Shown here piece after piece: positions 1 through 64,000 of a DNA stretch of 64,000 nt. A model generated the notes under the pieces. It made no database searches, was not told the DNA's origin, and was given only the letters and a program-made list of their open reading frames with translations. The stretch lies in the NCBI GenBank assembly GCA_028820405.1, contig JAPPJI010000025.1:609-64608 (forward strand). Direction: 5' to 3'. Each line of letters begins with the position of its first letter. Positions within the stretch are counted from its first letter, which is position 1. The translations under genes and the position numbers were made by a program. The stretch comes from Candidatus Kaiserbacteria bacterium (lineage in GTDB: Bacteria > Patescibacteriota > Minisyncoccia > Phycocordibacterales > JABAAK01).

Positions 1-1198
1 GAACGGCCCCATATACACCCGTAACATATTTCATGTAGTGATTATCATCTGATCGAACCCCCTTAACTGTATCCAAACGCCATGCATCACTAGCCCCACT
101 TTCGTCCTTCTCCACAAGAACTATCTGATATTTATCAAGATCTTCCAGTACTGAGTGGCTGTGTGTACTAAAAATAATCTGAGCGTTTTTCGGGTTTATC
201 TCTGGATGTATGAACATACTGAATAATTCACGCACCATCTCGGGGTGGAGGTTAACTTCAAACTCATCTATGACGGCAATACCACCATTTTCTAAAACCC
301 TTATAATTACCGCCAACATCATCATGAACTGCTTTGTGCCGGATGACTCAAGTGTTAAGTCAAGACTATACTCTTTTCCATCAAGAGAATGAATTCCTTT
401 TGCATGAAAGACAGATCTACTTCCTGTTTTTTCCTTTCGCACCTCAACACCTGACAAACCGAGGTCAAAGGTAGCAAGATACTTTTCCATTTTTTCTTTT
501 ACACCACTGTTTTTTTCGTACAAGTCAAGTACGGAAAGAAACCTCTCAACACTGTTTAAAACCAGATGATCACCGAACCACCCCGCCTCTGATACATTTG
601 TATAGACATTTGACCAGAATCCCCCTATTTCACGACTCTCACTATGATTAAATTGAATGGCAAGACTGATTGTACTGACGTTACCTCGCAAGGAAGACTC
701 AAAGTTGTCAGGAAGACCGCACTTATTCTTTAACTTATACCTCTTATTTTTCTCGTCCCACATTCGATCAAAAACTAATTTGGTGGACTTCCGATTCGTC
801 ACAAATTCTGTTTTCTCTAACTTTTCAGAGACAATCCTCTCTCTGGTCATAGAAACGGAATAAGAATAGATGATCTTGTCAATTTCAAAAACCACTTCCA
901 TAACTGTCGCTTTTTTTCGAGAACCGTCATCAAGTTCAAACGACTGAAAGGGCAGTGGTGCATCGAGGTCTTGGCTAAAAGAATGTGTTATCAGCCACTG
1001 CAAAAACGGAAGTGCTTTCAAAAGAATGGTCTTCCCAGATGCATTTGAACCAACAACAACCTGAGTTTTTGAAAGGCGGACACCTAACGGTGTGGAAAAG
1101 TAACCTTCTGTTTTGGGTGCATCTCCATTGACCGTGAAATCAATGGACACTTTATTCTTAAAAGAGTAAAAATTCTCACAAGAAAACGAATGTAACAT
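1..1198 (-). CDS. AAA_21/ABC-like ATPase of the abortive-infection/OLD-associated type. Partial: the C-terminus runs off the window start.
   Basis: Manual translation of the minus strand from the ATG at 1198 gives MLHSFSCENFYSFKNKVSIDF.. with a Walker A (VVVGSNASGKT), a Walker B-like VIDEFEVNLHP and IIFSTHS. There is no stop before position 1. The region is AT-richer than the rest of the window. It is absent from the ORF track because it is truncated. Confidence 0.6.
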   Translation of the reverse strand, partial: MLHSFSCENFYSFKNKVSIDFTVNGDAPKTEGYFSTPLGVRLSKTQVVVGSNASGKTILLKALPFLQWLITHSFSQDLDAPLPFQSFELDDGSRKKATVMEVVFEIDKIIYSYSVSMTRERIVSEKLEKTEFVTNRKSTKLVFDRMWDEKNKRYKLKNKCGLPDNFESSLRGNVSTISLAIQFNHSESREIGGFWSNVYTNVSEAGWFGDHLVLNSVERFLSVLDLYEKNSGVKEKMEKYLATFDLGLSGVEVRKEKTGSRSVFHAKGIHSLDGKEYSLDLTLESSGTKQFMMMLAVIIRVLENGGIAVIDEFEVNLHPEMVRELFSMFIHPEINPKNAQIIFSTHSHSVLEDLDKYQIVLVEKDESGASDAWRLDTVKGVRSDDNHYMKYVTGVYGAV

Positions 1199-1412
1199 AG
1201 TGCCTCTAAATATTTATTATATACCAGAATAAATAGAAATAGTCGAGTATTCCACATTTTTTTGTTAAACATCAAGATAATTTAGATTTTTTGAGGTGGT
1301 TATGGGGTATCAGTAATAGAAAGATATCCCATTTCTGGGGCACCTTTCTAACTTATACATTAACAAGATGCCAACTCAAAAAAGACTGTGATATATACTC
1401 TCAAGCATCCCT

Positions 1413-1805
1413 CTAGGCACCCTTGTTTTCCGATACCCTATCAAGATAGCTCTGGAGAATAATGGCCGCTGCTTCAGCATCGGTCCCTTTCCCCAGCCGG
1501 CTCGCCGCCTGTGTTGAAAACTGTTCCGGCTCAAAGACAACCGGCACACTTTTTTTGAGCTGTTTCGCAAGATCACGCACGTCCCGCATGACTTCATTCT
1601 CGTTCCCGTCAAGATCAAGTGACTCTCCGATGACCACTGTTGCAACAGACTGATCAACTGCGATGGCACGAATCTGATCAATGCACGTTGTACGAGAGAG
1701 CACGCCAAACGGGAAAGCAATGGTGCCACCTTCATCTGACAGTGCAACACCGACACGCACCTGTCCAACATCAAGCCCAAGATACCGCATTACCCTTTCA
1801 TACAA
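1413..1805 (-). CDS. ruvX: Holliday junction resolvase-like / pre-16S rRNA nuclease YqgF (RuvX)
   Basis: The motif LGLDVGQVRVGVALSD is typical of YqgF. The protein is about 130 aa. Confidence 0.8.
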   Translation of the reverse strand: MYERVMRYLGLDVGQVRVGVALSDEGGTIAFPFGVLSRTTCIDQIRAIAVDQSVATVVIGESLDLDGNENEVMRDVRDLAKQLKKSVPVVFEPEQFSTQAASRLGKGTDAEAAAIILQSYLDRVSENKGA

Positions 1806-1847
1806 GAAACCGCGGGACAGTGAAACCCCTTTCGTTCAGAGTGCCTG

Positions 1848-2528
1848 CTACTCTTCTGTTTCGTCAATGCGAACAAACCCGAGAACGTACGCTGAAACCG
1901 TCGGGTCGCCGTAGAATTGGTTGTGGTGGTCAACAACATCCCCCGATATCACACCGTTATCAACGTTTTCTTCGCCGCGTGACGGATCAAACTGCCCACC
2001 GGGGAATCCGGAACCAATAGGGCTGTTTAGCTCAGTCCCTATGTCGAGAATCTCAGTCCAATAGGTGTTGATTGAATCTGCCTCACCGCTGTTACTCCCT
2101 TGATACATAACGTCACTCAGTGGCACAGAATTGAGCCAGACAACACCGTCATTCGTCTGCACAATCATTGCCATGTACGTTAACCGGACATTTTCCATGC
2201 CTTCGTCTATCGATCCGACACCCACGCTCTTTTCGCCTCCCGGTTTAATGTGACCGACATCAATGATACGATAGACGTCCTCTCGATCGGCAATTGATTC
2301 TTTCAGTGCACTCGGGTCGCCGATTTCTGCAAGGGACTCATATTCCGGCGGTGCAACAAGCCCAATGTGATTCATTGAAAATGAGTCAGCGTGCAACACG
2401 AGCAGACCCGGTGATATGTCGTACTCTGATTCATTCTTCAATTTAACCGATGCCCCGCTTGTTGACGTATAGAGGACGAGGAGGACCGCAAGGATGATTA
2501 ATATAATTAGGAGGACCCACTTTTGCAT
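1848..2528 (-). CDS. hypothetical membrane-anchored/secreted protein
   Basis: The ORF is trimmed to the internal Met at MQKWVLLIILIILAVLLVLY (an N-terminal transmembrane segment). The longer ORF would overlap the recG start. No recognisable domain. Confidence 0.45.
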   Translation of the reverse strand: MQKWVLLIILIILAVLLVLYTSTSGASVKLKNESEYDISPGLLVLHADSFSMNHIGLVAPPEYESLAEIGDPSALKESIADREDVYRIIDVGHIKPGGEKSVGVGSIDEGMENVRLTYMAMIVQTNDGVVWLNSVPLSDVMYQGSNSGEADSINTYWTEILDIGTELNSPIGSGFPGGQFDPSRGEENVDNGVISGDVVDHHNQFYGDPTVSAYVLGFVRIDETEE

Positions 2529-2627
2529 AAATAAAAAGGTAGTTGATAAAACGTGTTGTGCAATACAACGAACCCCGCATCTGACAAGGCTGTCAATAGT
2601 ATACAAGGCAAAGGATATACTGGAGAC

Positions 2628-4718
2628 ATGCAATCCACAACGCCTATCGGTGACTGCTTTCCCGGGACTCGAAAACAGCAACGAAACGCGTTAGAACGAC
2701 TCGGCATCCACACTGCACGCGACCTCCTCTACCACTTCCCGAACCGATACATCAATTTTGCAGACGGCGGACAATCCGGCGGAACTATCACCGGAACTAT
2801 CACCGGCATACACAAGCGTCGAACCGGCGGAAAACGGCGTGTCATGGTGGCTGAAGCAACAATTGTTGCTCAGGGCGAGCGAGTACGGGCACTCTGGTTT
2901 CACCAGCCGTACATCGCAACGAAGTACGCAAAAGGAGATGTCGTCACCCTCAATGGCACGTGGTCAGGCAAGAATAAGCCGTATCTTGCCAATCCGATGA
3001 TCACGCATGGAGACGAAACCTCGCAACAGAGCAGAACACCGGACACCCTTACCCCCCTATACCCGGAAACACACGGCATATCCTCCCGATGGCTGCAGAC
3101 AAAGATTGAGGAACTGCTTCGTGACGATGCAATTAAGAACATAGAAGACCCGATACCGGAGGATGTTCGGAAACGACTCCGTCTTCCCCGCCTTTATGAT
3201 GCCCTCCTCCTCACCCACAAACCGAGGACGACGAATGACCATGAAGTCGCGAAGAAGCGGTTTGTCTTTGAGCAGGTTTTCCTGCTCCAAATCCGCCAAC
3301 ATCTCACAAAACACACACGGATGCAGCGATCTGCGTTCCCGGTACCTGCCAGCATACAATCTGCCCATGCGTTTATGAAAAGCACCTTTTCATTCACCCC
3401 GACAAAGGGGCAGCGGCGGGCTGTCAGCGACATTATCCGAGACATTAAGAAGAAAAAACCCATGGCACGACTTCTTGAAGGTGATGTCGGCTCAGGAAAA
3501 ACAGCGGTAGCCGCCGCCGTTGCGTACGGCGTCGTCACGAGCACCACGGACAGCAATCGACCGCAGGTCGCATACCTTGCTCCTACCGATATCCTCGCAC
3601 GGCAGCAGTTTGAAACATTTGTTGACCTTTTCAAAACAATGCCGGTACACGTCGGCTTTTTGAGCGGAAAAATCTGTCGTAAGTTTCCGTCAAAGACACA
3701 ACCGAGCGAAGCAACTGACGTGCCGAAAACTCGCATGAAACGGATGATTGCGAGCGGGGAACTTGATGTCGTCATCGGCACACACGCCGTCATTCAAAAA
3801 GATGTTGCGTTTCGAAACCTCGCCCTCGCCGTTATCGACGAACAGCATCGATTCGGTGTCGCACAGCGGAAACAACTGGTCAGTGCAAGCAGAGACACCC
3901 TGCCCCACCTCCTCTCAATGACCGCAACACCCATTCCCCGCACCCTTGCCCTGACGATGTACGCTGACCTTGACCTCAGTGTGCTCGATGAAATGCCGTC
4001 AGGACGAAAACAGGCGGTAACAAAGGTGCTTGCATCACGGGATAAAGGGGAGGTATACGACCGCATACGACAGGAAATTGATCGGGGACACCAGGCATAC
4101 GTACTCTGCCCCCGCATTGAGGAACACGGATCGTCGCCTATGCGATCCTTGAAGAAAGAGTACCGACACCTCGCAGACAGCGTCTTTCCCGACCGATCAG
4201 TCGCCATGCTGCATGGAAAAATGACACCGAAGGAGCGGGAACATATCGTGGACGCATTCAACGACGGATCTATTGATATTATCGCCTGCACAACGGTGAT
4301 AGAAATTGGGGTAAACGTGCCGAATGCCACCACCATTGCAATCTTGCACGCAGAACGGTTCGGTCTGGCACAACTGCACCAAATCAGGGGACGAGTCACC
4401 AGAAGCACGAAGCAGCCGTACTGCTATGCTGTCACTGACAGCAAAAACGAAGATACGCTTCAACGGCTCCGTGTCTTTGAAGAAACACACAGCGGGTTTG
4501 ACCTTGCGGAACAAGACCTTACCATGCGAGGCAGCGGTGACCTTGCCGGTTTTAGGCAGTCCGGTGTACCGGACATGATCACCGAAGGACTGAAGAATCC
4601 GAAACTGGTCGAATATGCACGAAAAGAAGCCCAGCACATCGTTGCAAAAGATCCGTCCCTTACCGCCTATCCGCTCATTCAAAAACAGATTGACCAGCAA
4701 GCGGCGGAAAACGCCTAG
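2628..4718 (+). CDS. recG: ATP-dependent DNA helicase RecG
   Basis: It has the RecG wedge domain, helicase motifs GSGKT and DEQHRFGV, and a C-terminal TRG region. The start is set at MQSTTPIGD. Confidence 0.9.
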   Translation: MQSTTPIGDCFPGTRKQQRNALERLGIHTARDLLYHFPNRYINFADGGQSGGTITGTITGIHKRRTGGKRRVMVAEATIVAQGERVRALWFHQPYIATKYAKGDVVTLNGTWSGKNKPYLANPMITHGDETSQQSRTPDTLTPLYPETHGISSRWLQTKIEELLRDDAIKNIEDPIPEDVRKRLRLPRLYDALLLTHKPRTTNDHEVAKKRFVFEQVFLLQIRQHLTKHTRMQRSAFPVPASIQSAHAFMKSTFSFTPTKGQRRAVSDIIRDIKKKKPMARLLEGDVGSGKTAVAAAVAYGVVTSTTDSNRPQVAYLAPTDILARQQFETFVDLFKTMPVHVGFLSGKICRKFPSKTQPSEATDVPKTRMKRMIASGELDVVIGTHAVIQKDVAFRNLALAVIDEQHRFGVAQRKQLVSASRDTLPHLLSMTATPIPRTLALTMYADLDLSVLDEMPSGRKQAVTKVLASRDKGEVYDRIRQEIDRGHQAYVLCPRIEEHGSSPMRSLKKEYRHLADSVFPDRSVAMLHGKMTPKEREHIVDAFNDGSIDIIACTTVIEIGVNVPNATTIAILHAERFGLAQLHQIRGRVTRSTKQPYCYAVTDSKNEDTLQRLRVFEETHSGFDLAEQDLTMRGSGDLAGFRQSGVPDMITEGLKNPKLVEYARKEAQHIVAKDPSLTAYPLIQKQIDQQAAENA

Positions 4719-4753
4719 CACACCTTGCAAAAAACACGCTACTATGGAGAAGT

Positions 4754-5722
4754 ATGCGAAAGGGTAACAGTCTCGCTATCGGCATCTTTTTTGCACTCTG
4801 TGTCGGCGTCGGTCTCTTTCTGTGGACGCAAAACAGTACACCTCTGTCACCAGAGAACCCGGGTCGCTTTGCACAGTACGATCTCGCCACTGACACAACG
4901 CTCGCATCAATCAATCTCAATGATGTTCTCTCCGGCGGTGTCAGAAAAGACGGCATCCCCGCTATCACCGATCCGGTCTTTCTCCCGCTCGCAGAAACAG
5001 ATGTGCGGGAGAGTGCCCGAGGCATCCTCGTACAACACAACGGCATGAGCCGATTTTATCCATACAGTATTTTGGTGTGGCATGAGATTGTTAACGACAC
5101 ATTGGATGACCTGTCAATCGCCGTCACCTACTGCCCACTCTGTGATTCAGCACTGGTGTTTGACCGGTTGGTGCAAGGAACTCTGCTCCAGTTTGGTGTG
5201 AGCGGACTGCTCTTTGAGTCAAACCTTCTCATGTACGACACGGCAACCGAATCATTGTGGTCACAATCAAACCGTCGTTCCGTCGTCGGCACCTACACCG
5301 GCACTGAACTCTCTCTCGTTCCGTTCCAAGTGCTGAGACTCAGCGAGGTGCGAGAAAAATACCCGACAACAGAGGTGCTCAGCACCGACACCGGATACGC
5401 CAGAAACTACGGCGACACGCCCTATGACGGCTATACCGACACCGAGCAGACGCTCTTCCCGATATCGATAACAGACAAACGGTTTCCGGCGAAAGATATT
5501 TTTTATGTCATTCCGTTCAGGGGACGATCACTCGCAGCTCGGTACCACGATATTTCTGAAGGGACGACGTCGTTTTCAGTCGATTCATTCGCCATCACCA
5601 TCACCCGGGACGGCGATGAGATTGTTGCACAACATGGCAACGAATTACTCCCCGGATATTTTGAACTATGGTTCTCTTGGGCAGTCCACCACCAGGATGA
5701 CGGTGTTGTTCTCAGGCAGTAG
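4754..5722 (+). CDS. secreted DUF3179-like protein
   Basis: It has an N-terminal signal/transmembrane segment. The motifs DGIPAITDP, YCPLCDSA and LLMYD resemble the DUF3179 family. The assignment is from memory. Confidence 0.45.
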   Translation: MRKGNSLAIGIFFALCVGVGLFLWTQNSTPLSPENPGRFAQYDLATDTTLASINLNDVLSGGVRKDGIPAITDPVFLPLAETDVRESARGILVQHNGMSRFYPYSILVWHEIVNDTLDDLSIAVTYCPLCDSALVFDRLVQGTLLQFGVSGLLFESNLLMYDTATESLWSQSNRRSVVGTYTGTELSLVPFQVLRLSEVREKYPTTEVLSTDTGYARNYGDTPYDGYTDTEQTLFPISITDKRFPAKDIFYVIPFRGRSLAARYHDISEGTTSFSVDSFAITITRDGDEIVAQHGNELLPGYFELWFSWAVHHQDDGVVLRQ

Positions 5723-5745
5723 CGGATCGTGTATACTGTGAGTAT

Positions 5746-6306
5746 ATGACGACAACAAAAATCATTATTATTCTTCTTATTGCCGGTGCCGTTATCGGAT
5801 CCATTCTCTATAGCGGACAAGATTATGAACCTGGAGTAGTTGAGGACGTGCAACTACTCAGAGAGGATACTCAAGGAAATGAAACCGAAGCAGTGCTCTC
5901 CTTTGAGGAAGAGGTCCCTGACGCTGTGTCAGATTCGGAAGACCTCTCACTCCTCAATGAGGACGCTGCTAGCCCTGCATCAGAAACGGAATCCGTGCTT
6001 GAAGACGACATTCCGGCAAATTTGACCGCAGCCCTTCAAGAAGGGACGCCCGTGCTCTTCTTTCACGCCTCATGGTGTCCAACTTGCCGTGCACTTGCAA
6101 AAGAGCTAGAAGAGCGATCTGACGAAATCCCTTCCAACATCAGTGTTGTTACCGTTGACTACGATTCTGAGAAAGAACTTCGAAGGCGGTATAACATTAC
6201 CCGCCAGCACACCCTCGTCGTTCTCGACAGCAACCTGGAACAGGTCGGACCATCCTGGGAAGGTGGTGGTGTTGACGAGATTCTTAATCGATTCGGAGTT
6301 GAGTAG
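5746..6306 (+). CDS. membrane-anchored thioredoxin-family protein (CxxC)
   Basis: It has an N-terminal transmembrane segment, an acidic linker, and an FFHASWCPTCR thioredoxin active site. Confidence 0.7.
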   Translation: MTTTKIIIILLIAGAVIGSILYSGQDYEPGVVEDVQLLREDTQGNETEAVLSFEEEVPDAVSDSEDLSLLNEDAASPASETESVLEDDIPANLTAALQEGTPVLFFHASWCPTCRALAKELEERSDEIPSNISVVTVDYDSEKELRRRYNITRQHTLVVLDSNLEQVGPSWEGGGVDEILNRFGVE

Positions 6307-6312
6307 TGGGGT

Positions 6313-7020
6313 ATGTTCTCACTGTTGATTGCGTCCTTTGTTGCGGGGTTTTTAACTATTCTTGCACCGTGCCTGCTCCCGCTCGTCCCCGCCGTTATCG
6401 GCAGTGCCGCCTCAGGTGAATCGAGGAGAAGTCCGTTTCTGACCATTGCGTCACTCCTCGTTGCGATTATCATCGTCACCGTTATCATACAAATTGTCCC
6501 CTCCCTCTTCTACGTTCCCAGTGAGTTCTGGAACTACCTTGCCGCCATCCTCATCTTCTTTGTCGGACTCGCCTTCGTCGTTCCCCAGGTGTGGTCAAAG
6601 ATTCCTTTTGTTGCAACATCCGCAACCGGAAGCAGCCGTCTGCTCGGCAGACTTATGCAACGATCCGGACCGTCAGCTGACATTACAGTCGGTGCCGCTT
6701 TAGCTCCGGCATTCACCTCCTGTTCCCCAACCTATCTTCTCATCATTGCCGTCATTTTACCGGCAAGTTTCTTGCAGGGACTCCTCTACCTCACCGCCTA
6801 CGTACTCGGTCTCGGTACCGTTCTCATCGGTATTGCCCTGATCGGACGATCCTTGCTGCAAAAACTTGACCTCCTCTCTCACGGCTGGTTCAAAATATCC
6901 ATCGGTGTCATCCTTATCGGTACGAGCATCATCATTGCAACCGGCTTGGAGAAATCATTTGCGACATTCCTCCTCGACAGAGGGTTCTTTGATGTCACGA
7001 CACTGGAACTTATTGATTAA
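6313..7020 (+). CDS. ccdA: CcdA/DsbD-family thiol-disulfide electron-transfer membrane protein
   Basis: It is polytopic, with conserved Cys in LAPCLLP and FTSCSP, as in CcdA. Confidence 0.75.
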   Translation: MFSLLIASFVAGFLTILAPCLLPLVPAVIGSAASGESRRSPFLTIASLLVAIIIVTVIIQIVPSLFYVPSEFWNYLAAILIFFVGLAFVVPQVWSKIPFVATSATGSSRLLGRLMQRSGPSADITVGAALAPAFTSCSPTYLLIIAVILPASFLQGLLYLTAYVLGLGTVLIGIALIGRSLLQKLDLLSHGWFKISIGVILIGTSIIIATGLEKSFATFLLDRGFFDVTTLELID

Positions 7021-7030
7021 CTAACACAAA

Positions 7031-7063
7031 GAAAAAACCGCACTGTTGTGCGGTCTCTTCTCA
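7031..7063. terminator. bidirectional Rho-independent terminator between ccdA and the convergent gene
   Basis: The hairpin ACCGCAC-tgttg-GTGCGGT is flanked by an A-run on one side and a T-rich tract on the other. Confidence 0.5.
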
Positions 7064-7082
7064 ATTAGAACAGAGGTACAGC

Positions 7083-7658
7083 CTACGGTGTTCGGTCACC
7101 GACTCGTTCTACATATGATGCGATTTCGTTCTTCACGCCAACAATGGTACTCTCCAAAGCCTGTGCCATACCCTGTTCGGTGATGTACAGACCACTCTGC
7201 GAGTCACGGTATACCGGACCATCCACCTCATCAAAGTCACTTGAGAGAATAATCTCTCCTGTGTGCTTGTGCATGAGACCGGTGCCTGGTACCTCTTCAA
7301 GGTACTCTTCAGCAACATAAGTACCGGTCAGCCTGTTCAGGTATATTGTTCCGAGTAGCGGCCTGAAGTTTCGTGCAACGTATTCCGTGCCGGTCTTTCT
7401 GTGTCGCAAAATACGATCTTGAATGATGTCAACATTTGCAATGCTCGAGAGTACGTTGTTGACTCCGATAGGCAGTCCGTTTGAGTGCATCGGACAGTGC
7501 ACACCGAAGTATGCACAGAGGTACATCGCATCGACACTTCTTCGATCATCACTTAATTCGACAGCCACTGCAGGCGATACGGTTGCTGTTAACAAAGTGG
7601 CAACGAATATTGCAGCAACACCGAGTGCGAGTAATTGTATTGATACGGTCGTTTTCAT
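7083..7658 (-). CDS. hypothetical secreted protein
   Basis: The signal peptide is MKTTVSIQLLALGVAAIFVATLLTATVSPAVA. It contains a CAYFGVHCPMH Cys/His motif. No recognisable family. Confidence 0.5.
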   Translation of the reverse strand: MKTTVSIQLLALGVAAIFVATLLTATVSPAVAVELSDDRRSVDAMYLCAYFGVHCPMHSNGLPIGVNNVLSSIANVDIIQDRILRHRKTGTEYVARNFRPLLGTIYLNRLTGTYVAEEYLEEVPGTGLMHKHTGEIILSSDFDEVDGPVYRDSQSGLYITEQGMAQALESTIVGVKNEIASYVERVGDRTP

Positions 7659-7757
7659 AATAAAGGTAGGTAATTTAATATTTACGGACGAGCAAAACAC
7701 ATCCTTTTTGTAGTATACAACGTAACCAGTAGATGAAATATGCAACTGTATATGACG

Positions 7758-8444
7758 TTAAAATTCTACAGAATAGTAGTCGGTATCTGACAGATCTTCC
7801 AAGCTCAAGAGGACCTTTTCCCGTCTTGGATTCCCGTCCGAATTACGAAAACCTCTTTGAAAAGAACCGGCATGATCCAATGTTTCCTTGTTTACCCTTA
7901 TGAACACTATCTGCTTCAATGAAAATCTTGTTTTTCGCGGTCGGGACCATGCTCCCCTCTTTTTCCTCTGTTTCTCGTATTCTGATTCTCCTCCTTTTAG
8001 TGCACGGTGCCACTTCTTAAATGTTTCATTTTCGTCATTGTACTCTACATCACCAATTGCCATGATAACTCCGATCGCCCCATAGTCATTGACGGCACGT
8101 TCAATCGCTTCACGATCATTTATGACAACGGTATGATTACTTGTGTTGGTTGCATGAGCCTTGTAGTCCCACGGTATTTCAAAAAATCCATCAAATTGAA
8201 CATTGTTGTATGATCCTTTTTCGTCTTTAACCATCATAAGTATCAAGGGATCACCGTCTTTTGCGGAGAGAAATTTCTCACACAGAAATTCAAAGTAGAA
8301 ACCCATCCATTCCATCTGTTTCCAGTGTCGAAACCCGCTCTCTTTCATCTCAAGGATCGCCTGTTTTCCATCCCATTCCCGAGGAATCTCCTGCAGTAGT
8401 GCAGCAAGACTTTTTGCAATTTTCTCAAACGCTGTATATTCCAT
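7758..8444 (-). CDS. putative type II restriction endonuclease (PD-(D/E)xK-like), partner of the adjacent methyltransferase
   Basis: It lies immediately downstream of the MTase on the same strand with a 9-nt gap. It has an FDG...EIPWDYK D-x-K-like motif and AT-richer codon usage. No specific family is recognised. Confidence 0.5.
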   Translation of the reverse strand: MEYTAFEKIAKSLAALLQEIPREWDGKQAILEMKESGFRHWKQMEWMGFYFEFLCEKFLSAKDGDPLILMMVKDEKGSYNNVQFDGFFEIPWDYKAHATNTSNHTVVINDREAIERAVNDYGAIGVIMAIGDVEYNDENETFKKWHRALKGGESEYEKQRKKRGAWSRPRKTRFSLKQIVFIRVNKETLDHAGSFQRGFRNSDGNPRREKVLLSLEDLSDTDYYSVEF

Positions 8445-8453
8445 ACACCCCTG

Positions 8454-9227
8454 CTACACGGCATTGTCTATTCGCTTGTTCGCAAAATCAACATATTCTT
8501 TTACAACCTCAAAGCCAAGGTATTGTCTGTTCATATTTTTTGCACACACTGCGGTAGTGCCGCTCCCCATGAACGGGTCCAAGACAATGTCACCTTCGTT
8601 GCTTCCGTACGCAATGAGCTTGCTGACCAACTCTTCAGGCAGCCGCGTTGGTGTCTTCACCTTGTTAGCCCAATACTCCCTCTTTATCACCAGCACATCT
8701 TCGGGATAGTGGTCGATTTTATTGAATACATAGTTTTTCTTATCCTTCACCAAAAAGAGGATGTGGTAGTGACTCGTCACAAACTTCTTTTTCGTGAACA
8801 CGCCAAATTGGTACTTCCAAATCAGGTGGTTAATCGTCTCCAGCCCGACATCCTCGACTGCGTTTAAGATGTCCCGCAAGTTGCTCCAACCGGAAACCAG
8901 AAAAATTGAACCGTTGTCAGATAACACTCGCTTGCACTCTTTCAGCCACTCACACGTAAAGTCAAAATACTCCTCCCGCTTTATCTCATTATACCCCTGT
9001 AACACATTCTCACTCTTCCTATTGTATTGACTGCCGACTTTTTGAAAATCTATCGCAAATGGCGGATCGGTAACGATCAAATTGATAAACCTGTCCTCAA
9101 TGTTACACAACCCAGACCTGCAGTCCTCATTAAAAATTACATCCGCCACCTTCTTGGAACAGAGACCTGTCCCCTCTTTTGATTTCTGTTTTGTCTCTAC
9201 GGCAGAAAAAAGGGTTTTGTTACTCAC
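8454..9227 (-). CDS. beta-class DNA methyltransferase, N6-adenine or N4-cytosine
   Basis: Motif IV TDPPF precedes motif I DPFMGSGTT, which is the beta-class order. The region is AT-richer than its flanks. Confidence 0.85.
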   Translation of the reverse strand: MSNKTLFSAVETKQKSKEGTGLCSKKVADVIFNEDCRSGLCNIEDRFINLIVTDPPFAIDFQKVGSQYNRKSENVLQGYNEIKREEYFDFTCEWLKECKRVLSDNGSIFLVSGWSNLRDILNAVEDVGLETINHLIWKYQFGVFTKKKFVTSHYHILFLVKDKKNYVFNKIDHYPEDVLVIKREYWANKVKTPTRLPEELVSKLIAYGSNEGDIVLDPFMGSGTTAVCAKNMNRQYLGFEVVKEYVDFANKRIDNAV

Positions 9228-9503
9228 ACTACCAGTATACCCTCCGACCAGGCGAGGGTGTGTTCCTTTACGATATTTTCCCGGTTAAGCAATTCACAAA
9301 AAACAAATTGACAGAGGTGAAAAAGAGAAGGTGCACTACGCCATACTTGATCGTATTAGACCAGCGACACATATCCGATGAACACCCTCCTTGCAGAGGG
9401 TGTCCCTCATTTACCTTAACTACAAATTACCCACCCCACCACAACACCTTTTACCTCGTGTCCTTCATAAATCATACTATGTGCATAGACGAACGAGGTA
9501 CCG

Positions 9504-9539
9504 GACCCATCAGGTAATCTGGGTCTCTTTTATTTTTTT
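9504..9539 (+). terminator. plus-strand Rho-independent terminator-like hairpin with no obvious upstream gene
   Basis: The hairpin GACCCA-tcaggtaatc-TGGGTC is followed by TCTTTTATTTTTTT. Confidence 0.35.
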
Positions 9540-9556
9540 CACCAACCTCCACCAAG

Positions 9557-9629
9557 TCCACCCGCCTGGACTCGAACCAGGAACCACGTGTGTATAAGAC
9601 ACGCGCTCTACCAATTGAGCTACAGGTGG
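9557..9629 (-). tRNA. tRNA-Ile with anticodon UAU. CCA is not encoded.
   Basis: The hand fold gives acceptor CCACCTG/CGGGTGG, D arm GCTC-AATTGGTA-GAGC, anticodon stem CGTGT/ACACG with loop CTTATAC, T arm CCTGG-TTCGAGT-CCAGG, and discriminator A. Confidence 0.6.
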
Positions 9630-9680
9630 TACCTGTATGATAACGTAAAAAGGAAAGCGTGGTACAGTGCATGCATCTCT

Positions 9681-10355
9681 ATGGCTCTCTCAGATAAACG
9701 AATCCTGAAAGAAATGGAGGCAGGAAATATCATTATTTCCCCGTTTGACCAAACAAACCTCTCTACATCAAGCTATGACGTCACCCTCGGCGAATACTAC
9801 TTCCCTGAGCAGGAGGACGGAAGCACCGTCTACAACCCCTTCAGCAGACAAGACGTTGACCGGGTATGGGGGACAGAGCCGATGACCGCAAAAACAGCGG
9901 AGGAAGTGTTCTGTGACACGCCGTTTGTCTTCGACGGCATCGCAAAAGAAGACCGTGTCATTCTCCTTGACCCGGGCGAGACAATATTGGCTCATACCAA
10001 TGAATTCATCGGCGGGAGAAGCAGAATCACAACCATGATGAAAGCACGGTCTTCATTGGGACGAAACTTCATTGAGGTGTGCAAGTGTGCCGGCTGGGGT
10101 GATGTCGGATACACCAACCGCTGGACCATGGAGATCACCAACAATTCTCGCCGACACTCCATTCCACTCGTCGTTGGTCGGCGCATTGCCCAGATCATCT
10201 TTATTGAAACGGGCGAGATACTGGGAGACGATTACACCCAAAGCGGAAAGTATCAGGCAACGACTGACTTCGTTGAGACTATGCAGGAGACGTGGGACCC
10301 GAGGGCAATGCTCCCCCGAATGTACCATGACCGAGAAATCAAACATACACATTGA
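9681..10355 (+). CDS. dcd: dCTP deaminase
   Basis: MALSDKRILKEMEAGNIIISPF.. is the Dcd/dUTPase-fold family. The track ORF has an upstream GTG start overlapping the tRNA; that start was rejected in favour of the ATG at 9681. Confidence 0.85.
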   Translation: MALSDKRILKEMEAGNIIISPFDQTNLSTSSYDVTLGEYYFPEQEDGSTVYNPFSRQDVDRVWGTEPMTAKTAEEVFCDTPFVFDGIAKEDRVILLDPGETILAHTNEFIGGRSRITTMMKARSSLGRNFIEVCKCAGWGDVGYTNRWTMEITNNSRRHSIPLVVGRRIAQIIFIETGEILGDDYTQSGKYQATTDFVETMQETWDPRAMLPRMYHDREIKHTH

Positions 10356-11007
10356 ATCATCGTGGAAAGAACACCTTACCCCTATCTTGGAGAAGCCGGA
10401 TATGGTGACGCTTCGGCAGACCATCCGCACCTACTACCAAGACCCGAGTAAACGTATCTGCCCGCAACCACAAGATGTCTTTCACGCATTCAACCGATGC
10501 CCATTTTCCGATGTCGCCGTGGTGATCCTCGGCCAGGACCCGTACCACGGCAGCGGACAGGCACACGGACTCTCGTTCTCCGTACCGGAAGGCATCACCG
10601 CCCCGCCCTCGTTAAAAAATATTTTCAAAGAGATTCAGAGCGATGTCGGTACTGACCAGCCAAGTCATGGTGACCTCTCCCGATGGGCAGACCAAGGTGT
10701 GTTTCTGCTCAACGCTATCCTGACCGTTGAAGCCGGCAAGCCGGCGTCACACCGAGGAATCGGCTGGGAACAATTTACCGACACCGTCATCACCCTCCTC
10801 TCAAAAAAGCGGGATCGCCTCGTCTTTATGCTCTGGGGAGCGTATGCAAAACAAAAACAGGAGCTCATTGATACGGAGAAACACCTCGTCCTCTCCGCAG
10901 CACACCCGTCACCGTACTCAGCGGCAAACGGATTTTTCGGATGCAAGCACTTCAGTCAGGCAAACACATACCTTACGGAACACGGCAAACCGACCGTTAC
11001 GTGGTGA
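10327..11007 (+). CDS. ung: uracil-DNA glycosylase (family 1)
   Basis: VVILGQDPYHGSGQAHGLSFSV is the canonical UDG motif. The start ATG at 10327 overlaps the dcd 3' end by 29 nt. Confidence 0.85.
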   Translation: MTEKSNIHIESSWKEHLTPILEKPDMVTLRQTIRTYYQDPSKRICPQPQDVFHAFNRCPFSDVAVVILGQDPYHGSGQAHGLSFSVPEGITAPPSLKNIFKEIQSDVGTDQPSHGDLSRWADQGVFLLNAILTVEAGKPASHRGIGWEQFTDTVITLLSKKRDRLVFMLWGAYAKQKQELIDTEKHLVLSAAHPSPYSAANGFFGCKHFSQANTYLTEHGKPTVTW

Positions 11008-12853
11008 CGTCGTCTTCGAAAGCGTTTTGAATAGCGATGCCGTGCTCTTTCAGCAATGCTTCATACTCCTCACGCTCAAGCATCTCGTGCTCAAGGAGTT
11101 CGGTAGCAACGATATCCAGTGCTTTCCGATTCTCTGAAAGGAGGGTGTGTGCACGGCTGTGTGCCTCGGCAACAATGCGGCTGACCTCACTGTCAATCTG
11201 CTTCTCCAGATCCTGTGAATGCAACTCCCGACTGCCAGGGTGCACGGACAGCTGTCGCAGTGCAATCGGACCGACACTGTCAGACATGCCGAACCGCGTC
11301 ACCATGTCATGTGCAAGGTGGGAGACTTCAGAGAGATCGCTCGACGGACCAGTGGTGACATCGCCGAAAACAATTTTCTCCGCTGTGTAGCCGCCGAGAG
11401 CCATGGCGATGGTATCAAGAAACTCAGCCCGTGTTTTCAAACGACGCTCCGTATCCGGCAGTGAGAGAACAAACCCACCGGCATGTCCGCGAGAGACAAT
11501 GGTAATTTTTTGCACCGGATCAGCGTACGGAAGCATTGATGCAAGGAGTGCGTGTCCCGCTTCGTGGTACGCGATCACCTTCTTCTCACGCTTTGTGATG
11601 ACGCGCCCCTTCCGCTCAGGTCCCAGCATTACCTTTTCGATAGCGTCAATGAGGTCTTGCTGCCTGATCGTCTTCCTTGAGTCACGAACGGCAAGAATGG
11701 CTGCTTCGTTGACGATGGATGCAAGGTCAGCACCGGAGAGCCCGGGGGTTCGCCTCGCAATGGCAGTGAAGTCAACGTCACCTTCAAATGTTTTCTCCCG
11801 TGCATGCACGTCCAGTATCTCTTTCCGCTCCTTAATGTCCGGCAGATCAACCACAACTTTTCGGTCAAACCGACCGGGACGAAGGAGTGCGTTGTCGAGA
11901 ATATCCGGGCGGTTGGTTGACGCGAGCACCACCACCTTATCCGTCTGCTCAAAACCGTCCATCTCAACCAGAATCTGGTTCAGCGTCTGCTCCCGCTCGT
12001 CATTGCCGCCACCGAGACCGGATCCGCGTGCCCGACCGACCGCATCAATCTCGTCAATAAATACAATGGCGGGTGCCATCTTTTTTGCATTTGAAAAGAG
12101 ATCACGGACTCGTGATGCCCCAACACCGACAAACATCTCAACAAACTCGGATGCGGAAATCGAAAAGAACGGAACGGCAGCTTCGCCGGCAACTGCACGG
12201 GCAAGCAGTGTTTTTCCGGTACCCGGTGCACCGGTGAGCATTACTCCCTTCGGCACCTTTGCACCAACACTGAGAAATCGATCGGGATGTTTGAGAAATT
12301 CAACGAACTCTTGCAGCTCCTGCTTCGCTTCAGCGGCACCGGCGACGTCACGAAACATCACGCGGTTTCCTTTGTCCTGCGGACCGAGGAACCGTGCACG
12401 GGATCGGGAGAATTGAAACACCTGCATGCCACCCATTCCTTTCGCCTGACGAGAGAGGTACCAGAAAAAGAGGATGAGAATGAGGATCGGGAAGAGGAAG
12501 GGGAGCAGTGAGCGCAGCCAGAAGCCGAACCCTCCCTCCCGCTCAACGTCGTACGAAAGGGCAACGAGCTGTGCCGGTGTTACGCCGAAGCCGGCGAGTG
12601 TCTCTTCAAAGGTTGCTGAGGGCTCCTTACGCAGGGTACCAATACGGTCATCGGCGTAGGTAACTTCAACATCCTGACCGCGAACAACAATTTTAGCGAC
12701 CGCACCGTCATGAATTGCAGTCGCGACCTCAGAGACGGTCGGCTCAAGCGGCTTCTCCTGGTCAAAACCGCCGAACATGTAGGAAAAGAGGATGCTCGCA
12801 CCGACGAACCAAATGAGAATTGTGATGATTTTTGAGGGAAGCCGACTATCCAT
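10997..12853 (-). CDS. ftsH: ATP-dependent zinc metalloprotease FtsH
   Basis: It has an AAA module (GPPGTGKT, DEIDAV), an HEAGHA zinc motif and an N-terminal transmembrane segment. The start is uncertain among 12853, 12937 and 12970. Confidence 0.85.
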
Positions 12854-12971
12854 TGAGACAACAAGGCGACGAGAACCCCTCTTCTTTTTCCTTGTTTTCT
12901 TCCCTCTTTCTCCACCTTTTCGACCTTTTTGTACCATACAGAATGGGTAAACAGGCTGTATTATACACACT

Positions 12972-13424
12972 ATGGTCTATATTACGAATAAACAGGTAAA
13001 ACGGCAGTACGAAATCCTCAAAACATACCGTGCGGGGCTCTCCCTTCTCGGCACCGAGACAAAGAGCATCCGAACCGGCAAAGGATCGCTGGTCGGTGCC
13101 ACGGTCCTTGTGCGGGGCGGTGAGGCGTTTCTCGTCAATGCGACCATCCCCGCACACCAGGAGAAAAATGCACCGTCGGGGTATGATCCCGATCGAACGA
13201 GAAAACTGCTCCTGACAAAGCCGGAAGTCCGCGAGTTACACACCGCCCTTGAAAAAAAAGGCTTGACACTTGTTCCGATGGAGATATATAATTCAAGGAG
13301 AAAATTAAAATTGGGGTTTGCTATCGCGAGAAAAAAGAATCCTCGTGACAAGCGAGAAGACTTGAAACGGCGTGATGCCGATCGAGACCGACGACGCTCT
13401 TTGCAAGATGACAGATACGACTAA
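12972..13424 (+). CDS. smpB: SsrA-binding protein SmpB
   Basis: KRQYEILKTYRAGLSLLGTETKSIRTGK.. matches the SmpB family. Confidence 0.85.
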   Translation: MVYITNKQVKRQYEILKTYRAGLSLLGTETKSIRTGKGSLVGATVLVRGGEAFLVNATIPAHQEKNAPSGYDPDRTRKLLLTKPEVRELHTALEKKGLTLVPMEIYNSRRKLKLGFAIARKKNPRDKREDLKRRDADRDRRRSLQDDRYD

Positions 13425-13471
13425 TACCCCCAAAGGGGGCTATCTCAACCCCACCCGAGGTAGTCCCCTTT

Positions 13472-13811
13472 GGGGGTGTCAGGCTTTGACGGATTACATA
13501 CTGTCCCACGTATGCGTGATGAAGGGAGACCTTCTCAAACATCAATCGTTGCAAACACTATTGCACGGCTCTTCAATAGAGCTCCTTCTCCGGCATTCGC
13601 GTAACAGCGACCCGGGGAACATCCGGCTGGCGATTCTCGCTACCTAGTCCGGGTGTAAGATGAGCGGGAAGTCAGGCATGTCCGTATCCGCTTCGGATAT
13701 GCCGTCGCATACAAGCGGAACTTTGGTTCGCACGAACCTATCGTGCTAGGTCACGTACACATACGGGCGACACGTAGTCTGGACGAGGGTTCAATTCCCT
13801 CCACCTCCACC
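13472..13811 (+). ncRNA. ssrA: tmRNA (SsrA), one-piece
   Basis: The 5' end GGGGGTGTCAGGCTTTGACGG pairs with the 3' end CACCTCC-A-CC, including a G3:U70 tRNA-Ala-like pair. The T arm is GAGGG-TTCAATT-CCCTC. The candidate tag ORF is GCA.. ANTIARLFNRAPSPAFA followed by TAA at 13551..13604. It sits directly downstream of smpB. Confidence 0.75.
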
Positions 13812-14249
13812 GATATCACATCGAGGCTTTGCCGCGACATCTATAGCGTTTGTAAAAATAGGAGCGGGTAAAGGAGAGTAGACCTGCTCTGCTGGTACCT
13901 GCCGATACACTTGTCTGGTATGCTGGGCTTGAAACTATTGTATTGAAAAAGTGAGGGCAAGAGTACACGGCTCCTGCCCTCCCCCATTGGCGATGAGGTG
14001 TCTCGAACGAGACAGAAGTAATATACCAGAGAAAAAATTAGGGACATGAACCGAGTGTCCATGCCCCTTTCCCCTTTTGCCTCACCACTCCCCAGCAGGA
14101 GACATTTATATTCTACATCTGCAACCACACCTCGTACATTAGGTTGACCGCATAGAAAAGCCCGAGTACCTGTAATAAAAAGAGTGCTGCACCTGCGACA
14201 AACGAAAACATCCTCCTCATTCAATACTCCCTCACACCGCCTCACAATG

Positions 14250-14291
14250 AAAAAATAGGAGGAGCAGATTGTGCGTCTGCCCCTCCTTTTA
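14250..14291. terminator. bidirectional Rho-independent terminator
   Basis: An A-run precedes the hairpin AGGAGGAGCAGA-ttgtgcg-TCTGCCCCTCCT, which is followed by TTTTAT. Confidence 0.45.
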
Positions 14292-14361
14292 TCGTCCCGT
14301 GGTGGCGGCGGGCACCGTAGGATCGGGACGAAACGAGAGGAACAGCGGAACCTCCCGTGGA

Positions 14362-14523
14362 TCAGTGCAGGTTTTTTACAACCTGAAACAGCAGGACAAG
14401 TCCCAGCATCGCAACCGCAAGTGCAGTAGTGGGAACCGCAGCCATCACGATTGTGGTGCCAAGGTCTTTCAATGAAACCTTATCCTCACTTCCCGCAAGG
14501 ACGTGCCTCTTTTCGCCTTCCAT
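14362..14523 (-). CDS. hypothetical 53-aa membrane protein
   Basis: Translation is MEGEKRHVLAGSEDKVSLKDLGTTIVMAAVPTTALAVAMLGLVLLFQVVKNLH. It has a GAGAGAGGGAGA RBS and a terminator about 70 nt downstream. It is under 60 aa, so absent from the ORF track. Confidence 0.3.
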   Translation of the reverse strand: MEGEKRHVLAGSEDKVSLKDLGTTIVMAAVPTTALAVAMLGLVLLFQVVKNLH

Positions 14524-14789
14524 TCGTCTCCCTCTCTCTGATTTTGTGTATGTACACCGCCAGAGATATTTATATCATGCCAGAAAATCCTACACAATAG
14601 TATAGTGTTTTTCCCCTGAATCGGGTAATGGATATTACCCGACCTAGACATAACGAAGGTAACTATTTACGTTACGCATGTCGCATGACACACCTCCTTA
14701 AAGAGTGTGGTGAAGGAACGAATCTAATAAGATAATATCACGATGTGATATATTTATCAAATTCTTTGTTGCCCTGATTACCCCTAAAA

Positions 14790-14832
14790 TAGCCCCCCTT
14801 GGATACTTCTATACCCAAGGGGGTTGTGTTTC
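14790..14832. terminator. hairpin terminator at the 3' end of the lipoprotein gene
   Basis: The hairpin CCCCCTTGG-loop-CCAAGGGGG has T-rich tracts on both sides. Confidence 0.45.
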
Positions 14833-15292
14833 ATTCCGCATCGAGCAACACCCAGACACTCCATCGAATACTCTTCACCGAACGACCCGTTTCCCGAATC
14901 TTGGACCGAATTCGTACGGCCTCTTGCACAAAATCATACGGATCGGAAAAGACCCCTACCCCTAACGGCATTAAGCGAACTGAACTGACACCATGTGTGT
15001 CAGCTTCGACTGTGTAAAAATGCTGAAACCCCGTGCGTGCTAATGTTTCCTCAACAGTGCTCGCCGATGCCCGAACTATCTGCTCATCCATCACACCGCC
15101 ATTGCCAAGAGCAATCGTGACAATTTCGGGATCAGAGTTGGTCACCAGCGTCCGCACTATCGCAACCTGTGTAACGGAAGGGACAACATTCCCGTTCTCT
15201 GACAGATGACTGTCACTATGATCCGGCGACGAACATGCTGCAGAGAGCAACGAAACAAGACCAGGCACCACAGTAAACAGTATCTTCTTCAT
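14831..15292 (-). CDS. lipoprotein of unknown function
   Basis: The start is set at MKKILFTVVPGLVSLLSAAC (a lipobox-like SAAC). The RBS is AGGAAGGA. Confidence 0.55.
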   Translation of the reverse strand: MKKILFTVVPGLVSLLSAACSSPDHSDSHLSENGNVVPSVTQVAIVRTLVTNSDPEIVTIALGNGGVMDEQIVRASASTVEETLARTGFQHFYTVEADTHGVSSVRLMPLGVGVFSDPYDFVQEAVRIRSKIRETGRSVKSIRWSVWVLLDAE

Positions 15293-15424
15293 ACTGTCCT
15301 TCCTTTCGCTTGCTGGGCTGCATTGCCCACAACAATAGTGCGAAACTGCAGATAACAGCAACAAGACTGATCAATACTCTCGACATCCTGTCCTCCTTTC
15401 GTCTATTGGGCTTCATTGCCCATA
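15293..15424. repeat. imperfect direct repeat of about 37 bp (15293..15330 and 15387..15424), a duplicated 5' leader/RBS module
   Basis: The copies are about 80% identical and 94 bp apart. On the minus strand each reads TGGGCAATG(C/A)AGCCCA..CGAAAGGA(A)GGACAG, immediately followed by an ATG that opens a signal peptide. A small palindrome TGGGC-N6-GCCCA lies inside. Confidence 0.4.
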
Positions 15425-15457
15425 GGTAGTATACAACCGCATGCTACAATACTATTT

Positions 15458-16315
15458 ATGGATGTTCGGGTAAAGTTTGTTCTCAGCATGATTGGACTTG
15501 TTCTGTTCATTGTCGCACTCAGCATTGTCGTCTATTTCGTTGTCCGAGATGCAGCAGTGCCGGATGATACTACGGCACCGGCACGAATCGGCACACCGGG
15601 ACAGAGCGATCCCGTACTCGGGTTTGATAACATTCTTGGCGGTGAGCCAGATCCAGAAGAAGAAACAGAGGAGTCCAACCCGGGACTGACATTGAGTCCG
15701 CCGGAGACCCCTGACCAAGAAGAGCCGTCACCACGGGGAACTGAGCAACTCGGCGAGCAGGTATATACCGTTCGCATGCTGGGAACGTGGAATAAAAATG
15801 TGCATGGATCGTGGTACCCGGACGGTGCACATCTCTCTCCTATGGTTGCATGGTCTCACCGGCCGGGCGACCACATCTACGCCCTCGGCAAGTCTGCAAG
15901 TATTGGCGTTGAGTCGGTTGCGGAAACCGGATCTCCTCGCCGCATTGAGCGAGAAATTCACGCGGTGCAAAACGAGGGATACATCCTTGACTACGCTATC
16001 GGTAAAAAGATCTACGCCCCCGGCGAGGACATGGTGCAGATTCGGGTAGCGGAACATGCATCGAATATAACGGTTATCAGCATGATCGCACCGAGTCCGG
16101 ATTGGTTTGTTGCGGCAAAGAATATCTCCCTTTTTGAAAATGGATCGTGGGTAGAGCGGAAACAATACGCTGCCAGTATCTATGACTCAGGAACAGATTC
16201 CGGTGAAACATTCTCTGCAAGAGATATTGACACAAACCCGAAGGAATCCATTGACCTTCTGCCAAACCAGCCAGATGTGCCGATTGTTACCTTCGAATTT
16301 GTCAGAGAACACTAG
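15458..16315 (+). CDS. membrane-anchored protein with a spondin_N-like domain
   Basis: It has an N-terminal transmembrane segment and an acidic/Pro-rich linker. The motifs GSWYPDG, SPDWFVAAKN and YDSGTDSG resemble spondin_N. The assignment is from memory. Confidence 0.45.
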   Translation: MDVRVKFVLSMIGLVLFIVALSIVVYFVVRDAAVPDDTTAPARIGTPGQSDPVLGFDNILGGEPDPEEETEESNPGLTLSPPETPDQEEPSPRGTEQLGEQVYTVRMLGTWNKNVHGSWYPDGAHLSPMVAWSHRPGDHIYALGKSASIGVESVAETGSPRRIEREIHAVQNEGYILDYAIGKKIYAPGEDMVQIRVAEHASNITVISMIAPSPDWFVAAKNISLFENGSWVERKQYAASIYDSGTDSGETFSARDIDTNPKESIDLLPNQPDVPIVTFEFVREH

Positions 16316-17649
16316 ACAAGTACCTTTTTCAACTCCTCACGGATAATGGCACGCTCATCCCAGTGACGAGACTCGCCGTTCACCTCATACGTTGTCTCAG
16401 CTCCCTTGCCGGCGATAACAACGACATCCCCTTTCTTTGCCTGGGAAAGGGCGTAGGCAATTCCTGCCCTTCGATCAAGTTTCTCGTGCCAGGTCGCCTT
16501 ACCCACTTTTTTCAAACCACGGACAACCGCAGTGGCAATATCACTTGGATCATCAAAGTACGGATCGTTATTTGATATCACAACGACGTCGGCATAGCGA
16601 CCGGCAGTCTCGCCAATCTCTTCCGCGTTATACTTCCAGCGAGAACCGCCGACTGCACCGGTGAGAAGGATCAACCGACCTCCGTCGGAGACAAACGGTC
16701 GCAGTGTCGTGCAGACACTCTTGATACTCAGCGGCTCATGAGCATAGTCGCAGTACACCCGAAACGGCTGACTGTCGGCAACGGTCATCGGCTCAAGCCG
16801 ACCCCGCAGGACAACTGATGAAAGTGCCTGCCGAAGATCTTTCGGTGATGCACTGCAGTATCGCTGTGCGAGAATAACGGCAGGTGCCGCGTTATACGCA
16901 GCAATCGTCCCGGGAAACGGTGTCGTGTATTCGCTGCCGTCAACAGAGAACGAACCGCCGTCACCTGACTGCAGAGCAACTGCTGCCTTCTTGGAAAAAC
17001 CGAAAAGAATTTGTTCACTGAGTGATGACCCGGAGAGGTTGGAGAAGTAGTCGGCATTCCCGTCATCTGCGTTAATCAAAACAAACCGCTTCACCAAACG
17101 TCCGTTAAGAACCTTCTGTCGAGATCGTGCATGGTTCCGAAAAAGCACCCCTTTAACCGCACGATACCGCTCAAACGTCTTGTGTGTCACCAGGTGCTCC
17201 GGCGAGAGATTGGTGAAAACAACCGAATCATACTGCACACCGAGAACGCGAAAGTGGCGAATCGCTTCAGAGGGGGTCTCGATAACGGCATACGTACATC
17301 CCTCCTGCACCATCGCACGAAGATACCGCTGCACATACCCGCGACCGGGTAGTGTCATGTGTCTGGTGTTGACCGCCACTTTGTCACCGATACGCATCTC
17401 AACCGTAGAAAAAAGACCGACCTTTTCTCCCGCGGCAGTCAGGGCAGCGTGAATAAACGCTGCCGTGGTCGTCTTCCCTTTTGTCCCGGTAACCCCGATA
17501 ACAACGAGATGCCGAGAGGGATTCCGGTAGAGGGCGAGGGCGGCAACAGCGAGTGCAAAGTGGTATGCGAGCAGAATGGGTTCCGGTATATACCGCACTA
17601 CCCCCCGCTTCACACGACGGACAATCGTGACGGCGTCCTCAACGTTCAT
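16312..17649 (-). CDS. murE: Mur ligase family protein (MurE-like UDP-MurNAc-tripeptide synthetase)
   Basis: Motifs VIGVTGTKGKTTT, TNLSPEHL, DYAHEP and a C-terminal GKGAE..W match the Mur ligase family. The start is uncertain: the open frame extends to 17943, overlapping the FemAB 3' end. Confidence 0.7.
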   Translation of the reverse strand: MNVEDAVTIVRRVKRGVVRYIPEPILLAYHFALAVAALALYRNPSRHLVVIGVTGTKGKTTTAAFIHAALTAAGEKVGLFSTVEMRIGDKVAVNTRHMTLPGRGYVQRYLRAMVQEGCTYAVIETPSEAIRHFRVLGVQYDSVVFTNLSPEHLVTHKTFERYRAVKGVLFRNHARSRQKVLNGRLVKRFVLINADDGNADYFSNLSGSSLSEQILFGFSKKAAVALQSGDGGSFSVDGSEYTTPFPGTIAAYNAAPAVILAQRYCSASPKDLRQALSSVVLRGRLEPMTVADSQPFRVYCDYAHEPLSIKSVCTTLRPFVSDGGRLILLTGAVGGSRWKYNAEEIGETAGRYADVVVISNNDPYFDDPSDIATAVVRGLKKVGKATWHEKLDRRAGIAYALSQAKKGDVVVIAGKGAETTYEVNGESRHWDERAIIREELKKVLV

Positions 17650-17671
17650 AACACCGTCAGTATACCAGTCC

Positions 17672-18757
17672 TCATGTACCGATATCGGTGCTCTGCAATT
17701 CAGCAACGGTATACCGATACCACGTCGTGAGGAGACGGCGAGCAGAGAGGATGATCGGAAAACGGAGGAATCGGAACAGGAGGTATCGCCACCACGAGAC
17801 CACAATATCTCGTGGTCGGTCGTAGATAACGACAGACCCGCCGAACTTCTGCTTGAACTCCGAAAGTGAACTGAGGGATGACGATCCTTCAACCTCAACA
17901 CCGCCAAGATTGTATCGACGAATCCCTTGATTCTTTGCCTCATGCAGTGCCCGAATCAATGTGAGGGTCGGCATGCTGTATGCGAGTCCTTCAGGCATGT
18001 TGCCAACAAAAAGGTGGTATGCTTCAGCACCGGTGTATACAACGAGCACCGCTGATACCGGCTTATCGACTGAAATCTCATCAACATAGCCAAGTATGAG
18101 TGCACCGTATTCGGGAGATTCCACGAGCTCAGAGAACACGGTCTCATAGTACTCCCTCGGATGCAGAGAAAATCCTCGTGCCTGTGCCGTCTGCGTGAGA
18201 ATATCATACACATCGGCAAAGTGACTCATGAAATCAACATTTTCGACTCGAAACCGAATACCCTGCTGATTCTGCTCATACTTTTGTATTTGCCGTCTCG
18301 TGCTTTTAGAAAAAGATGCGGTGATGTTTTCCATGTCACCGTCAATTGAGATAACCCGTTCAGCAACCGGCTGCACAAAACTACCCGGTCCCTGTTCTGC
18401 CAGGGCAGACCGAACCCGATCGGTCGGCGGCACTCGATGCAGTCTGAGGTGTGATGTCGGCGATGCTTCAGAGCAACGGCGACGAAGTTCGTGATAGAAT
18501 TCGGATTCGATGGATGGCGAGCTGAATGTACCTATCGGTCCGTGATCGGCAACCCATACACAGCCGGTGCCGGGAAGGTCATACCCGACACATTGTGCGA
18601 ACGCCTGCACGGCACCGCTCGGATCAGATACCGCAAGGGTAATCACCTTCTGCCCGTACGCCTGCTTCCACCTTCGGTAAAAGAGACTCTGGTGGAGCGG
18701 GACATCATCAAAATACTGGTCGGGATCAAAATCATCCGCCGGCTGATGGATATACAT
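17672..18757 (-). CDS. FemAB-family peptidoglycan interpeptide-bridge aminoacyltransferase
   Basis: YNLGGVEVEGSSSLSSLSEFKQKFGG is a FemAB-type motif. The protein is about 361 aa. Confidence 0.65.
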   Translation of the reverse strand: MYIHQPADDFDPDQYFDDVPLHQSLFYRRWKQAYGQKVITLAVSDPSGAVQAFAQCVGYDLPGTGCVWVADHGPIGTFSSPSIESEFYHELRRRCSEASPTSHLRLHRVPPTDRVRSALAEQGPGSFVQPVAERVISIDGDMENITASFSKSTRRQIQKYEQNQQGIRFRVENVDFMSHFADVYDILTQTAQARGFSLHPREYYETVFSELVESPEYGALILGYVDEISVDKPVSAVLVVYTGAEAYHLFVGNMPEGLAYSMPTLTLIRALHEAKNQGIRRYNLGGVEVEGSSSLSSLSEFKQKFGGSVVIYDRPRDIVVSWWRYLLFRFLRFPIILSARRLLTTWYRYTVAELQSTDIGT

Positions 18758-18792
18758 TACTTCTAGTATAGTATGATTGATTGCGGTGGGTG

Positions 18793-20022
18793 TCAGGAAA
18801 GAAATGACTGTGATCGTTTTTTTCGATGCCGAGACATGGCAAATCGATGTGCCTCAGTGTTTGACGTGATAATGACCCGTTCGTGTTCAGAAGCGAGTGA
18901 TGCGTCACCGAGAACCTCACGCGGTTTGTGTCGCTCATCTTTGACCACAGAGACAATCGGTATGCTCAATCCATAATCAGAGAGAATTCGTTCTGCGGCA
19001 CGAAGGTGTGCTTTGCCGCCATCGACAACAATGAGTTGCGGAAGCCGCCACTCCGCGTGACCGAGTCGACGAGTGAGTATCTCTCGCAAACCGGCAATGT
19101 CGTCACCCGGCACCGAATGGATAGTGAAGGTGCGGTAATCGGTAAATGACCGTTCACCGTTAATGAATGCAACCATAACACCGATTGCCTGTTTACCACC
19201 GAGGTGTGCAATATCGTACGCTTCGACCCGAAATGCCGTGTCACTTTCATCAACCAGCTCATCCCGCTTAATCAGGTGAACATCTTGAATATGAGTAAGC
19301 GAGAGGATGCGTCGACGAAGGACTTCGGCTTCTTCGAATTCCTGTTCCTGTACATGATCCCGCATCTCACGCTCAAGCAGGGTAATGAGTTGTTTTTTCT
19401 TTCCCTCAAACACCATACGGATCTCACGAATCCGTTTTTTATACTGCTCTGCATCCACCTCACCGGAACAGACACCGGGACAGAGTCCGATCTGGGCTCT
19501 GAAACACGGTCGCGTTCGACCTGCCGCAGCAGGAGTGCAGGTATCACGAAACGGCAGCAGCTTCCTGATCACACGCAATGCTTCTTTTAGGATTGACCCC
19601 CGGGGAAACGGTCCGTAGGTGTATCGAAAAGAGGTGCCGGGAACACCTCTTTCAAGATCACGGCCACGAACAACGAGAACCCGGGGAAACTCCTCATCGG
19701 TAATGCCAACATACTGAAAACTCTTATTATCCTTATCCACCACATTGTACGCCGGCTCATGTTTTTTAATGAGGTGTGCTTCTAAAATGTATGCCTCAAG
19801 GACACTGTCCGTCTCCTTCGTCTCAATCCGCTCTGTTTTCAGAAGTGCATCCACCATCCGCTGTCCGCGGTCCGCACCAAGACGCTCTGAAAAATAGCTC
19901 CGAATACGGTCTTGTAAATTGGTAGCCCGACCGACATAGAGAATCGTATCCTCAGCATCGAGGAAGAGGTATGCCCCCGGACCGTCTGAAAAAGCTGTAA
20001 AATCAACGTCTTTTCTGTCCAC
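18793..20022 (-). CDS. uvrC: excinuclease ABC subunit C (short form lacking the C-terminal HhH)
   Basis: It has a GIY-YIG domain (GAYLFLDAEDTILYVGRATNLQDRIRSYF), a UvrBC region and an RNaseH-like endonuclease domain (YDIAHLGG). At 409 aa it is shorter than the usual roughly 600. Confidence 0.8.
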   Translation of the reverse strand: MDRKDVDFTAFSDGPGAYLFLDAEDTILYVGRATNLQDRIRSYFSERLGADRGQRMVDALLKTERIETKETDSVLEAYILEAHLIKKHEPAYNVVDKDNKSFQYVGITDEEFPRVLVVRGRDLERGVPGTSFRYTYGPFPRGSILKEALRVIRKLLPFRDTCTPAAAGRTRPCFRAQIGLCPGVCSGEVDAEQYKKRIREIRMVFEGKKKQLITLLEREMRDHVQEQEFEEAEVLRRRILSLTHIQDVHLIKRDELVDESDTAFRVEAYDIAHLGGKQAIGVMVAFINGERSFTDYRTFTIHSVPGDDIAGLREILTRRLGHAEWRLPQLIVVDGGKAHLRAAERILSDYGLSIPIVSVVKDERHKPREVLGDASLASEHERVIITSNTEAHRFAMSRHRKKRSQSFLS

Positions 20023-20160
20023 ACCCCCATATTACCATGCCCAGAAAGCCATGCCATACCAGCCACTTGACTTTATGTAAAGAATATTATATATATGTAA
20101 CTAGGTGGTTGGTCTACGGAAAAACAATGTAATTGATTCCGTCGAGGACCCCACCATAGT

Positions 20161-20199
20161 GCACGGGCGACTCCCCCGCCCGTGCCTGTTTTACTTTAT
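20161..20199 (+). terminator. plus-strand Rho-independent terminator of a putative sRNA
   Basis: The perfect 9-bp hairpin GCACGGGCG-actcccc-CGCCCGTGC is followed by CTGTTTTACTTTAT. Confidence 0.45.
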
Positions 20200-20273
20200 A
20201 CATCTCACACGAAGCGCCATTCACATTACTAAATTACCTAACAAATTATCTGAATGACGCTTCGTGAGGGATG

Positions 20274-20310
20274 GATAAAAAGAAGCCCACCGAATATCTC
20301 GGTGGGCTTC
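20274..20310 (-). terminator. minus-strand terminator of the thrS-uvrA operon
   Basis: A 12-bp hairpin GAAGCCCACCGA-atatc-TCGGTGGGCTTC is followed on the minus strand by TTTTTAT. Confidence 0.55.
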
Positions 20311-20367
20311 GTCATTGCACGCCACCATATGGTGATCAGTGCTGTGAGAGCAGTGCCTCTCCCCACA

Positions 20368-20661
20368 TTATTTGTCCGGTCCGCCACCTCTGCTGCTGGC
20401 GACACCTCGTCCCGTTCGACCGTAACGCTTGTTTGCACTCTGACGTCGTCGGGGACGCCTCCGTCTCCGATTTACCGCAATTCCGGTAGCCAAAGGCTCC
20501 TTCTGCTGACGGATAGGACTGCACTTACTCCCCATAAGACCCTCCTTAGTTGTGTAAAAGATAAAGAGACCCTGCGAGGAGACCGGTTCCTCACAGATTT
20601 GTAGTATACAACAATACGCACTGCCGTGCACACAATCACAATAAATATCTTCTTTTGTCAA
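20368..20661 (-). CDS. hypothetical small Arg-rich protein between uvrA and its terminator
   Basis: It starts 4 nt after the uvrA stop and contains ..GIAVNRRRRRPRRRQSANKRYGRTGRG... It lies upstream of the operon terminator. No family is recognised. Confidence 0.25.
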   Translation of the reverse strand: MTKEDIYCDCVHGSAYCCILQICEEPVSSQGLFIFYTTKEGLMGSKCSPIRQQKEPLATGIAVNRRRRRPRRRQSANKRYGRTGRGVASSRGGGPDK

Positions 20662-20664
20662 CTA

Positions 20665-23286
20665 TTATTTCTTTCGCTCCTTTCCGAGCATCTTCTTTAG
20701 ATAAGTGCCGGTATGGCTCTTTGCAGTGGCAGCCACCGCTTCCGGCGTACCCTTCGCGACAATAGTGCCGCCGTCTGCACCGCCTTCAGGACCCATATCA
20801 ATCACATAGTCGCAGCTCTTGATCACATCAAGGTTGTGTTCGATGAGGAGCACCGTATTTCCCCGATCAACGAGACGATTTAAAATCTCAATCAAGCGGG
20901 CAACATCTTCATAGTGGAGCCCCACCGTCGGCTCATCGAGAAGGTATATCGTTCGATGCAGGTCAGGCCGATAAAGCTCTGATGCAATTTTGACCCGCTG
21001 TGCCTCTCCGCCGGAGAGTGTCGTTGACGGCTGACCGAGTTCAAGGTATCCGAGACCGACATCAACAAGTGTCTTGAGCCGGTCATGAATAGCGGGGATG
21101 TCTTTGAAAAACACTTCGGCCTCTTCGACAGACATACTGAGCACATCGTGAATATTTTTTTCCCGATAGAGGATGCTGAGCACCTCTTTGCTGTACCGCT
21201 TGCCGAAACAGGAATCACAGACAACGTACATCGTCGGCAGAAAGTGCATTTCGACTGCAATTGACCCGTTCCCCTGACACTTCTCACACCGACCGCCGGT
21301 GACGTTGAAAGAAAATCGTCCCGGCTTCCAGCCACGATACCGGGCTTCCGCTGTTGATGCAAAAAGATCTCTGATGTGGGTGAAGGCACCGACGTAGGTA
21401 ACCGGCGTGGATCGAGGGGTCCGACCGATCGGAGACTGGTCGACGAGAATCGCCCGATGCAGTTTTTCATACCCTGAGAACGAAGCGGCATGCATCGGTT
21501 TTGCAACAGCAAGTCTTGGTTCAAGCTTGTGTCGCAGGTTGAGGTAGATGAGGTCATGGAGCAGCGTTGATTTTCCGGATCCGGAGACACCGGTGATCGC
21601 AGTGATTTTACCCAGCGGCACGTCGATAGAAACATTTTGTATGTTGTTCGCCGATGCACCCTTCAGTGACAAAGCCCCATCGTCATTTGTCCGACGCTTC
21701 TCCGGCACGGCAATTGTTCGATCACCGCGCAGATATGCAAGGGTCAGTGACCCTGAAGTGTTTCGCTTCTTGGCAAGGAGGTGGTCAAGAAATCCTGAAA
21801 CCACCACCTCACCGCCGTGCAACCCGGCCTTCGGACCGATATCAACGAGGTAGTCTGACGCGAAGATGGTGTCCTCGTCATGCTCAACAACAATGATAGT
21901 ATTGCCGAGGTCACGGAGACGGATCAGTGTCTGAATCAATCGGTCATTGTCACGCTGGTGGAGTCCGATAGTGGGCTCATCAAGTACATACAGTGCACCG
22001 ACCAGTCCTGACCCGAGCTGCGACGCGAGCCTGATACGCTGTGACTCACCGCCGGAGAGTGTGTTCGCACGACGATCAAGGGTAATATACGAAAGACCGA
22101 CATCGTCGAGAAAGGAAATTCTGCTTTCAATCTCATTGAGCAAAGGTGCTGCGATCTCCCGTTGCTGATCGGAGAGGTCAATCTGTTTGAAAAACGACGT
22201 TGATTCGGCGATCGTGAGGGTAGTGATACTGGAGATGGTTGAGAGATTTCCCGATGTATCTTTAAGAAAGACGTGGAGCGCCTCAGGACGGAGCCGCGAT
22301 CCCTGGCAGGTCTTGCAGACATCATCGGAAAAGTACTCAGCGTGACCAAGTCCGTTACAATCCGGACATGCACCGTACGGCGAGTTGAATGAAAAGAGGC
22401 GGGGCTCAATCTCCGGGAACGAGAAACCGCAGACCGGACAGAGAAACCGCGAGGAGACGAGACTGTCGCTCTCATCAGGGTAGAAGAATCGAACCAGGCC
22501 GTCAGCTTCGTGAATTGACCGATCAACGGCATCCGACAAACGTTCCCGAAATACACCGGGGTCCTTCGCATAGTCACTGAGGTAGAGGGAGTCAACGAGG
22601 ATGTCAACATCGTGCTTCTTGTTCTTGTCCATCACAATACGGGTCCGCAGACTTTGCAGTGTGCCGTCAATGCGTGCAGTCTCATACCCTTTCCGCAGCA
22701 GATCGTAGAGCAGTTGGTAGTGCTCTCCTTTTCGACCGATGACAACGGGGGCAAATACCTGAATGATACGATCATTGAGAGGAACCTTCGCAACAGTCTT
22801 TGTCTTGCTTAACCACTTCTCTTCTTTGATTTTTTTTTCAACGGTACGAATAATGTCATCTTTGGAAACCTTCTCTATAACACGAGAACACGTCGGACAG
22901 TGCGGTGTGCCGACCCGGGAGAAGAGGACACGGAGGTAGTCATACAGCTCGGTAATCGTCGCAACTGTTGACCGAGGGTTATTGGAACGATTCTTCTGAT
23001 CAATGGATATTGCCGGCGAGAGACCGGATATCTCCCGCACCTCCGGCTTTTGCATCTGTCGAAGAAACTGCCGTGCATACGTTGAAAGTGATTCAATGTA
23101 CCGTCGCTGTCCTTCAGCAAAAATGGTATCAAACGCGAGTGATGATTTCCCTGACCCCGAAAGACCGGTGCAGACGGTCAGCATGTTGCGGGGAATATCA
23201 ACGTCAATATCTTTCAGGTTATGTGTCGCCGCACCACGAATCCGTATCCAGTCATCCTCTGTTTTTTTCTTCTTTGCCGTTGCCAT
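20665..23286 (-). CDS. uvrA: excinuclease ABC subunit A
   Basis: It has two ABC ATPase modules ([14 protein letters not shown].., LSGGE) and zinc-finger cysteines. At 873 aa it is somewhat short. Confidence 0.9.
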
Positions 23287-23288
23287 AT

Positions 23289-25049
23289 CTACGAGAACAC
23301 GTCATTCTCCCGGGCAAAACGTTCACAGCAGTCAGCAAGCGATATCACCTCTTTGCTCTCCCCGTGCTCAAGTGTCACGGAACGCCGTTCCGCCTCTTTT
23401 GAGCCAACGACCACCCGATACGGCAGGTGTTCTGCATACGCTTTCGCAACCCGCTTGCCGATCGGTTCATGTGCCAGATCAGCGTCCGCACGAATACCGT
23501 GAGAGCGAAGCGTTGCAAGCACTTCATGTGCATACGCATGTGCATCAGGATTGATCGGAAGGACGCGAACCTGCAGCGGTGCGAGGAAGAACGGAAATAC
23601 TCCTGCAAAGTGTTCAATCATGATGCCGAGAAACCGCTCAATAGATCCGGTCACCGCACGGTGGATCATGACCGGTGTCTTCTTTTTCCCGTCCGTGTCA
23701 ACGTAGGTGAGAGAAAATCGCTCGGGCATAACGAAGTCCAGCTGGATCGTTGCAAGCTGCCAGGTTCTGCCGATAGAATCTTTAAAGTGAAAATCAATCT
23801 TCGGACCATAGAATGCGGCTTCACCGGGCTCTTCGGAAAACGAAAGACCCTTTTTGCGAAGAGCATCAGCGAGCACCTGCTCGGCATGCTGCCACGTCGC
23901 ATCATCACCGAGATATTTCTCCCTATCACCCCCCCGAGTTGAAAGAAGAATGGTGCAATCATCCCCTTTGAAAAAACCGAGTGCCCGGTACCAGGTCTCG
24001 ATAAACGAAATGGTGGACGCAACCTCGTCTTCAATCTGATCAGGAGTACAGAAGATGTGACCGTCATCCTGCGTCAGACTCAGCACCCGTGTCAGACCGA
24101 GCAGCTCCCCTTTCTGCTCGTCGCGATACACCGTTGTCTGTTCTGCATACCGAACCGGCAGGTCATGGTAGCTTTTAGGTGAGCTTGCATAAACCTGCGT
24201 GTGGTGCGGACAGTTCATGGGCTTGAGAACAAACGAATCGTGCCGACCTTGCACCGAGAACAACTCATCACCAAATTTATCCCAGTGACCGGATTGCTCA
24301 TAGAGGTCCTGTTTTGCAAGGTGCGGTATCCAGATACGTTCATAGCCGTGTCGATCAAGAAGTACCGACAGTGCCTGCTCAATTGCATGACGAAGTGCAG
24401 TGCCGCGAGGAGTAAAGAGCGGGAGACCGGGACCGACCAGCGGCGAAAATGAGAAGAGACCGAGCTTTTTTCCGAGCGTTCGGTGATCACGCTTCTTTGC
24501 CTCCTCAAGCATCTGCACGTGGCTTTCAAGGTCTTCTCGCGAATCAAACGCGAGACCATAGACCCGGGTCAGCATGTCATTCTTCTCGTCACCCCGCCAG
24601 TATGCACCGGCAACTGACCGGAGCGTAAAGCCGTCCATGCATACCTCTTGCAGAGAATCCGCATGACCGCCGCCGCAAAGATCCGTAAAGTCACCCGATG
24701 TGTACAGTGACAAGTCCGACCCTTCCTTTTCGATCTGATCAATGAGTTCCAATTTATACGGATTATTAGCAAAGAGGTCACGAGCTTCGTTAACAGAGAT
24801 GACCCGTCGATCAAACAAAGTCCACGCCGGTGCAATGTCCCGCATCTTTTGCTCAATGACCGGAAGATCGTCAACAGAGAGCGGTGAGGGGAGCAGGGCG
24901 TCGTAGTAGAATCCGTCATCCGTGGCAGGACCGATAGCAAGTTTCGTCCCGGGATACATATCTACCAGAGCAGCACCGAGGAGGTGTGCCAGTGAATGAC
25001 GTCGCCGTTGCAGCCTGTCGTCAGAGCGCATACTCATACAGGGTATCAC
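23289..25049 (-). CDS. thrS: threonyl-tRNA synthetase (no N-terminal TGS domain)
   Basis: It has an N2 editing domain ([17 protein letters not shown]), a class II catalytic core ([14 protein letters not shown]) and an anticodon-binding domain. Confidence 0.9.
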
Positions 25050-25064
25050 GAGCAGGAAAAACCT

Positions 25065-25517
25065 TCAAAACCCGTCGTCATGCATAAACGGACCGCGTGC
25101 TGATGCCCTGGTAGCGAGACTATCTGCCGTCTCGTTCCCTTCCTCATTTGAGTGACCCTTGATCCATCGAAACGCAACATGGCTGCCAACCAGCCGGTGG
25201 AGATGTTGCCAGAGATCTTTGTTTTTCACCGGTCGCCTGTTTGCCGTTTGCCATCCGTTCTTCTCCCATCCGGTCATCCACTGCGTGATGCCTTTCCGTG
25301 CATACTCACTGTCGGTCCAGACGGTGACCTGCTCGGCATCGCCATACTTTTCAAGCACGGCAATAATGGCACGGAGTTCCATGCGATTATTCGTTGTTTT
25401 GTAGTATCCCTGAGAAAAGGTGTGGTCAATCGCTCCGTCCTTGTACACCACCGCACCAATGCCGCCAGGACCCGGATTTCCCTTACATGAGCCGTCGGTG
25501 TAGACTTCATACCGCAT
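25065..25517 (-). CDS. rnhA: ribonuclease HI
   Basis: MRYEVYTDGSCKGNPGPGGIGAVV.. matches RNase H. The start is trimmed to this Met; the longer ORF overlaps the divergent ftsK promoter region. Confidence 0.85.
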   Translation of the reverse strand: MRYEVYTDGSCKGNPGPGGIGAVVYKDGAIDHTFSQGYYKTTNNRMELRAIIAVLEKYGDAEQVTVWTDSEYARKGITQWMTGWEKNGWQTANRRPVKNKDLWQHLHRLVGSHVAFRWIKGHSNEEGNETADSLATRASARGPFMHDDGF

Positions 25518-25609
25518 ATACACACGAAGGATACCACGGCACAGATGCCCTGAACAGCCGAAAAGGGCAGCATACGAAACGGAAAATACATGCGATACTC
25601 TATACATAT

Positions 25610-27772
25610 ATGGCACGGAAAAAACGAGGTCAGCCGGATGCAGACGAATATGATGAGGAGGAACATCATGATCGATCGCGGGTAAAAAGTATTGTTGTTG
25701 GCTGTTTTTGTATCCTGATTGCCCTCTTTCTCTCGCTTGCTGCCGTTGATGCTGCCGGGTCACTCGGCATGATGGCAAAATCGAGGCTCTTCATGAGTCC
25801 GGACAATGCCCTCCCCATCCTCGGCTGGAGCTACGTTACCGCCATTGTTCTCTTTCTCATCTTCGGTATCTACCTCATCACACAAACACGACATATCTCA
25901 CTTGTCCGCCTCTTCATCGGCGGAGCGATCGCTTTTATCAGCTTTGCCCTCTTCTTTTCAGCAAGTGCAACTGAAGCGGCAGGCGGTCTCGTTGGCACCA
26001 ACCTCTTCATGACACTCCAGGAACTCCTCGGCTTTTTCTCATACATTCTCATCCCGATTGGTATCGTGGGATCACTCTGGACACTCGGCGTGTTCTCCCC
26101 TATCAACGTCTGGGAATGGGCAACAAGTCATGAGTGGTTTGAGGAGGAGGAAGATGATGACGAGGAGGAAGATGAAGATGGTGAGGAAGAGGACGAGGAG
26201 GAAGATGATGACGAAGAAGATGACTATGATGGCGAAGGCACATATGACTATGACAATGACGAGGAAGAGGGCGGTGAGGAGGAGGAAGGTCAGTCTGCTG
26301 CCGCTCACCAGCCAGACGCATACATTGCCCCACCGCTCTCCCTTCTCAACGCGGAAAAGGGTCACGGGCGATCAGAGAACACAAAAACACAGGCAAACGC
26401 TATCAGGCGTACACTCCGCAACTTCAAGGTCAACGTCGAAGTTGAAGAGATCACCGTCGGACCGACGTTCACTCAGTACGCAGTCCGCCCTGCCGAAGGT
26501 GTCAGGCTCTCACGCATCACCGGATTGCAGCAGAACCTTGAATTGGCACTCGCGGCACACCCGATCCGTATCGAGGCACCGATCCCCGGTCAATCGCTGG
26601 TCGGTATTGAAGTGCCGAATACGATACGGGCGATGGTCGGGCTTCGCACCCTTCTTGAGTCAAAGAGTTTCACGTCAATGCGAGAGTCATCACTCCCGCT
26701 CGTACTCGGAAAAACTATCACCGGATCAGTCTCCGTCAAATCACTCGTGAAGATGCCGCACGTCCTCGTTGCCGGCACCACCGGATCAGGAAAAAGTGTT
26801 CTCATCCACAACTTCATCCTCTCCCTCCTCTTCTCGTACAGCCCGAACGACCTTCGATTCATTTTTATCGACCCGAAGCGTGTCGAGCTCACCCTCTACA
26901 AAGGAATCCCCCACCTCTACACCGCTCCGATTACCGAACCGAAAAAGGCACTGCAGGCACTCGTCTGGATTGTCTCGGAAATGGAACGGCGATATGAACT
27001 TCTGGAAAACCTCGGTGCACGGGATATCACCTCGTACAACAAAAAGGTTGACGAACAGGGAGAACACCTCCCCTACCTCGTCGTGATCATCGACGAACTC
27101 GCTGATCTCATGCAGAGCTTCCCGCGGGAGATTGAGGGAAACATCGTTCGCATTGCCCAGAAGAGCCGGGCTGTCGGCATCCACCTCATCATCTCCACCC
27201 AGCGACCTTCCGTCAACATCATCACCGGTGTCGTCAAAGCAAATATTCCCGTTCGTATTGCCCTGCAAGTTGCCTCAAATGTTGACTCCCGAACGATTCT
27301 TGACACACCTGGGGCTGAAAACCTCATCGGTAACGGTGACCTTCTCTTCTCGTCATCTGACAGCAAGAAACCGGTGCGCATGCAGTCAGCATTTGTCACA
27401 GAAGAAGAGGTTCGGTCTGTCGCAAAACACCTCCTTGAGCACAATGGTGTTGCGGAAAACCTTATTGACGTTACGGCAAAACAAGACGGCGGAAACGGCA
27501 TCAGCGTGGGAGGCGGATCAGACGACAGTGAGGACAACCTGTACCCGGAAGCTCTTGCCATCGTGATTGAATCGCAAAAAGCATCAACATCGCTGTTGCA
27601 AAGAAAACTGAAGATTGGGTACTCTCGAGCCGCACGACTCATTGATATGCTTGAAGAACAGGGAGTGATTGGTCCGCAGGTCGGATCAAAAGCCCGGGAA
27701 GTGCTCGTCGGCGAAGAGGAGACCGGTCTTGACCAAACGGACAGAGAAGATGACGAACCTGAGAACGGATAG
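25610..27772 (+). CDS. ftsK: DNA translocase FtsK/SpoIIIE
   Basis: It has N-terminal transmembrane segments, an acidic E/D-rich low-complexity linker, a motor domain (VAGTTGSGKSV) and a C-terminal gamma winged-helix domain. Confidence 0.85.
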   Translation: MARKKRGQPDADEYDEEEHHDRSRVKSIVVGCFCILIALFLSLAAVDAAGSLGMMAKSRLFMSPDNALPILGWSYVTAIVLFLIFGIYLITQTRHISLVRLFIGGAIAFISFALFFSASATEAAGGLVGTNLFMTLQELLGFFSYILIPIGIVGSLWTLGVFSPINVWEWATSHEWFEEEEDDDEEEDEDGEEEDEEEDDDEEDDYDGEGTYDYDNDEEEGGEEEEGQSAAAHQPDAYIAPPLSLLNAEKGHGRSENTKTQANAIRRTLRNFKVNVEVEEITVGPTFTQYAVRPAEGVRLSRITGLQQNLELALAAHPIRIEAPIPGQSLVGIEVPNTIRAMVGLRTLLESKSFTSMRESSLPLVLGKTITGSVSVKSLVKMPHVLVAGTTGSGKSVLIHNFILSLLFSYSPNDLRFIFIDPKRVELTLYKGIPHLYTAPITEPKKALQALVWIVSEMERRYELLENLGARDITSYNKKVDEQGEHLPYLVVIIDELADLMQSFPREIEGNIVRIAQKSRAVGIHLIISTQRPSVNIITGVVKANIPVRIALQVASNVDSRTILDTPGAENLIGNGDLLFSSSDSKKPVRMQSAFVTEEEVRSVAKHLLEHNGVAENLIDVTAKQDGGNGISVGGGSDDSEDNLYPEALAIVIESQKASTSLLQRKLKIGYSRAARLIDMLEEQGVIGPQVGSKAREVLVGEEETGLDQTDREDDEPENG

Positions 27773-27775
27773 CGT

Positions 27776-28126
27776 ATGCGGTTGCTCAGTATCGCCGTCA
27801 TACTCCTCGTTGTTGTCACCATCACCTACGCAGGTATCCGTTCACAGACCCTCTTCTTCGGACCGCCGATCACCATCACTACCCCGGCGGCTCATGCACC
27901 CGTGCCGCAGGTGCTCACCGTCGTCGGTCAGACGGATCAGGCAACCTATCTCGCCATAAATGACCAGCGGGTACACCCGAATCTGGACGGACATTTTGAG
28001 CACACGCTCGTTCTGCCGGTAGGGTATACTGTCATACAAGTGTATACGAGAAATCGTCACGCACGAGAACACGTTATCCATCTCCCAATCGACGTTTATG
28101 ACTCCATTCAAGAAGAAATCAAGTAG
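27776..28126 (+). CDS. hypothetical small membrane-anchored protein
   Basis: It has an N-terminal transmembrane segment and starts 4 nt after the ftsK stop. It overlaps the recA start. Confidence 0.4.
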
Positions 28127-29132
28127 TAAGAAGAAAGCTGCACCGGCAAAAAAGAAGCGGGTTGACTCGCTCTCGGCCGCTCTCTCAAGCATCCAGACTA
28201 AGTTTGGCGAGGAATCCATTATGACGATGGGCGAACGCCCGAAACAACGCATTGAAGCAGTTCCCACAGGCTCACTCGGTCTCGATACTGCTATCGGCAT
28301 CGGGGGTGTTCCGAGAGGACGCATCATTGAAATCTTCGGACCGGAATCGTCGGGAAAAACAACGCTGGCACTCCACATTGTCGCTGAGGCACAGAAACAG
28401 GGGGGTGTCTGTGCGTTCATTGACGCAGAACACGCCCTTGACCCCGAGTATGCGGGTCGCATCGGCGTCAATACCGACAGTCTTCTCATCTCACAACCGG
28501 ACACCGGTGAACAGGCACTTGAAATTACCGACTCACTGGTTCGAACCAATGAGGTTGATGTTATTGTCATTGACTCTGTCGCGGCACTGACACCAAAAGC
28601 TGAAATTGAAGGAGATATGGGTGACCAGCACGTCGGTCGACAGGCACGACTAATGAGCCAGGCACTGCGAAAGCTCACCGCCATCGTCTCCCGATCATCA
28701 ACCGCCATTATTTTTATCAACCAAATTCGCATGCAAATCGGTGTCATGTTCGGTAATCCGGAGACGACACCGGGGGGTAAAGCGCTTAAGTTCTACAGCT
28801 CACTCCGGCTCGATGTCCGTCGCATCGCACAAATTAAAAAATCTGATGAAGTGATGGGTAACCGCGTGCGCATCAAGGTGGTGAAGAACAAGGTGGGGTC
28901 ACCGTATCGAACCGCTGAGTTTGATCTCATGTACAACGAAGGCATCACCAGAGAAGGTGAGTTGCTCGCACTTGGCGAAAAATATGAACTGGTTGAGAAG
29001 CGAGGAGCGTCATATAGCTACGGCGAGCATAAGCTCGGTCGGGGGTATGATGCATCCCGAACGTTTTTGAAAGAAAATAAACCGATTGCAAAGAAACTGG
29101 AAAAGGACATACAAAGCAGTCTCCATGTATGA
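28098..29132 (+). CDS. recA: recombinase RecA with a Lys-rich N-terminal extension
   Basis: GPESSGKTT, the L1/L2 loops and the full-length core match RecA. Confidence 0.9.
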
Positions 29133-29689
29133 GCCTCACCTACACTGATCTTCGTCCCGGCGTTTTTTTCCGAATGGACGGCGACCTTTACGAAACGATC
29201 AGCACCACCGTCTCTAAAAAGAGTCGGCAAAAAGGATCCGCACAAGCCCGTCTCAAACACCTTACATCAGGAGCCGTTGTATCAAAAACCGTCCGACCGT
29301 CCGACCGCCTTGAGGAGGTGTCGCTGACAAAAAAGACCTACATCTTTATCTATCAAAAAGGAGGTGAAGCGGTGATTCATCCGGAAGGAGTGCCGTCTGA
29401 CCGAATAACCGTTCCTGTATCCGGTGACGGGTACCGCCTCATCCCTTCCGGTCAGACGATAACTGCACTCCTTGACGGCGATGATGTTGTCAGTCTGATG
29501 CTGCCGATAAAGGTGGTGGTATCAGTAACCGATGCACCGCCGTCAATCCGTGGCAACACGACGCAGGGAGGGTCAAAACGGGTCACCGTTGAAACAGGGG
29601 CTTCGGTCACTGTTCCGCTCTTCATTGAAGCAGGAGACCGTATCGTTGTAAAACCGGCAGAAGGTACCTATATTGAACGGGCTCGATAA
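29129..29689 (+). CDS. efp: elongation factor P
   Basis: [33 protein letters not shown] is the EF-P signature. Confidence 0.85.
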
Positions 29690-29774
29690 CAGGGTTTTTG
29701 CGATATTTGACATATTTTACGTATATTCTATAATATAAGTATACGATCGTTCACCTTTTACGGAGGCTGAGATA

Positions 29775-30032
29775 ATGCAAAAATTCATCATCGGCTTATT
29801 AGTCGTTGTCTTTATCGGCGTCGGCGTTGCTATTAGTAGCATCCTCTTCCCCCCTGTGATTGAGATAGAGGCCTGTCACTCTCAGGATGGAAAATATGCT
29901 ACATTTACGTTGCTTGATATCAAAAAAACCGTCAGAACCTCACGCGAATCAACAATCGAGGCGATGACGGAAATGGGCTTTGAAATAGAGCCTACCTCCG
30001 AGAGCTGCTACATCTACCGTAAAACGTTCTGA
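29775..30032 (+). CDS. small secreted/membrane-anchored protein, paralog A
   Basis: It has an N-terminal transmembrane/signal segment. The shared motif TSRES..E..EMGF is also in the ORF at 30163. It has its own TTGACA-16-TATAAT promoter and a downstream terminator. Confidence 0.5.
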   Translation: MQKFIIGLLVVVFIGVGVAISSILFPPVIEIEACHSQDGKYATFTLLDIKKTVRTSRESTIEAMTEMGFEIEPTSESCYIYRKTF

Positions 30033-30038
30033 CCCAAA

Positions 30039-30074
30039 ACACCCCGCAGGTTCTATGCCTGCGGGGTGCTTTTT
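30039..30074 (+). terminator. Rho-independent terminator
   Basis: The hairpin CACCCCGCAGG-ttctatg-CCTGCGGGGTG is followed by CTTTTTT. Confidence 0.6.
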
Positions 30075-30162
30075 TCACCCTATCCGGTAACTTGACAAAT
30101 ATTCTATAATATTACATAATATAACTAGTTGAACACTACCCCTCTATCTAGGAGATTATACC

Positions 30163-30414
30163 GTGAAAGCATTGAAGACATTGTCCTTCCTCATCGCCGT
30201 AGCAGTCATCACCATATTCGCTAGTGACCAATCTTCTTCAGCAACGTTTGAAGTTGTTGTCGAAGAAACCCCCGAAGGGGTCTCCGTCACCATCGATGAC
30301 ACCACGAGAGGAGCAACCACATCAAGAGAGTCCGTTGAAGAGACGCTCGCAGATATGGGATTCGCCCCCGTTTCGTCGGACGGCAACATCAGCGTCTGGC
30401 ACTACCGTCGATAA
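30163..30414 (+). CDS. small secreted/membrane-anchored protein, paralog B
   Basis: The motif TSRESVEETLADMGF is paralogous to the 29775 ORF. The promoter is TTGACA-17-CATAAT. Confidence 0.5.
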   Translation: MKALKTLSFLIAVAVITIFASDQSSSATFEVVVEETPEGVSVTIDDTTRGATTSRESVEETLADMGFAPVSSDGNISVWHYRR

Positions 30415-30436
30415 CAACTCTTCACAGGAGGTCGAC

Positions 30437-30523
30437 CATGTACATGTACCACCTATTTCCAATCATTCTCCTCTGCGCAGTAATTGCAATCCCTGCCCTG
30501 ATACTCATTCACGGCAGGGACTA
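30437..30523 (+). CDS. 28-aa hydrophobic micropeptide, putative
   Basis: An AGGAGG RBS lies 6 nt upstream of the ATG. Translation is MYMYHLFPIILLCAVIAIPALILIHGRD. It lies between paralog B and the terminator. Confidence 0.3.
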
Positions 30524-30529
30524 GAGAGG

Positions 30530-30562
30530 AAAAACCCCAGCACACCGGTGCTGGGGTTTTTA
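30530..30562. terminator. bidirectional Rho-independent terminator
   Basis: The hairpin CCCCAGCAC-accg-GTGCTGGGG has a T-run on the plus side and an A-run on the other side. Confidence 0.6.
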
Positions 30563-30578
30563 TATTCCTCCTATACCG

Positions 30579-31019
30579 CTAGAACGGTATGTCATCAGGG
30601 TTAATCGTTACCTCCGGATATTCAGGAGCTTTTTCGGGAGCAGGTGCTGTTTTTGCCGGTCGCGGAGCAGGAGACCCGCCCTCTGGTGCTCCTGCCGACC
30701 TCGGTCCGAACTGCATCTGCTCACCGATGATCTCTGTTCGATATTTGGTCACGCCATCCGCTTCCCAACTGCTTGTTCTGAGTCGCCCTTCGACGAAGAC
30801 ACCGCTTCCCTTTTTTAAATACTGTTGTACCAGATCAGCAAGACGACCGAAAAAGACGACGTTATGAAATTCCGCTTCCTCAACCCGCTCACCCTGCTGG
30901 TTGTTATAAAAACGGTTGGTGGCAACACCGACATTGGCAACATTCGCTCCGCTCGGAAGCTGACGTATTTCCGGATCCCTCGTCAGATTGCCGTAGATGA
31001 ATGCCTTATTGATAAACAT
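30579..31019 (-). CDS. ssb: single-stranded DNA-binding protein
   Basis: It has an OB fold, a Gly/Pro-rich tail and a C-terminal DDIPF. Confidence 0.9.
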   Translation of the reverse strand: MFINKAFIYGNLTRDPEIRQLPSGANVANVGVATNRFYNNQQGERVEEAEFHNVVFFGRLADLVQQYLKKGSGVFVEGRLRTSSWEADGVTKYRTEIIGEQMQFGPRSAGAPEGGSPAPRPAKTAPAPEKAPEYPEVTINPDDIPF

Positions 31020-31033
31020 AGCTGTAGTATACC

Positions 31034-31498
31034 CTACTCATCCCCGTCACTCTTTTTCGCCTTCTTTTTGTCATCGGCTTTTTTTTCACCCTCCTTTTCT
31101 TCCTTCTCAGCCCCCTCCTCCTCTTTTTCCTCGCCAGGAAGCACCGGTCCGATCCGAGTGTCTCCGTCTGCCGTCTCAAGGACAATGAAACGAATCACCT
31201 GACCGTCGCCTTGCAATAACGTGTGAATATCCCGCACCAGCGATTGCGGTGACCGGAACTTGACAGAGCCGAAGTGTGACTCATCATATCGGTCATACAC
31301 ACCGTCACTTTGACGCACTTTGTGCCGAATAGTGTAGGCGAGACTGATCTTTTGCATCGGATCTTCGCCGAGCACCGTACCACTTGCACTGATCGTTTCC
31401 TTCAAATCTGCTATTTTTTTTGCGATCTCTGCGTCCTCAAGCGCCGGAACATAATGAACGCTAACCTCGTAGATTTTCTCTTTTTCCTTTACTGCCAT
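31034..31498 (-). CDS. rpsF: 30S ribosomal protein S6 with an acidic C-terminal tail
   Basis: An S6-like core (KIYEVSVHYVP...LAYTIRHK) sits in the conserved rpsF-ssb arrangement. Confidence 0.7.
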   Translation of the reverse strand: MAVKEKEKIYEVSVHYVPALEDAEIAKKIADLKETISASGTVLGEDPMQKISLAYTIRHKVRQSDGVYDRYDESHFGSVKFRSPQSLVRDIHTLLQGDGQVIRFIVLETADGDTRIGPVLPGEEKEEEGAEKEEKEGEKKADDKKKAKKSDGDE

Positions 31499-31536
31499 GA
31501 CCCCCACAGTACCACACCCCCTCCTCGGTTGCAAAC

Positions 31537-32592
31537 CTACCGACTCCTCGCTCTCAACTTCTGTATTTTTCCGGATTTCAAATCGTTAAACACCTCTTGC
31601 ACGATAGCGGCAAGGGGCACTGCGATGACAACGCCGACGAAACCGGCAACCATTCCCGCCATAACAACAGACAGAATGACGAGGATGGACGAGATACCGA
31701 CCACCTTCGCAACAACGAGCGGATAGATGAGGTTGTTTTCAAACTGCTGAATGATGATAAAAACGACGACGACCAAAAACGCCAATGTTGTATCACCGGT
31801 CGTGAGTGCCATGAGGATTGCGGGGATTGCCCCAAGCACCGGACCAAAGATCGGGATAATCTCAAGAATGCCGGCAAAGACCGCCAGGAACAGTGCATTC
31901 GGGATACCGAGGATGGTCAACGCAAGATACACGAGAACACTCACAATACAAATGAGGAGCAGTTGACCTTGGAGCCATTGCCCTACCTTCACCTTTACCC
32001 GACACCACAGATCTTCAATGTATGCCTGGTATCGACGCGGTGTCATGACGAGCAAAAAATCATCCACGACTTTTTGATTCACTGCAAACAAAAACGTAAG
32101 GAGCAGGAAGAGGATGATGTTCACGAGACCGCCGAACAGAGAGAATATTCCTGATCCGGTTACGGTGAACAGTCGTTGCACGATGTCCGGAATTCCGTCC
32201 TGCGTTGCGTCAGTGAAGAACGCCTGACCGGCAACGAAGTTCTCAAAAATAGTCCCTGCAGTCACCTGCTGCATCCACGTGCTAATGTTTGGGAGTGCCT
32301 CAAGGAACACGTAGTACTGATTCAAAACGGTCGGCACGATGGAGTACAGAAAGGCAGTAAATACCGTGAATACCGAAACATAGAGAATCACCACCGATAT
32401 CTGCTCCGGTATGCGAAACCGTGAGAGGAATCGCTTCATCGGATCAAGTGCCATTGCAAAAATAACTGCACTAACGACAACGAGAATAACCTCGCGCACC
32501 TCATAGAGGAACCATCCTCCGAGTAAAAACAGCAGGGTTAGAAAAATTGTTCCTGCCGTTATCTGTATAGTGACCAAGCGCTCACGCATCAA
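31537..32592 (-). CDS. AI-2E family (UPF0118/PerM-like) transporter
   Basis: A polytopic membrane protein with FAGILEIIPIFGPVLGAIPAIL. Confidence 0.8.
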   Translation of the reverse strand: MMRERLVTIQITAGTIFLTLLFLLGGWFLYEVREVILVVVSAVIFAMALDPMKRFLSRFRIPEQISVVILYVSVFTVFTAFLYSIVPTVLNQYYVFLEALPNISTWMQQVTAGTIFENFVAGQAFFTDATQDGIPDIVQRLFTVTGSGIFSLFGGLVNIILFLLLTFLFAVNQKVVDDFLLVMTPRRYQAYIEDLWCRVKVKVGQWLQGQLLLICIVSVLVYLALTILGIPNALFLAVFAGILEIIPIFGPVLGAIPAILMALTTGDTTLAFLVVVVFIIIQQFENNLIYPLVVAKVVGISSILVILSVVMAGMVAGFVGVVIAVPLAAIVQEVFNDLKSGKIQKLRARSR

Positions 32593-32610
32593 TCACAATA
32601 TACCATACCG

Positions 32611-34554
32611 TTACGATGACGGTGCAACAACACCGCCCCGTTCCGCCTCACGCAGGGGCTCTGACAGCACTTCCGTTGACAACGGCTGCACAGAACCTTG
32701 TACCGACTCATTAATATACGCATCTCTCGCCTGCCACGTTGTTCCCTGCGAAAGAATCAGTACATTACCAACGTCACGTTCGTCCGGATCAACAATGATC
32801 TGCACTTCAAATGATCGGGACGATCGTTGACCGACTGCGGTAAACGACGGGATACGGACAGCAATCTCATTGAAACCTTCATCATATGTCCAAAAGTCAC
32901 GAGCAATGCCTGCAATTTGACCAGCAAAGGTAACCCCTCGATTGAGCGGTATCTTCATAAAGAAATCCTCTATCGGATTTCCGCTATTTTGAATATCGTA
33001 CGCAAGCGTATACGATGTCCGCTTGCCAACCTGCGGTGGGGTCGGACCCTGGTTTGAAAATGACCCGTCCTGATACAATGTTCTCGCTACAACCTGCAGT
33101 GACCCTCGCAGTGAGACTTGTCGCTGCAGTGCGTGATCAATCGTTTCAACAGACCGCGTCTGTGCCCGCAACGCCTTCGCAGAAACCGACACAATGACAT
33201 TCCGCTCTGCCTGCAGTGCTTCTGACTGCTGCGAAAGGGTATTAAACGAGAACTCCACTTCCCCCTGACCGCCGGCACGGATCAGGGAATACGATCGAAT
33301 CTGCTGCTTATCCCACACAATTTGCCGAAGTGACTCACTGAGATGCCCGTTCGGTGACGTAACACTGCGCTCATCAAATCCGTTTCCGGAAAGCGAAACG
33401 GTGATGATGAGATCTTCAAGCCGTTCTTTGTCAGCATTCTTCCAGGAGAGTTGTCCGCTGACAACACCGCCGGGTGAGACTGCAATGGTTCTGTCACGGC
33501 TGCCGTTCAAGGCAAGGTCAATGTCAATAAACGATTTTTCAATTGCAAAGATGACACTCTCTTCTGCAACCTTCACCGACTCACTCAACTGACCGGTTGG
33601 CGAAACAAACACACCGACAACGAACGCCTGCTCGTCCCGCTCTTTTCCGCTGATAACTCCTCTCACCCACACATCACGCCCTTCGTTCGGCCGTAGTGAC
33701 GAGAGTCGCCACAACGTTCTCTCAGCATTAAACGGTGTCGTTGAGAACGACGACGGGGAAAACCCGGAAGGGTATGAGACCTGGACGTAGACCGTGTCAA
33801 TGATGTCCTTCATGTTCGATTGCACCTTTGTCTGAAACGTGACCTCTTTTCCGGACACAGGACTCGTGTGGGTAGGCTTGGTCAGGAGAATCGGTGTCGT
33901 GCGAAGTTTGATACTATGACTATCCTCTATCCGCATTGGCTGCGAGGTCCCCTGTGCCTGATAGCCGACCTCGTACACAATCTCTTTTTCCTGACCGTCA
34001 ATCCCATACAAGATCGGGGTAACATTTTTACTCACCACTTCACCGGTTTCCATCGAGCCGATGACAATCTCATCCCGATGCAGACGAACCGTGTCGTCAG
34101 CAGTTTTCTTGTAGGTGCCGTCCGGATAGATGATCGTCAGCGCCACATCTTCTATCGGAACAGGGTTACCGTTTGCAATGCGGATGGTAAGCGGTGTGGC
34201 CAGCCCGCTGTCAGCGACACTGGGACCCTGTGTCAGGATGGTAATTTTACTCGTGGAAACGGTCCGGTCAATGCCGGCAAACCGAACAAAATAGGCAACA
34301 CCGACGGTTATGAAAAAGAAGAAAAAGGTCGCGATGGCAAGGTAAATGAGGTAATTTGACCGGGGCTCCGCCGCCACACCCCCTTCCCAGTCGTCCGGCA
34401 GCGTTGTCTCCTCCTTTTTCAACGGTGCTTGATGGTCAGCTACCTTTTTTTTAACGTCGTAGTAGAGTGTTCGGGAAGCATCGCGAAGGCGCATGATATC
34501 AGTATACCCTACCACCTGCTCCGTGATATTGTGTACAATTCTTTGATATGCCAT
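32611..34554 (-). CDS. large membrane-anchored extracellular protein, hypothetical
   Basis: It has a cytoplasmic N-terminus, a single transmembrane segment (NYLIYLAIATFFFFFITVGVAYFV) and then about 550 aa of beta-rich repeats. The start is uncertain. Confidence 0.5.
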   Translation of the reverse strand: MAYQRIVHNITEQVVGYTDIMRLRDASRTLYYDVKKKVADHQAPLKKEETTLPDDWEGGVAAEPRSNYLIYLAIATFFFFFITVGVAYFVRFAGIDRTVSTSKITILTQGPSVADSGLATPLTIRIANGNPVPIEDVALTIIYPDGTYKKTADDTVRLHRDEIVIGSMETGEVVSKNVTPILYGIDGQEKEIVYEVGYQAQGTSQPMRIEDSHSIKLRTTPILLTKPTHTSPVSGKEVTFQTKVQSNMKDIIDTVYVQVSYPSGFSPSSFSTTPFNAERTLWRLSSLRPNEGRDVWVRGVISGKERDEQAFVVGVFVSPTGQLSESVKVAEESVIFAIEKSFIDIDLALNGSRDRTIAVSPGGVVSGQLSWKNADKERLEDLIITVSLSGNGFDERSVTSPNGHLSESLRQIVWDKQQIRSYSLIRAGGQGEVEFSFNTLSQQSEALQAERNVIVSVSAKALRAQTRSVETIDHALQRQVSLRGSLQVVARTLYQDGSFSNQGPTPPQVGKRTSYTLAYDIQNSGNPIEDFFMKIPLNRGVTFAGQIAGIARDFWTYDEGFNEIAVRIPSFTAVGQRSSRSFEVQIIVDPDERDVGNVLILSQGTTWQARDAYINESVQGSVQPLSTEVLSEPLREAERGGVVAPSS

Positions 34555-35117
34555 ATCCGGTCATCAATACCCGAGCGGTCATTCTCCATACACACCCAAC
34601 AGGCGAAGCAAATCGGGTACTCACCCTCCTCACCGAACAGCACGGCACGCTGCAGGTATTTGCCCGCAGTGTCCGAAAAGAAACGTCCCGTATGCGTTCT
34701 GCAGCGGTACCATATGCACTGGTCTCGTCATCAATTATTCTCAGTCGGCAGCATATCCTTAAAGATCTCCGAGTCATTGACCCGCTGCAAGATATTTGGA
34801 ATCGTGAACCGGTATACACCTCATACGTTGCCCTCCTCCGCTTCGTGCACACCACTGTTCCGGCAGTCGGTCACCATGATCCGGTGATATTTTCACTCGT
34901 CCTTGATGCGATCAGATCATACACAACAAGACCGCCATGTCAGACCGACGCCATCCTCCTCACTACGCAGGTGTTTATTTTGCATCGACTCGGATATGTA
35001 CACAATCCTGATCTTGACAGCATGTCACTCTCAACGGTCATCTCAGACACAACAACGTCTGCAAAACAACAACGTCTGTTCAAAAAACAAATCAAAGAAG
35101 GAATGACGTGGCAGTGA
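34548..35117 (+). CDS. recO: RecO-like DNA repair protein (short)
   Basis: An N-terminal OB-fold pattern (RAVILHTHPTGEANRVLTLLTEQHGTLQVFARSVR) and an LGY motif suggest RecO. No zinc finger. Confidence 0.5.
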   Translation: MPYPVINTRAVILHTHPTGEANRVLTLLTEQHGTLQVFARSVRKETSRMRSAAVPYALVSSSIILSRQHILKDLRVIDPLQDIWNREPVYTSYVALLRFVHTTVPAVGHHDPVIFSLVLDAIRSYTTRPPCQTDAILLTTQVFILHRLGYVHNPDLDSMSLSTVISDTTTSAKQQRLFKKQIKEGMTWQ

Positions 35118-35119
35118 CG

Positions 35120-38100
35120 CTAGACGGAAAGCCGACCCGGTTGTTTGACGAGTACCACATGCACCGGTGTACCGTCAACGGTACACTCATGTGCACCGTC
35201 ACGAGGACTCTTGTCATAGATTACTTCTTCAACCCGAAGTTCTTTCTTGATATGGTCTTCAAACTGTTTGAGCTGCCGCTGTTTTTCCTCTGTCGGAAGG
35301 TAGACATACATACGTGCAAGCACCTCGGTGAGTGAACACTGCATCTTCTTTCGTACCCCCTGTATGTTACGTATGTATGACCGAACAAACCCTTCCGTAC
35401 GAAGGCTGTCGTCAAGTACCGTATCAAGAACGACTACTTCGTCTGCTGCAGGGGTAACAATGACCTCTTTGACGTTGACCTCTTCCGCAATAATATGCTT
35501 CCCCTCGTCGGACACCGCCTCCTTAATCGTTACCGATCGAAGCGGCTGCCGAACGGGGATACCGGCACGGGACCGCACCTCATGTGCAAGAGAGACAATG
35601 TGTCGAATGCTGTCAACCGCTTCCACCACATCCTGACGGACCGGCATTGACCGTGACCATGAGCAAAGATGAACACTCTCGGGAAACGGGATAACGGGCG
35701 AATGATATTTTTTAAGGCGGCTGAAGAGGTGTTCCGCAAAAAACGGGGCGATCGGGGCTATACATTTTGCCGTCTCCGTCAGTACAAAACGAAGTGTCTC
35801 CCGAGCCCGCGCACCGTCCGCACTGTCACTTCGGATACGGTCACGGGATCGGCGAATGTACCAGGTCGAAAGATCGTCAACAAACGCAGCAATTGGTCCG
35901 GCTGCAAGATCCATTCGGTACCCTTCAAACCCGTCCGTCATGCTTTTTTGCACCATTGCAAGACGTGATCGGATGTAGGTATCAAGCAGTGCGGTATTTC
36001 TGCCGCGCCGATGCGGCAGGTGTGCGTACGACTCATAGAAAGAAAAACAGTTGCCGAGACGGGTATAGATTTTTTTGTACACATCGTGCACCTGCTCCTC
36101 CTGAAAATCAATGTCCTGACCCCGGACAACGGGCGAGGCGAGGAGGTAGTGGCGGAGTGAGTCGGCACCGTACTGATCAATCAGCTGCAGCGGATCGGTG
36201 TAGTTTTTCAGTCTTTTGCTCATTTTTCGGCCGTCCGAAGCACGAATCAGACCGGTGGTCACCACATTTCGATACGGTGCCCGGTCAAAAAGACCGACGG
36301 CAATTGCCATGAGACTGTAGAACCAGCCGCGGGTTTGATCAAGTCCTTCGCAGATAAAGTCAGCAGGGAAGCCGTTTCCCCGCTCCGGATCAAACGAACT
36401 GCCTCGTGCAAACGGATAGTGGTGTGACCCGTAGGGCATCGCACCGGACTCAAACCAACAGTCGAACACCTCCTTGTTGTGGTATGCCGGGTTGCCGTTA
36501 TCGTCAAAGAGCACAATATCATCAATGTACGGACGGTGAAGATCAATGTCACCGTGTTCATCCCAGTGCACTCCCTTGTACGGCACTGAGGTAATACTGC
36601 AGTACGGTGTCGGCAGGATACTCACCGAGGCAATACGACTGGTCATTTCAGACACCAACGGTTCCATTGCCTTCGCCAAATTTATCACCATCCGGTGCGT
36701 CACCACAACGATCGTTTCCCCTTCGTACTGTGCGTCAACGGTTTCAAGAAATGTCTGGATTCGTCGATAGATGTCCCGATATGATTCACCGTCCGCCACC
36801 GGTGTATCAATATGCTTATACAACGCTCCCCTCTTTATCTCCCACAGCAGTTCACGGATCGGTCTGTTATTCAACGACGGAACCTGCAGTTCAGTTAAAA
36901 GCGGATCTTCAATCACTTTTGCACCTGTTTCTTTCGCAATACGTTCAGCGGTTTGTTTGGCGCGCGGAAGCGGTGAACAAAAAATAACGGTCGGCGATCG
37001 GTCTCGTATCTTTTTCCCTGCCGCTGTTGCCTGCCGCTTCCCCCGCTCAGTGAGACCGTCGCTGTCGCCCGGCTGGCAGTGGAAGAGTTTTCTTCGGTTA
37101 TGTTTTGATTCACCATGCCGAACAAAGAGATAGCTGTTCTTCGGACGCATACGGTCAAGCATTTCCTCAATTGACCCAACGACAAATGTTTCTCCGGTTT
37201 TCTTCACCGTCCACACCGGCAGCGGTGCGCCCCAAAATCGTGTTCGTGACACCGACCACTCTTTGGCACTCGCAAGCCAGTTACCGAACCGACCGTCACG
37301 GAGGTGACCGGGTACCCAACGAACGGTTCTGTTCTCCGCGACCATCTGATCCCGCAGCCGCTCCGCATGGACGAACCAAGAATCCGTCGCGTAGTTGAGG
37401 AGGGGGGTATCACACCGCCAACAGATCGGGTAGCTGTGCTCAACAGTTCCCCGATGCAGGAGGACTCCTCGCCGGTCAAGTTCATTGCAAATCTTCTCAT
37501 CAACGTCTTTCGGGTTACCGCTCTCCTTCGGCCGCAGACCGGCGAATTCTTTAAGGTCATCAGTAAAGACACCGTCAATGGTAACGTGATGACGAATCGG
37601 CAGCCGCTCTCTCTTCGCAAGTTCCATGTCCTCTTCTCCGTACGCGGGTGCAAGGTGCACGACAGCGGTACCGGTCGAATCTTCTACATACGGTGCATGG
37701 TATATCCGATGCACCCGCTGCTGCTCATCGTCAGAAACGTGCAAGGAGGGCAACGGCGGTCGGTACCGGTGACCGATGAACTCACTCCCCTTCTTTTTTG
37801 CAACAATCGTCGCGTCACCGAGAATACCGAGTGCTCTCTCGTGCAACACATATCGCTTCCCCTCTTTCTCCGCGACAACATAATCCAGGTCTTTGTGCAC
37901 TCCGAGTGCAACGTTGCCAAACAGCGTCCACGGAGTCGTCGTCCAGGCAACAAATGAGAGTCCCTCGTCTTCCGTGCTGGGAAACAGAACATAGACTTCC
38001 GTGTCGGTGAGGGTGGTATAGTTTTCTGCAACTTCAGCGTTTGAAATAGTTGTTGAGCATCGGGGACAGAGGTGGAGGATTTTTCTTCCGGCACTTGCAA

Positions 38101-38659
38101 GTCCCTTGCGGTGCAGTCCTCTGAAGGCTGCCCACACTGACTCTGTATACGCAACATCCATGGTCCGGTACCCCCGACTCATATCAACCCAACGACCGAT
38201 CCTCTGAATGAACTGTTCCCACTCTTTTGCATGGCGGAACACCGTTTCCCGGGCTTTCTCATTGAACTCACGGATCCCGTGTTCCTCAACATCCCGTTTT
38301 GTCTTAAGTCCCACCGCCTGTTCAACCTCAACCTCAACCGGCAGTCCGTGACAGTCCCAGCCCCACCGACGGCGAACAGTGTACCCCCGCATTGTCTTAT
38401 ACCGAAGCAGTGCATCCTTCACGACGCTTTGCAAGATACTGCCGTAGTGCGGGAGACCGGTTGCAAACGGAGGACCGTCGTAGAAGATGAACGGTTTCTT
38501 TCTCCGAAACGTATTCCGAACCTTGTTCCAAAACCCCCGCTCACGTCGTTCACTTTTTTCAAAAATATCATTCTCCTGCCAGAACGTGAGAACCTTTTTT
38601 TCCTGTTCCGCAACCGATGAACGACGTGCATCATCAGCAGGCGGCTGTTTGACGCCCAT
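35120..38659 (-). CDS. ileS: isoleucyl-tRNA synthetase (type 2) with an inserted histidine-phosphatase (PGAM-like) domain
   Basis: IleRS is identified by PPFATGLPHYGS (the HIGH motif), the CP1 editing motif TTPWTLFGN, GRKMSKRLKNY (KMSKS) and an anticodon-binding domain. Between FWGAPLPVW and DLHRPYID there is an extra roughly 190 aa carrying LFVRHGESKHN, LTERGKRQA and VVVTHRM histidine-phosphatase motifs. The start is set at MGVKQ... Confidence 0.85.
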   Translation of the reverse strand: MGVKQPPADDARRSSVAEQEKKVLTFWQENDIFEKSERRERGFWNKVRNTFRRKKPFIFYDGPPFATGLPHYGSILQSVVKDALLRYKTMRGYTVRRRWGWDCHGLPVEVEVEQAVGLKTKRDVEEHGIREFNEKARETVFRHAKEWEQFIQRIGRWVDMSRGYRTMDVAYTESVWAAFRGLHRKGLASAGRKILHLCPRCSTTISNAEVAENYTTLTDTEVYVLFPSTEDEGLSFVAWTTTPWTLFGNVALGVHKDLDYVVAEKEGKRYVLHERALGILGDATIVAKKKGSEFIGHRYRPPLPSLHVSDDEQQRVHRIYHAPYVEDSTGTAVVHLAPAYGEEDMELAKRERLPIRHHVTIDGVFTDDLKEFAGLRPKESGNPKDVDEKICNELDRRGVLLHRGTVEHSYPICWRCDTPLLNYATDSWFVHAERLRDQMVAENRTVRWVPGHLRDGRFGNWLASAKEWSVSRTRFWGAPLPVWTVKKTGETFVVGSIEEMLDRMRPKNSYLFVRHGESKHNRRKLFHCQPGDSDGLTERGKRQATAAGKKIRDRSPTVIFCSPLPRAKQTAERIAKETGAKVIEDPLLTELQVPSLNNRPIRELLWEIKRGALYKHIDTPVADGESYRDIYRRIQTFLETVDAQYEGETIVVVTHRMVINLAKAMEPLVSEMTSRIASVSILPTPYCSITSVPYKGVHWDEHGDIDLHRPYIDDIVLFDDNGNPAYHNKEVFDCWFESGAMPYGSHHYPFARGSSFDPERGNGFPADFICEGLDQTRGWFYSLMAIAVGLFDRAPYRNVVTTGLIRASDGRKMSKRLKNYTDPLQLIDQYGADSLRHYLLASPVVRGQDIDFQEEQVHDVYKKIYTRLGNCFSFYESYAHLPHRRGRNTALLDTYIRSRLAMVQKSMTDGFEGYRMDLAAGPIAAFVDDLSTWYIRRSRDRIRSDSADGARARETLRFVLTETAKCIAPIAPFFAEHLFSRLKKYHSPVIPFPESVHLCSWSRSMPVRQDVVEAVDSIRHIVSLAHEVRSRAGIPVRQPLRSVTIKEAVSDEGKHIIAEEVNVKEVIVTPAADEVVVLDTVLDDSLRTEGFVRSYIRNIQGVRKKMQCSLTEVLARMYVYLPTEEKQRQLKQFEDHIKKELRVEEVIYDKSPRDGAHECTVDGTPVHVVLVKQPGRLSV

Positions 38660-38757
38660 ATCTACGGGAGTATACCACAGTGTCTCTTGCAAAAAGAAAA
38701 GGTGCCCGCACATATTGTTGCGGACACCTTCAGAGATCTTCCATGATCACCCTTCCT

Positions 38758-38868
38758 TTATCCCACCATTGCAAGCGTGATAACGAGGAGGGCGAGACCG
38801 ACGATACGCAGCGTATCAAAATCAATCTCCTGGTCAAGGACATAATCAAGGGTTTTCCTTAGTATTTT
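38758..38868 (-). CDS. hypothetical 36-aa peptide with a hydrophobic C-terminus, in the position where rplA is normally found
   Basis: Translation is MKILRKTLDYVLDQEIDFDTLRIVGLALLVITLAMVG. The RBS is a weak AAGGAA. Confidence 0.2.
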   Translation of the reverse strand, partial: KILRKTLDYVLDQEIDFDTLRIVGLALLVITLAMVG

Positions 38869-38956
38869 CATGGGACATTCCTTGGTAAGGGGTATGTTGA
38901 TATAATATAACAAAACGTGAAAAAAGGCAAGTTTTGGGCGAAAATACGCCTGTTTC

Positions 38957-39379
38957 CTAGGAAATAGAGATACCCATAGAACGGGCGGTCCCTTCAAGGA
39001 TCTTTTCAGCGGCGGCGATATCCCGAGCATTCAGGTCCTGCATTTTCTGCTCAGCGATCTCCGTAAGTGCCTTCCGGTTGATCGTTCCGGCTCGTTTTAC
39101 CAGATTCTTTCCCGACCCTTTATCAATACCTGCCGCCTTCCGAAGCAGGAATGATGCCGGAGGTGTTTTGAGAATGAAATCAAAGGTCTTATCCTCATAG
39201 ACGGTAAGGATGACGGGGACAATATCACCCTGCCGGTCTTGTGACGCGGTGTTAAATTGTGAGCAGAAATCTCCGATATTGATACCGACCGGACCGAGTG
39301 CGGTGCCGATTGGCGGTGCAGGTGTTGCCTGACCTGCCGGAATCTGCATTTTGACAACGTGACCTATTTTCTTAGCCAT
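38957..39379 (-). CDS. rplK: 50S ribosomal protein L11
   Basis: QIPAGQATPAPPIGTALGPVGINI is the L11 signature. Confidence 0.9.
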   Translation of the reverse strand: MAKKIGHVVKMQIPAGQATPAPPIGTALGPVGINIGDFCSQFNTASQDRQGDIVPVILTVYEDKTFDFILKTPPASFLLRKAAGIDKGSGKNLVKRAGTINRKALTEIAEQKMQDLNARDIAAAEKILEGTARSMGISIS

Positions 39380-39392
39380 ACCTTATTTATAC

Positions 39393-39932
39393 CTATAAAC
39401 CGCGGATTTGGAAAATGTCGAGTTTGACCGGGGTCTCCCGACCGAACATGGAAACGTACACCATAGCCTGACCTTTGTCCGGATGCACCTCACCAATCCT
39501 GCCATCAAGATCTGCAAACGGTCCGTCAGTGATTCGAACCATATCACCAACCTTGAAATCCGTTTCATGGTGCACCACGTCACCGCTCATTTGCTGTTTA
39601 ATGATGTCAACCTCTTCCTGCGACAGTGCCTCAGCATACTCTTTGGTGCCGAGAAAACCGGAAACATGCTCAACGTTATTCACCGCATACCAGGTTTGGT
39701 CATCAATGACCATGTGAACAATAATATAGCCGGGATAGATGCGTTCCTCCTTCTCAGTCCGCTTCCCGCCTTTCACCCGCACCTGTTTCTCCGTCGGGAC
39801 AATGACTTCAAAGATTCGATCACTCAGATCAAGTGAATTAACTGCCTGCTCAATCCCCGACTTCACCGACTGTTCAAATCCTGAGTGTGCTTTGACAACG
39901 TACCACTGTGCCTCTTCCTTTTTTTCCTCCAT
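39393..39932 (-). CDS. nusG: transcription termination/antitermination factor NusG
   Basis: An NGN domain (WYVVKAHSGFE) and a KOW motif (KVGDMVRITDGPFADLDGRIGEV). Confidence 0.9.
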   Translation of the reverse strand: MEEKKEEAQWYVVKAHSGFEQSVKSGIEQAVNSLDLSDRIFEVIVPTEKQVRVKGGKRTEKEERIYPGYIIVHMVIDDQTWYAVNNVEHVSGFLGTKEYAEALSQEEVDIIKQQMSGDVVHHETDFKVGDMVRITDGPFADLDGRIGEVHPDKGQAMVYVSMFGRETPVKLDIFQIRGL

Positions 39933-39941
39933 GATATGAGA

Positions 39942-40115
39942 TTAAATAACAATACCCTCAAGCAATGTTGCATACCCACCATCTATTGCACCGAGCAAAA
40001 ATCCGGCGATGAATGCCGCAATGAGAACGATGACGGTCAGAATAAACGCACGGCGTATTGAAAGCCAGCGTATATATCGAAACTCACGATGTACCTGTGC
40101 AAAGTACCGAAACAT
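39942..40115 (-). CDS. secE: preprotein translocase subunit SecE
   Basis: A small protein with a C-terminal transmembrane segment, in the conserved secE-nusG-rplK order. The start could instead be at 40151. Confidence 0.65.
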   Translation of the reverse strand: MFRYFAQVHREFRYIRWLSIRRAFILTVIVLIAAFIAGFLLGAIDGGYATLLEGIVI

Positions 40116-40154
40116 TGCATACTGTATACCGTATATAGCAGTAACAGTCAATCA

Positions 40155-40238
40155 GGTGCCGGAGGCGGGACTCGAACCCACATACCGTAAGGTACACGAT
40201 TTTAAGTCGTGCGCGTCTACCAGTTTCGCCACTCCGGC
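40155..40238 (-). tRNA. tRNA-Leu(UAA)
   Basis: Acceptor GCCGGAG/CTCCGGC, anticodon loop CTTAAAA, a long variable arm, a T arm with TTCGAGT, and a 3' end that reads CC-T rather than CCA. Confidence 0.8.
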
Positions 40239-40301
40239 ATTGGTGCACAGTATATCGTAGTGCAAAAAAGAAAGGCCACCTACTCAGTAGGCAGCCTTTG
40301 G

Positions 40302-40826
40302 TTAATCCTTGCAAGGAACGGGAACATGAACGATGGTACGCTTCAGTTCAATATCCCACCCTCTTTCATTGTCAGCAGAAATGACACGCATCTTCGTCCG
40401 TCGCTTTGGCTTCATGCCGCAGGCGTCGGTGACGAAACGCCACTCCGAGTCCTCAAGGTTGTCCCACGCTTCATAAGAGACATTGTTAGCGGCAAAAGCA
40501 TTGTCCCCTATCGCAAGGGATCGAAATATCAGTATCGCCGAATCAAGTGTCATGCGCTCAAGTGTTGAGAAGAATACGTCCCTCTCAGGTCCCGTGATCG
40601 CCCCAGTCCGGACAATCTCCTTCTTAACTGCTTCAAGCAGGTCACTTCGCTCCAAGACGACGGTACTTCCTCCGTCCTCAATCTCTGAGATGACCCGCTC
40701 AACCGCATTGACGACCGCATCTTCGTGAGCGATGTTCGTTCTCGTACTGACCGAACCAATAGAGATGGGTTCAGCGGCAGCGAGACCGGTGAGGAGAAGG
40801 GTGCTTGTGAACAGTGCCAGCAGCAA
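40302..40826 (-). CDS. hypothetical secreted protein
   Basis: The signal peptide is MLLALFTSTLLLTGLAAA. Confidence 0.5.
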   Translation of the reverse strand: MLLALFTSTLLLTGLAAAEPISIGSVSTRTNIAHEDAVVNAVERVISEIEDGGSTVVLERSDLLEAVKKEIVRTGAITGPERDVFFSTLERMTLDSAILIFRSLAIGDNAFAANNVSYEAWDNLEDSEWRFVTDACGMKPKRRTKMRVISADNERGWDIELKRTIVHVPVPCKD

Positions 40827-40976
40827 GATGAACTCCTTTCTTTATGAGGTGCAGGGATTTCTCTCCATATATTTTATACAATAAATAAATAAAAAAAGCA
40901 ATGTTTACAGGGGTTTTGTGCAAAAAAAAAGCCCCGCGTCCTCTCAAACGCGGGGCTGATAACACACACTATCTCA

Positions 40977-41681
40977 CTAATTCCGCCCCTTTTGGAACAG
41001 GAAGCGGTACGCGAAGAACATGATGGCGATGACGAGAAGAGCAGACAGCACCCATACGCCAATAGCGATGAGGCCGATCCATTCACTGTCACTACCAGCG
41101 GTAGGGTCCGCCGGCTGAGTCGTGACACCAGAGTCATCTCCGTCAACAACGGCCGGCAGCGGGCTGCCACCGTTATCGTCAACAACGATCGGGTCCGCAT
41201 CAACGTGCGGAGCGGGAGCCGTCGCCACGTGCTGAGATTTCGCCTGCTTGGCCGAAGCCAGCACGGTCTCAGTCACGCTCTTGACCATGTCGTGGAAGAA
41301 CGGCAACGCCGAGTTGTAGTCGGAGTTGGTGTTCAGCGTAACTTTCAAGACGTAGTCACCCAAAGCTTCGATGACGGCAACTAGCTCGTCCGTCGTCAAA
41401 CCGGTGTCCCGGCCGCGGAAGTGTTCTTCCATGCACTTGGTGAAGACGTTCTCGTCCATTCCGCCGGACTGACCGCGCAACGTCACGTCGAGGCAGTTAC
41501 CTGCGACGACCTGGAAAGAGGTGGACACCTCACCGTCGATGTAGATCTTGTCCGACTGCTTGTTGGCCTCGGCCTCGATCTGAGCGGCCTTGTGAGCCAG
41601 CATCTTGTCGAGGACGTTCTCCGCCGAAGCGATGTTCACCCCGACGATCGTGATGAGTACTAACGAAAAGAAGCGGGTCAT
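40977..41681 (-). CDS. hypothetical surface protein with a signal peptide and a C-terminal transmembrane anchor
   Basis: The signal peptide is MTRFFSLVLITIVGVNIASA. The C-terminus is WIGLIAIGVWVLSALLVIAIMFF. The motif VVDDNGGSPLPAVV is shared with the next gene. Confidence 0.5.
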   Translation of the reverse strand: MTRFFSLVLITIVGVNIASAENVLDKMLAHKAAQIEAEANKQSDKIYIDGEVSTSFQVVAGNCLDVTLRGQSGGMDENVFTKCMEEHFRGRDTGLTTDELVAVIEALGDYVLKVTLNTNSDYNSALPFFHDMVKSVTETVLASAKQAKSQHVATAPAPHVDADPIVVDDNGGSPLPAVVDGDDSGVTTQPADPTAGSDSEWIGLIAIGVWVLSALLVIAIMFFAYRFLFQKGRN

Positions 41682-41696
41682 TGTAATTTCTCCTTC

Positions 41697-42293
41697 TTAT
41701 TTGGATTGGTTGAGACGAATCTGGGACCCGTCGCCGTGAATGATTTTCGTGTCCAGCCGAATGCCGCCGCCAATGTAGACACCTACCTGGCGCTTCTGCT
41801 CTTCGACTGCCGGAACTTCGATCTCTTCCTCTTCGTCAGTAGAACTGTCGTTGAGTTCGAGTACCGCGTCAACCTCAGGACCTTCGATAAGACCGAGTTC
41901 CTTCAGCTTGCGCAGTGTGTCAACCTGGTCGCCGGTCAGAGGACGGTCGTCCTCTTCCCACAGCGGAACCCGGTCACCTTCTTCAGCGTTATCGTTGACA
42001 CGCTGTAAGACGGTATTCACCTGCTCCTTCACGGACTGGACATCAGGGGCGTCCAAACCGCGAATCTTCAACGCGTTACCATATACACCAGTGGTGCTGG
42101 TAGAAACGTTGCCCTTCACGACCACATCGGCCTCATCCTCGATCTCCTTGAGCTCTTCAGCAGTCAGGGAAACCGACGGGAGGGGCGAGCCGTTGTCTTC
42201 GACGACGGCGGGCTTGTTGCCCAGCGAGTGGGCCGTAGCGCAACCCGTCAACGCGACGTAAGCGACGGTGAGGAATTGCAACAGAACTTTCAT
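41697..42293 (-). CDS. lipoprotein, hypothetical
   Basis: It has an LTGC lipobox. The motif VVEDNGSPLPSV is shared with the upstream gene. Confidence 0.55.
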   Translation of the reverse strand: MKVLLQFLTVAYVALTGCATAHSLGNKPAVVEDNGSPLPSVSLTAEELKEIEDEADVVVKGNVSTSTTGVYGNALKIRGLDAPDVQSVKEQVNTVLQRVNDNAEEGDRVPLWEEDDRPLTGDQVDTLRKLKELGLIEGPEVDAVLELNDSSTDEEEEIEVPAVEEQKRQVGVYIGGGIRLDTKIIHGDGSQIRLNQSK

Positions 42294-42626
42294 GTTTGAT
42301 CTCCTTTTGGGTATGAGAAGAAAGAAATAGAGTGGTATAGAGAGTTGTGTGTGTTAAAATTCACCTCAACACAAAGCAGATAATCCACGTGCCAGACGTT
42401 CTGGACCGTTTCGTATCTCCTTTTTATGTAGATGTGTTGAGTTAATTTCTAACTACAAGATTATACAAAAGTGAAAAAATGTCAAGTTTTTCCTGTTTTA
42501 CCCCTATAAATACTGGATATTTTCAAAGTCCGCCAATCCACAAAGAAGGGAAAATGGTTGATTTTTAGGGTATACTTTAACTAAAAGACCGTCGTTTGCA
42601 AGGTCTTTTCTCCCCTACATTCCTAT

Positions 42627-44447
42627 ATGCGGAACCGTTACCTCCCACTGCAGCCTACAGCAGGCCTTATCGGCAAACTCCCCGCATCAGATCGCCTTAT
42701 TTTCTGCCTCCTTTTCCTTGCACTGGTCACTCAGTTTTTCTTCGTCCTGCATTACGCAAACCAAGCATACGTTATCGAGACGCCGCTTCGGGGGGGTACA
42801 TTGCGCGAAGGAACCGTCGGCGCTATTGCCCATCGAAACCCGATCTTTGCGAACAGCCCGGGGGAGAAAACGCTCGCAACCCTCCTCCACGCCGGACTCC
42901 TGAGGCGAACCCCTACCGGCACCCTGACAACCGAACTTGCTGAACATTGGCAGCAGGAAGGAAATCGGTTCACCTTTTGGATTCGCGGTACCGCGACATT
43001 CCATGACGGTTTTCCGGTCACTGCAAATGACGTTGTCCATACCATATCTATGATACGTGCCAGAGACCATGACCCACACAGCCCATGGCACGATGTCATC
43101 GCCGAGGAAAAAGACGAACAGACCGTCGTGGTCACTATCCCCGAAGGAAACCTCTTTTTCCCCGAACAGTTCACCGCACCGATTCTTCCGCAGCACGTTT
43201 GGAAAAAAATACCGACCGATCAGCAAAAAACATATCAGGGGTCCGGCGTGCACATCGGTGCAGGACCGTTTCGATATGAACGAGAGGTCTTTCAAGACAT
43301 TGAACAGCCAAAAAGTATTACGCTTTCAGCATACCCTGCGTACGTGTTCGGCCGACCGTACCTTGACCGCATTGTCATACACCTCTACGGATCACCATCT
43401 GACCTCGTCAGAGCATATCATCGGAATGAGATTGACGCACTGCACAGTATTTCCCCGTCAGAAATAGCTTTGATCACGCAACAGGGGAGCGGAACCCTCT
43501 ATACCGCATCAACCAACCGACTGTTCGGCATATTTTTTAACACTGAAGACGGTCATCTGCTGCAGGACCCTTTCCTGCGAAGTGTTCTCTCTCAGTACGT
43601 TGATCGGAATCGTATCGTTGGAGATGTTTTCCTGAATTTTGCAACGGCAACACAGGCACCGCTGCCATCTGATGCCGACACAGTCTGGCGGGACGTTACC
43701 CACAATGACCTTGCACAAACACTCGAAGACATCGGATGGATCATTGACCCTGAAAGTGGTGTCCGGGTGAAAAACGAAACGCCACTCCACCTTGCACTGG
43801 TGACCCCTGACGTACAAGACATGCGGTCAATCGCACAAATTATCACGGACGATTGGAGAGAGCTCGGTATTGCCGTTACGGTCACAGATCTCCCGCCGGA
43901 CCTCGTATCCATTGCAATACGTGACGGAACGTTTGACGCAACCTTGTACGGCTATGAGGCGGAAAAACCGACAGACCTGGTGCCGTTATGGCTCTCAAGT
44001 GATGCCGTCAACATTGCCATGGCGACAAACTTTGGAAGCCCAACCCTTAACAAGCTCCTCAATGATCTCGGGCAACAAGACCCGCCCGAACGCTTCTCCA
44101 CCGGCCAAACTGACAGATGGCGTTCTCTGGTGTATGATGAGGTTAAGGCAGAGATGCTTCAGAGTGTTCCCGCTGTATTTCTCTACTCGCCGCAATTCCT
44201 CTTTGTCATGCCAACAAGATTGAAAGGAATCGGGGCGGGGGGCAGATCTCTTGGTCACGTTACCGACCCCAGTGATCGGTTTATTGATGTCCATACGTGG
44301 CATACCCGACGGGAGCGGGTATGGCGTATCCTACAGCATCACCATCGTATTTATACCTATGACGACACGAAACAACGGCAGACGACAGGCACGAGGACAG
44401 CGGTCTCAGAGACGACCGCCCCATCGCCACGGTCAGCCTGGGAATAA
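42627..44447 (+). CDS. ABC transporter substrate-binding protein, family 5-like (peptide/nickel type), orphan
   Basis: It has an N-terminal transmembrane anchor and an SBP_bac_5-like layout. No permease genes are adjacent. The 3' end overlaps the RNase J paralog start, so the stop and start are uncertain. Confidence 0.55.
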   Translation: MRNRYLPLQPTAGLIGKLPASDRLIFCLLFLALVTQFFFVLHYANQAYVIETPLRGGTLREGTVGAIAHRNPIFANSPGEKTLATLLHAGLLRRTPTGTLTTELAEHWQQEGNRFTFWIRGTATFHDGFPVTANDVVHTISMIRARDHDPHSPWHDVIAEEKDEQTVVVTIPEGNLFFPEQFTAPILPQHVWKKIPTDQQKTYQGSGVHIGAGPFRYEREVFQDIEQPKSITLSAYPAYVFGRPYLDRIVIHLYGSPSDLVRAYHRNEIDALHSISPSEIALITQQGSGTLYTASTNRLFGIFFNTEDGHLLQDPFLRSVLSQYVDRNRIVGDVFLNFATATQAPLPSDADTVWRDVTHNDLAQTLEDIGWIIDPESGVRVKNETPLHLALVTPDVQDMRSIAQIITDDWRELGIAVTVTDLPPDLVSIAIRDGTFDATLYGYEAEKPTDLVPLWLSSDAVNIAMATNFGSPTLNKLLNDLGQQDPPERFSTGQTDRWRSLVYDEVKAEMLQSVPAVFLYSPQFLFVMPTRLKGIGAGGRSLGHVTDPSDRFIDVHTWHTRRERVWRILQHHHRIYTYDDTKQRQTTGTRTAVSETTAPSPRSAWE

Positions 44448-46146
44448 GCAGGCCTTTATTCCGAGACCCGGACACAATGAGCTGCGCATTGTCACGCTCG
44501 GCGGTGTCTCAGAAATCGGAAAGAACATGTATGCCGTTGAGTACAACGACAGCATCATTCTCCTGGAATGCGGAACTATGTTCGGTGAGAGCGCCACACC
44601 CGGTATTGACGCCGTGATGCCGAACGTCCAATATCTCAAGAACAGAAAACAGGCACTGCAGGCACTTGTCCTCTCTGACGCTTCTTTGCAGCACACCGGT
44701 GCCATTGCCAACGTTGTTCGGGAACTCGGACCCTTTCCCATTTACTCGAGAAAACTGACGCAGGCAGTTGTCGAAAACCGGCTGCGACAATCTCGACGGT
44801 CACCGTCCCTTGATTTTCACCCGATTGAAGAAGAAACCTCGGTGAGTCTTCAGAACGGCATATCTCTTCACTTCTTCGGTGTCTCAGCCGGTTCTCCGAC
44901 AACACTCGGCGTTGTGATTGAAACACCGACCGGTTCGGTGGCATACACAGGATCACTCGGTCCGGACCACAAAGACGGCACGGTCTCCGCCGGTGAAGAG
45001 AAACGGTTTGCCCGTCTCAGAAACACGGATGTTCTTCTCAGTCTCGCAGATTCGGTGAACGCAGAACGTCCGGGGCTCTCTCTGACTGACGAGGCTGTCG
45101 CTACTGATGTGCTGAGTATGGTTGCAGAGGCTCCCGGTCGTGTTCTCGCTCCGCTCATCCATTCGCAGGTCAAACGAAACTGCACTATTATTGAAGGTGC
45201 GCTCAAACAAGGTCGCCGGGTGTATGTTGAAGATTCACTTCTCCTTGACAACTTGATGACGGCATGTGATCTCGGCATCACTGACGTGCCGAAAGAATCA
45301 ATTCGGTCAATCCAGGACCTTGATGAAACGAATGATTCAAAGAAAGTACTGCTCCTCTTTTCCGGCGGGGAAAACGAAGACTACCCGTCCCTTGAGAGAG
45401 TCTCGCTTGATATGAACAAACGCGTTAAAATTGAATACGACGACTCTGTTATCTTCCCGTCTCCAATTATTGCGGCAAGTGCGCGGGCAATTCAGGATAT
45501 GAAAGACCGACTCTCCCGGCTCGGTGCATCTATCCTGTCATACAACACCAGTGATGCACGGGGGAGTATTCACCCATCAAAAGATGAACTCAGCTGGATA
45601 CACCGGCAGAGCAATCCGAAGTTTTTCGTCCCGGTCCAGGGATACCACTACATGCTGACCGCACACACGCATATTCTGCAGAGCACCGGTATGGCAAAGG
45701 ACTCCTGCATCATTCCGGACAACGGATCCCTCATTGACATCAGCCCGGACGGATCATCGATGAAGGTACAGAAGCAGAAGGCATTGAGCACGCCGGTCTC
45801 TGCAGACGGTCACCTGTCCTCAATGGTGCAGGATGTCGTCATACAAGATCGACAGACACTCTCACAAGAAGGTGTTTTCATTGTCATTATCTTTATCGAC
45901 CAGCGACGTCTGACACTGAAAAAATCTCCTGATGTTATTTCCCGAGGGTTTGTCTATCTTCGAGAGTCTCGCGACCTTGTCTCGCATGCCCGCATCATCG
46001 TAAAGAAGGTTGCGGAACGGGAGGCAAAGAAAGCGGGTCGTATTGACATTGAAACCATGAAAAAAGCGGTTAAGAAGGAACTGCAGTCGTTCCTTATCGG
46101 CGAGACGAATAAACGTCCGATCGTTATCCCTGTTGTGTTTACCTAA
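44359..46146 (+). CDS. RNase J paralog with degenerate catalytic motifs (likely a pseudo-enzyme)
   Basis: It is full-length with a beta-lactamase/beta-CASP architecture and aligns to the downstream copy. SDASLQH replaces HxHxDH, ECG replaces DCG, and PVQGYHY replaces PIHGYHY. Confidence 0.7.
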   Translation: MTTRNNGRRQARGQRSQRRPPHRHGQPGNKQAFIPRPGHNELRIVTLGGVSEIGKNMYAVEYNDSIILLECGTMFGESATPGIDAVMPNVQYLKNRKQALQALVLSDASLQHTGAIANVVRELGPFPIYSRKLTQAVVENRLRQSRRSPSLDFHPIEEETSVSLQNGISLHFFGVSAGSPTTLGVVIETPTGSVAYTGSLGPDHKDGTVSAGEEKRFARLRNTDVLLSLADSVNAERPGLSLTDEAVATDVLSMVAEAPGRVLAPLIHSQVKRNCTIIEGALKQGRRVYVEDSLLLDNLMTACDLGITDVPKESIRSIQDLDETNDSKKVLLLFSGGENEDYPSLERVSLDMNKRVKIEYDDSVIFPSPIIAASARAIQDMKDRLSRLGASILSYNTSDARGSIHPSKDELSWIHRQSNPKFFVPVQGYHYMLTAHTHILQSTGMAKDSCIIPDNGSLIDISPDGSSMKVQKQKALSTPVSADGHLSSMVQDVVIQDRQTLSQEGVFIVIIFIDQRRLTLKKSPDVISRGFVYLRESRDLVSHARIIVKKVAEREAKKAGRIDIETMKKAVKKELQSFLIGETNKRPIVIPVVFT

Positions 46147-46159
46147 CCTATACTTACCT

Positions 46160-48001
46160 ATGAATACCAGATCAAAACAATCACCGAACAGAGATGAAGG
46201 AAAGAAGACCCCGCTTCCGCGAGGTCTCAGGCAAAAGCCGATTCGTCAGCAAGGACCGTTAGTCGGAACACGGGAGCTCTCTGTCAGCGGTGACGTATCG
46301 TCAACACTCGACATTCCGAAACCGGAAAAGGGTGCAGTGCGGGTTCTCTTCTTCGGCGGCTGCGGTGAGATTGGTAAGAACATGTACGGTCTTGAGTGTA
46401 ACGGCGAGATCCTCCTCCTTGACTGCGGAATGAAGTTCGCAACCGAAGACACGCTCGGTGTTGATTTTCTCGTCCCGAATATCCAGTACCTCGAAGAGCG
46501 AAAAGACATGATCAAAGGTCTTGTTATTTCACACGCCCACCTTGACCATATTGGCGGCATCCCGGTTGTCCTGGATCGAATCGGCAATCCGCCCATCTTC
46601 TCACGGCGACTGAGCATTGAGTTCATCAAAAGTCGCCAGGGTGAGTTTGAGCTGAAGAAACCCGCCATCTATCACGAAGTTGAAAAGGAGACGACGCGAA
46701 AACTCTCTGACACCTACACGCTCACCTTCTTTTCTGTCACCCACACTATTCCGGACTCTATGGGTATCGTTATCGATACACCCATGGGATCCGTCGTATT
46801 TACCGGAGACCTTAAGCTGGCACACGACGGCGGCGTGGTTGACCCGAGCGAAGAGAAGGCATTCTCAATATTTAAAGACAGAAATATTCTCCTGACTATG
46901 GCGGACTCAACCAATGCCGATCGTCCGGGGTTCTCTCTGCCGGAAAAGAAAGTGGTTGAAACAATCGGTGAGATTATTAAAACAACAAAAGGTCGTATTG
47001 TTCTCTGTTCATTCTCCTCTCAAATTGAAAGAACGATTCATGTTATTGAACATGCCATTGCAAACGGACGAAAAATCATTGTGCAGGGACGATCAATGAT
47101 TACCAGTCTTACCATCGCATTTGACCTCGGTCTCCTGAAGATTCCGCCAAACGCTATTGTTCCTGTTGAATCCATGGGTGACTACCCGAAGGACAAACTG
47201 TTAATCCTTGCAACCGGAGCTCAGGGAGACAACTTTACCGCCCTTGACCGCATGTCCCGCAGCAGCCATCGGCACATAAAGCTCACGAGTGATGACACGA
47301 TTGTTTTTTCCTCGTCAGTAATCCCAGGGAACGAAGAACCGGTACAAAACCTCAAAGACCGTCTCTCTCGGCTCGGGGTTAACCTCATTACGTATCAGAC
47401 AAGTGACGTGCACTCAAGCGGTCACGCAAATCGTGACGAGCTTCGCTGGATACATGAGCACATCGGCGCAACATTCTTTACCCCCATCCACGGCTACCAC
47501 TATATGCTCTCCGCCCACGCACAAATCCTCCAAGAAATTGGCATGCCGAAGGAAAACACTGTTCTGCCGGATAACGGGGCTATCCTTGACATCAGTCCGG
47601 ACGGAAAAACTATCACCAGACGTGAAGAGATGATGCCGACCGAATTAACCGTTGTCGACGGAAACGCAATAGGGACTGTGCAGGATGTTGTGCTTGATGA
47701 TCGAAAAACACTCAGAAGTGAGGGCATCTTCGTCGTTATCGTCCTTGTCGACCAGGCAGCAAAGCGGGTACGAAAATCTCCTGATGTTATTTCCCGAGGT
47801 TTCGTCTATCTTCGAGAATCACAGAAGCTGGTCAATCGGGCACGATTCCTTGCCAAGAAGACAACGGAACAGCACATGAAACGAAATCGATTTATCAACA
47901 TTGACTCCCTCAAGCGGTCACTCACGAAAGACGTTCAGAACTTTCTTTTCTCTGAGACGAAGAAACGACCCATCGTTATTCCTGTTGTCTTTGTTACGTA
48001 G
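46160..48001 (+). CDS. rnj: ribonuclease J
   Basis: GGCGEIGKNMY, ISHAHLDHIGG, beta-CASP motifs (SSGHA, PIHGYHY) and a C-terminal domain match RNase J. Confidence 0.85.
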   Translation: MNTRSKQSPNRDEGKKTPLPRGLRQKPIRQQGPLVGTRELSVSGDVSSTLDIPKPEKGAVRVLFFGGCGEIGKNMYGLECNGEILLLDCGMKFATEDTLGVDFLVPNIQYLEERKDMIKGLVISHAHLDHIGGIPVVLDRIGNPPIFSRRLSIEFIKSRQGEFELKKPAIYHEVEKETTRKLSDTYTLTFFSVTHTIPDSMGIVIDTPMGSVVFTGDLKLAHDGGVVDPSEEKAFSIFKDRNILLTMADSTNADRPGFSLPEKKVVETIGEIIKTTKGRIVLCSFSSQIERTIHVIEHAIANGRKIIVQGRSMITSLTIAFDLGLLKIPPNAIVPVESMGDYPKDKLLILATGAQGDNFTALDRMSRSSHRHIKLTSDDTIVFSSSVIPGNEEPVQNLKDRLSRLGVNLITYQTSDVHSSGHANRDELRWIHEHIGATFFTPIHGYHYMLSAHAQILQEIGMPKENTVLPDNGAILDISPDGKTITRREEMMPTELTVVDGNAIGTVQDVVLDDRKTLRSEGIFVVIVLVDQAAKRVRKSPDVISRGFVYLRESQKLVNRARFLAKKTTEQHMKRNRFINIDSLKRSLTKDVQNFLFSETKKRPIVIPVVFVT

Positions 48002-48818
48002 CTGACTCACCGCAGAGGACATACCCTCCGCCACTTTTTTCAATCATCCCGTCACGAATCAATCCGCTGAGTGCCTGCTCCCACGTCTGCCGCGTGCAAG
48101 GAACTATGTGACGATCCGTTACCGAACAGGTACCGCTCACCAGCGTCTTGATGATGACACCTCGAGCCTGTCGAACCGATCCCTTGAATGTACCCTGCGA
48201 AGAAGTATTCCGACAACTCACTCGAATGCCGGACCGTTTGAGGTGTGCACCGTAGTCCATAAGAGCGGCATAGAGGTCACGGTACGCCAGTGATCGTCGC
48301 TCCGCTTCAGAAAGCAGACGCTCCATGACTGTTGCGATAGACGTGTCACTGACATCACTCTCACCGTGCATGCAATGGTGCACGACAACGGTCCGGATAT
48401 TTGTTTCAATTGCAATCGCCCGCTTGTTGTATGCAAAAATAACAATCGCCGCTGCAGTGTACGGACCGATCCCGGGGAGTGATCGGAGCGCTTCTTCATC
48501 TGACGGAACAATTCCGTCATGTTCACTCACAAGTAATTTCGCCGTGTTCTGCAGTGCAACTGCCCGTCGGTTATACCCAAGACCGACCCAACACGCAAGA
48601 ACATCTTGTCGCTTTGCACTTGCAAGATCGTGCACCGAAGGGAAGCGTGAGAGAAAGTTTGAAAATGCCTCAACGACACGACCGGTCTGTGTCTGCTGAA
48701 GCATGTACTCAGAAACGAGAACATGGTACGGATCATAGGATTGCCGCCACGGAAATGACCGGCGGTTATCTGTATCAAACTGCAGTACCTGAGAGAGAAG
48801 TGTGGAAACTGATGTCAT
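47994..48818 (-). CDS. HhH-GPD base-excision DNA glycosylase (MutY/Nth-like, no obvious Fe-S Cys cluster)
   Basis: FPWRQSYDPYHVLVSEYMLQQTQ and LPGIGPYTAAAI match the HhH-GPD family. Confidence 0.7.
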   Translation of the reverse strand: MTSVSTLLSQVLQFDTDNRRSFPWRQSYDPYHVLVSEYMLQQTQTGRVVEAFSNFLSRFPSVHDLASAKRQDVLACWVGLGYNRRAVALQNTAKLLVSEHDGIVPSDEEALRSLPGIGPYTAAAIVIFAYNKRAIAIETNIRTVVVHHCMHGESDVSDTSIATVMERLLSEAERRSLAYRDLYAALMDYGAHLKRSGIRVSCRNTSSQGTFKGSVRQARGVIIKTLVSGTCSVTDRHIVPCTRQTWEQALSGLIRDGMIEKSGGGYVLCGESAT

Positions 48819-48920
48819 GATTGATATGAGTATACGAACAAAACCCCCGGTCTCATAGTATGGACCGAGGGTTGTAAAAGAGAATTAGATGAGAACACGT
48901 TTGTGCTCAATGGTTATTGC

Positions 48921-48980
48921 AACAGTGTTACAATTTTTTACTTCAGCGTTGAATTGTAACGGTGTTACAATTTTGTAGTA
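48921..48980. promoter_or_regulatory. cluster of GTTACAAT(T) half-sites and palindromes upstream of the MutY-like gene
   Basis: GTGTTACAATTTT occurs twice, at 48925 and 48962. An inverted copy GAATTGTAAC is at 48951. The palindrome GTTAC-N9-GTAAC is at 48964..48982. Confidence 0.3.
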
Positions 48981-49296
48981 ACCTAGTGTTGTGTGCACAG
49001 CTTTCGGCCGTGCGGAGCAAGGAAAAAGAACATGGTTAAAGATCAAATGACGAGGTGAGGTAAAGTCATTCGTATGAACAACTCGTGTCCCTCATTATGG
49101 TGTGTCACCCGTTAATTGTTATGTGCCGGGATATGATATTCCTCGTCTGCTTCCTATACTACCCCCTCCCGAATACATAACAGTTACTGTGTGGAAAAAA
49201 TACGGTTGGCTGTTTTCACCTTTACTTTTCCTAGGTTTTTTCAGAACTACAGTATGTCAAAATCACCTCTCAGTGAGCTGACAACCATTCTGATCA

Positions 49297-52200
49297 CTAC
49301 GCCGCCGGTCGATTCACAAAACGAACCGTGTTTGGATTTGTGTCATCATATCGACCTTCCGGACTCAAACTCTTGCCAAGTACCACCTTTTCAACACCAC
49401 CTTCACGCATAACCGGAACGTTCATACGATTCGACACCATGGACTGCACAAACAGATCAAAGAACGCACTGACATCAACACCGTATGAACTGTATTCAGG
49501 TTCGATGAGAACGGCGGGGTCTTTTCCTTCAGCGTCTCGAACCACCTTCACTGCAGACCGTGACACGCTTGCCTCAAGGATAGGGAGGATATCCGCATTT
49601 TTAATTCCTTCGCGCTTTACCCTGTCCCATCGTTCCTCTGAAAATGCAGTCAGGTCAACCGCATACATGACCTTGCAGTTTGGGTCACCGACAAACCCCA
49701 TCAAACTTTTCGAATTCATGTTCTTCACATCATATTGGAGACAGGAAAGACCGCCCGTCGGATACTTACCAGTACGCCACAGAACACGGGGATCATCGGT
49801 AAAGAGGATGCCGAGTCGGTGCTTTCTTCCGATCTCTGTTCCTTCTTTAAGGACTGATTCAATATTCTCAAGGACATGACCGAATGATCCCGTCTGCGCA
49901 GCATGATCCCCACTTCCCTTCTTCTTTCCGAAATAGTTTTTAAGGCGGTCAATCACTGTCTTGATCGTTTCCTCACTCAGACCGTTCGATATCCTGTTGT
50001 TCGCAATTTTTTCACCGGTTAGTGTGAGCAATTTCAGAATATTCTCGATAACACGAACCTCCTCTCGTTTCTCATAGAACTGCTGACGATTCTTCACTTC
50101 GGTGTCAAAACCGTATCTCTCAAAGAGGTCAGAAGAAAGTGCCGAAGCGTACTGCTGCTCTACCTGCTGAACCGATGCATCAATTGCCTGACGCATACTG
50201 TCGGTGAGTACGGTCATTGAAACCCCTCGCTCGAGGACGTTATACCGTACCTGTATTTCTTTTCTGAGGTCTGCCGGAAGAAACTGTTTAACACGATTGA
50301 CAATATTCTTCATCTTGCTTCCCGGTTTCGTCTCCTCAGAGAGTATCGAAATCCACTGCCTGAGACTTGGAATTGCATGGTATTTGGTAATAGTGTCGAT
50401 TGCATTCGCATCGTTTTGAATACGTTCAAGTGTTTCGGTGATGATGACATCTTTCCCGTCAGGATCTTCCTCTGTTTTTTGCAGTACTGTTTCGATGACG
50501 GTTTGAATATGTTTTTCAGCGACACCCTCGGTATCCGGCACACCCGCATCCTCGTTATATATATGTTTGTCCCGCAACACCGCATCTTGCAGCAAGTGGT
50601 ATATTTTCTCTGACTTCTTCGCTGCCCCGGCAGAAAGTACAACGTCACCGACATCAATAACCTGGTCTGTTTTCCAAAGATTGAGCTGTTCTTCTGAAAG
50701 GTGCCCTATCTGATCTTCAATAATCTCCTGATTCCTTTCGGCGCTGTACCGCCATGACTTCCAGTTCTCTTGACTATCAGTGTGTGCAACAATGTCGGTG
50801 ATATATTTCCGCATGTTTGGAAACTTACCGAGGTAGGTAAAAACTGGCTCAAGATTTCCCCAGGAATCAAAAAGCGTCATTGCCCGATCCGTATCAATAT
50901 CGGGATGCGAGAGTACCCGTTGCACAAACTGACGGGTTGACTCATCAACAAGACGTGCCAGATCCTCAAGATTTTGTGACTCTGACGAGATAAGGTGCTC
51001 TGCAGTAAACGAAGCATCTACCGCCTCTAAGATAGACTGTCGTTCATTCGCATTGCCGTATATCTGTACTGCATTCTCTTTGAGTGATTGTGTTGAGGTG
51101 TCCAAAAAAGCGATGCTGTTAAAAATGTCCATGAGGTGCTCAACGTCCGATTCTGTTTCCAGGGTAACCTGACGCAGTTTCTCGCCCAACACCCGAACGA
51201 CACTTCGATCAGTGTGAAGCACGTCAACGAATGAACGAAAGACTGCATCAGCGGTTTCGGCACGCAATCCGTTTGCAAAAAGGTTTTGAAAAATGTCCAA
51301 CACACGATACTCGCCAGAAATATGGGCAAAGGCAACCATTTGCATGAAGGTTCGCTTTGGTATGTCACGGTATTGATTTCCCCACCGCTTGTACAGAGGA
51401 AATGCAGTAAAATCAAAATCTTTCAGGAGGGCAAATGACTCTGTTGATTTATTTAATACGGCAATTTGATCATCGCTATTGTTGTACAAAAAGTCCATAA
51501 ACTGCACGTCACGCCAATCAATATCTTTCTCGGGCTGATTCTCAAACCAAGCACGAACAAACACCCTGCCCGAATCAGACAACCACTCATTTTCTTCGTT
51601 GAGCAGCTTTCGTATGATTGCATGCCGAACCACAGGATCAAGACGTTTAAACGAAAGCATCTCCGCCAATGCTTCACTTGCATCCATTATCGGTGACTGC
51701 AAGAGAACAAGGAGCGCGGACTCTTGGGCAGGACCAAGACCCCACAAAGAATCGGGGTCGTCTGACTGACCTGATTCATGCACCACCTTCGCGAGATCTT
51801 CAATCACATTACTGATACCGCCAAGCTTTTCATTTGCTTTGCTCAACACCGTCACTGCTTGAAGTCGATCAAGCGACGATGCGTTGGCATCAGTCGCAAT
51901 CCTGCCCTGCTCTTCAAGGGCGTCATCTAGTATCGACTGTGTTTCCCTATTAGCGTTACGAAGATCAATAATGCTCTCCCACTGCCAGTGTGCGACATCA
52001 TCTCTGTATCGTTGCATAAAATGTTCGGAGATGTCCATTCCATTGAAAAATGTGTCAGCAAACTGCTTTACCGACTGATCCTTCCATCGGCTGCTTCGTC
52101 GATAGAAGTAGTCAAGAGCGTCATGCAAGACTGATTGGTATGCACCCATACCCTCTCTCGGAGCAAACGTGGCAACGGCATCTTGAAGTATTGCAGCACC

Positions 52201-52890
52201 GCCATGGTGAACGACATACCCCATCATCTTTTTACGAAGATCGTTTTTAAATGTCTCTCGACTGTTAATAAAGTCCTCAATATCTTCCGTAATACCGAAC
52301 TGTTCCCGCACTATCGCGATACTTTCTTTTGCACTATCAAGCCGATCCTGCGCTGAACCAACCCAGATACGGTCAAAAATGCTCATGATGTGGGTTTTGA
52401 CAAGATCTTCTCCGACATGGGCAAGGTCAGATTCTGACAGGTTAAGAACGTCTTTGCCGTACGAGGCAATATCCGCAGCGGTGTCACCACCGGCATCCCC
52501 AGACATTTCCGGACTTTCAATCGACGGAAGAAAATGTGATTGGAAGAGTGAAACCATGCGTGATGATCCTTCCCCCGCACCGTCACTCTGATGCAGTGTG
52601 GCAGAGAGGAAAAGAAACGTTTCTGCCGCTTCACCCTGCAATGCCTTGATAATCTGTTCCCGATCAACACCACCTCTTCCGGCACCTCTTTCTATCTCCT
52701 CTATCTTCCGTTGCATCTGATCATCCGGTCTCGGCTGATTCCACGGAAACTGACGAATGTCGGAAAAGAGTTCTCGATATGCCTCCTGAACCTCTTCAGA
52801 TGACAATGCATCGTACGCTTCTTCCCTGCGCTCAACCCGCACTCTCTTTGTCTCAAGCCCCCGCATTTTCATGCATGCAGTATATCTCAC
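49297..52890 (-). CDS. very large (about 1190 aa) cytoplasmic protein with no recognisable domain
   Basis: A single uninterrupted ORF with no transmembrane segment, signal peptide or P-loop, and a charged, helical-looking composition. The start is either M1 or M7. Confidence 0.6.
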   Translation of the reverse strand: MRYTACMKMRGLETKRVRVERREEAYDALSSEEVQEAYRELFSDIRQFPWNQPRPDDQMQRKIEEIERGAGRGGVDREQIIKALQGEAAETFLFLSATLHQSDGAGEGSSRMVSLFQSHFLPSIESPEMSGDAGGDTAADIASYGKDVLNLSESDLAHVGEDLVKTHIMSIFDRIWVGSAQDRLDSAKESIAIVREQFGITEDIEDFINSRETFKNDLRKKMMGYVVHHGGAAILQDAVATFAPREGMGAYQSVLHDALDYFYRRSSRWKDQSVKQFADTFFNGMDISEHFMQRYRDDVAHWQWESIIDLRNANRETQSILDDALEEQGRIATDANASSLDRLQAVTVLSKANEKLGGISNVIEDLAKVVHESGQSDDPDSLWGLGPAQESALLVLLQSPIMDASEALAEMLSFKRLDPVVRHAIIRKLLNEENEWLSDSGRVFVRAWFENQPEKDIDWRDVQFMDFLYNNSDDQIAVLNKSTESFALLKDFDFTAFPLYKRWGNQYRDIPKRTFMQMVAFAHISGEYRVLDIFQNLFANGLRAETADAVFRSFVDVLHTDRSVVRVLGEKLRQVTLETESDVEHLMDIFNSIAFLDTSTQSLKENAVQIYGNANERQSILEAVDASFTAEHLISSESQNLEDLARLVDESTRQFVQRVLSHPDIDTDRAMTLFDSWGNLEPVFTYLGKFPNMRKYITDIVAHTDSQENWKSWRYSAERNQEIIEDQIGHLSEEQLNLWKTDQVIDVGDVVLSAGAAKKSEKIYHLLQDAVLRDKHIYNEDAGVPDTEGVAEKHIQTVIETVLQKTEEDPDGKDVIITETLERIQNDANAIDTITKYHAIPSLRQWISILSEETKPGSKMKNIVNRVKQFLPADLRKEIQVRYNVLERGVSMTVLTDSMRQAIDASVQQVEQQYASALSSDLFERYGFDTEVKNRQQFYEKREEVRVIENILKLLTLTGEKIANNRISNGLSEETIKTVIDRLKNYFGKKKGSGDHAAQTGSFGHVLENIESVLKEGTEIGRKHRLGILFTDDPRVLWRTGKYPTGGLSCLQYDVKNMNSKSLMGFVGDPNCKVMYAVDLTAFSEERWDRVKREGIKNADILPILEASVSRSAVKVVRDAEGKDPAVLIEPEYSSYGVDVSAFFDLFVQSMVSNRMNVPVMREGGVEKVVLGKSLSPEGRYDDTNPNTVRFVNRPAA

Positions 52891-52940
52891 ACCAATAGCG
52901 ACAAACCTTTGGCAAACCCGTGATGTACTACCATGTATCT

Positions 52941-53807
52941 ATGGATGTTGTCTTCCAGATTGTCGCAAACAGTATCATTGCCGGATCTCTCTACACGCTC
53001 ATAGCATCCGGCTTTACACTCACGTACAGCACAACAAAGTTTTTCAACATTACTCACGGCGTTATGACTGCCGTCGGAGCATACACTGTATTTTTTCTCG
53101 GAAAAATACTTGGCATGCCGCTTCTTCTTGCAATCATCGTCGGCGTTCTCTTTGCCGGATTACTCGGGTGGGTGCTCAATTATTTCATTTACCAACCGCT
53201 TCGCAAAAAGAACGCTTCGCAACTCTCTCTCCTTGTCGCATCACTCGGAGCATTCACCGCAATACAGGCCTGCATTTCCCTCGCCTTCTCTTCACAGTTT
53301 CAAACGATCTCTCATACGGCAGTCATGCAAAAAACTTTCTCTATTGTCGGTGCATCCGTGACGCAGATACAATTAATCATCGTCGCCTCTGCCCTCATTT
53401 CGTTTGTCAGCCTCACCTTCTTTCTCAAGAAAACCCGCTTCGGTACCGCCATCCGTGCCGTCAGTGATGACGAAGAAGTCGCAAAAGTTATCGGTATCAA
53501 CACAGACAAGGTTATCGGCATTGCCTTCTTTATCGCATCAGCACTTGCAGGACTTGCCGGTATTCTCATCGGCTTTGACAGTGCAATTGAGCCGACCATG
53601 GGGCTCGCCCTCCTCATGAAGGGGGTAACCGCTTCCATTGTCGGCGGTCTCACCAGCATCTTCGGTGCGGTTGTCGGATCATTCCTTGTCAGCTTTGTTG
53701 AAAACTTCGGTATCTTCTATACCGCCGGCGAATGGCGGGATGCGATTGTGTTCACCCTCCTTATCATCTTCCTCATGTTCCGTCCTAACGGTATCATACG
53801 AACGTAA
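52941..53807 (+). CDS. livH: branched-chain amino acid ABC transporter permease LivH
   Basis: VFQIVANSIIAGSLYTLIASGFTLTYS... is LivH-like. Confidence 0.8.
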   Translation: MDVVFQIVANSIIAGSLYTLIASGFTLTYSTTKFFNITHGVMTAVGAYTVFFLGKILGMPLLLAIIVGVLFAGLLGWVLNYFIYQPLRKKNASQLSLLVASLGAFTAIQACISLAFSSQFQTISHTAVMQKTFSIVGASVTQIQLIIVASALISFVSLTFFLKKTRFGTAIRAVSDDEEVAKVIGINTDKVIGIAFFIASALAGLAGILIGFDSAIEPTMGLALLMKGVTASIVGGLTSIFGAVVGSFLVSFVENFGIFYTAGEWRDAIVFTLLIIFLMFRPNGIIRT

Positions 53808-53808
53808 T

Positions 53809-54675
53809 ATGGAATACTTTCTCCACCTCATCACCCTCTTTGCGATATATGCGATTCTCGGATTAAGCTTGAATCTCGTTGTCGGCTACACCGGTCTTCT
53901 GTCAGCGACGCACGCTGCATTTTACGGCATCGGTGCCTACGCTACCGCCCTTCTCCTCACAGTTTCCGGCCTTAACTTCTTTTTCGCTGTCTTTCTCGGC
54001 ATTATCCTGACATCGCTCATCGCACTTTCTATCGGATCGGTGCTGAGTAAGTTTCGGGATGACTACTACGCGCTCGGGTCAATCGGATTCTGCATCATCA
54101 CGTTTTCAATCTTTCTCAATTGGCAAGACCTCACGAGAGGACCGCTCGGCATCTCCGGCATACCGAGACCGGACATCTTCGGTCTCTCGTTCTCATCAAG
54201 CATCCTGTTCGCTCTCCTGGCTCTCATTGCTCTCGGCGTTACATTCCTTGCATGCCGCGGGATTGTCCGATCCTCATTCGGCAGAGTGCTCAAGGCGATA
54301 CGGGAGGATGAAGGTGCCATTCAGGTATTCGGATACCGCACCCACACCTATAAACTGCTCGTGTTTGTTATCAGTGCCGCGATGGCATCAGTTGCAGGGT
54401 CACTCTTCGCCACCTATGTCACCTACATTGACCCCTCCACCTTCACCATCCTCGAGTCGGTGTTCATTCTGGCAATTATCATTCTCGGAGGACTTGCAAA
54501 TCTTCGCGGATCACTGATCGGTGCTCTGATCCTCATACTGATTCCGGAACTCCTCCGCTTTGCAGGATTCCCTGCCGAGATCGCCGGGCAAACACGTGAG
54601 CTCGTATATGGTCTCATGCTTCTCGTACTCATGCTCCGAAGACCGCAGGGACTCCTCGGTGAGTATAAACTGTAA
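53809..54675 (+). CDS. livM: branched-chain amino acid ABC transporter permease LivM
   Basis: LNLVVGYTGLLSATHAAFYGIGAYA is LivM-like. The start is 2 nt after the livH stop. Confidence 0.8.
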   Translation: MEYFLHLITLFAIYAILGLSLNLVVGYTGLLSATHAAFYGIGAYATALLLTVSGLNFFFAVFLGIILTSLIALSIGSVLSKFRDDYYALGSIGFCIITFSIFLNWQDLTRGPLGISGIPRPDIFGLSFSSSILFALLALIALGVTFLACRGIVRSSFGRVLKAIREDEGAIQVFGYRTHTYKLLVFVISAAMASVAGSLFATYVTYIDPSTFTILESVFILAIIILGGLANLRGSLIGALILILIPELLRFAGFPAEIAGQTRELVYGLMLLVLMLRRPQGLLGEYKL

Positions 54676-54676
54676 T

Positions 54677-55429
54677 ATGGAAAAGAAAGATCAAAAGAAA
54701 CCGGCACTTGCGGTTCAGAATCTCACCAAACACTTCAGCGGTGTTCTCGCGATTGACAATCTCTCGCTGAGTATCACACAAGGAGCCATCACAAGCATTG
54801 TCGGCCCGAACGGATCGGGCAAGACCACCCTCATCAACACCCTCTCCGGCATCTTCAAGCCGGAACAAGGAACGATTACGGTGCAAGGCAGAACAGTGCC
54901 GCCCCTTCACCCGCATGATGTCTGGCACCACGGCATCACCAGAACATTTCAAAACACACGGCTCTTTGAACAGATGACCGTTCTCGACAATGTTCTGGTC
55001 GTTCTCACGAAACGATCGGTCATCCCCTCTCTCCTTGAAACAAAGGATGACACGCACTACGATCAGGCAAAACAGGTCCTCGCTGCAACCAATCTCTGGG
55101 AGAAGCGTGATCAGCTCGCTGCCAACCTCTCCTATGGCCAGAGAAAACTGCTGGAAATCGCCCGATCGCTTGCAACCGATGCTGACATCTACCTCTTTGA
55201 CGAACCGTTCGCCGGTCTCTTCCCTAAAATGGTAACCGTTGTGTTTACCATCCTCCGGTCACTCAAACAGGAGGGAAAGACCGTGGTTCTCGTTGAGCAC
55301 GACATGGATCTCATCAGAAAAATAAGTGATCATGTTATTGTTCTGGACAGCGGCACGCTCCTCGCACAGGGATCTCCGGAACAGGTCCTCTCGGAAAAAA
55401 GTGTGGTGGAGGCATACCTCGGTCAATAG
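54677..55429 (+). CDS. livG: ABC transporter ATP-binding protein LivG
   Basis: It has Walker A GPNGSGKTT, an LSYGQRKLLEIAR signature and Walker B. Confidence 0.85.
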   Translation: MEKKDQKKPALAVQNLTKHFSGVLAIDNLSLSITQGAITSIVGPNGSGKTTLINTLSGIFKPEQGTITVQGRTVPPLHPHDVWHHGITRTFQNTRLFEQMTVLDNVLVVLTKRSVIPSLLETKDDTHYDQAKQVLAATNLWEKRDQLAANLSYGQRKLLEIARSLATDADIYLFDEPFAGLFPKMVTVVFTILRSLKQEGKTVVLVEHDMDLIRKISDHVIVLDSGTLLAQGSPEQVLSEKSVVEAYLGQ

Positions 55430-55430
55430 T

Positions 55431-56150
55431 ATGAAACGGAACCTTCTCAGCCTGTCAGACATCCATGTTCACTATGGCGGCGTGCATGCACTACGCGGTA
55501 TCAACCTCTCACTGCAGGCAGGAGAGGTTGTTGCCCTCATGGGGTCAAACGGTGCGGGGAAGTCAACCATATTAAAAACCATCTTCGGTCTCGTGCCGAT
55601 AACGTCCGGCTCCGTTTGTTGGCGCGGGACATCAACCCTCCCGGTACCGCACGATATGGTGCGAAAAGGTATTTCCTTTGTTCCGCAGGGAAGACGGGTA
55701 TTCGCCAACCTCTCCGTTGAAGAGAATCTGGAAATCGGCGGATTCTCCGTCACCGATCAGGGACTCGTCCGGCAGCGGATCCGTGACGTTATGAACCTCT
55801 TCCCGATTCTGGAAAAGAAGCGAAAAGAGCCTTCCGGAACACTCTCCGGCGGTCAGCAGCAGCTCCTCGCCATTGCACGAGGTCTCATGAGCAACCCACA
55901 GGTACTCCTCCTGGATGAACCGTCACTGGGTCTCTCTCCAAAGGCGGTAAAAGAGGTATTCGAAACGATCAAAACAATGAGCCAAACACAAAAAACTGCC
56001 CTAATGATTGTTGAACACAACATACCGTCACTGCTGCGTATCGCACACCGCGGCTACATCCTGGACAAAGGAACGATTGTTGCCGAAGGAGACGCACAAC
56101 GTCTTGCAAAAGACAGCACGCTTGAGAGAATCTTCACCGGATCATCCTAA
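55431..56150 (+). CDS. livF: ABC transporter ATP-binding protein LivF
   Basis: It has GSNGAGKST and LSGGQQQLLAIARGL. Confidence 0.85.
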   Translation: MKRNLLSLSDIHVHYGGVHALRGINLSLQAGEVVALMGSNGAGKSTILKTIFGLVPITSGSVCWRGTSTLPVPHDMVRKGISFVPQGRRVFANLSVEENLEIGGFSVTDQGLVRQRIRDVMNLFPILEKKRKEPSGTLSGGQQQLLAIARGLMSNPQVLLLDEPSLGLSPKAVKEVFETIKTMSQTQKTALMIVEHNIPSLLRIAHRGYILDKGTIVAEGDAQRLAKDSTLERIFTGSS

Positions 56151-56158
56151 ACAAGTGC

Positions 56159-56190
56159 AAAAAAAAAGATGCTCACTTCCGTGAGCATCT
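56159..56190 (-). terminator. minus-strand Rho-independent terminator
   Basis: The hairpin GATGCTCAC-ttcc-GTGAGCATC is followed on the minus strand by a T9 run. Confidence 0.5.
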
Positions 56191-56213
56191 TAACGCGGCA
56201 GCACGCCTCAGTG

Positions 56214-56498
56214 CTACCCGCCGACGAGACTGTTTACCAGCACAATCAGAGTGAAAAGTACGGTGATCATGACAGTGATGACAAAAACATCTCTCCCGTG
56301 CCACCGCTGACATTCTCTGCTGATGCACTCAAGAAGCCACCGCAGGTGACCCTGCTTACCATCAACAAAGTGTCTGATCAGGATTGCCATGGTAATGACA
56401 ATGACGCATATTGCTATGAGCACGATATTTACAACGGCGAGGACGGTAGACATATCCACCATCACGTGCAACCCATTTACTGCAGTCTGATCCGACAT
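56214..56498 (-). CDS. hypothetical small membrane protein (2 transmembrane segments) co-transcribed downstream of livK
   Basis: It has hydrophobic helices and its own terminator. Confidence 0.45.
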   Translation of the reverse strand: MSDQTAVNGLHVMVDMSTVLAVVNIVLIAICVIVITMAILIRHFVDGKQGHLRWLLECISRECQRWHGRDVFVITVMITVLFTLIVLVNSLVGG

Positions 56499-56595
56499 TT
56501 ACAACCTCCCCTTGGTTTTATGTACGGGCAAAGATCAGATTTCCCTGCTACCACTATACTCTATGAAATACGGTATTGAAACTGCCGATTTCTCC

Positions 56596-57723
56596 TTAGT
56601 TTGCCGGAACAACAGATCCTCCCTCAACCTTCTTCAGGATAGGACCGATATTCGTGATATCACCGTTGCTGTCAAATGAGTAGGTCCCGATGACCCCCTG
56701 AAAATCAGTCATCTTAGCAAGGTAGTCACGGAGTTTGTCGGGATCTGCCGTGCCGGTCTCGGCAACGGCATTGGCAACAATATGAACAAGATCATATGCT
56801 GCCCCGAGGTAGAACTCTATACTCAGGTCACCATACTGACTGGTGTACGCATCAAGGAACCGCCTCGCTTTTTCATTCTGCGGGTTGAGACCGGGGGAGT
56901 CGAAGACGTACATTCCTTCAACGTGTTCACCTCCCACCTCAAGTGCCTTTGATCCGGAGAGAACGTTTGATCCGTAGAACTGACTTCCGATGCCGAGCTC
57001 TCGTGCCTGCCTCGCAATGGTTGCACCGGCAACTTCTATCTGCGGGTTGATGAAGAGAGCACTCGGGTTTGCCGCTTTCACTTTTGCCAGAATGCTTCGG
57101 AAATCACCGGTCTCAGGAGCATAGTGTTCATCGGCAACAATAGACCCGCCGACATCGGCATATCGAATAGAGAATATGTTGTGGAGTGCCTGTGCATAAT
57201 CAGTCTTCTCGGAGATAATGGCAACGGTGTCATGCTTCTCTGCGATGACATCTGCGACGAAGGCACCACCAGCGTTATCTGACGGACTGTTTCGGAAGAA
57301 ATAGGAGCCGGCACCGGTAAGGTCAGGGCTTGATGCCGACGGCGAGAGAACAACAACACCCCTCTCTTCAGTGATTGGCAGCATTGCTAGCGTCTCACCG
57401 CTGCAGACACCGCCGATGATAACCGACACCTTATCAACATTCGCCAACTTTTGTGCCGCACTCACCGCATCCCGACCGGTACACTTACCGTCCTCGTAAA
57501 TAACCCGTACCTCTCTTCCGTTAATACCACCGCCGTTATTTATTTCATCAACCGCAACATTCACCGCATTTCGAATCGGTTCACCATAACTTGCTGCGTC
57601 ACCGGTAAGCGGACCGACAAATCCTATCGTTACCGGACCTGACTGCCAGCTGCCGGATGACCCGTTGTATAAAAAGGTGACGGCAATGACGAGAATGATG
57701 AGGATGGCAATGAATTTTTTCAT
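56596..57723 (-). CDS. livK: branched-chain amino acid ABC transporter substrate-binding protein (LivJ/K family)
   Basis: The signal peptide is MKKFIAILIILVIAV. It has a periplasmic-binding-protein type I fold with IGFVGPLTGDAASYGEP. It is convergent with livHMGF. Confidence 0.8.
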   Translation of the reverse strand: MKKFIAILIILVIAVTFLYNGSSGSWQSGPVTIGFVGPLTGDAASYGEPIRNAVNVAVDEINNGGGINGREVRVIYEDGKCTGRDAVSAAQKLANVDKVSVIIGGVCSGETLAMLPITEERGVVVLSPSASSPDLTGAGSYFFRNSPSDNAGGAFVADVIAEKHDTVAIISEKTDYAQALHNIFSIRYADVGGSIVADEHYAPETGDFRSILAKVKAANPSALFINPQIEVAGATIARQARELGIGSQFYGSNVLSGSKALEVGGEHVEGMYVFDSPGLNPQNEKARRFLDAYTSQYGDLSIEFYLGAAYDLVHIVANAVAETGTADPDKLRDYLAKMTDFQGVIGTYSFDSNGDITNIGPILKKVEGGSVVPAN

Positions 57724-57785
57724 AGTTCTTGTTATGTGGAATAAACAGGTGCAGTATACCCCACAATTTCTATTGTCGATTGTGC

Positions 57786-57828
57786 AAAAGAAAAGAGAGC
57801 CCCAAGCACATACTGTGCTTGGGGCTCT
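57786..57828 (-). terminator. minus-strand Rho-independent terminator
   Basis: A 13-bp hairpin GAGCCCCAAGCAC-atact-GTGCTTGGGGCTC is followed on the minus strand by TCTTTTCTTTT. Confidence 0.55.
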
Positions 57829-57876
57829 GTGATTATTCACCTCCACCGTGAGTGCTTACCCGCCACCTCGTCAGAA

Positions 57877-58239
57877 TCAGACTGTTCCGTCCCTTTTCTG
57901 GGGGGCAGAATTGACCAAAACTGAAAGACGGCGACACCCACCATATGGAAGAAGAATACGGTACTGCCTATATACCTGACAAATGTATTTGGTAAATCCT
58001 GGTAGGGAGGACCTTACCAGACCAAGAAGCATTCCAAAAAGAAAGACCCAATAATACAGGATGAGTGGCATGTATGCCATAAGGATTAGCAAACGTCCAA
58101 GAAAAGGAATGGGTGTTCGGTCACTGCCGGCAGAAGTAGATCTGCCTGACAAAAGAAACGTGTAGCACACGAACCCGATCGACAGAATAATATACAACTG
58201 CATTGGTGCATACGGCTTGAGCAGGTCATTAATATCCAT
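57877..58239 (-). CDS. hypothetical membrane protein (about 3 transmembrane segments)
   Basis: It has hydrophobic segments and a downstream terminator. Confidence 0.4.
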   Translation of the reverse strand: MDINDLLKPYAPMQLYIILSIGFVCYTFLLSGRSTSAGSDRTPIPFLGRLLILMAYMPLILYYWVFLFGMLLGLVRSSLPGFTKYICQVYRQYRILLPYGGCRRLSVLVNSAPQKRDGTV

Positions 58240-58405
58240 CCGTACTCACCCTCTTCCCTCTCTGTTTCCTTGCCCTTTTTTCCGCACGATATGCACGATA
58301 TGCGGGAACATCTTCCTTGATGATAAGAACGATCAGCAAACAGATGGGTGAAATGACAACGGCAGAAACAATCAAGTACATGACCGTCACCAAAATGTCT
58401 TCCAT
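58229..58405 (-). CDS. hypothetical 58-aa membrane protein
   Basis: Translation is MEDILVTVMYLIVSAVVISPICLLIVLIIKEDVPAYRAYRAEKRARKQRGKRVSTDGY. It overlaps the next start in ATGGAT. Confidence 0.25.
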   Translation of the reverse strand: MEDILVTVMYLIVSAVVISPICLLIVLIIKEDVPAYRAYRAEKRARKQRGKRVSTDGY

Positions 58406-58590
58406 GGCACTGCACCCTCCTGTAGATTAGTGATAAGTGGGAATGAACGTATCTACCATGAAGTATACCGTATTAAGGTACTCCGTCAGTATGCAAAAAG
58501 AAAGGGGGGCATCGCGGCACTAACACCTTTGAGGCCCCCTTTCATCGTGATATGTTCTGTATAGTACATGTCGCGCTAAGTTTATCATTG

Positions 58591-58662
58591 CTGCCGGACT
58601 AGGACTCGAACCTAGATTAACGGGACCAAAACCCGTCGTCCTACCAATTAGACGATCCGGCA
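58591..58662 (-). tRNA. tRNA-Gln(UUG). CCA is not encoded.
   Basis: A U1:A72 acceptor pair, anticodon loop TTTTGGT, T arm CTAGG-TTCGAGT-CCTAG and discriminator G. Confidence 0.8.
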
Positions 58663-58672
58663 CTGCTACCTG

Positions 58673-59599
58673 CTAGTCATCAAGATACCGTCGTGTTGAC
58701 AGATAGCTTGAGACAATACCCACGATCACCCCGATCGCAACAAGTGTTACCATCAGAACAAAGAACTGTGAGACGTAGTGGGCAAAGAGTCCGCCACCGC
58801 CAAAGAATCGTTCAACCGCCGGTGACAGCCAATAGGATACTGGGTAGAGGAGGATGAGGGCGACAACCGACCCGAGAAGACCGTAAATTGCTCCCGAGAT
58901 GAGGAACGGTATGCGGACATACCAGTCCTCCGCCCCGATGAGACGCATCACCTTCACCTCCTCCTTTCCAAGATACATGATGAGACGAATAATGTTGAAA
59001 ATGATGAGAAAGGAGATGAAAACAAGGAGGGCAATGATGAGGCGGGAAAAGAAGGTGGTCGTGTCTACCACTGACGAAAGACGGGCGATAATTTCACGGT
59101 TCTGGTAGTAATCAATCTTATCTATCACCGTTGTCGGTCGGTCGGAGAGAACATCCTCGTTCTCCAGAAACCGGGAAATCTTCTCAAAGTCACCTGACTG
59201 CTGTGCCCGTATTGACAGGCGCGGACGAAACGGGTTCGTTTCAAGCACATCGAGCCCCCGCAGAATATCGTGATCGTTCTCGTGCCGTTTTCGATACTCT
59301 TCAAGTGCCGCTTCCTGTGAGACGTAGATGACTTCTTTCACCTGCTCAAGTTCATTGAGCTTGTCATGGAATGCAAAGATCTGATCCTCCGGCGTACCGG
59401 AGATAAAGTAGACGGTCACGTCCACCTTGTCACGCAACTCCTCAGTCACGTCATCCATCACCTGCCCGAACAGAATGGAGAGACCGACAATAAAAAGAGA
59501 TACGGTCATGACGAATATGACAGAAAATGAAACGAACGAATTTCGCACCACGTTAACGAGGCCGAGTCGCATCACCCTTTTTATCTGCACGTACACCAT
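58673..59599 (-). CDS. ftsX: cell division ABC transporter permease FtsX
   Basis: It has an FtsX-like four-transmembrane topology with a large extracellular loop. Confidence 0.8.
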   Translation of the reverse strand: MVYVQIKRVMRLGLVNVVRNSFVSFSVIFVMTVSLFIVGLSILFGQVMDDVTEELRDKVDVTVYFISGTPEDQIFAFHDKLNELEQVKEVIYVSQEAALEEYRKRHENDHDILRGLDVLETNPFRPRLSIRAQQSGDFEKISRFLENEDVLSDRPTTVIDKIDYYQNREIIARLSSVVDTTTFFSRLIIALLVFISFLIIFNIIRLIMYLGKEEVKVMRLIGAEDWYVRIPFLISGAIYGLLGSVVALILLYPVSYWLSPAVERFFGGGGLFAHYVSQFFVLMVTLVAIGVIVGIVSSYLSTRRYLDD

Positions 59600-59601
59600 A
59601 T

Positions 59602-60288
59602 CTACAAAATATACTTTCCTTTCAAGTCGTCCATTGCCACCTCACCGTTCACGAGCGTGATGACACGGCCCTTTACTTTGTTTACAACTGACTTGTCATG
59701 TGTGGTGAGAATAACCGTGGTGCCAATCTTATTCACCTGCTTGAGAATGCTGATGACTTCATGAGAGTTCACCGGATCAAGGTTTCCGGTCGGCTCATCA
59801 GCAAGAAGCAATTCCGGCTGACTCACGATGGCCCGGGCAATCGCAACACGCTGCTGCTCACCGCCTGAGAGCTCCTGCGGAAATGACCATGCTTTCTTTT
59901 GCAGATCAACGAGTTCCAGTGCATACGGCACATCACTCTCAATCTTGTCCTCTTCATAGCCGAGTGCCTCCATTGCAAAAGCAATGTTTTCAAACACGGT
60001 CTTTTTCGACAGCAACCGAAAGTCCTGAAAAATGACACCGGTATTTCGTCGGTGCTCAAGGAGTTCACGCTCTGACATGTCGGCAATGTCAATTCCCGCT
60101 CGACATACCGATCCCGTGTGAGGATCTTCCTCGCCGAGGATGAGTTTGAAGAGCGTGCTTTTTCCTGACCCGGAATGACCGACTAAGGTGACAAACTCGT
60201 CATACCCGACACCAAACGAAACATCGTGAACGGCAACCGAATCACCATACCGCTTAGCCGCCTTGTCAAACGAGATGATGGTGTCCAT
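59602..60288 (-). CDS. ftsE: cell division ATP-binding protein FtsE
   Basis: It has [24 protein letters not shown] and Walker B DEPTGNLD. Confidence 0.9.
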   Translation of the reverse strand: MDTIISFDKAAKRYGDSVAVHDVSFGVGYDEFVTLVGHSGSGKSTLFKLILGEEDPHTGSVCRAGIDIADMSERELLEHRRNTGVIFQDFRLLSKKTVFENIAFAMEALGYEEDKIESDVPYALELVDLQKKAWSFPQELSGGEQQRVAIARAIVSQPELLLADEPTGNLDPVNSHEVISILKQVNKIGTTVILTTHDKSVVNKVKGRVITLVNGEVAMDDLKGKYIL

Positions 60289-60353
60289 AGATAGTGGTCA
60301 TTTTAACACAGGATTTTCTCAGGCAGAACAGATTTTACCCACCCTGCCGCACC

Positions 60354-61247
60354 TTAGAGACCTGATTGCAACGCATCAATGAACCCGTCAATCTTACCCT
60401 CAAAGACATCGTCAGGATTGCTCTCCTCATAGTCAACACGAAGATCCTTCACTAACTTGTACGGATGCAGGACATAGGATCGTACCTGGTTTCCCCACTC
60501 AATGCCGGCCTTCTTGTCGAACGACAGGTCACGAAGCTGTTCCACCTGCCGCTTCTGCATCAGCATGAGCAGCTTCCCCCGCAGGATCTCTAAAGCAGCC
60601 TCTTTGTTCCGCACCTGTGATCGCTCCCGCTCAACACGAACGGTCAGTCCTGACGGCACATGCCGAACACGAACCGCCGTCTCCCGCTTGTTCACATTCT
60701 GACCGCCGGGACCGCCGGCGTTCATAAAGGTCACCTCAAGATCATCCTCAGGAATGGCCACCTCCTTGATCGGCGGGACCTTTGGTGTCACGTCAACGAG
60801 CACAAACGACGTGTGTCGTTGCTTCTTCGCATTAAACGGAGAGATGCGAACCAGTCGATGCACACCGGTCTCGTGCTTGAGCAGCCCGTACGCCGACGGG
60901 TCATCAACGGCAAGCGTAATATTTTTGTAACCGCCGACCGGTGTTTCATGCCGATCGACTTCGTATAGAGAAAACCCCTGCTTCTGTGCATACCGACGGT
61001 ACATGTCGGCAAGGATGCGGGCAAAATCTTCGGCATCGTCACCGCCGGTACCGGCAATGATGGTAATAACCGCAGGAAAGGTATCTCCTGACGACCCGCT
61101 ACGTTTGAGATCATTGTACCGACGCACCACCTCCTGTGACACCTCCTTGTTGTCCCAAAATCCCGGCTCTGCCATTTGTTGCTCAAGGTCACGGAGTTCC
61201 GCTTCCCGTTTCTTGTCATGCATATGCACGTTCACTATACCACCCAT
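60354..61247 (-). CDS. prfB: peptide chain release factor 2 (short, no programmed frameshift visible)
   Basis: It has the SPF motif (RISPFNAKKQRHTSF) and a GGQ motif (GGPGGQNVNKRETAVRV). At 297 aa the N-terminal domain 1 is truncated compared with E. coli. Confidence 0.8.
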   Translation of the reverse strand: MGGIVNVHMHDKKREAELRDLEQQMAEPGFWDNKEVSQEVVRRYNDLKRSGSSGDTFPAVITIIAGTGGDDAEDFARILADMYRRYAQKQGFSLYEVDRHETPVGGYKNITLAVDDPSAYGLLKHETGVHRLVRISPFNAKKQRHTSFVLVDVTPKVPPIKEVAIPEDDLEVTFMNAGGPGGQNVNKRETAVRVRHVPSGLTVRVERERSQVRNKEAALEILRGKLLMLMQKRQVEQLRDLSFDKKAGIEWGNQVRSYVLHPYKLVKDLRVDYEESNPDDVFEGKIDGFIDALQSGL

Positions 61248-61293
61248 GCAAAAAAATATGCCCGCTACCTGGTATAGGTAACGGGCACACCGG

Positions 61294-61797
61294 TCATCTC
61301 TTTTCTTTGAGATATCGCCGGAATCTCTCTATCTTGAGATCATACAACCGCGACGCAATCTGATCATTCACCTGCTTCGCATGGAACATGTCCTGATGCA
61401 GAAAGTGCTTGCTGTCCTCCAGCTGCCATCGCTCACCGATACCTCCGTCAATGTGAGACTGGATATCGTGAACAACGGCTTCATGTGCAGCACCCTCTTC
61501 CCTGAAACGTTCCATCTCTGCTTTTGCCGCCAAGACACCGGCCGAGAGGCTATCAATCTCCCGCTGCAACGCTGCGGTACGATGCTCCTCGTCTGCAATA
61601 CGACCTTGTATGTACCGTGCAAAAAACGGAGGCACCGCCTCTCGCTTTTCCGGCGATACAACCGGCTGGACCGGTGTCTCATGGAGAAAGTGCAGAGTGA
61701 ATGCACAGATTGAACAAATACCGAGGGAAACCCCCACGAAGGCAGGGAATATGAGTTCACGATCAGTGAACCTCGGCATCCTGTCAAGAAGTGACAT
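61294..61797 (-). CDS. hypothetical membrane-anchored coiled-coil protein
   Basis: An N-terminal transmembrane segment (LIFPAFVGVSLGICSICAF) is followed by a charged helical region. Confidence 0.45.
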   Translation of the reverse strand: MSLLDRMPRFTDRELIFPAFVGVSLGICSICAFTLHFLHETPVQPVVSPEKREAVPPFFARYIQGRIADEEHRTAALQREIDSLSAGVLAAKAEMERFREEGAAHEAVVHDIQSHIDGGIGERWQLEDSKHFLHQDMFHAKQVNDQIASRLYDLKIERFRRYLKEKR

Positions 61798-61887
61798 AAC
61801 CGTCTCCTTTCGCCTCCTCTATGAGCAATCGTGGATCCTCTTTTGTATATATAGGACACTCTGTCGATATCAACAAGCCCTGTTTAC

Positions 61888-61964
61888 TGGTGCTGACGGG
61901 TGGAGTTGAACCACCGACCTTGGGTTTATGAGTCCCACGCTCTAACCAACTGAGCTACGTCAGC
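61888..61964 (-). tRNA. tRNA-Met(CAU), elongator-like. CCA is encoded.
   Basis: Acceptor GCTGACG/CGTCAGC, D arm TAGCTCAGTTGGTTAGAGC and anticodon loop CTCATAA. It could alternatively be tRNA-Ile2. Confidence 0.75.
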
Positions 61965-62040
61965 GAATACACTGTATGGTACCACACCTACCTATTTTCA
62001 AGGTTTTTGACCTCCAGGCGGGGTATACTACGGTGTATAA

Positions 62041-62111
62041 AGCGGGTATAGTTTAGTGGCAGAACGTGGCCTTCCCAAGGCTAAAACGGGAGTTCGATTC
62101 TCCCTACCCGC
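62041..62111 (+). tRNA. tRNA-Gly(CCC). CCA is not encoded.
   Basis: Acceptor GCGGGTA/TACCCGC, anticodon loop TTCCCAA and T arm GGGAG-TTCGATT-CTCCC. Confidence 0.8.
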
Positions 62112-62253
62112 ACAAAACCCCCTATTTGCTGGATATAGGGCAAAAAGACTTGCCAAAATAGTACTTTTAGTGTATCACACTAGCAAGGGGAAAACCCTGA
62201 GATCTTTTACTTACCAAACCCCATCCGACAACTCATAACCAGGAGAAAGTATC

Positions 62254-62745
62254 ATGGAAGTGTTGGATCAAATTGCGGCCAGTGTTCCGTTCGCCATTCG
62301 AGTTTTGTTGGTCACCGCCGCTTTTATCGGCGGCATTGCCGTCCTACTGAGGCTAACCTTCAGTGCCAGTCAAGAGGCAGCCACCCAGCAGCAGAATCAC
62401 GAAACGGGAATCGCCCTCCTGCCGGCGGAAGAGACCGGGCGCGAGCAGCTCCGTTTTCGCAGAGCAGCTGCGAATTTGGCCGGTGATGTCATCAACCTGG
62501 GCAGAACTGCTCACAGCAAAGCCGTCAAGGCTGGTGAAGCTGGCGAAAAACTCGGTTCCGTAGCCGTTGAGGCGATACAATACGGCTCCGAAATCGCTGA
62601 CGACGATGCCAACATCGGCAACTCGAAAGACGAGTCGACGAAGCATCTGACGAAGATGAAGAAGTATCGCGAGCAAATCGCCAAAGCCTCGACCCAGTTG
62701 GACGAGGCTTTGGCGGCGGCCAAGGAGCAAAAGGCCAAGAAGTAG
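62254..62745 (+). CDS. hypothetical membrane-anchored protein
   Basis: A GGAGAAAG RBS, an N-terminal transmembrane segment and an Ala/Lys-rich helical C-terminus. Confidence 0.5.
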   Translation: MEVLDQIAASVPFAIRVLLVTAAFIGGIAVLLRLTFSASQEAATQQQNHETGIALLPAEETGREQLRFRRAAANLAGDVINLGRTAHSKAVKAGEAGEKLGSVAVEAIQYGSEIADDDANIGNSKDESTKHLTKMKKYREQIAKASTQLDEALAAAKEQKAKK

Positions 62746-62812
62746 ATGGGTTACCCGGCAACACCTGCGACCGAAGCGGCCCTCACAGGCTGATCGGCGG
62801 AGGTTGCCACCA

Positions 62813-62850
62813 CGGGGACTGCACACACGTGCAGTCCCCTTCTTTTTTTG
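62813..62850 (+). terminator. Rho-independent terminator
   Basis: The hairpin GGGGACTGCAC-acac-GTGCAGTCCCC is followed by TTCTTTTTTT. Confidence 0.6.
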
Positions 62851-62861
62851 CATTCGTTTTT

Positions 62862-63956
62862 TCAAACACGACGTCTCTGACGTTTCGCCCGCACCGCCTG
62901 TACCTGCCGCACCTTTTTTCGAACAAGTGCCATTTTTGCCGCACGCCGTGCCCGTCTTCTTCGGTCATGGATAACAAGGAAGAGGAGGATCAGGGAAACG
63001 AGAACAGACACCTCAATTGCAAACGCCCATGGCTCAGGCATGCTGAAGCGGTAGGTTGGGGGTGTCTCAAGCCAAACAACGTTGGCAGGATATGCTCCTC
63101 TCTCCGCAGCACGGTACGCAAACCGAGCAGTGATGACGGAAAGACCGCCCCAGGCAGAACTATCAACGTCAATCTCCCACTCCTTTGTGCTCCCCCGCAC
63201 GACAGACGACTGATCACGCAAGTGCGAGAGAAGCGGGGAAAACGGAAAAGAACGAACGTCTATTCCGGCGTCAGTAGTAATGGACACCGTACCGCTATTT
63301 TGCACCGACAGGTGAGCAATATATCCGCCACCCGATCGATCGGTCACCCACAGCTGCGGATTCCGCAGCTCCCGAACCACCTCCCCCGGAACAGTCAGAG
63401 AGATACGAATCGTCACCCGCGTCTTCAGGGCAACACCAGTACCGTATGAACTGCCAACCCCCTGATCTTCGATAACAATACAGCCGGCATGCTCGCCGGG
63501 TTCTGCCCGATCCGGAACGGTGACAGAAAAGGGGACAAACTTGTTTTCATAAGCAGGCACCGTTACCACGCCCCCTTGCACCGTAACCCATGATCCGACT
63601 GCATCACGTGCTTCTTCTGCACAGGAGAGCTCCCCGTCACGAGAGATCTCCACATCAACCGCAGAGACAACAATAATCTTTTCTTCACTTGAATCATTCA
63701 CCACAATCACCCCGTCTTCAATAACGGAGCCGGGAGGTGCCGTGTGAATAAAGATGGATTCGCTTTCCCGATCATCAAAACGGGAGGTTGCGGTCACTGC
63801 ATCAACACCGCCGTAGGGAGTGGTGTGTACGGGTACAGCGACACTCATGCATAGGGTCATAAACACCCCACCCCACCACAAACCAGACATACGAATCATC
63901 ATACTGCCTGCATCATACCACTGACATTGCGAGACAATCTTGCACCTCACCTCCAA
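62862..63956 (-). CDS. hypothetical cell-surface protein with a signal peptide and a C-terminal transmembrane segment plus a basic tail
   Basis: It has an N-terminal signal peptide and a C-terminal AIEVSVLVSLILLFLVIHDRRRRARR. Confidence 0.5.
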   Translation of the reverse strand: MEVRCKIVSQCQWYDAGSMMIRMSGLWWGGVFMTLCMSVAVPVHTTPYGGVDAVTATSRFDDRESESIFIHTAPPGSVIEDGVIVVNDSSEEKIIVVSAVDVEISRDGELSCAEEARDAVGSWVTVQGGVVTVPAYENKFVPFSVTVPDRAEPGEHAGCIVIEDQGVGSSYGTGVALKTRVTIRISLTVPGEVVRELRNPQLWVTDRSGGGYIAHLSVQNSGTVSITTDAGIDVRSFPFSPLLSHLRDQSSVVRGSTKEWEIDVDSSAWGGLSVITARFAYRAAERGAYPANVVWLETPPTYRFSMPEPWAFAIEVSVLVSLILLFLVIHDRRRRARRAAKMALVRKKVRQVQAVRAKRQRRRV

Positions 63957-64000
63957 TCATGTTCCACACGTTGACTGTTCTGGGATTTCATGTGTTGACA

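Follow-up and report, generated by a model that had tools for sequence, protein, structure and literature searches.

A histidine phosphatase inserted in the CP3 subdomain of a type-2 isoleucyl-tRNA synthetase and the recurrent pairing of the two enzymes in Patescibacteria

The ileS gene of the window, i.e. the 64-kb stretch of DNA analysed here, from a Candidatus Kaiserbacteria bacterium (Parcubacteria/Patescibacteria) of the candidate phyla radiation (CPR), encodes a type-2 isoleucyl-tRNA synthetase (IleRS) that contains a complete branch-1 histidine phosphatase (HP) of about 200 residues, of the PhoE/PspA/CobC-like phosphomonoesterase kind. The phosphatase is a clean in-frame insertion, neither a decayed remnant nor a chimera. 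The case is not unique to this genome, being one instance of a widespread HP-IleRS association in Patescibacteria, and the recurrent pairing, fused or adjacent, suggests a functional link between the two. Taken as a whole, the explanation that we favour, and hold to be rather probable, is that HP and IleRS are recurrent partners, here in fused form, and that the domain would be an autonomous phosphatase.

Few enzymes have been studied as thoroughly as the aminoacyl-tRNA synthetases, whose accessory domains usually serve in tRNA binding, in editing or, in eukaryotes, in signalling. In the literature searched on IleRS or tRNA synthetases with a histidine phosphatase and on CPR lineages, no description of the fusion was found, in agreement with the earlier note on this DNA, which knew of none; the domain combination is, however, already recorded in automated annotation (JGI names). 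HP-bearing IleRSs are at present annotated no more specifically than as "class I tRNA ligase family protein", and annotators would gain from a defined architecture for them.

The host synthetase

The reading frame runs unbroken and without frameshift from 35120 to 38713 on the minus strand (1197 aa). A start at the in-frame ATG of 38713 would make the product 18 residues longer, and the NCBI protein (P0001, 100 % identity over 1179 aa) starts at the second ATG, 38659, from which residues are numbered in Table 1. The assignment as type-2 IleRS, which had also been read from the bare sequence, is borne out by the IleRS equivalog model TIGR00392 (758 bits, cutoff 621.4), with scores under the cutoffs of the valS and leuS models, and by the fold. 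For the AF2 model of the whole product (pLDDT 90.6, pTM 0.85), Foldseek gave target-normalised TM scores of 0.82 (8c8v), 0.89 (8wnd_B) and 0.90 (1ile) with type-2 enzymes, against 0.66-0.73 with type-1 enzymes. Pfam recognises tRNA-synt_1, split by His_Phos_1, together with Anticodon_1 and DUF5915.

The PHYGS, TTPWT, KMSKR, DLHRPYID and RHG motifs reported earlier are all present and their coordinates were verified. In 112 homologues, P70, H71 and G73 of PHYGS, W239, T240-T242, W244 and T245 of the editing motif, and K812 and K815 of KMSKR are invariant, as are H335 and D344 of the editing domain, which also matches the isolated editing-domain structures 1wk8 and 1udz. Because the synthetase parts are all intact, the product is predicted to charge tRNA-Ile and edit Val, and both activities should persist beside the insert. 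Domain order, signature motifs, editing domain and DUF5915 are common to the IleRS2 of P. megaterium (8c8u/8c8v) and the IleRS of T. thermophilus (1ile), and sequence matches between type-2 IleRSs and the window protein go down to E about 1e-184; however, where these two enzymes have a connection of 8-10 residues, the window protein has a 203-residue phosphatase in CP3.

Specialised IleRS types were also considered and rejected. The models of the mupirocin-resistance enzymes MupA/MupB (NF000257, NF000258) scored 565 and 617 against a cutoff of 1900, and that of the GNAT-containing IleRS (NF040702, ileS_w_GNAT) 279 against 1999. With the latter, the curated models already include an IleRS that has an entire catalytic domain built into it, although the window protein has no GNAT; among the models matched, none was seen for an HP-containing IleRS. 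Neither a second ileS nor a second HP was found within the 64-kb window.

Table 1. Features of the ileS gene and of its product, with residues numbered from the ATG at 38659
Feature	Position	Strand	Residues	Basis or remark
ileS CDS	35120..38659	minus	1179 aa	from ATG at 38659; type-2 IleRS with phosphatase insert
PHYGS, HIGH-type signature, aminoacylation site	38438..38452	minus	70-74	translation
WTTTPWT, CP1 editing-domain motif	37925..37945	minus	239-245	translation
CP3 N-terminal part, right before the insert, PVWTVKKTGETFVVGSIEEMLD	37154..37219	minus	481-502	model, alignment
Histidine-phosphatase insert	36545..37153	minus	503-705 (203 aa)	PF00300, structure alignments, model
RHG motif, with H515 as predicted phospho-accepting nucleophile	37112..37120	minus	R514, H515, G516	translation
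SPLPR motif, second phosphate-binding arginine	36962..36964	minus	R566	homologue conservation, translation
Predicted general acid / proton donor	36890..36892	minus	E590	invariant in homologues
VVVTH motif, second catalytic histidine	36695..36697	minus	H655	invariant; translation
DLHRPYID, IleRS CP3 sequence again after the insert	36521..36544	minus	706-713	translation
KMSKR, KMSKS-type ATP-binding loop	36212..36226	minus	812-816	translation
Anticodon-binding domain PF08264	35534..35983	minus	893-1042	Pfam
DUF5915 (PF19302), typical type-2 IleRS C-terminus	35147..35491	minus	1057-1171	Pfam

Place and boundaries of the insert

In structure-sequence alignments the inserted residues have no counterpart in solved IleRS structures, which confirms the insertion point. 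Where the insert sits, the alignment with human IleRS (9w01_B) skips from 490 to 498 and that with P. megaterium IleRS2 (8c8u) from 473 to 484, and past it both restart at DLHRPYID. On the other side, the N-terminal part of CP3 is a beta-hairpin (strands 482-485 and 491-493) followed by a helix (497-503) in the AF2 model, and aligns with the C. albicans enzyme (6ldk) as far as chain residue 497. CP3, which comprises residues 473-534 of the C. albicans IleRS, is a connective-polypeptide subdomain at the periphery of the enzyme, and its topology differs from one IleRS to another (PMC7191050). The earlier note had set the insertion within the catalytic core; the alignment and the published description of CP3 place it in this peripheral subdomain instead. 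The extra segment that it described is real, but its limits of 36570..37140 are slightly narrow when compared with the alignments, and its residue range of about 526-715 suits numbering from the upstream ATG.

An origin of the architecture in an assembly chimera, or in a frameshift fusing two genes, has a negligible chance of being right and is ruled out by the continuous reading frame and the many independent homologues. Before and after the insert the IleRS sequence stays in one frame, NCBI has an identical protein, and the same architecture is found in hundreds of independent assemblies, being retained in all those surveyed from independent sources at identities from 77 % down to 41 %. The GC content of the insert (~0.50) is close to that of its flanks (0.52-0.59), with no sharp break. 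A known IleRS-specific insertion or zinc module is likewise ruled out, given that the segment is absent from IleRS structures and CP3 is kept on both sides, and so is an intein or other self-splicing element, as the insert reads RMRPKN...HGDI and then DLHR, without splicing residues. A missing phosphatase profile match, a known IleRS insertion and a frameshift or chimera had been named beforehand as findings that would speak against a phosphatase insertion, and none of the three was found.

The insert as an intact phosphatase

The Pfam family His_Phos_1 (PF00300) matches residues 511-662 at E=8.1e-34 (117.4 bits against a gathering cutoff of 21.7). Modelled by itself with AF2 (pLDDT 91.5), the insert adopts the HP fold, and Foldseek matches it at a probability of 1.00 and TM of 0.72-0.76 to PspA (4ij5/4ij6), GpgP (4pz9/6s2q) and PhoE (1h2e) over the full length of these proteins. 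Searched as a profile against the PDB, it reaches 116 bits with PspA and 99 bits with PhoE.

R514, H515, R566, E590 and H655 are invariant in 120/120 homologues and align with the catalytic residues of PspA and PhoE, R566 with their SPLxR arginine; the arginine and histidine of the RHG motif are found, moreover, in every non-truncated embedded copy. In 279 synthetase-embedded HP domains the equivalents are almost invariant, the position of E590 being D or N in 4/12 copies at the RF2 site of relatives. At the same time the insert has diverged more quickly than the synthetase, with a median identity among homologues of 27 % vs 47 % for the remainder of the protein. That the catalytic residues are kept despite such drift would point to selection on catalysis, and the phosphatase is apparently active. 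Its catalytic set is intact, as had been claimed when the insertion was judged undecayed. Following the chemistry of the family, R514, R566 and H655 would hold a terminal phosphoryl group for attack by H515, E590 would protonate the leaving group, and the resulting phospho-histidine intermediate would then be hydrolysed.

A role for the fold without catalysis, as a structural replacement of CP3, a dimerisation surface or a phosphate-binding anchor for tRNA, is very improbable in our view. Many small HPs are dimers, so that a dimerisation surface would be in keeping with them, and CP3 is structurally variable among IleRSs (PMC7191050). However, the general-acid glutamate and both catalytic histidines do not vary in a domain that otherwise drifts to ~27 % identity, a free-standing form of the HP exists, and the inserts are not basic.

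For an active phosphatase, the choice of substrate finds no hint in the databases, because the insert falls under every curated equivalog cutoff: 83.7 against 162.9 for the alpha-ribazole phosphatase CobC (TIGR03162), 80.2 against 225 and 34.6 against 81.7 for dPGM (NF038349 and TIGR01258), and 75.7 against 350 for the phosphoserine phosphatase PspA (NF045917), though PspA is its best solved relative. The SixA model (TIGR00249) gave no match to the insert at E<=1e-5, and a free-standing relative (L081, see below) scored 37.8 against its cutoff of 74.5. PADLOC returned no anti-phage defence match for the HP. Aminoacyl-adenylate and Ap4A, which had been suggested as substrates in the earlier note, have no terminal phosphomonoester on which the phospho-histidine chemistry of the superfamily could act, and for this reason Ile-AMP and Ap4A are poor candidates and chemically unlikely. 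Nucleotide monophosphates, or a regulatory role, are still candidates.

Recurrence of the association in Patescibacteria

A search with the insert profile gave 679 cluster representatives at E<=1e-30, and PF00300 was present in 120/120 proteins of one homologue set and in most of the 120 of another. Among 387 proteins examined, 337 were IleRS and only 2 ValRS, so that IleRS is the host in 337/339 cases of a synthetase-embedded HP. The domains occupy four distinct sites of IleRS in Patescibacteria (CP3a, CP3b, RF2 and ABD), with as many as three copies in one protein, and each site has its own old HP lineage. A supposed fifth site, "CP2", was withdrawn when its two members (P0287 and P0241) turned out to be ValRS.

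The association extends to separate genes. In 5/5 loci examined from Portnoybacteria-like genomes (L081, L085/86, an ENA contig, L089 and L090), an ileS without insert directly follows the gene of the closest free-standing HP, which is 40-50 % identical to the CP3a-type insert; this gene adjoins the start of ileS with a gap or overlap of 1-19 nt, and does so even where argS has moved away. The pairing is not universal among CPR ileS genes, as neither an insert nor an HP within 3-6 kb of ileS was found in Kuenenbacteria, Saccharimonadales, and some Paceibacterota and Minisyncoccia loci. High scores with the insert profile were also reached by tandem di-HP proteins (404-450 aa); these occur in unrelated, non-CPR-looking contexts and were excluded from the system.

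Comparative genomics would thus describe one HP lineage residing within IleRS at four loops or directly upstream of an ileS without insert. Since the module is used at several positions and also as a protein of its own, the most likely view is that of an autonomous enzyme, which would stand next to IleRS and be made 1:1 with it. Its phospho-substrate would be diffusible or only briefly bound, and not channelled from the aminoacylation pocket. The repeated recruitment of HP to IleRS, in loops, in several copies and as an abutting gene, spans a large bacterial radiation, and such a pattern would imply an unrecognised phosphate-removing step in Ile-tRNA synthesis, in tRNA-Ile maintenance or in the regulation of IleRS.

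Candidate roles

The same loops that hold HP in other IleRSs carry a variety of domains in Gracilibacteria- and Peregrinibacteria-type enzymes, namely GNAT, HAD_2 (a HAD phosphatase, P0182), an AAA_33 P-loop kinase, Ser_hydrolase (alpha/beta hydrolase), DUF559 and Y1_Tnp (an IS200-like transposase), and GNAT and HP are found together in single IleRSs (P0106, P0142). As these families are unrelated, the loops may simply be permissive, and the phosphatase could be parked there for a job that has nothing to do with IleRS, for example as a general metabolic phosphomonoesterase. Large class Ia synthetases tolerate whole-domain insertions, and an essential, constitutive gene would be a cheap carrier in a streamlined genome. 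In keeping with this, the closest solved relatives of the insert are small-molecule phosphatases, HP inserts are near neutral and not basic (median pI 6.2-6.7), some CPR ileS genes have no HP nearby, and rare ValRS hosts occur. However, HP predominates among the inserted domains and has entered four separate sites, random parking should spread over many host genes when nearly all embedded cases are in IleRS, and the unfused orthologue stays beside ileS at each of the five loci. We therefore consider parking a serious possibility, yet one that we lean against; its meaning would be an unusual form of genome streamlining, with an essential enzyme serving as chassis for other enzymes. An unrelated metabolite as substrate, with the phosphatase merely riding along with IleRS, may be given the same qualified standing.

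For the favoured partnership, a nucleotide-type phosphomonoester of the charging cycle, such as a 2'/3'-phosphorylated tRNA end or AMP, is a tentative candidate. Its tRNA version would have the synthetase-tethered HP remove a 2'/3'-phosphate, left by ribotoxins or RNases or put on by tRNA-phosphorylating toxins, from the acceptor end or from a loop cut by a nuclease, and thereby allow recharging; in relatives the kinase, HAD and GNAT modules would join it, with RNA ends or aminoacyl-tRNA as their targets. In some Gracilibacteria-type IleRSs the loop kinase has the RNA-repair enzyme Pnkp1 (4xrp) as its best solved relative, other IleRSs have the HAD phosphatase in these loops, and the insertion sites span the catalytic and anticodon-binding domains, both of which contact tRNA in class Ia enzymes. 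Nucleotide-like phosphomonoesters fall, besides, within the usual substrate range of the HP subgroup indicated by the CobC-like matches. Against such healing of tRNA ends, the match to Pnkp1 is weak (E=1.5e-5), no RNA ligase or other repair gene lies near ileS in the loci viewed, and it is not evident why mainly tRNA-Ile should need repair. We know of no branch-1 histidine phosphatase that acts on RNA ends, and the near-neutral inserts lend no support to RNA binding when judged by a basic surface. We regard this specific reading as unlikely.

Kinase toxins are known to phosphorylate synthetases, as HipA does with GltX and HipT with TrpS, and the HP could conversely strip an inhibitory His/Ser/Thr phosphate from IleRS or a partner, either as a switch or as protection from such toxins. 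Bacterial proteins of the HP fold do act on phosphoproteins: the C-terminal HP domain of MutT1 dephosphorylates sensor kinases (PMC12407098) and SixA acts on Ndk (PMC12934123). Some IleRS scaffolds bear kinase and acetyltransferase modules besides HP, an enzyme acting in trans could sit at many insertion sites, and a neutral insert surface would suit a protein substrate. On the other hand no phosphosite is known, the co-occurring kinase is of the AAA_33 family (small-molecule/polynucleotide kinases) and not of a protein-kinase family, and the insert of the window shows no SixA-level match. The regulatory or protective role is about as unlikely as the healing of tRNA ends; a phosphoprotein as such, be it IleRS itself or a partner, is a somewhat doubtful candidate substrate.

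IleRS is also a frequent target of natural products, e.g. SB-203207, and the HP, along with GNAT, esterase, kinase and Nudix modules, might modify a phosphorylated inhibitor or adenylate mimic bound to it. The domains fused to or adjoining ileS do resemble small-molecule-modifying enzymes (GNAT, hydrolase, kinase, phosphatases), and at one locus (L043) ileS is preceded by a GNAT-GDSL esterase-NUDIX-HP array; however, the HP at this locus is more distantly related, scoring 65 bits with the insert HMM, and its operon looks like mixed housekeeping genes, for which reasons the locus was given little weight. Phosphatases are, moreover, not a usual resistance mechanism. To our knowledge no IleRS inhibitor bears a phosphomonoester. 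Self-protection of this kind has a slight probability, and a phosphorylated IleRS-directed antimetabolite is an improbable substrate; substrates of other kinds are, taken together, unlikely.

Across these roles, the HP and the kinase, HAD, GNAT and hydrolase modules might form a CPR-only, synthetase-tethered "eraser" of phosphate marks on the tRNA end or on the synthetase, for example damage or toxin-installed blocks. We put this forward as a speculative and somewhat unlikely proposal; if true, the system would be a previously unrecognised layer of repair or defence of translation, located on the charging enzyme itself.

Comparison with other phosphatases and fusions

The catalytic set (RHG, R, E, H) and the fold of the insert are shared with PspA (4ij5), PhoE/YhfR (1h2e/1ebb), GpgP Rv2419c (4pz9) and CobC (6nru, 6e4b), but these small single-domain HPs are free-standing and 20-25 % identical to it, whereas the HP of the window is embedded in another enzyme. 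Fusions of HPs to catalytic domains have been described in other settings. In the RNase H/acid phosphatase Rv2228c/RnhC (NF005567) a CobC-like HP is fused to a nucleic-acid enzyme, and the phosphatase half of its model matches the insert at 75 bits, far under the cutoff of 326; the fusion is, however, end to end and the partner an RNase H. PDB matches also include 6-phosphofructo-2-kinase/fructose-2,6-bisphosphatase, in which a branch-1 HP is joined to a catalytic domain that handles the same metabolite; in that enzyme the fusion is in tandem and the shared substrate known, unlike the internal insertion of the window. Mycobacterial MutT1 combines a Nudix domain with a C-terminal HP, so that the partner handles nucleotides, and protein dephosphorylation has been shown for it; its fusion is terminal and the partner different, the ileS product of the window having no Nudix domain. 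The array at L043 reads in full GNAT-GDSL esterase-NUDIX-HP-YunG/UDG upstream of ileS, and its Nudix-HP gene pair recalls the MutT1 combination.

A phosphatase domain within the CP3 subdomain

The isoleucyl-tRNA synthetase (IleRS) gene of the window, ileS, lies in a single unbroken reading frame, and its product is 100% identical over 1179 aa to a database entry named 'class I tRNA ligase family protein', from a Candidatus Kaiserbacteria MAG (Parcubacteria group, Patescibacteria). Two in-frame ATGs are present: the deposited protein begins at the downstream one, 38659, and a start at 38713, further upstream, would lengthen it by 18 residues (MCGHLFFLQETLWYTPVD). The assignment to type-2 IleRS, made earlier from the sequence, is borne out by the ileS equivalog TIGR00392 of NCBIfam (758 against a cutoff of 621) and by the full-length AF2 model (pLDDT 90.6, pTM 0.85), which superposes best on type-2 structures, with target-normalised TM of 0.82 (8c8v), 0.89 (8wnd_B) and 0.90 (1ile), and worse on type-1 structures. 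The motifs named in the earlier note were all found at the positions it gave.

In Pfam, tRNA-synt_1 is split around His_Phos_1 (PF00300), followed by Anticodon_1 and DUF5915. The His_Phos_1 match is strong (residues 511-662; E=8.1e-34; 117 bits, with the cutoff at 21.7), and the alignment to solved IleRS structures shows a clean gap, ending at residue 502 and restarting at 706 while the solved structures advance by only 8-11 residues (490 to 498 in 9w01_B, 473 to 484 in 8c8u). The insert is therefore delimited as residues 503-705. No sharp break was seen in the GC profile across it, and an intein was ruled out, as the junctions lack intein residues.

The histidine phosphatase (HP) insertion proposed in the earlier note is thus confirmed, but not its placement in the catalytic core. 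The connective-polypeptide subdomain CP3, which varies in topology among IleRSs, comprises residues 473-534 in the Candida albicans enzyme (PMC7191050). Query residue 502 aligns with residue 497 of that enzyme, and in the AF2 model a beta-hairpin and helix (482-503) are followed by the phosphatase fold and then by the DLHRPYID helix; on these grounds the HP lies within CP3, which belongs to the catalytic domain as a peripheral module.

Features of the window at and around ileS (window coordinates)
Feature	Position	Strand	Remarks
unannotated ORF	32611..34554	-	647 aa, no Pfam match
recO_N	34548..35117	+	RecO_N-only ORF, 189 aa; 2-nt gap to the ileS stop
ileS, reading frame	35120..38713	-	deposited start at 38659
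HP insert	36545..37153	-	IleRS residues 503-705
rplK, nusG	38957..39932	-	upstream of ileS
ORF	49297..52890	-	1197 aa, no Pfam match at E<=1e-5

Modelled alone (pLDDT 91.5), the insert forms a complete HP fold spanning the full length of the ~200-residue single-domain phosphatases PspA (4ij5/4ij6), GpgP (4pz9/6s2q) and PhoE (1h2e), at TM 0.72-0.76. PspA (116 bits), PhoE (99 bits) and CobC (90 bits) are the top matches of its profile; it nevertheless scores too low for any of the curated equivalogs (CobC 84 against a cutoff of 163, archaeal dPGM 80 against 225, PspA 76 against 350), and is therefore a member of the superfamily that belongs to no defined family. PADLOC defence models gave no match to the insert.

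Neither of the two component families is new, and there are precedents for joining a catalytic domain to a synthetase. The earlier note knew of no phosphatase described at this place in a synthetase, and our literature search likewise found no description of an HP-containing IleRS. The architecture is, however, already stored in databases, and automated annotation records the combination: one relative is named 'isoleucyl-tRNA synthetase/phosphohistidine phosphatase SixA/...' by the JGI pipeline. NCBIfam holds a curated model for GNAT-containing IleRS (NF040702), whereas none was seen for the HP-containing form. For those who study synthetases, such an enzyme is a high-value curiosity and easy to approach by experiment.

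Conservation and distribution

PF00300 is present in all 120 best homologues (41-77% identity), whose named sources include Kaiserbacteria, Pacebacteria, Taylorbacteria and Parcubacteria. Although median identity is lower in the insert (27%) than in the rest of the protein (47%), N508, R514, H515, G540, S562, R566, E590, E625, R633 and H655 are invariant among them. These comprise the whole predicted catalytic set (R514, the nucleophile H515, R566, the general acid E590, and H655), in keeping with the earlier reading that the domain is not decayed. The HIGH, KMSKS and editing residues of the synthetase are likewise invariant, and so both the synthetase and the predicted phosphatase activity appear, from these alignments, to be under purifying selection. 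A few inserts at the same site (loci L009, L052 and L026) carry RHP or RHS in place of RHG and retain the catalytic Arg-His pair; that of L026 also has Ser at the conserved Asn521.

In a scan of species-representative genomes the same insert turned up in several lineages, among them Paceibacteria, Nomurabacteria, Yanofskybacteria, Spechtbacterales, Minisyncoccia and Peregrinibacteria/Peribacteria; in Saccharimonadales, Bacteroidota and others the flanking motifs are joined by only 50-80 aa. A Peribacteria IleRS (P0121, locus L032) is without the CP3 insert and bears an HP in an anticodon-binding-domain loop instead. Among the Gracilibacteria, Peregrinibacteria and Peribacteria homologues of this protein, HPs occupy four positions: before DLHRPYID (CP3a, the type found in the window), after it (CP3b), between DCWFESG and KMSKS (RF2), and in the anticodon-binding domain (ABD), with up to three in one protein (P0142, P0172). 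The 279 embedded HPs hardly vary at the catalytic Arg, His, Arg, Glu and His; the sole deviations are in the RF2 copies, 4 of which, out of 12, have Asp or Asn for the Glu. Identity is about 29-31% between sites and 32-43% within a site, so that each site represents an old lineage.

The main rival explanation is that loops of class Ia synthetases are merely permissive parking sites in streamlined genomes. The IleRS of Gracilibacteria, Peregrinibacteria and Peribacteria is indeed a chassis for many whole domains: in some members the same loops hold a GNAT acetyltransferase, HAD_2 phosphatase, AAA_33/zeta-like P-loop kinase, Ser_hydrolase/abhydrolase, DUF559 (Vsr-like endonuclease) or IS200-like Y1 transposase, in proteins of up to 1859 aa (P0142, P0182, P0185, P0208, P0221, P0128 and P0150, homologues of L032:4606-8229). 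Such variety supports the parking reading; the dominance of HP among the guests, its presence at four separate sites and its near-exclusive choice of host, with IleRS accounting for 337 of 339 synthetases bearing an embedded HP, speak against it. The other two hosts are ValRS proteins: P0287, of 1538 aa, has two HPs and scores 849 bits with PRK05729 (cutoff 704), and the truncated P0241, of 1161 aa, has at least four HPs. The phenomenon thus reaches, though rarely, the closest paralogue of IleRS.

Free-standing relatives and the ileS neighbourhood

When 1.84 billion cluster representatives were searched by profile, 679 matched at E<=1e-30. The best 150 were mostly IleRS or its fragments, along with the two ValRS, about 17 free-standing HPs of 187-215 aa and about 14 free-standing tandem di-HP proteins. 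The single HPs are closest to CP3a-type inserts (40-50% identity). In every readable locus (L081, L085, L086, L089 and L090, the last, from Portnoybacteria, reached from the IleRS side) the gene for the free HP immediately precedes a complete, insert-less ileS, the spacing lying anywhere between a gap of 1 nt and an overlap of 19 nt; the same holds on an ENA contig, but there the downstream gene is broken off at the contig end. This persistent adjacency of the unfused gene is a further point against parking, and fusion or adjacency of one HP lineage with ileS recurs across Patescibacteria.

The association is not universal. No HP was found within 3 kb of three other insert-less Patescibacteria ileS genes (Kuenenbacteria, Paceibacterota, Minisyncoccia), nor within about 4-6 kb of several in Saccharimonadales.

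Unfused loci are ordered argS-HP-ileS-recO, followed by a large protein of no assigned function, and the window, with recO_N and the 647-aa ORF beside ileS, echoes this order; recO is co-directional in the unfused lineages, whereas here the RecO_N ORF converges on ileS. The large protein of L081, L085 and L090 (524-615 aa; Pfam matches absent or faint, to CLIPPER and DUF7619) stands after ileS and recO in a position comparable to that of the 647-aa ORF, which suggests that the synteny of this uncharacterised protein, probably a surface one, is conserved.

The tandem di-HP proteins (404-450 aa; P0302, P0322, P0339, P0341, P0343, P0362, P0365-P0367, P0369, P0374, P0385) have profile scores as high as those of the inserts. 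Their loci L083, L087 and L088 are unrelated contexts away from ileS, and in GCA_008501685.1 the neighbours are ApbA, fmt and MIP genes. On a 338-kb contig labelled 'Saccharibacteria' (L043:3786-11405), co-directional, overlapping genes for a GNAT, a GDSL esterase, a MutT-like NUDIX, a 186-aa HP and YunG/UDG lie directly upstream of a 1272-aa ileS bearing unassigned extra sequence.

Possible function

In the window, then, a functional-looking type-2 IleRS harbours a complete HP whose catalytic set is intact, and we infer that this HP is active and functionally tied to its host. Since HPs occur in several loops and also as separate proteins, the domain is unlikely to be fed through a fixed channel leading from the aminoacylation pocket; it would probably be a self-contained module acting on a phospho-substrate that diffuses or is bound only transiently. 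Aminoacyl-adenylate and Ap4A, suggested in the earlier note, are by established HP chemistry poor candidates, as Ile-AMP and Ap4A have no terminal phosphomonoester. Candidate substrates include a phosphorylated inhibitor, an unrelated metabolite and a phosphoprotein, for which MutT1 (PMC12407098) and SixA (PMC12934123) are precedents among HP-fold proteins. AMP or 2'/3'-phosphorylated tRNA ends are further candidates. The near-neutral charge of the inserts lends no support to a nucleic-acid-binding role. A role in tRNA end-healing is hinted at by the guests of relatives, namely a HAD module and the RF2-site P-loop kinase of P0185 (residues about 775-945), whose best solved relative, at a weak E=1.5e-5, is Pnkp1 (4xrp), a component of the bacterial Pnkp-Rnl-Hen1 RNA-repair system.

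Follow-up and report, generated by a model that had tools for sequence, protein, structure and literature searches.

Two full-length RNase J paralogs lie head to tail on the forward strand of a Candidatus Kaiserbacteria contig, within a 64,000-nucleotide stretch of DNA that we refer to as the window (Table 1). The two proteins are 41% identical across 562 residues (E 5e-169), and ORF1 and ORF2 alike match the Pfam families RNase_J_b_CASP and RNase_J_C. Lactamase_B and RMMBL are matched by ORF2 only, and ORF1 has a weak match to Lactamase_B_2. With its metallo-beta-lactamase (MBL) domain, beta-CASP domain, linker and C-terminal domain in place and a score of 457 bits against the NCBIfam model TIGR00649 (cutoff, 400), ORF2 belongs to the RNase J family; in the PDB its closest match is J1 of B. 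subtilis (3zq4, E 5e-121). ORF1 scores 332 bits against the same model, which is under the cutoff. It has the fold and the domain order of RNase J, as assessed from Pfam, an AF2 model (pLDDT 76.7), and a Foldseek search with that model, which retrieves RNase J structures at E values of 1e-44 to 1e-30 and TM scores of 0.62-0.85; in these alignments ORF1 is about 26-28% identical to RNase J1 and J2 chains of known structure. Both proteins begin with a basic extension: residues 1-40 of ORF1 contain 10 Lys/Arg and no Asp/Glu (pI 12), and residues 1-58 of ORF2 contain 12 Lys/Arg and 6 Asp/Glu (pI 10.6). The original prediction, made from the letters of the window, had described a head-to-tail pair of full-length RNase J genes with basic N-terminal extensions, and each part of that description stands.

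The 3' end of the SBP_bac_5 gene overlaps the start of ORF1 by 89 nt. A promoter and terminator consensus scan of this region of the window found nothing above shuffled expectation, and from the gene spacing together with this weak consensus scan we infer that ORF1 and ORF2 are co-transcribed. The two 1197-aa ORFs that flank the region are unrelated on comparison.

Table 1. Features of the RNase J locus, in positions of the window
Feature	Position	Strand	Remarks
SBP_bac_5 family gene, conserved upstream neighbour	42627..44447	+	Pfam SBP_bac_5, E 9e-46
ORF1, degenerate RNase J paralog, 595 aa from ATG	44359..46146	+	Predicted catalytically dead
ORF1 motif II SDASLQH, residues 106-112	44674..44694	+	D107, S109, Q111 for His, His, Asp; H112 kept
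ORF1 motif III region VSAGS	44881..44895	+	His ligand replaced by Ala177; VTHTI in ORF2
ORF1 motif IV region TGSLG	44947..44961	+	Bridging Asp replaced by Ser199; TGDLK in ORF2
ORF1 motif B / 5'-phosphate loop DARGSIH	45553..45573	+	His replaced by Arg401; Ser403 and His405 kept
ORF1 motif C PVQGYHY	45631..45651	+	His ligand replaced by Gln427
ORF1 C-terminal domain, residues 504-595	45868..46146	+	Best-conserved part of the dead copy; Pfam RNase_J_C, 494-594
ORF1/ORF2 spacer, 13 nt	46147..46159	+	No terminator-like site on the + strand
ORF2, canonical RNase J, 613 aa from ATG	46160..48001	+	Catalytic motifs all intact
ORF2 motif II SHAHLDH: H125, H127, D129, H130	46529..46549	+	Intact

Metal ligands of the upstream copy

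The metal ligands of RNase J are known from D. radiodurans (H84, H86, H153, D88, H89, H403 and the bridging D175), where Ala substitution at these positions impairs activity (PMC4477667). Alignment to B. subtilis J1 (3zq4; H74/H76/D78/H79/H142/D164/H390), which had been named as the check to make, shows the substituted positions of ORF1 to be metal ligands. Only one of the seven, H112, is kept, and the other six are replaced by D107, S109, Q111, A177, S199 and Q427. A canonical two-metal centre is impossible in ORF1 because H112 is the sole survivor. The expectation that the upstream copy is probably zinc-binding-defective had been based on SDASLQH, ECG (in LLECG) and the Gln in the PIHGYHY element, all of which read as quoted, and it is reinforced by the losses in motifs III and IV, which the earlier list did not include.

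ORF2 was predicted to keep HAHLDH, DCG and the beta-CASP histidines, and all of its catalytic residues are indeed present (LLDCG, SHAHLDH, DVHSSGH, PIHGYHY). It has seven of seven ligands (ligand string DHHDHHDDHSHH; H125, H127, D129, H130, H195, D217 and H444) as well as the motif A Asp (D249) and the motif B His (H422). ORF1, too, still has the Asp of motif A, the His of motif B and the Ser of the 5'-phosphate pocket; the roles of the D. radiodurans equivalents of Arg401, Ser403 and His405, namely H377, S379 and H381, have been described (PMC4477667).

Conservation, gene order and origin

About 27 orthologs of ORF1, at 46-72% identity, display a common degenerate pattern, which answers the question of whether the degenerate copy is conserved in relatives. 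Sequencing error can be eliminated as the source of the substitutions because identical ones recur in all of these independently assembled orthologs. The family consensus (27 of 27 for the pattern) reads TDASMKH, TGNLK and PxQGYHY, where canonical copies have THGHLDH, TGDLK and PxHGYHY. Four replacement residues (E70, D107, S109 and Q427) are each conserved at 85% or more, S403 reaches at least 90%, and H405 never varies. Position 111 varies among K, Q, T and S; at position 177 most family members have Asp or Glu, and the window copy has Ala. Comparison of ORF1 with one ortholog (L081) gives a dN of 0.19 with dS saturated, and hence a dN/dS of about 0.08 or lower. Judging from this low ratio and from ORFs that stay intact at 46-72% identity, the degenerate copy is under purifying selection, and with its catalytic residues gone ORF1 classifies as a pseudoenzyme. 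Members of the family are currently annotated as plain "ribonuclease J", a label that overstates the activity of the degenerate copies. A search of 50%-identity representatives also returned other degenerate RNase J-like proteins; the family itself collapses to two or three representatives at that level, which makes such a set unsuited to estimating its size.

The dead copy is less conserved overall than the live one in all 21 matched genome pairs, and the deficit is distributed unevenly over the domains. Ortholog identity for dead versus live copies is 50% versus 70% in the N-terminal MBL part, 47% versus 75% in beta-CASP, and 60% versus 76% in the C-terminal MBL part, but 62% versus 58% in the core of the C-terminal domain. 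In solved RNase J structures the C-terminal domain is the dimerisation module. Since the dead copy is as conserved as the live one in this domain and less so in the catalytic domains, constraint has been relaxed for catalysis but maintained for dimerisation. We note that the similarity between dead and live C-terminal domains is 0.50 within a genome versus 0.47 between genomes, a small excess that is positive in six of seven genomes.

Gene contexts of the orthologs were taken from the contigs that encode individual orthologs, separately from the profile search described below. All seven orthologous loci examined show an SBP_bac_5 gene followed by the dead and then the live RNase J. The dead and live genes are called as overlapping in one locus (L087), and where they are called without overlap, 1-18 nt separate them. 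Only the live copy is present in L088, a close relative whose neighbourhood is the same, and the dead copy is therefore dispensable in some lineages. As a background set, a search of genome contigs with the degenerate-clade profile gave at least 80 canonical RNase J loci at 34-40% identity. Among the matches listed, an SBP gene precedes RNase J in 72 of the 77 single-J loci and in all of the tandem loci. The 80 listed loci include three further tandem pairs (L027, L053 and L055), and no dead copy of the Kaiserbacteria type occurs among these 80 matches.

Within Parcubacteria, the ORF1 clade is sister to the clade of its own partners (bootstrap 71-72% for the full length, 60/60 for the C-terminal half). 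On these trees, the pair is the product of a duplication inside Parcubacteria, and the two genes are for that reason not orthologous to Firmicute J1/J2; clade grouping and identities likewise set ORF1 apart from rnjB, in a tree that holds no Firmicute J2 sequence. At least two further lineages of Parcubacteria have upstream degenerate copies of a similar kind, and the trees suggest that the copies in different lineages go back to independent duplications. The full-length neighbour-joining tree places a second degenerate clade near the Kaiserbacteria-type clade at 44% bootstrap. We rejected this kinship as long-branch attraction: in the tree of the C-terminal half, a region in which both copies change at comparable rates, the second clade moves beside its own partners. 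In that clade the motif B His and the residues of the pocket are gone too, with the gene arrangement unchanged. Three lineages can be listed, namely the Kaiserbacteria-type clade of the window, the second clade (about 20 protein clusters), and the younger, half-degenerate L027. Convergent changes are shared by all three: the motif C His is lost, and TGxQGE has Glu in place of its Gln. The latter change was considered as a loss of the RNA 2'-OH contact made by D. radiodurans Gln316 and rejected, as Gln316 falls two residues later, at an Asp in ORF2 and at Glu340 in ORF1 (alignment numbering). We think it possible, if somewhat short of probable, that in at least three Parcubacteria lineages a single RNase J was repeatedly and independently duplicated in place and its upstream copy killed.

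Proposed role and known parallels

ORF1 is a pseudo-RNase J that keeps the RNase J fold and has lost the two-metal catalytic centre, and we consider it reasonably probable that it serves as a non-catalytic partner subunit of the active RNase J encoded by ORF2, together with which it would be made. In the mechanism that we favour, contacts between the conserved linkers and C-terminal domains of the two proteins would build a heteromer in which one active site is live and the other dead. The dead subunit, as a non-catalytic cofactor, would determine how stable the active subunit is, how it oligomerises or which substrates it chooses. It may still touch RNA 5' ends via the retained residues of motif B and the phosphate pocket. 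Both the physical pairing and the cofactor role are what we infer. The original prediction had likened the locus to a J1/J2 situation taken to a true pseudo-enzyme, and a conserved, selected family that sits beside an intact RNase J and whose C-terminal domain is as conserved as its partner's agrees well with that comparison. The regulatory or scaffolding role in a heterodimer that it also raised is likewise a putative one.

The pairing is not the sole use to which a conserved C-terminal domain could be put, as its conservation fits a homodimer of the dead copy equally well. ORF1 might accordingly act alone, probably as an RNA-binding homodimer that caps, protects or chaperones 5' ends or competes for substrates; the very basic N-terminal tail, the retained motif B His and pocket Ser, and the Arg or Lys in place of the pocket His would all suit such a role. 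We regard this as unlikely, because the strict adjacency to the live gene, with such short spacers, in the genomes examined is more typical of subunits made together, because the second degenerate clade maintains the identical arrangement without the motif B His and pocket residues, and because the precedents (J2, CPSF100 and INTS9) are subunits of heteromers.

Less likely still is that ORF1 remains an enzyme, with a remodelled single-metal site and a weak or altered nuclease activity like that of staphylococcal J2. Asp107, Glu70, His112 and Gln427 form a candidate site, and since Asp or Glu occupies old motif II and III positions (177 among them), a new single-metal site is possible in most relatives; the high conservation of the replacement residues is in keeping with this. 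The S. epidermidis J2 carries four substitutions, D78H, H79A, D164E and H389Q (PMC7864078), and staphylococcal J2 is described as weakly active despite its substitutions (PMC11815676). However, J2 keeps H74, H76 and H142, which make up one complete metal site, and ORF1 keeps none of these. The window copy, moreover, has Ala at 177 and Ser at 199, position 111 varies across the family, and the catalytic domains evolve much faster in the dead copy than in the live one. Finally, the notion of a functionless duplicate heading for loss, to which the faster evolution and the absence from the relative with the same neighbourhood might point, is effectively refuted by full-length ORFs that stay intact across about 27 lineages at identities as low as 46%, the low dN/dS, the invariant residues, the well-conserved C-terminal domain, and persistence in genomes that are noted for being streamlined.

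Just three ribonucleases, RNase J among them, are retained in at least 90% of CPR genomes (PMC12641178). RNase J is probably central to CPR RNA decay and rRNA maturation. The conservation of a dead copy of 600 residues in genomes this streamlined implies that ORF1, as a pseudo-RNase J, has non-catalytic work to do that is under strong selection, and the pair would be a clean system in which to study the tuning of a live beta-CASP subunit by a dead one.

Among known systems, the single-copy RNase J enzymes of T. thermophilus, D. radiodurans, M. tuberculosis and H. pylori share the four-part architecture and the fold. ORF2 is an ordinary member of this canonical bacterial group, from which ORF1 differs in lacking the metal centre and in falling under the NCBIfam cutoff. 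The pair resembles RNase J1/J2 of Bacillota and Mollicutes in combining an active RNase J with a paralog whose HxHxDH is degenerate, and staphylococcal J2 has Gln at the motif C position, as does ORF1. J2 forms heteromers with J1 and is mainly a cofactor, its catalytic site being dispensable in vivo, and a cofactor role in a heteromer is proposed here for ORF1; in B. subtilis, J2 is a specificity cofactor of J1 through an inter-subunit contact and does not need its own catalytic site (bioRxiv 10.64898/2026.05.27.728192). The origin, however, is independent, with ORF1 grouping with its own Parcubacteria partner and not with J2, and the degeneration goes much further: six of seven ligands are lost in ORF1 as against four active-site substitutions in S. 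epidermidis J2 (PMC7864078), and B. subtilis J2 (HGHDEN) retains the first two motif II His residues, neither of which is left in ORF1. ORF1 and ORF2 are also adjacent, whereas the B. subtilis genes rnjA and rnjB belong to separate operons (PMC7864078). The locus bears in this way on the Gram-positive RNA-decay question of whether J2 is an enzyme or a cofactor, as here the metal centre is gone and the protein is kept; if the repeated duplication is true, these natural dead partners would show that a J2-type role needs no catalysis.

CPSF73/CPSF100 and INTS11/INTS9 likewise join an active MBL/beta-CASP nuclease to a paralog without zinc-coordinating residues, and the dead members, CPSF100 and INTS9, pair with their active partners via C-terminal domains (PMC5934644). 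These eukaryotic proteins work within large complexes and come from another beta-CASP subfamily, the fold of their C-terminal domains is not that of the RNase J domain, and the ORF1 model matches CPSF/INTS structures weakly (Foldseek E about 1e-17, TM about 0.5). The Kaiserbacteria pair would be their bacterial parallel, and if the repeated duplication is true, an active/dead beta-CASP heterodimer would have been reached separately in CPR bacteria, in Firmicutes and in eukaryotes.

Sequence features and active site of the tandem pair

Two RNase J genes, ORF1 and ORF2, lie head to tail with a spacer of 13 nt. Each protein matches the Pfam models for the RNase J beta-CASP and RNase J C-terminal domains, while the Lactamase_B and RMMBL models match ORF2 only. 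The two are 41% identical over 562 residues, and the high-significance matches of both among solved structures are RNase J only: B. subtilis J1 (3zq4, E 5e-121) leads for ORF2, and Staphylococcus epidermidis J2 (E ~1e-77) and B. subtilis J1 (E ~1e-75) are nearly tied for ORF1. With NCBIfam TIGR00649, ORF2 scores 457 bits, above the curated cutoff of 400, and ORF1 scores 332 bits, below it. An AlphaFold2 model of ORF1, which drew on 27 family members (pLDDT 76.7, pTM 0.70), retains the RNase J fold (Foldseek best E 2e-44 against RNase J structures), with an RNJ2-RNJ1 model as the top match. Basic tails precede the conserved core in both proteins; in ORF1, residues 1-40 include 10 K/R and lack acidic side chains. 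The ORF calls, Pfam matches, identity and tails agree with the original prediction of two full-length RNase J paralogs in tandem, each with a basic N-terminal extension.

Coordinates of the features discussed (window unless a Parcubacteria locus, L, is named)
Feature	Location	Strand	Remark
ORF of the same length as the 1197-aa ORF	35120-38713		
SBP_bac_5	42627-44447		
Start context, ORF1	44345-44364		..TATTTATACCTATGAC..
ORF1	44359-46146	+	595 aa from its ATG
SBP_bac_5/ORF1 overlap	44359-44447		
GGENE in ORF1	45364-45378		
Start context, ORF2	46146-46165		..TATACTTACCTATGAA..
ORF2	46160-48001	+	613 aa
HhH-GPD gene	47994-48818	-	
ORF2/HhH-GPD overlap	47994-48001		
1197-aa ORF	49297-52890	-	
Half-degenerate upstream copy	L027 4200-6005		
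Second-family copy	L053 4118-5833		
Second-family copy	L055 3192-4913		
Second-family copy	L089 5001-6746		
Second-family copy	L090 5001-6707		

By alignment, the ligands of 3zq4 (H74, H76, D78, H79, H142, D164, H390) correspond to ORF2 H125, H127, D129, H130, H195, D217 and H444. In D. radiodurans RNase J, the first zinc is held by H84, H86 and H153 and the second by D88, H89 and H403, with D175 bridging both; Ala replacement of the zinc ligands impairs activity, and D209 (motif A), H381 (motif B) and H377/S379 (5'-phosphate pocket) are further functional residues (PMC4477667). ORF2 carries the complete set of seven ligands together with the motif A, motif B and 5'-phosphate-pocket residues, and its catalytic motifs are intact as proposed. 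The residues of ORF1 at the seven ligand positions are D107, S109, Q111, H112, A177, S199 and Q427, and therefore a single ligand (H112) survives. The motif A Asp (D231), motif B His (H405) and pocket Ser (S403) are retained, and the pocket His is replaced by Arg. Alignment to B. subtilis J1, read with the PMC4477667 assignments, places the changes originally listed for motifs II and C at the metal ligands; a motif I change was listed with them, and the motif III His and motif IV Asp are lost as well.

The SBP_bac_5 ORF overruns the ORF1 start codon by 89 nt in another frame, and ORF1 has no other in-frame start ahead of its conserved core. This overlap is absent in most orthologous loci; L084 has one of 29 nt. 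The public call of an ORF1-identical protein (P0001, 539 aa) begins at an internal Met, losing conserved strands. The start contexts of both J genes are similar, with no Shine-Dalgarno sequence found in either, and both proteins open with M-T/N-T-R; the shared context may be a duplication remnant or a common initiation signal.

Conservation and constraint in the degenerate copy

A homolog search of 5.8 billion proteins with ORF1 gave ~30 clusters at 46-100% identity, none with a Lactamase_B Pfam match and one bearing the public name "ribonuclease J [Candidatus Kaiserbacteria bacterium]". The same ligands are missing in 27/27 aligned family members, whose consensus reads TDASMKH, TGNLK, VKGSGH and PxQGYHY at the sites where canonical relatives have THGHLDH, TGDLK, VHSSGH and PxHGYHY. 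Between ORF1 and its ortholog in locus L081 (72% identical), dN is 0.19, dS is saturated and dN/dS is ~0.08 or less; dN between ORF2 and the L081 partner gene is 0.11. A sequencing error or a relic gene can be rejected for ORF1 because orthologs share the degenerate pattern and dN/dS is low.

Across seven genomes holding both genes, the degenerate copy is less conserved than its canonical partner in all 21 genome pairs (mean identity 52% vs 70%). The gap is seen in the N-terminal metallo-beta-lactamase (MBL) part (50% vs 70%), beta-CASP (47% vs 75%) and the C-terminal MBL part (60% vs 76%); the linker plus C-terminal domain stands at 60% vs 61% and the C-terminal domain core at 62% vs 58%. Judged from these identities, constraint on the degenerate copy was relaxed at the catalysis and substrate-threading regions and fully kept in the RNase J dimerisation module. 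Published work backs this role of the module: in B. subtilis the contact residue R544 in TKRRP is critical (bioRxiv 10.64898/2026.05.27.728192), and the aligned segments of the two window proteins (TNKRP / TKKRP) each contain Lys-Arg. Twelve positions are conserved in the degenerate family and non-canonical (E70, D107, S109, V233, D244, D326, E338, N339, P367, P369, A375, Q427), so the former active-site region was remodelled and did not simply decay.

Gene neighbourhood and origin

The order SBP_bac_5, degenerate J, canonical J holds in 7/7 orthologous loci (L081-L087), frequently with SecG farther upstream; the spacer between the J genes is 1-18 nt wherever they are called without overlap, and the calls overlap in L087. 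In all tandem loci the SBP_bac_5 (solute-binding protein) gene directly precedes J on the same strand, and SecG is commonly found ahead of it there as well as in single-copy loci. Our background set comprised 80 Parcubacteria loci with a canonical RNase J among the matches listed, and in 72 of its 77 single-copy loci SBP_bac_5 lies directly upstream on the same strand, so that the ancestral order was SBP then J and the duplication occurred in place. We infer that ORF1 and ORF2 would be co-transcribed, because no terminator-like site was found between them on the + strand. Downstream, ORF2 and a convergent gene of the HhH-GPD type (DNA glycosylase family) share 8 nt at their 3' ends, and this neighbour recurs in L081, L086, L087 and L088. 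The 1197-aa ORF beyond it is unrelated to the same-length ORF upstream, in which a putative class I aminoacyl-tRNA-synthetase-like motif can be read.

In neighbour-joining trees, the degenerate family and its partners are each monophyletic (100% bootstrap) and, with two canonical relatives, form one clade (71-72% full length; 60/60 for the C-terminal half, in which the evolutionary rates of the two copies are similar). This places the origin of the pair within Parcubacteria, and orthology with Firmicute J1/J2 is rejected. One canonical relative (P0031, locus L088) has the same neighbourhood of GroES/EL, SBP, J and HhH-GPD without the degenerate copy, reflecting either loss of that copy or a later duplication.

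Tandem pairs after SBP_bac_5 occur in 3/80 background loci among the matches listed (L027, L053, L055). The upstream copies in L053 and L055 belong to a second degenerate family of ~20 clusters (P0089-P0108), with T[NS]SxLE[NY] at motif II, PxSGCHYM at motif C and the motif B His lost; in L089 and L090 it likewise stands after SBP_bac_5 and before a canonical RNase J. This family, from other Parcubacteria, is more eroded than that of ORF1. In L027, the upstream copy retains HSHTDH but neither the motif IV Asp nor the motif C His; it shares 53% identity with its partner downstream, so it may show the same process at a younger stage. The C-terminal half places every upstream copy beside the lineage of its own partner, and a single clade of all upstream copies appears in 0/60, which suggests at least three independent duplications; old gene conversion of 3' halves is a possible alternative. 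Apart from the trees, Glu takes the place of the TGxQGE Gln in each of the three degenerate lineages (ORF1, which reads GGENE, and the L027, L053 and L055 upstream copies), while staphylococcal J2 and all canonical copies examined keep the Gln; this looks like a convergent change. An equation of this Gln with D. radiodurans Gln316, which contacts the RNA 2'-OH, was rejected, as it is a different residue. Of the 150 RNase J representatives closest to the degenerate profile, ~15 full-length proteins appear, as aligned, to retain at most two of the seven ligands (for example P0215, P0221, P0239, P0243, P0268, P0274, P0283); dead RNase J-like proteins may therefore extend beyond two clades.

Comparison with known degenerate partners

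The original prediction of a J1/J2-like pseudo-enzyme is supported, at the level of sequence, by the ligand losses, family-wide conservation, C-terminal domain constraint and adjacency to a canonical J, which together point to a probable noncatalytic partner. Our literature search, of incomplete coverage, found no mention of degenerate paralogs of RNase J in the CPR, and within that coverage full-text co-occurrences of RNase J with Patescibacteria/CPR concerned only core-gene retention or a generic MBL survey. A recurrent convergent origin and a heteromer, if confirmed, would make the finding weightier than the moderate interest now given it.

RNase J2 of Bacillota and Mollicutes is described as a very weakly active paralog of J1 that assembles with it into a heteromer; its motif is partly degenerate, reading HGHDEN in B. 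subtilis. In J2 of S. epidermidis, four active-site residues are substituted (PMC7864078). A 2026 preprint assigns J2 a specificity-cofactor role independent of its own catalytic site and likens J1/J2 to CPSF73/CPSF100 (bioRxiv 10.64898/2026.05.27.728192). In CPSF100 and INTS9, zinc ligands have been lost, and each protein joins its active partner through C-terminal domains (PMC5934644). By analogy, we infer that the ORF1/ORF2 pair would work like J1/J2 and CPSF73/CPSF100-type pairs. It differs from those pairs in its independent origin and strictly tandem genes, and ORF1 differs from J2, CPSF100 and INTS9 in that its metal centre is almost entirely gone.
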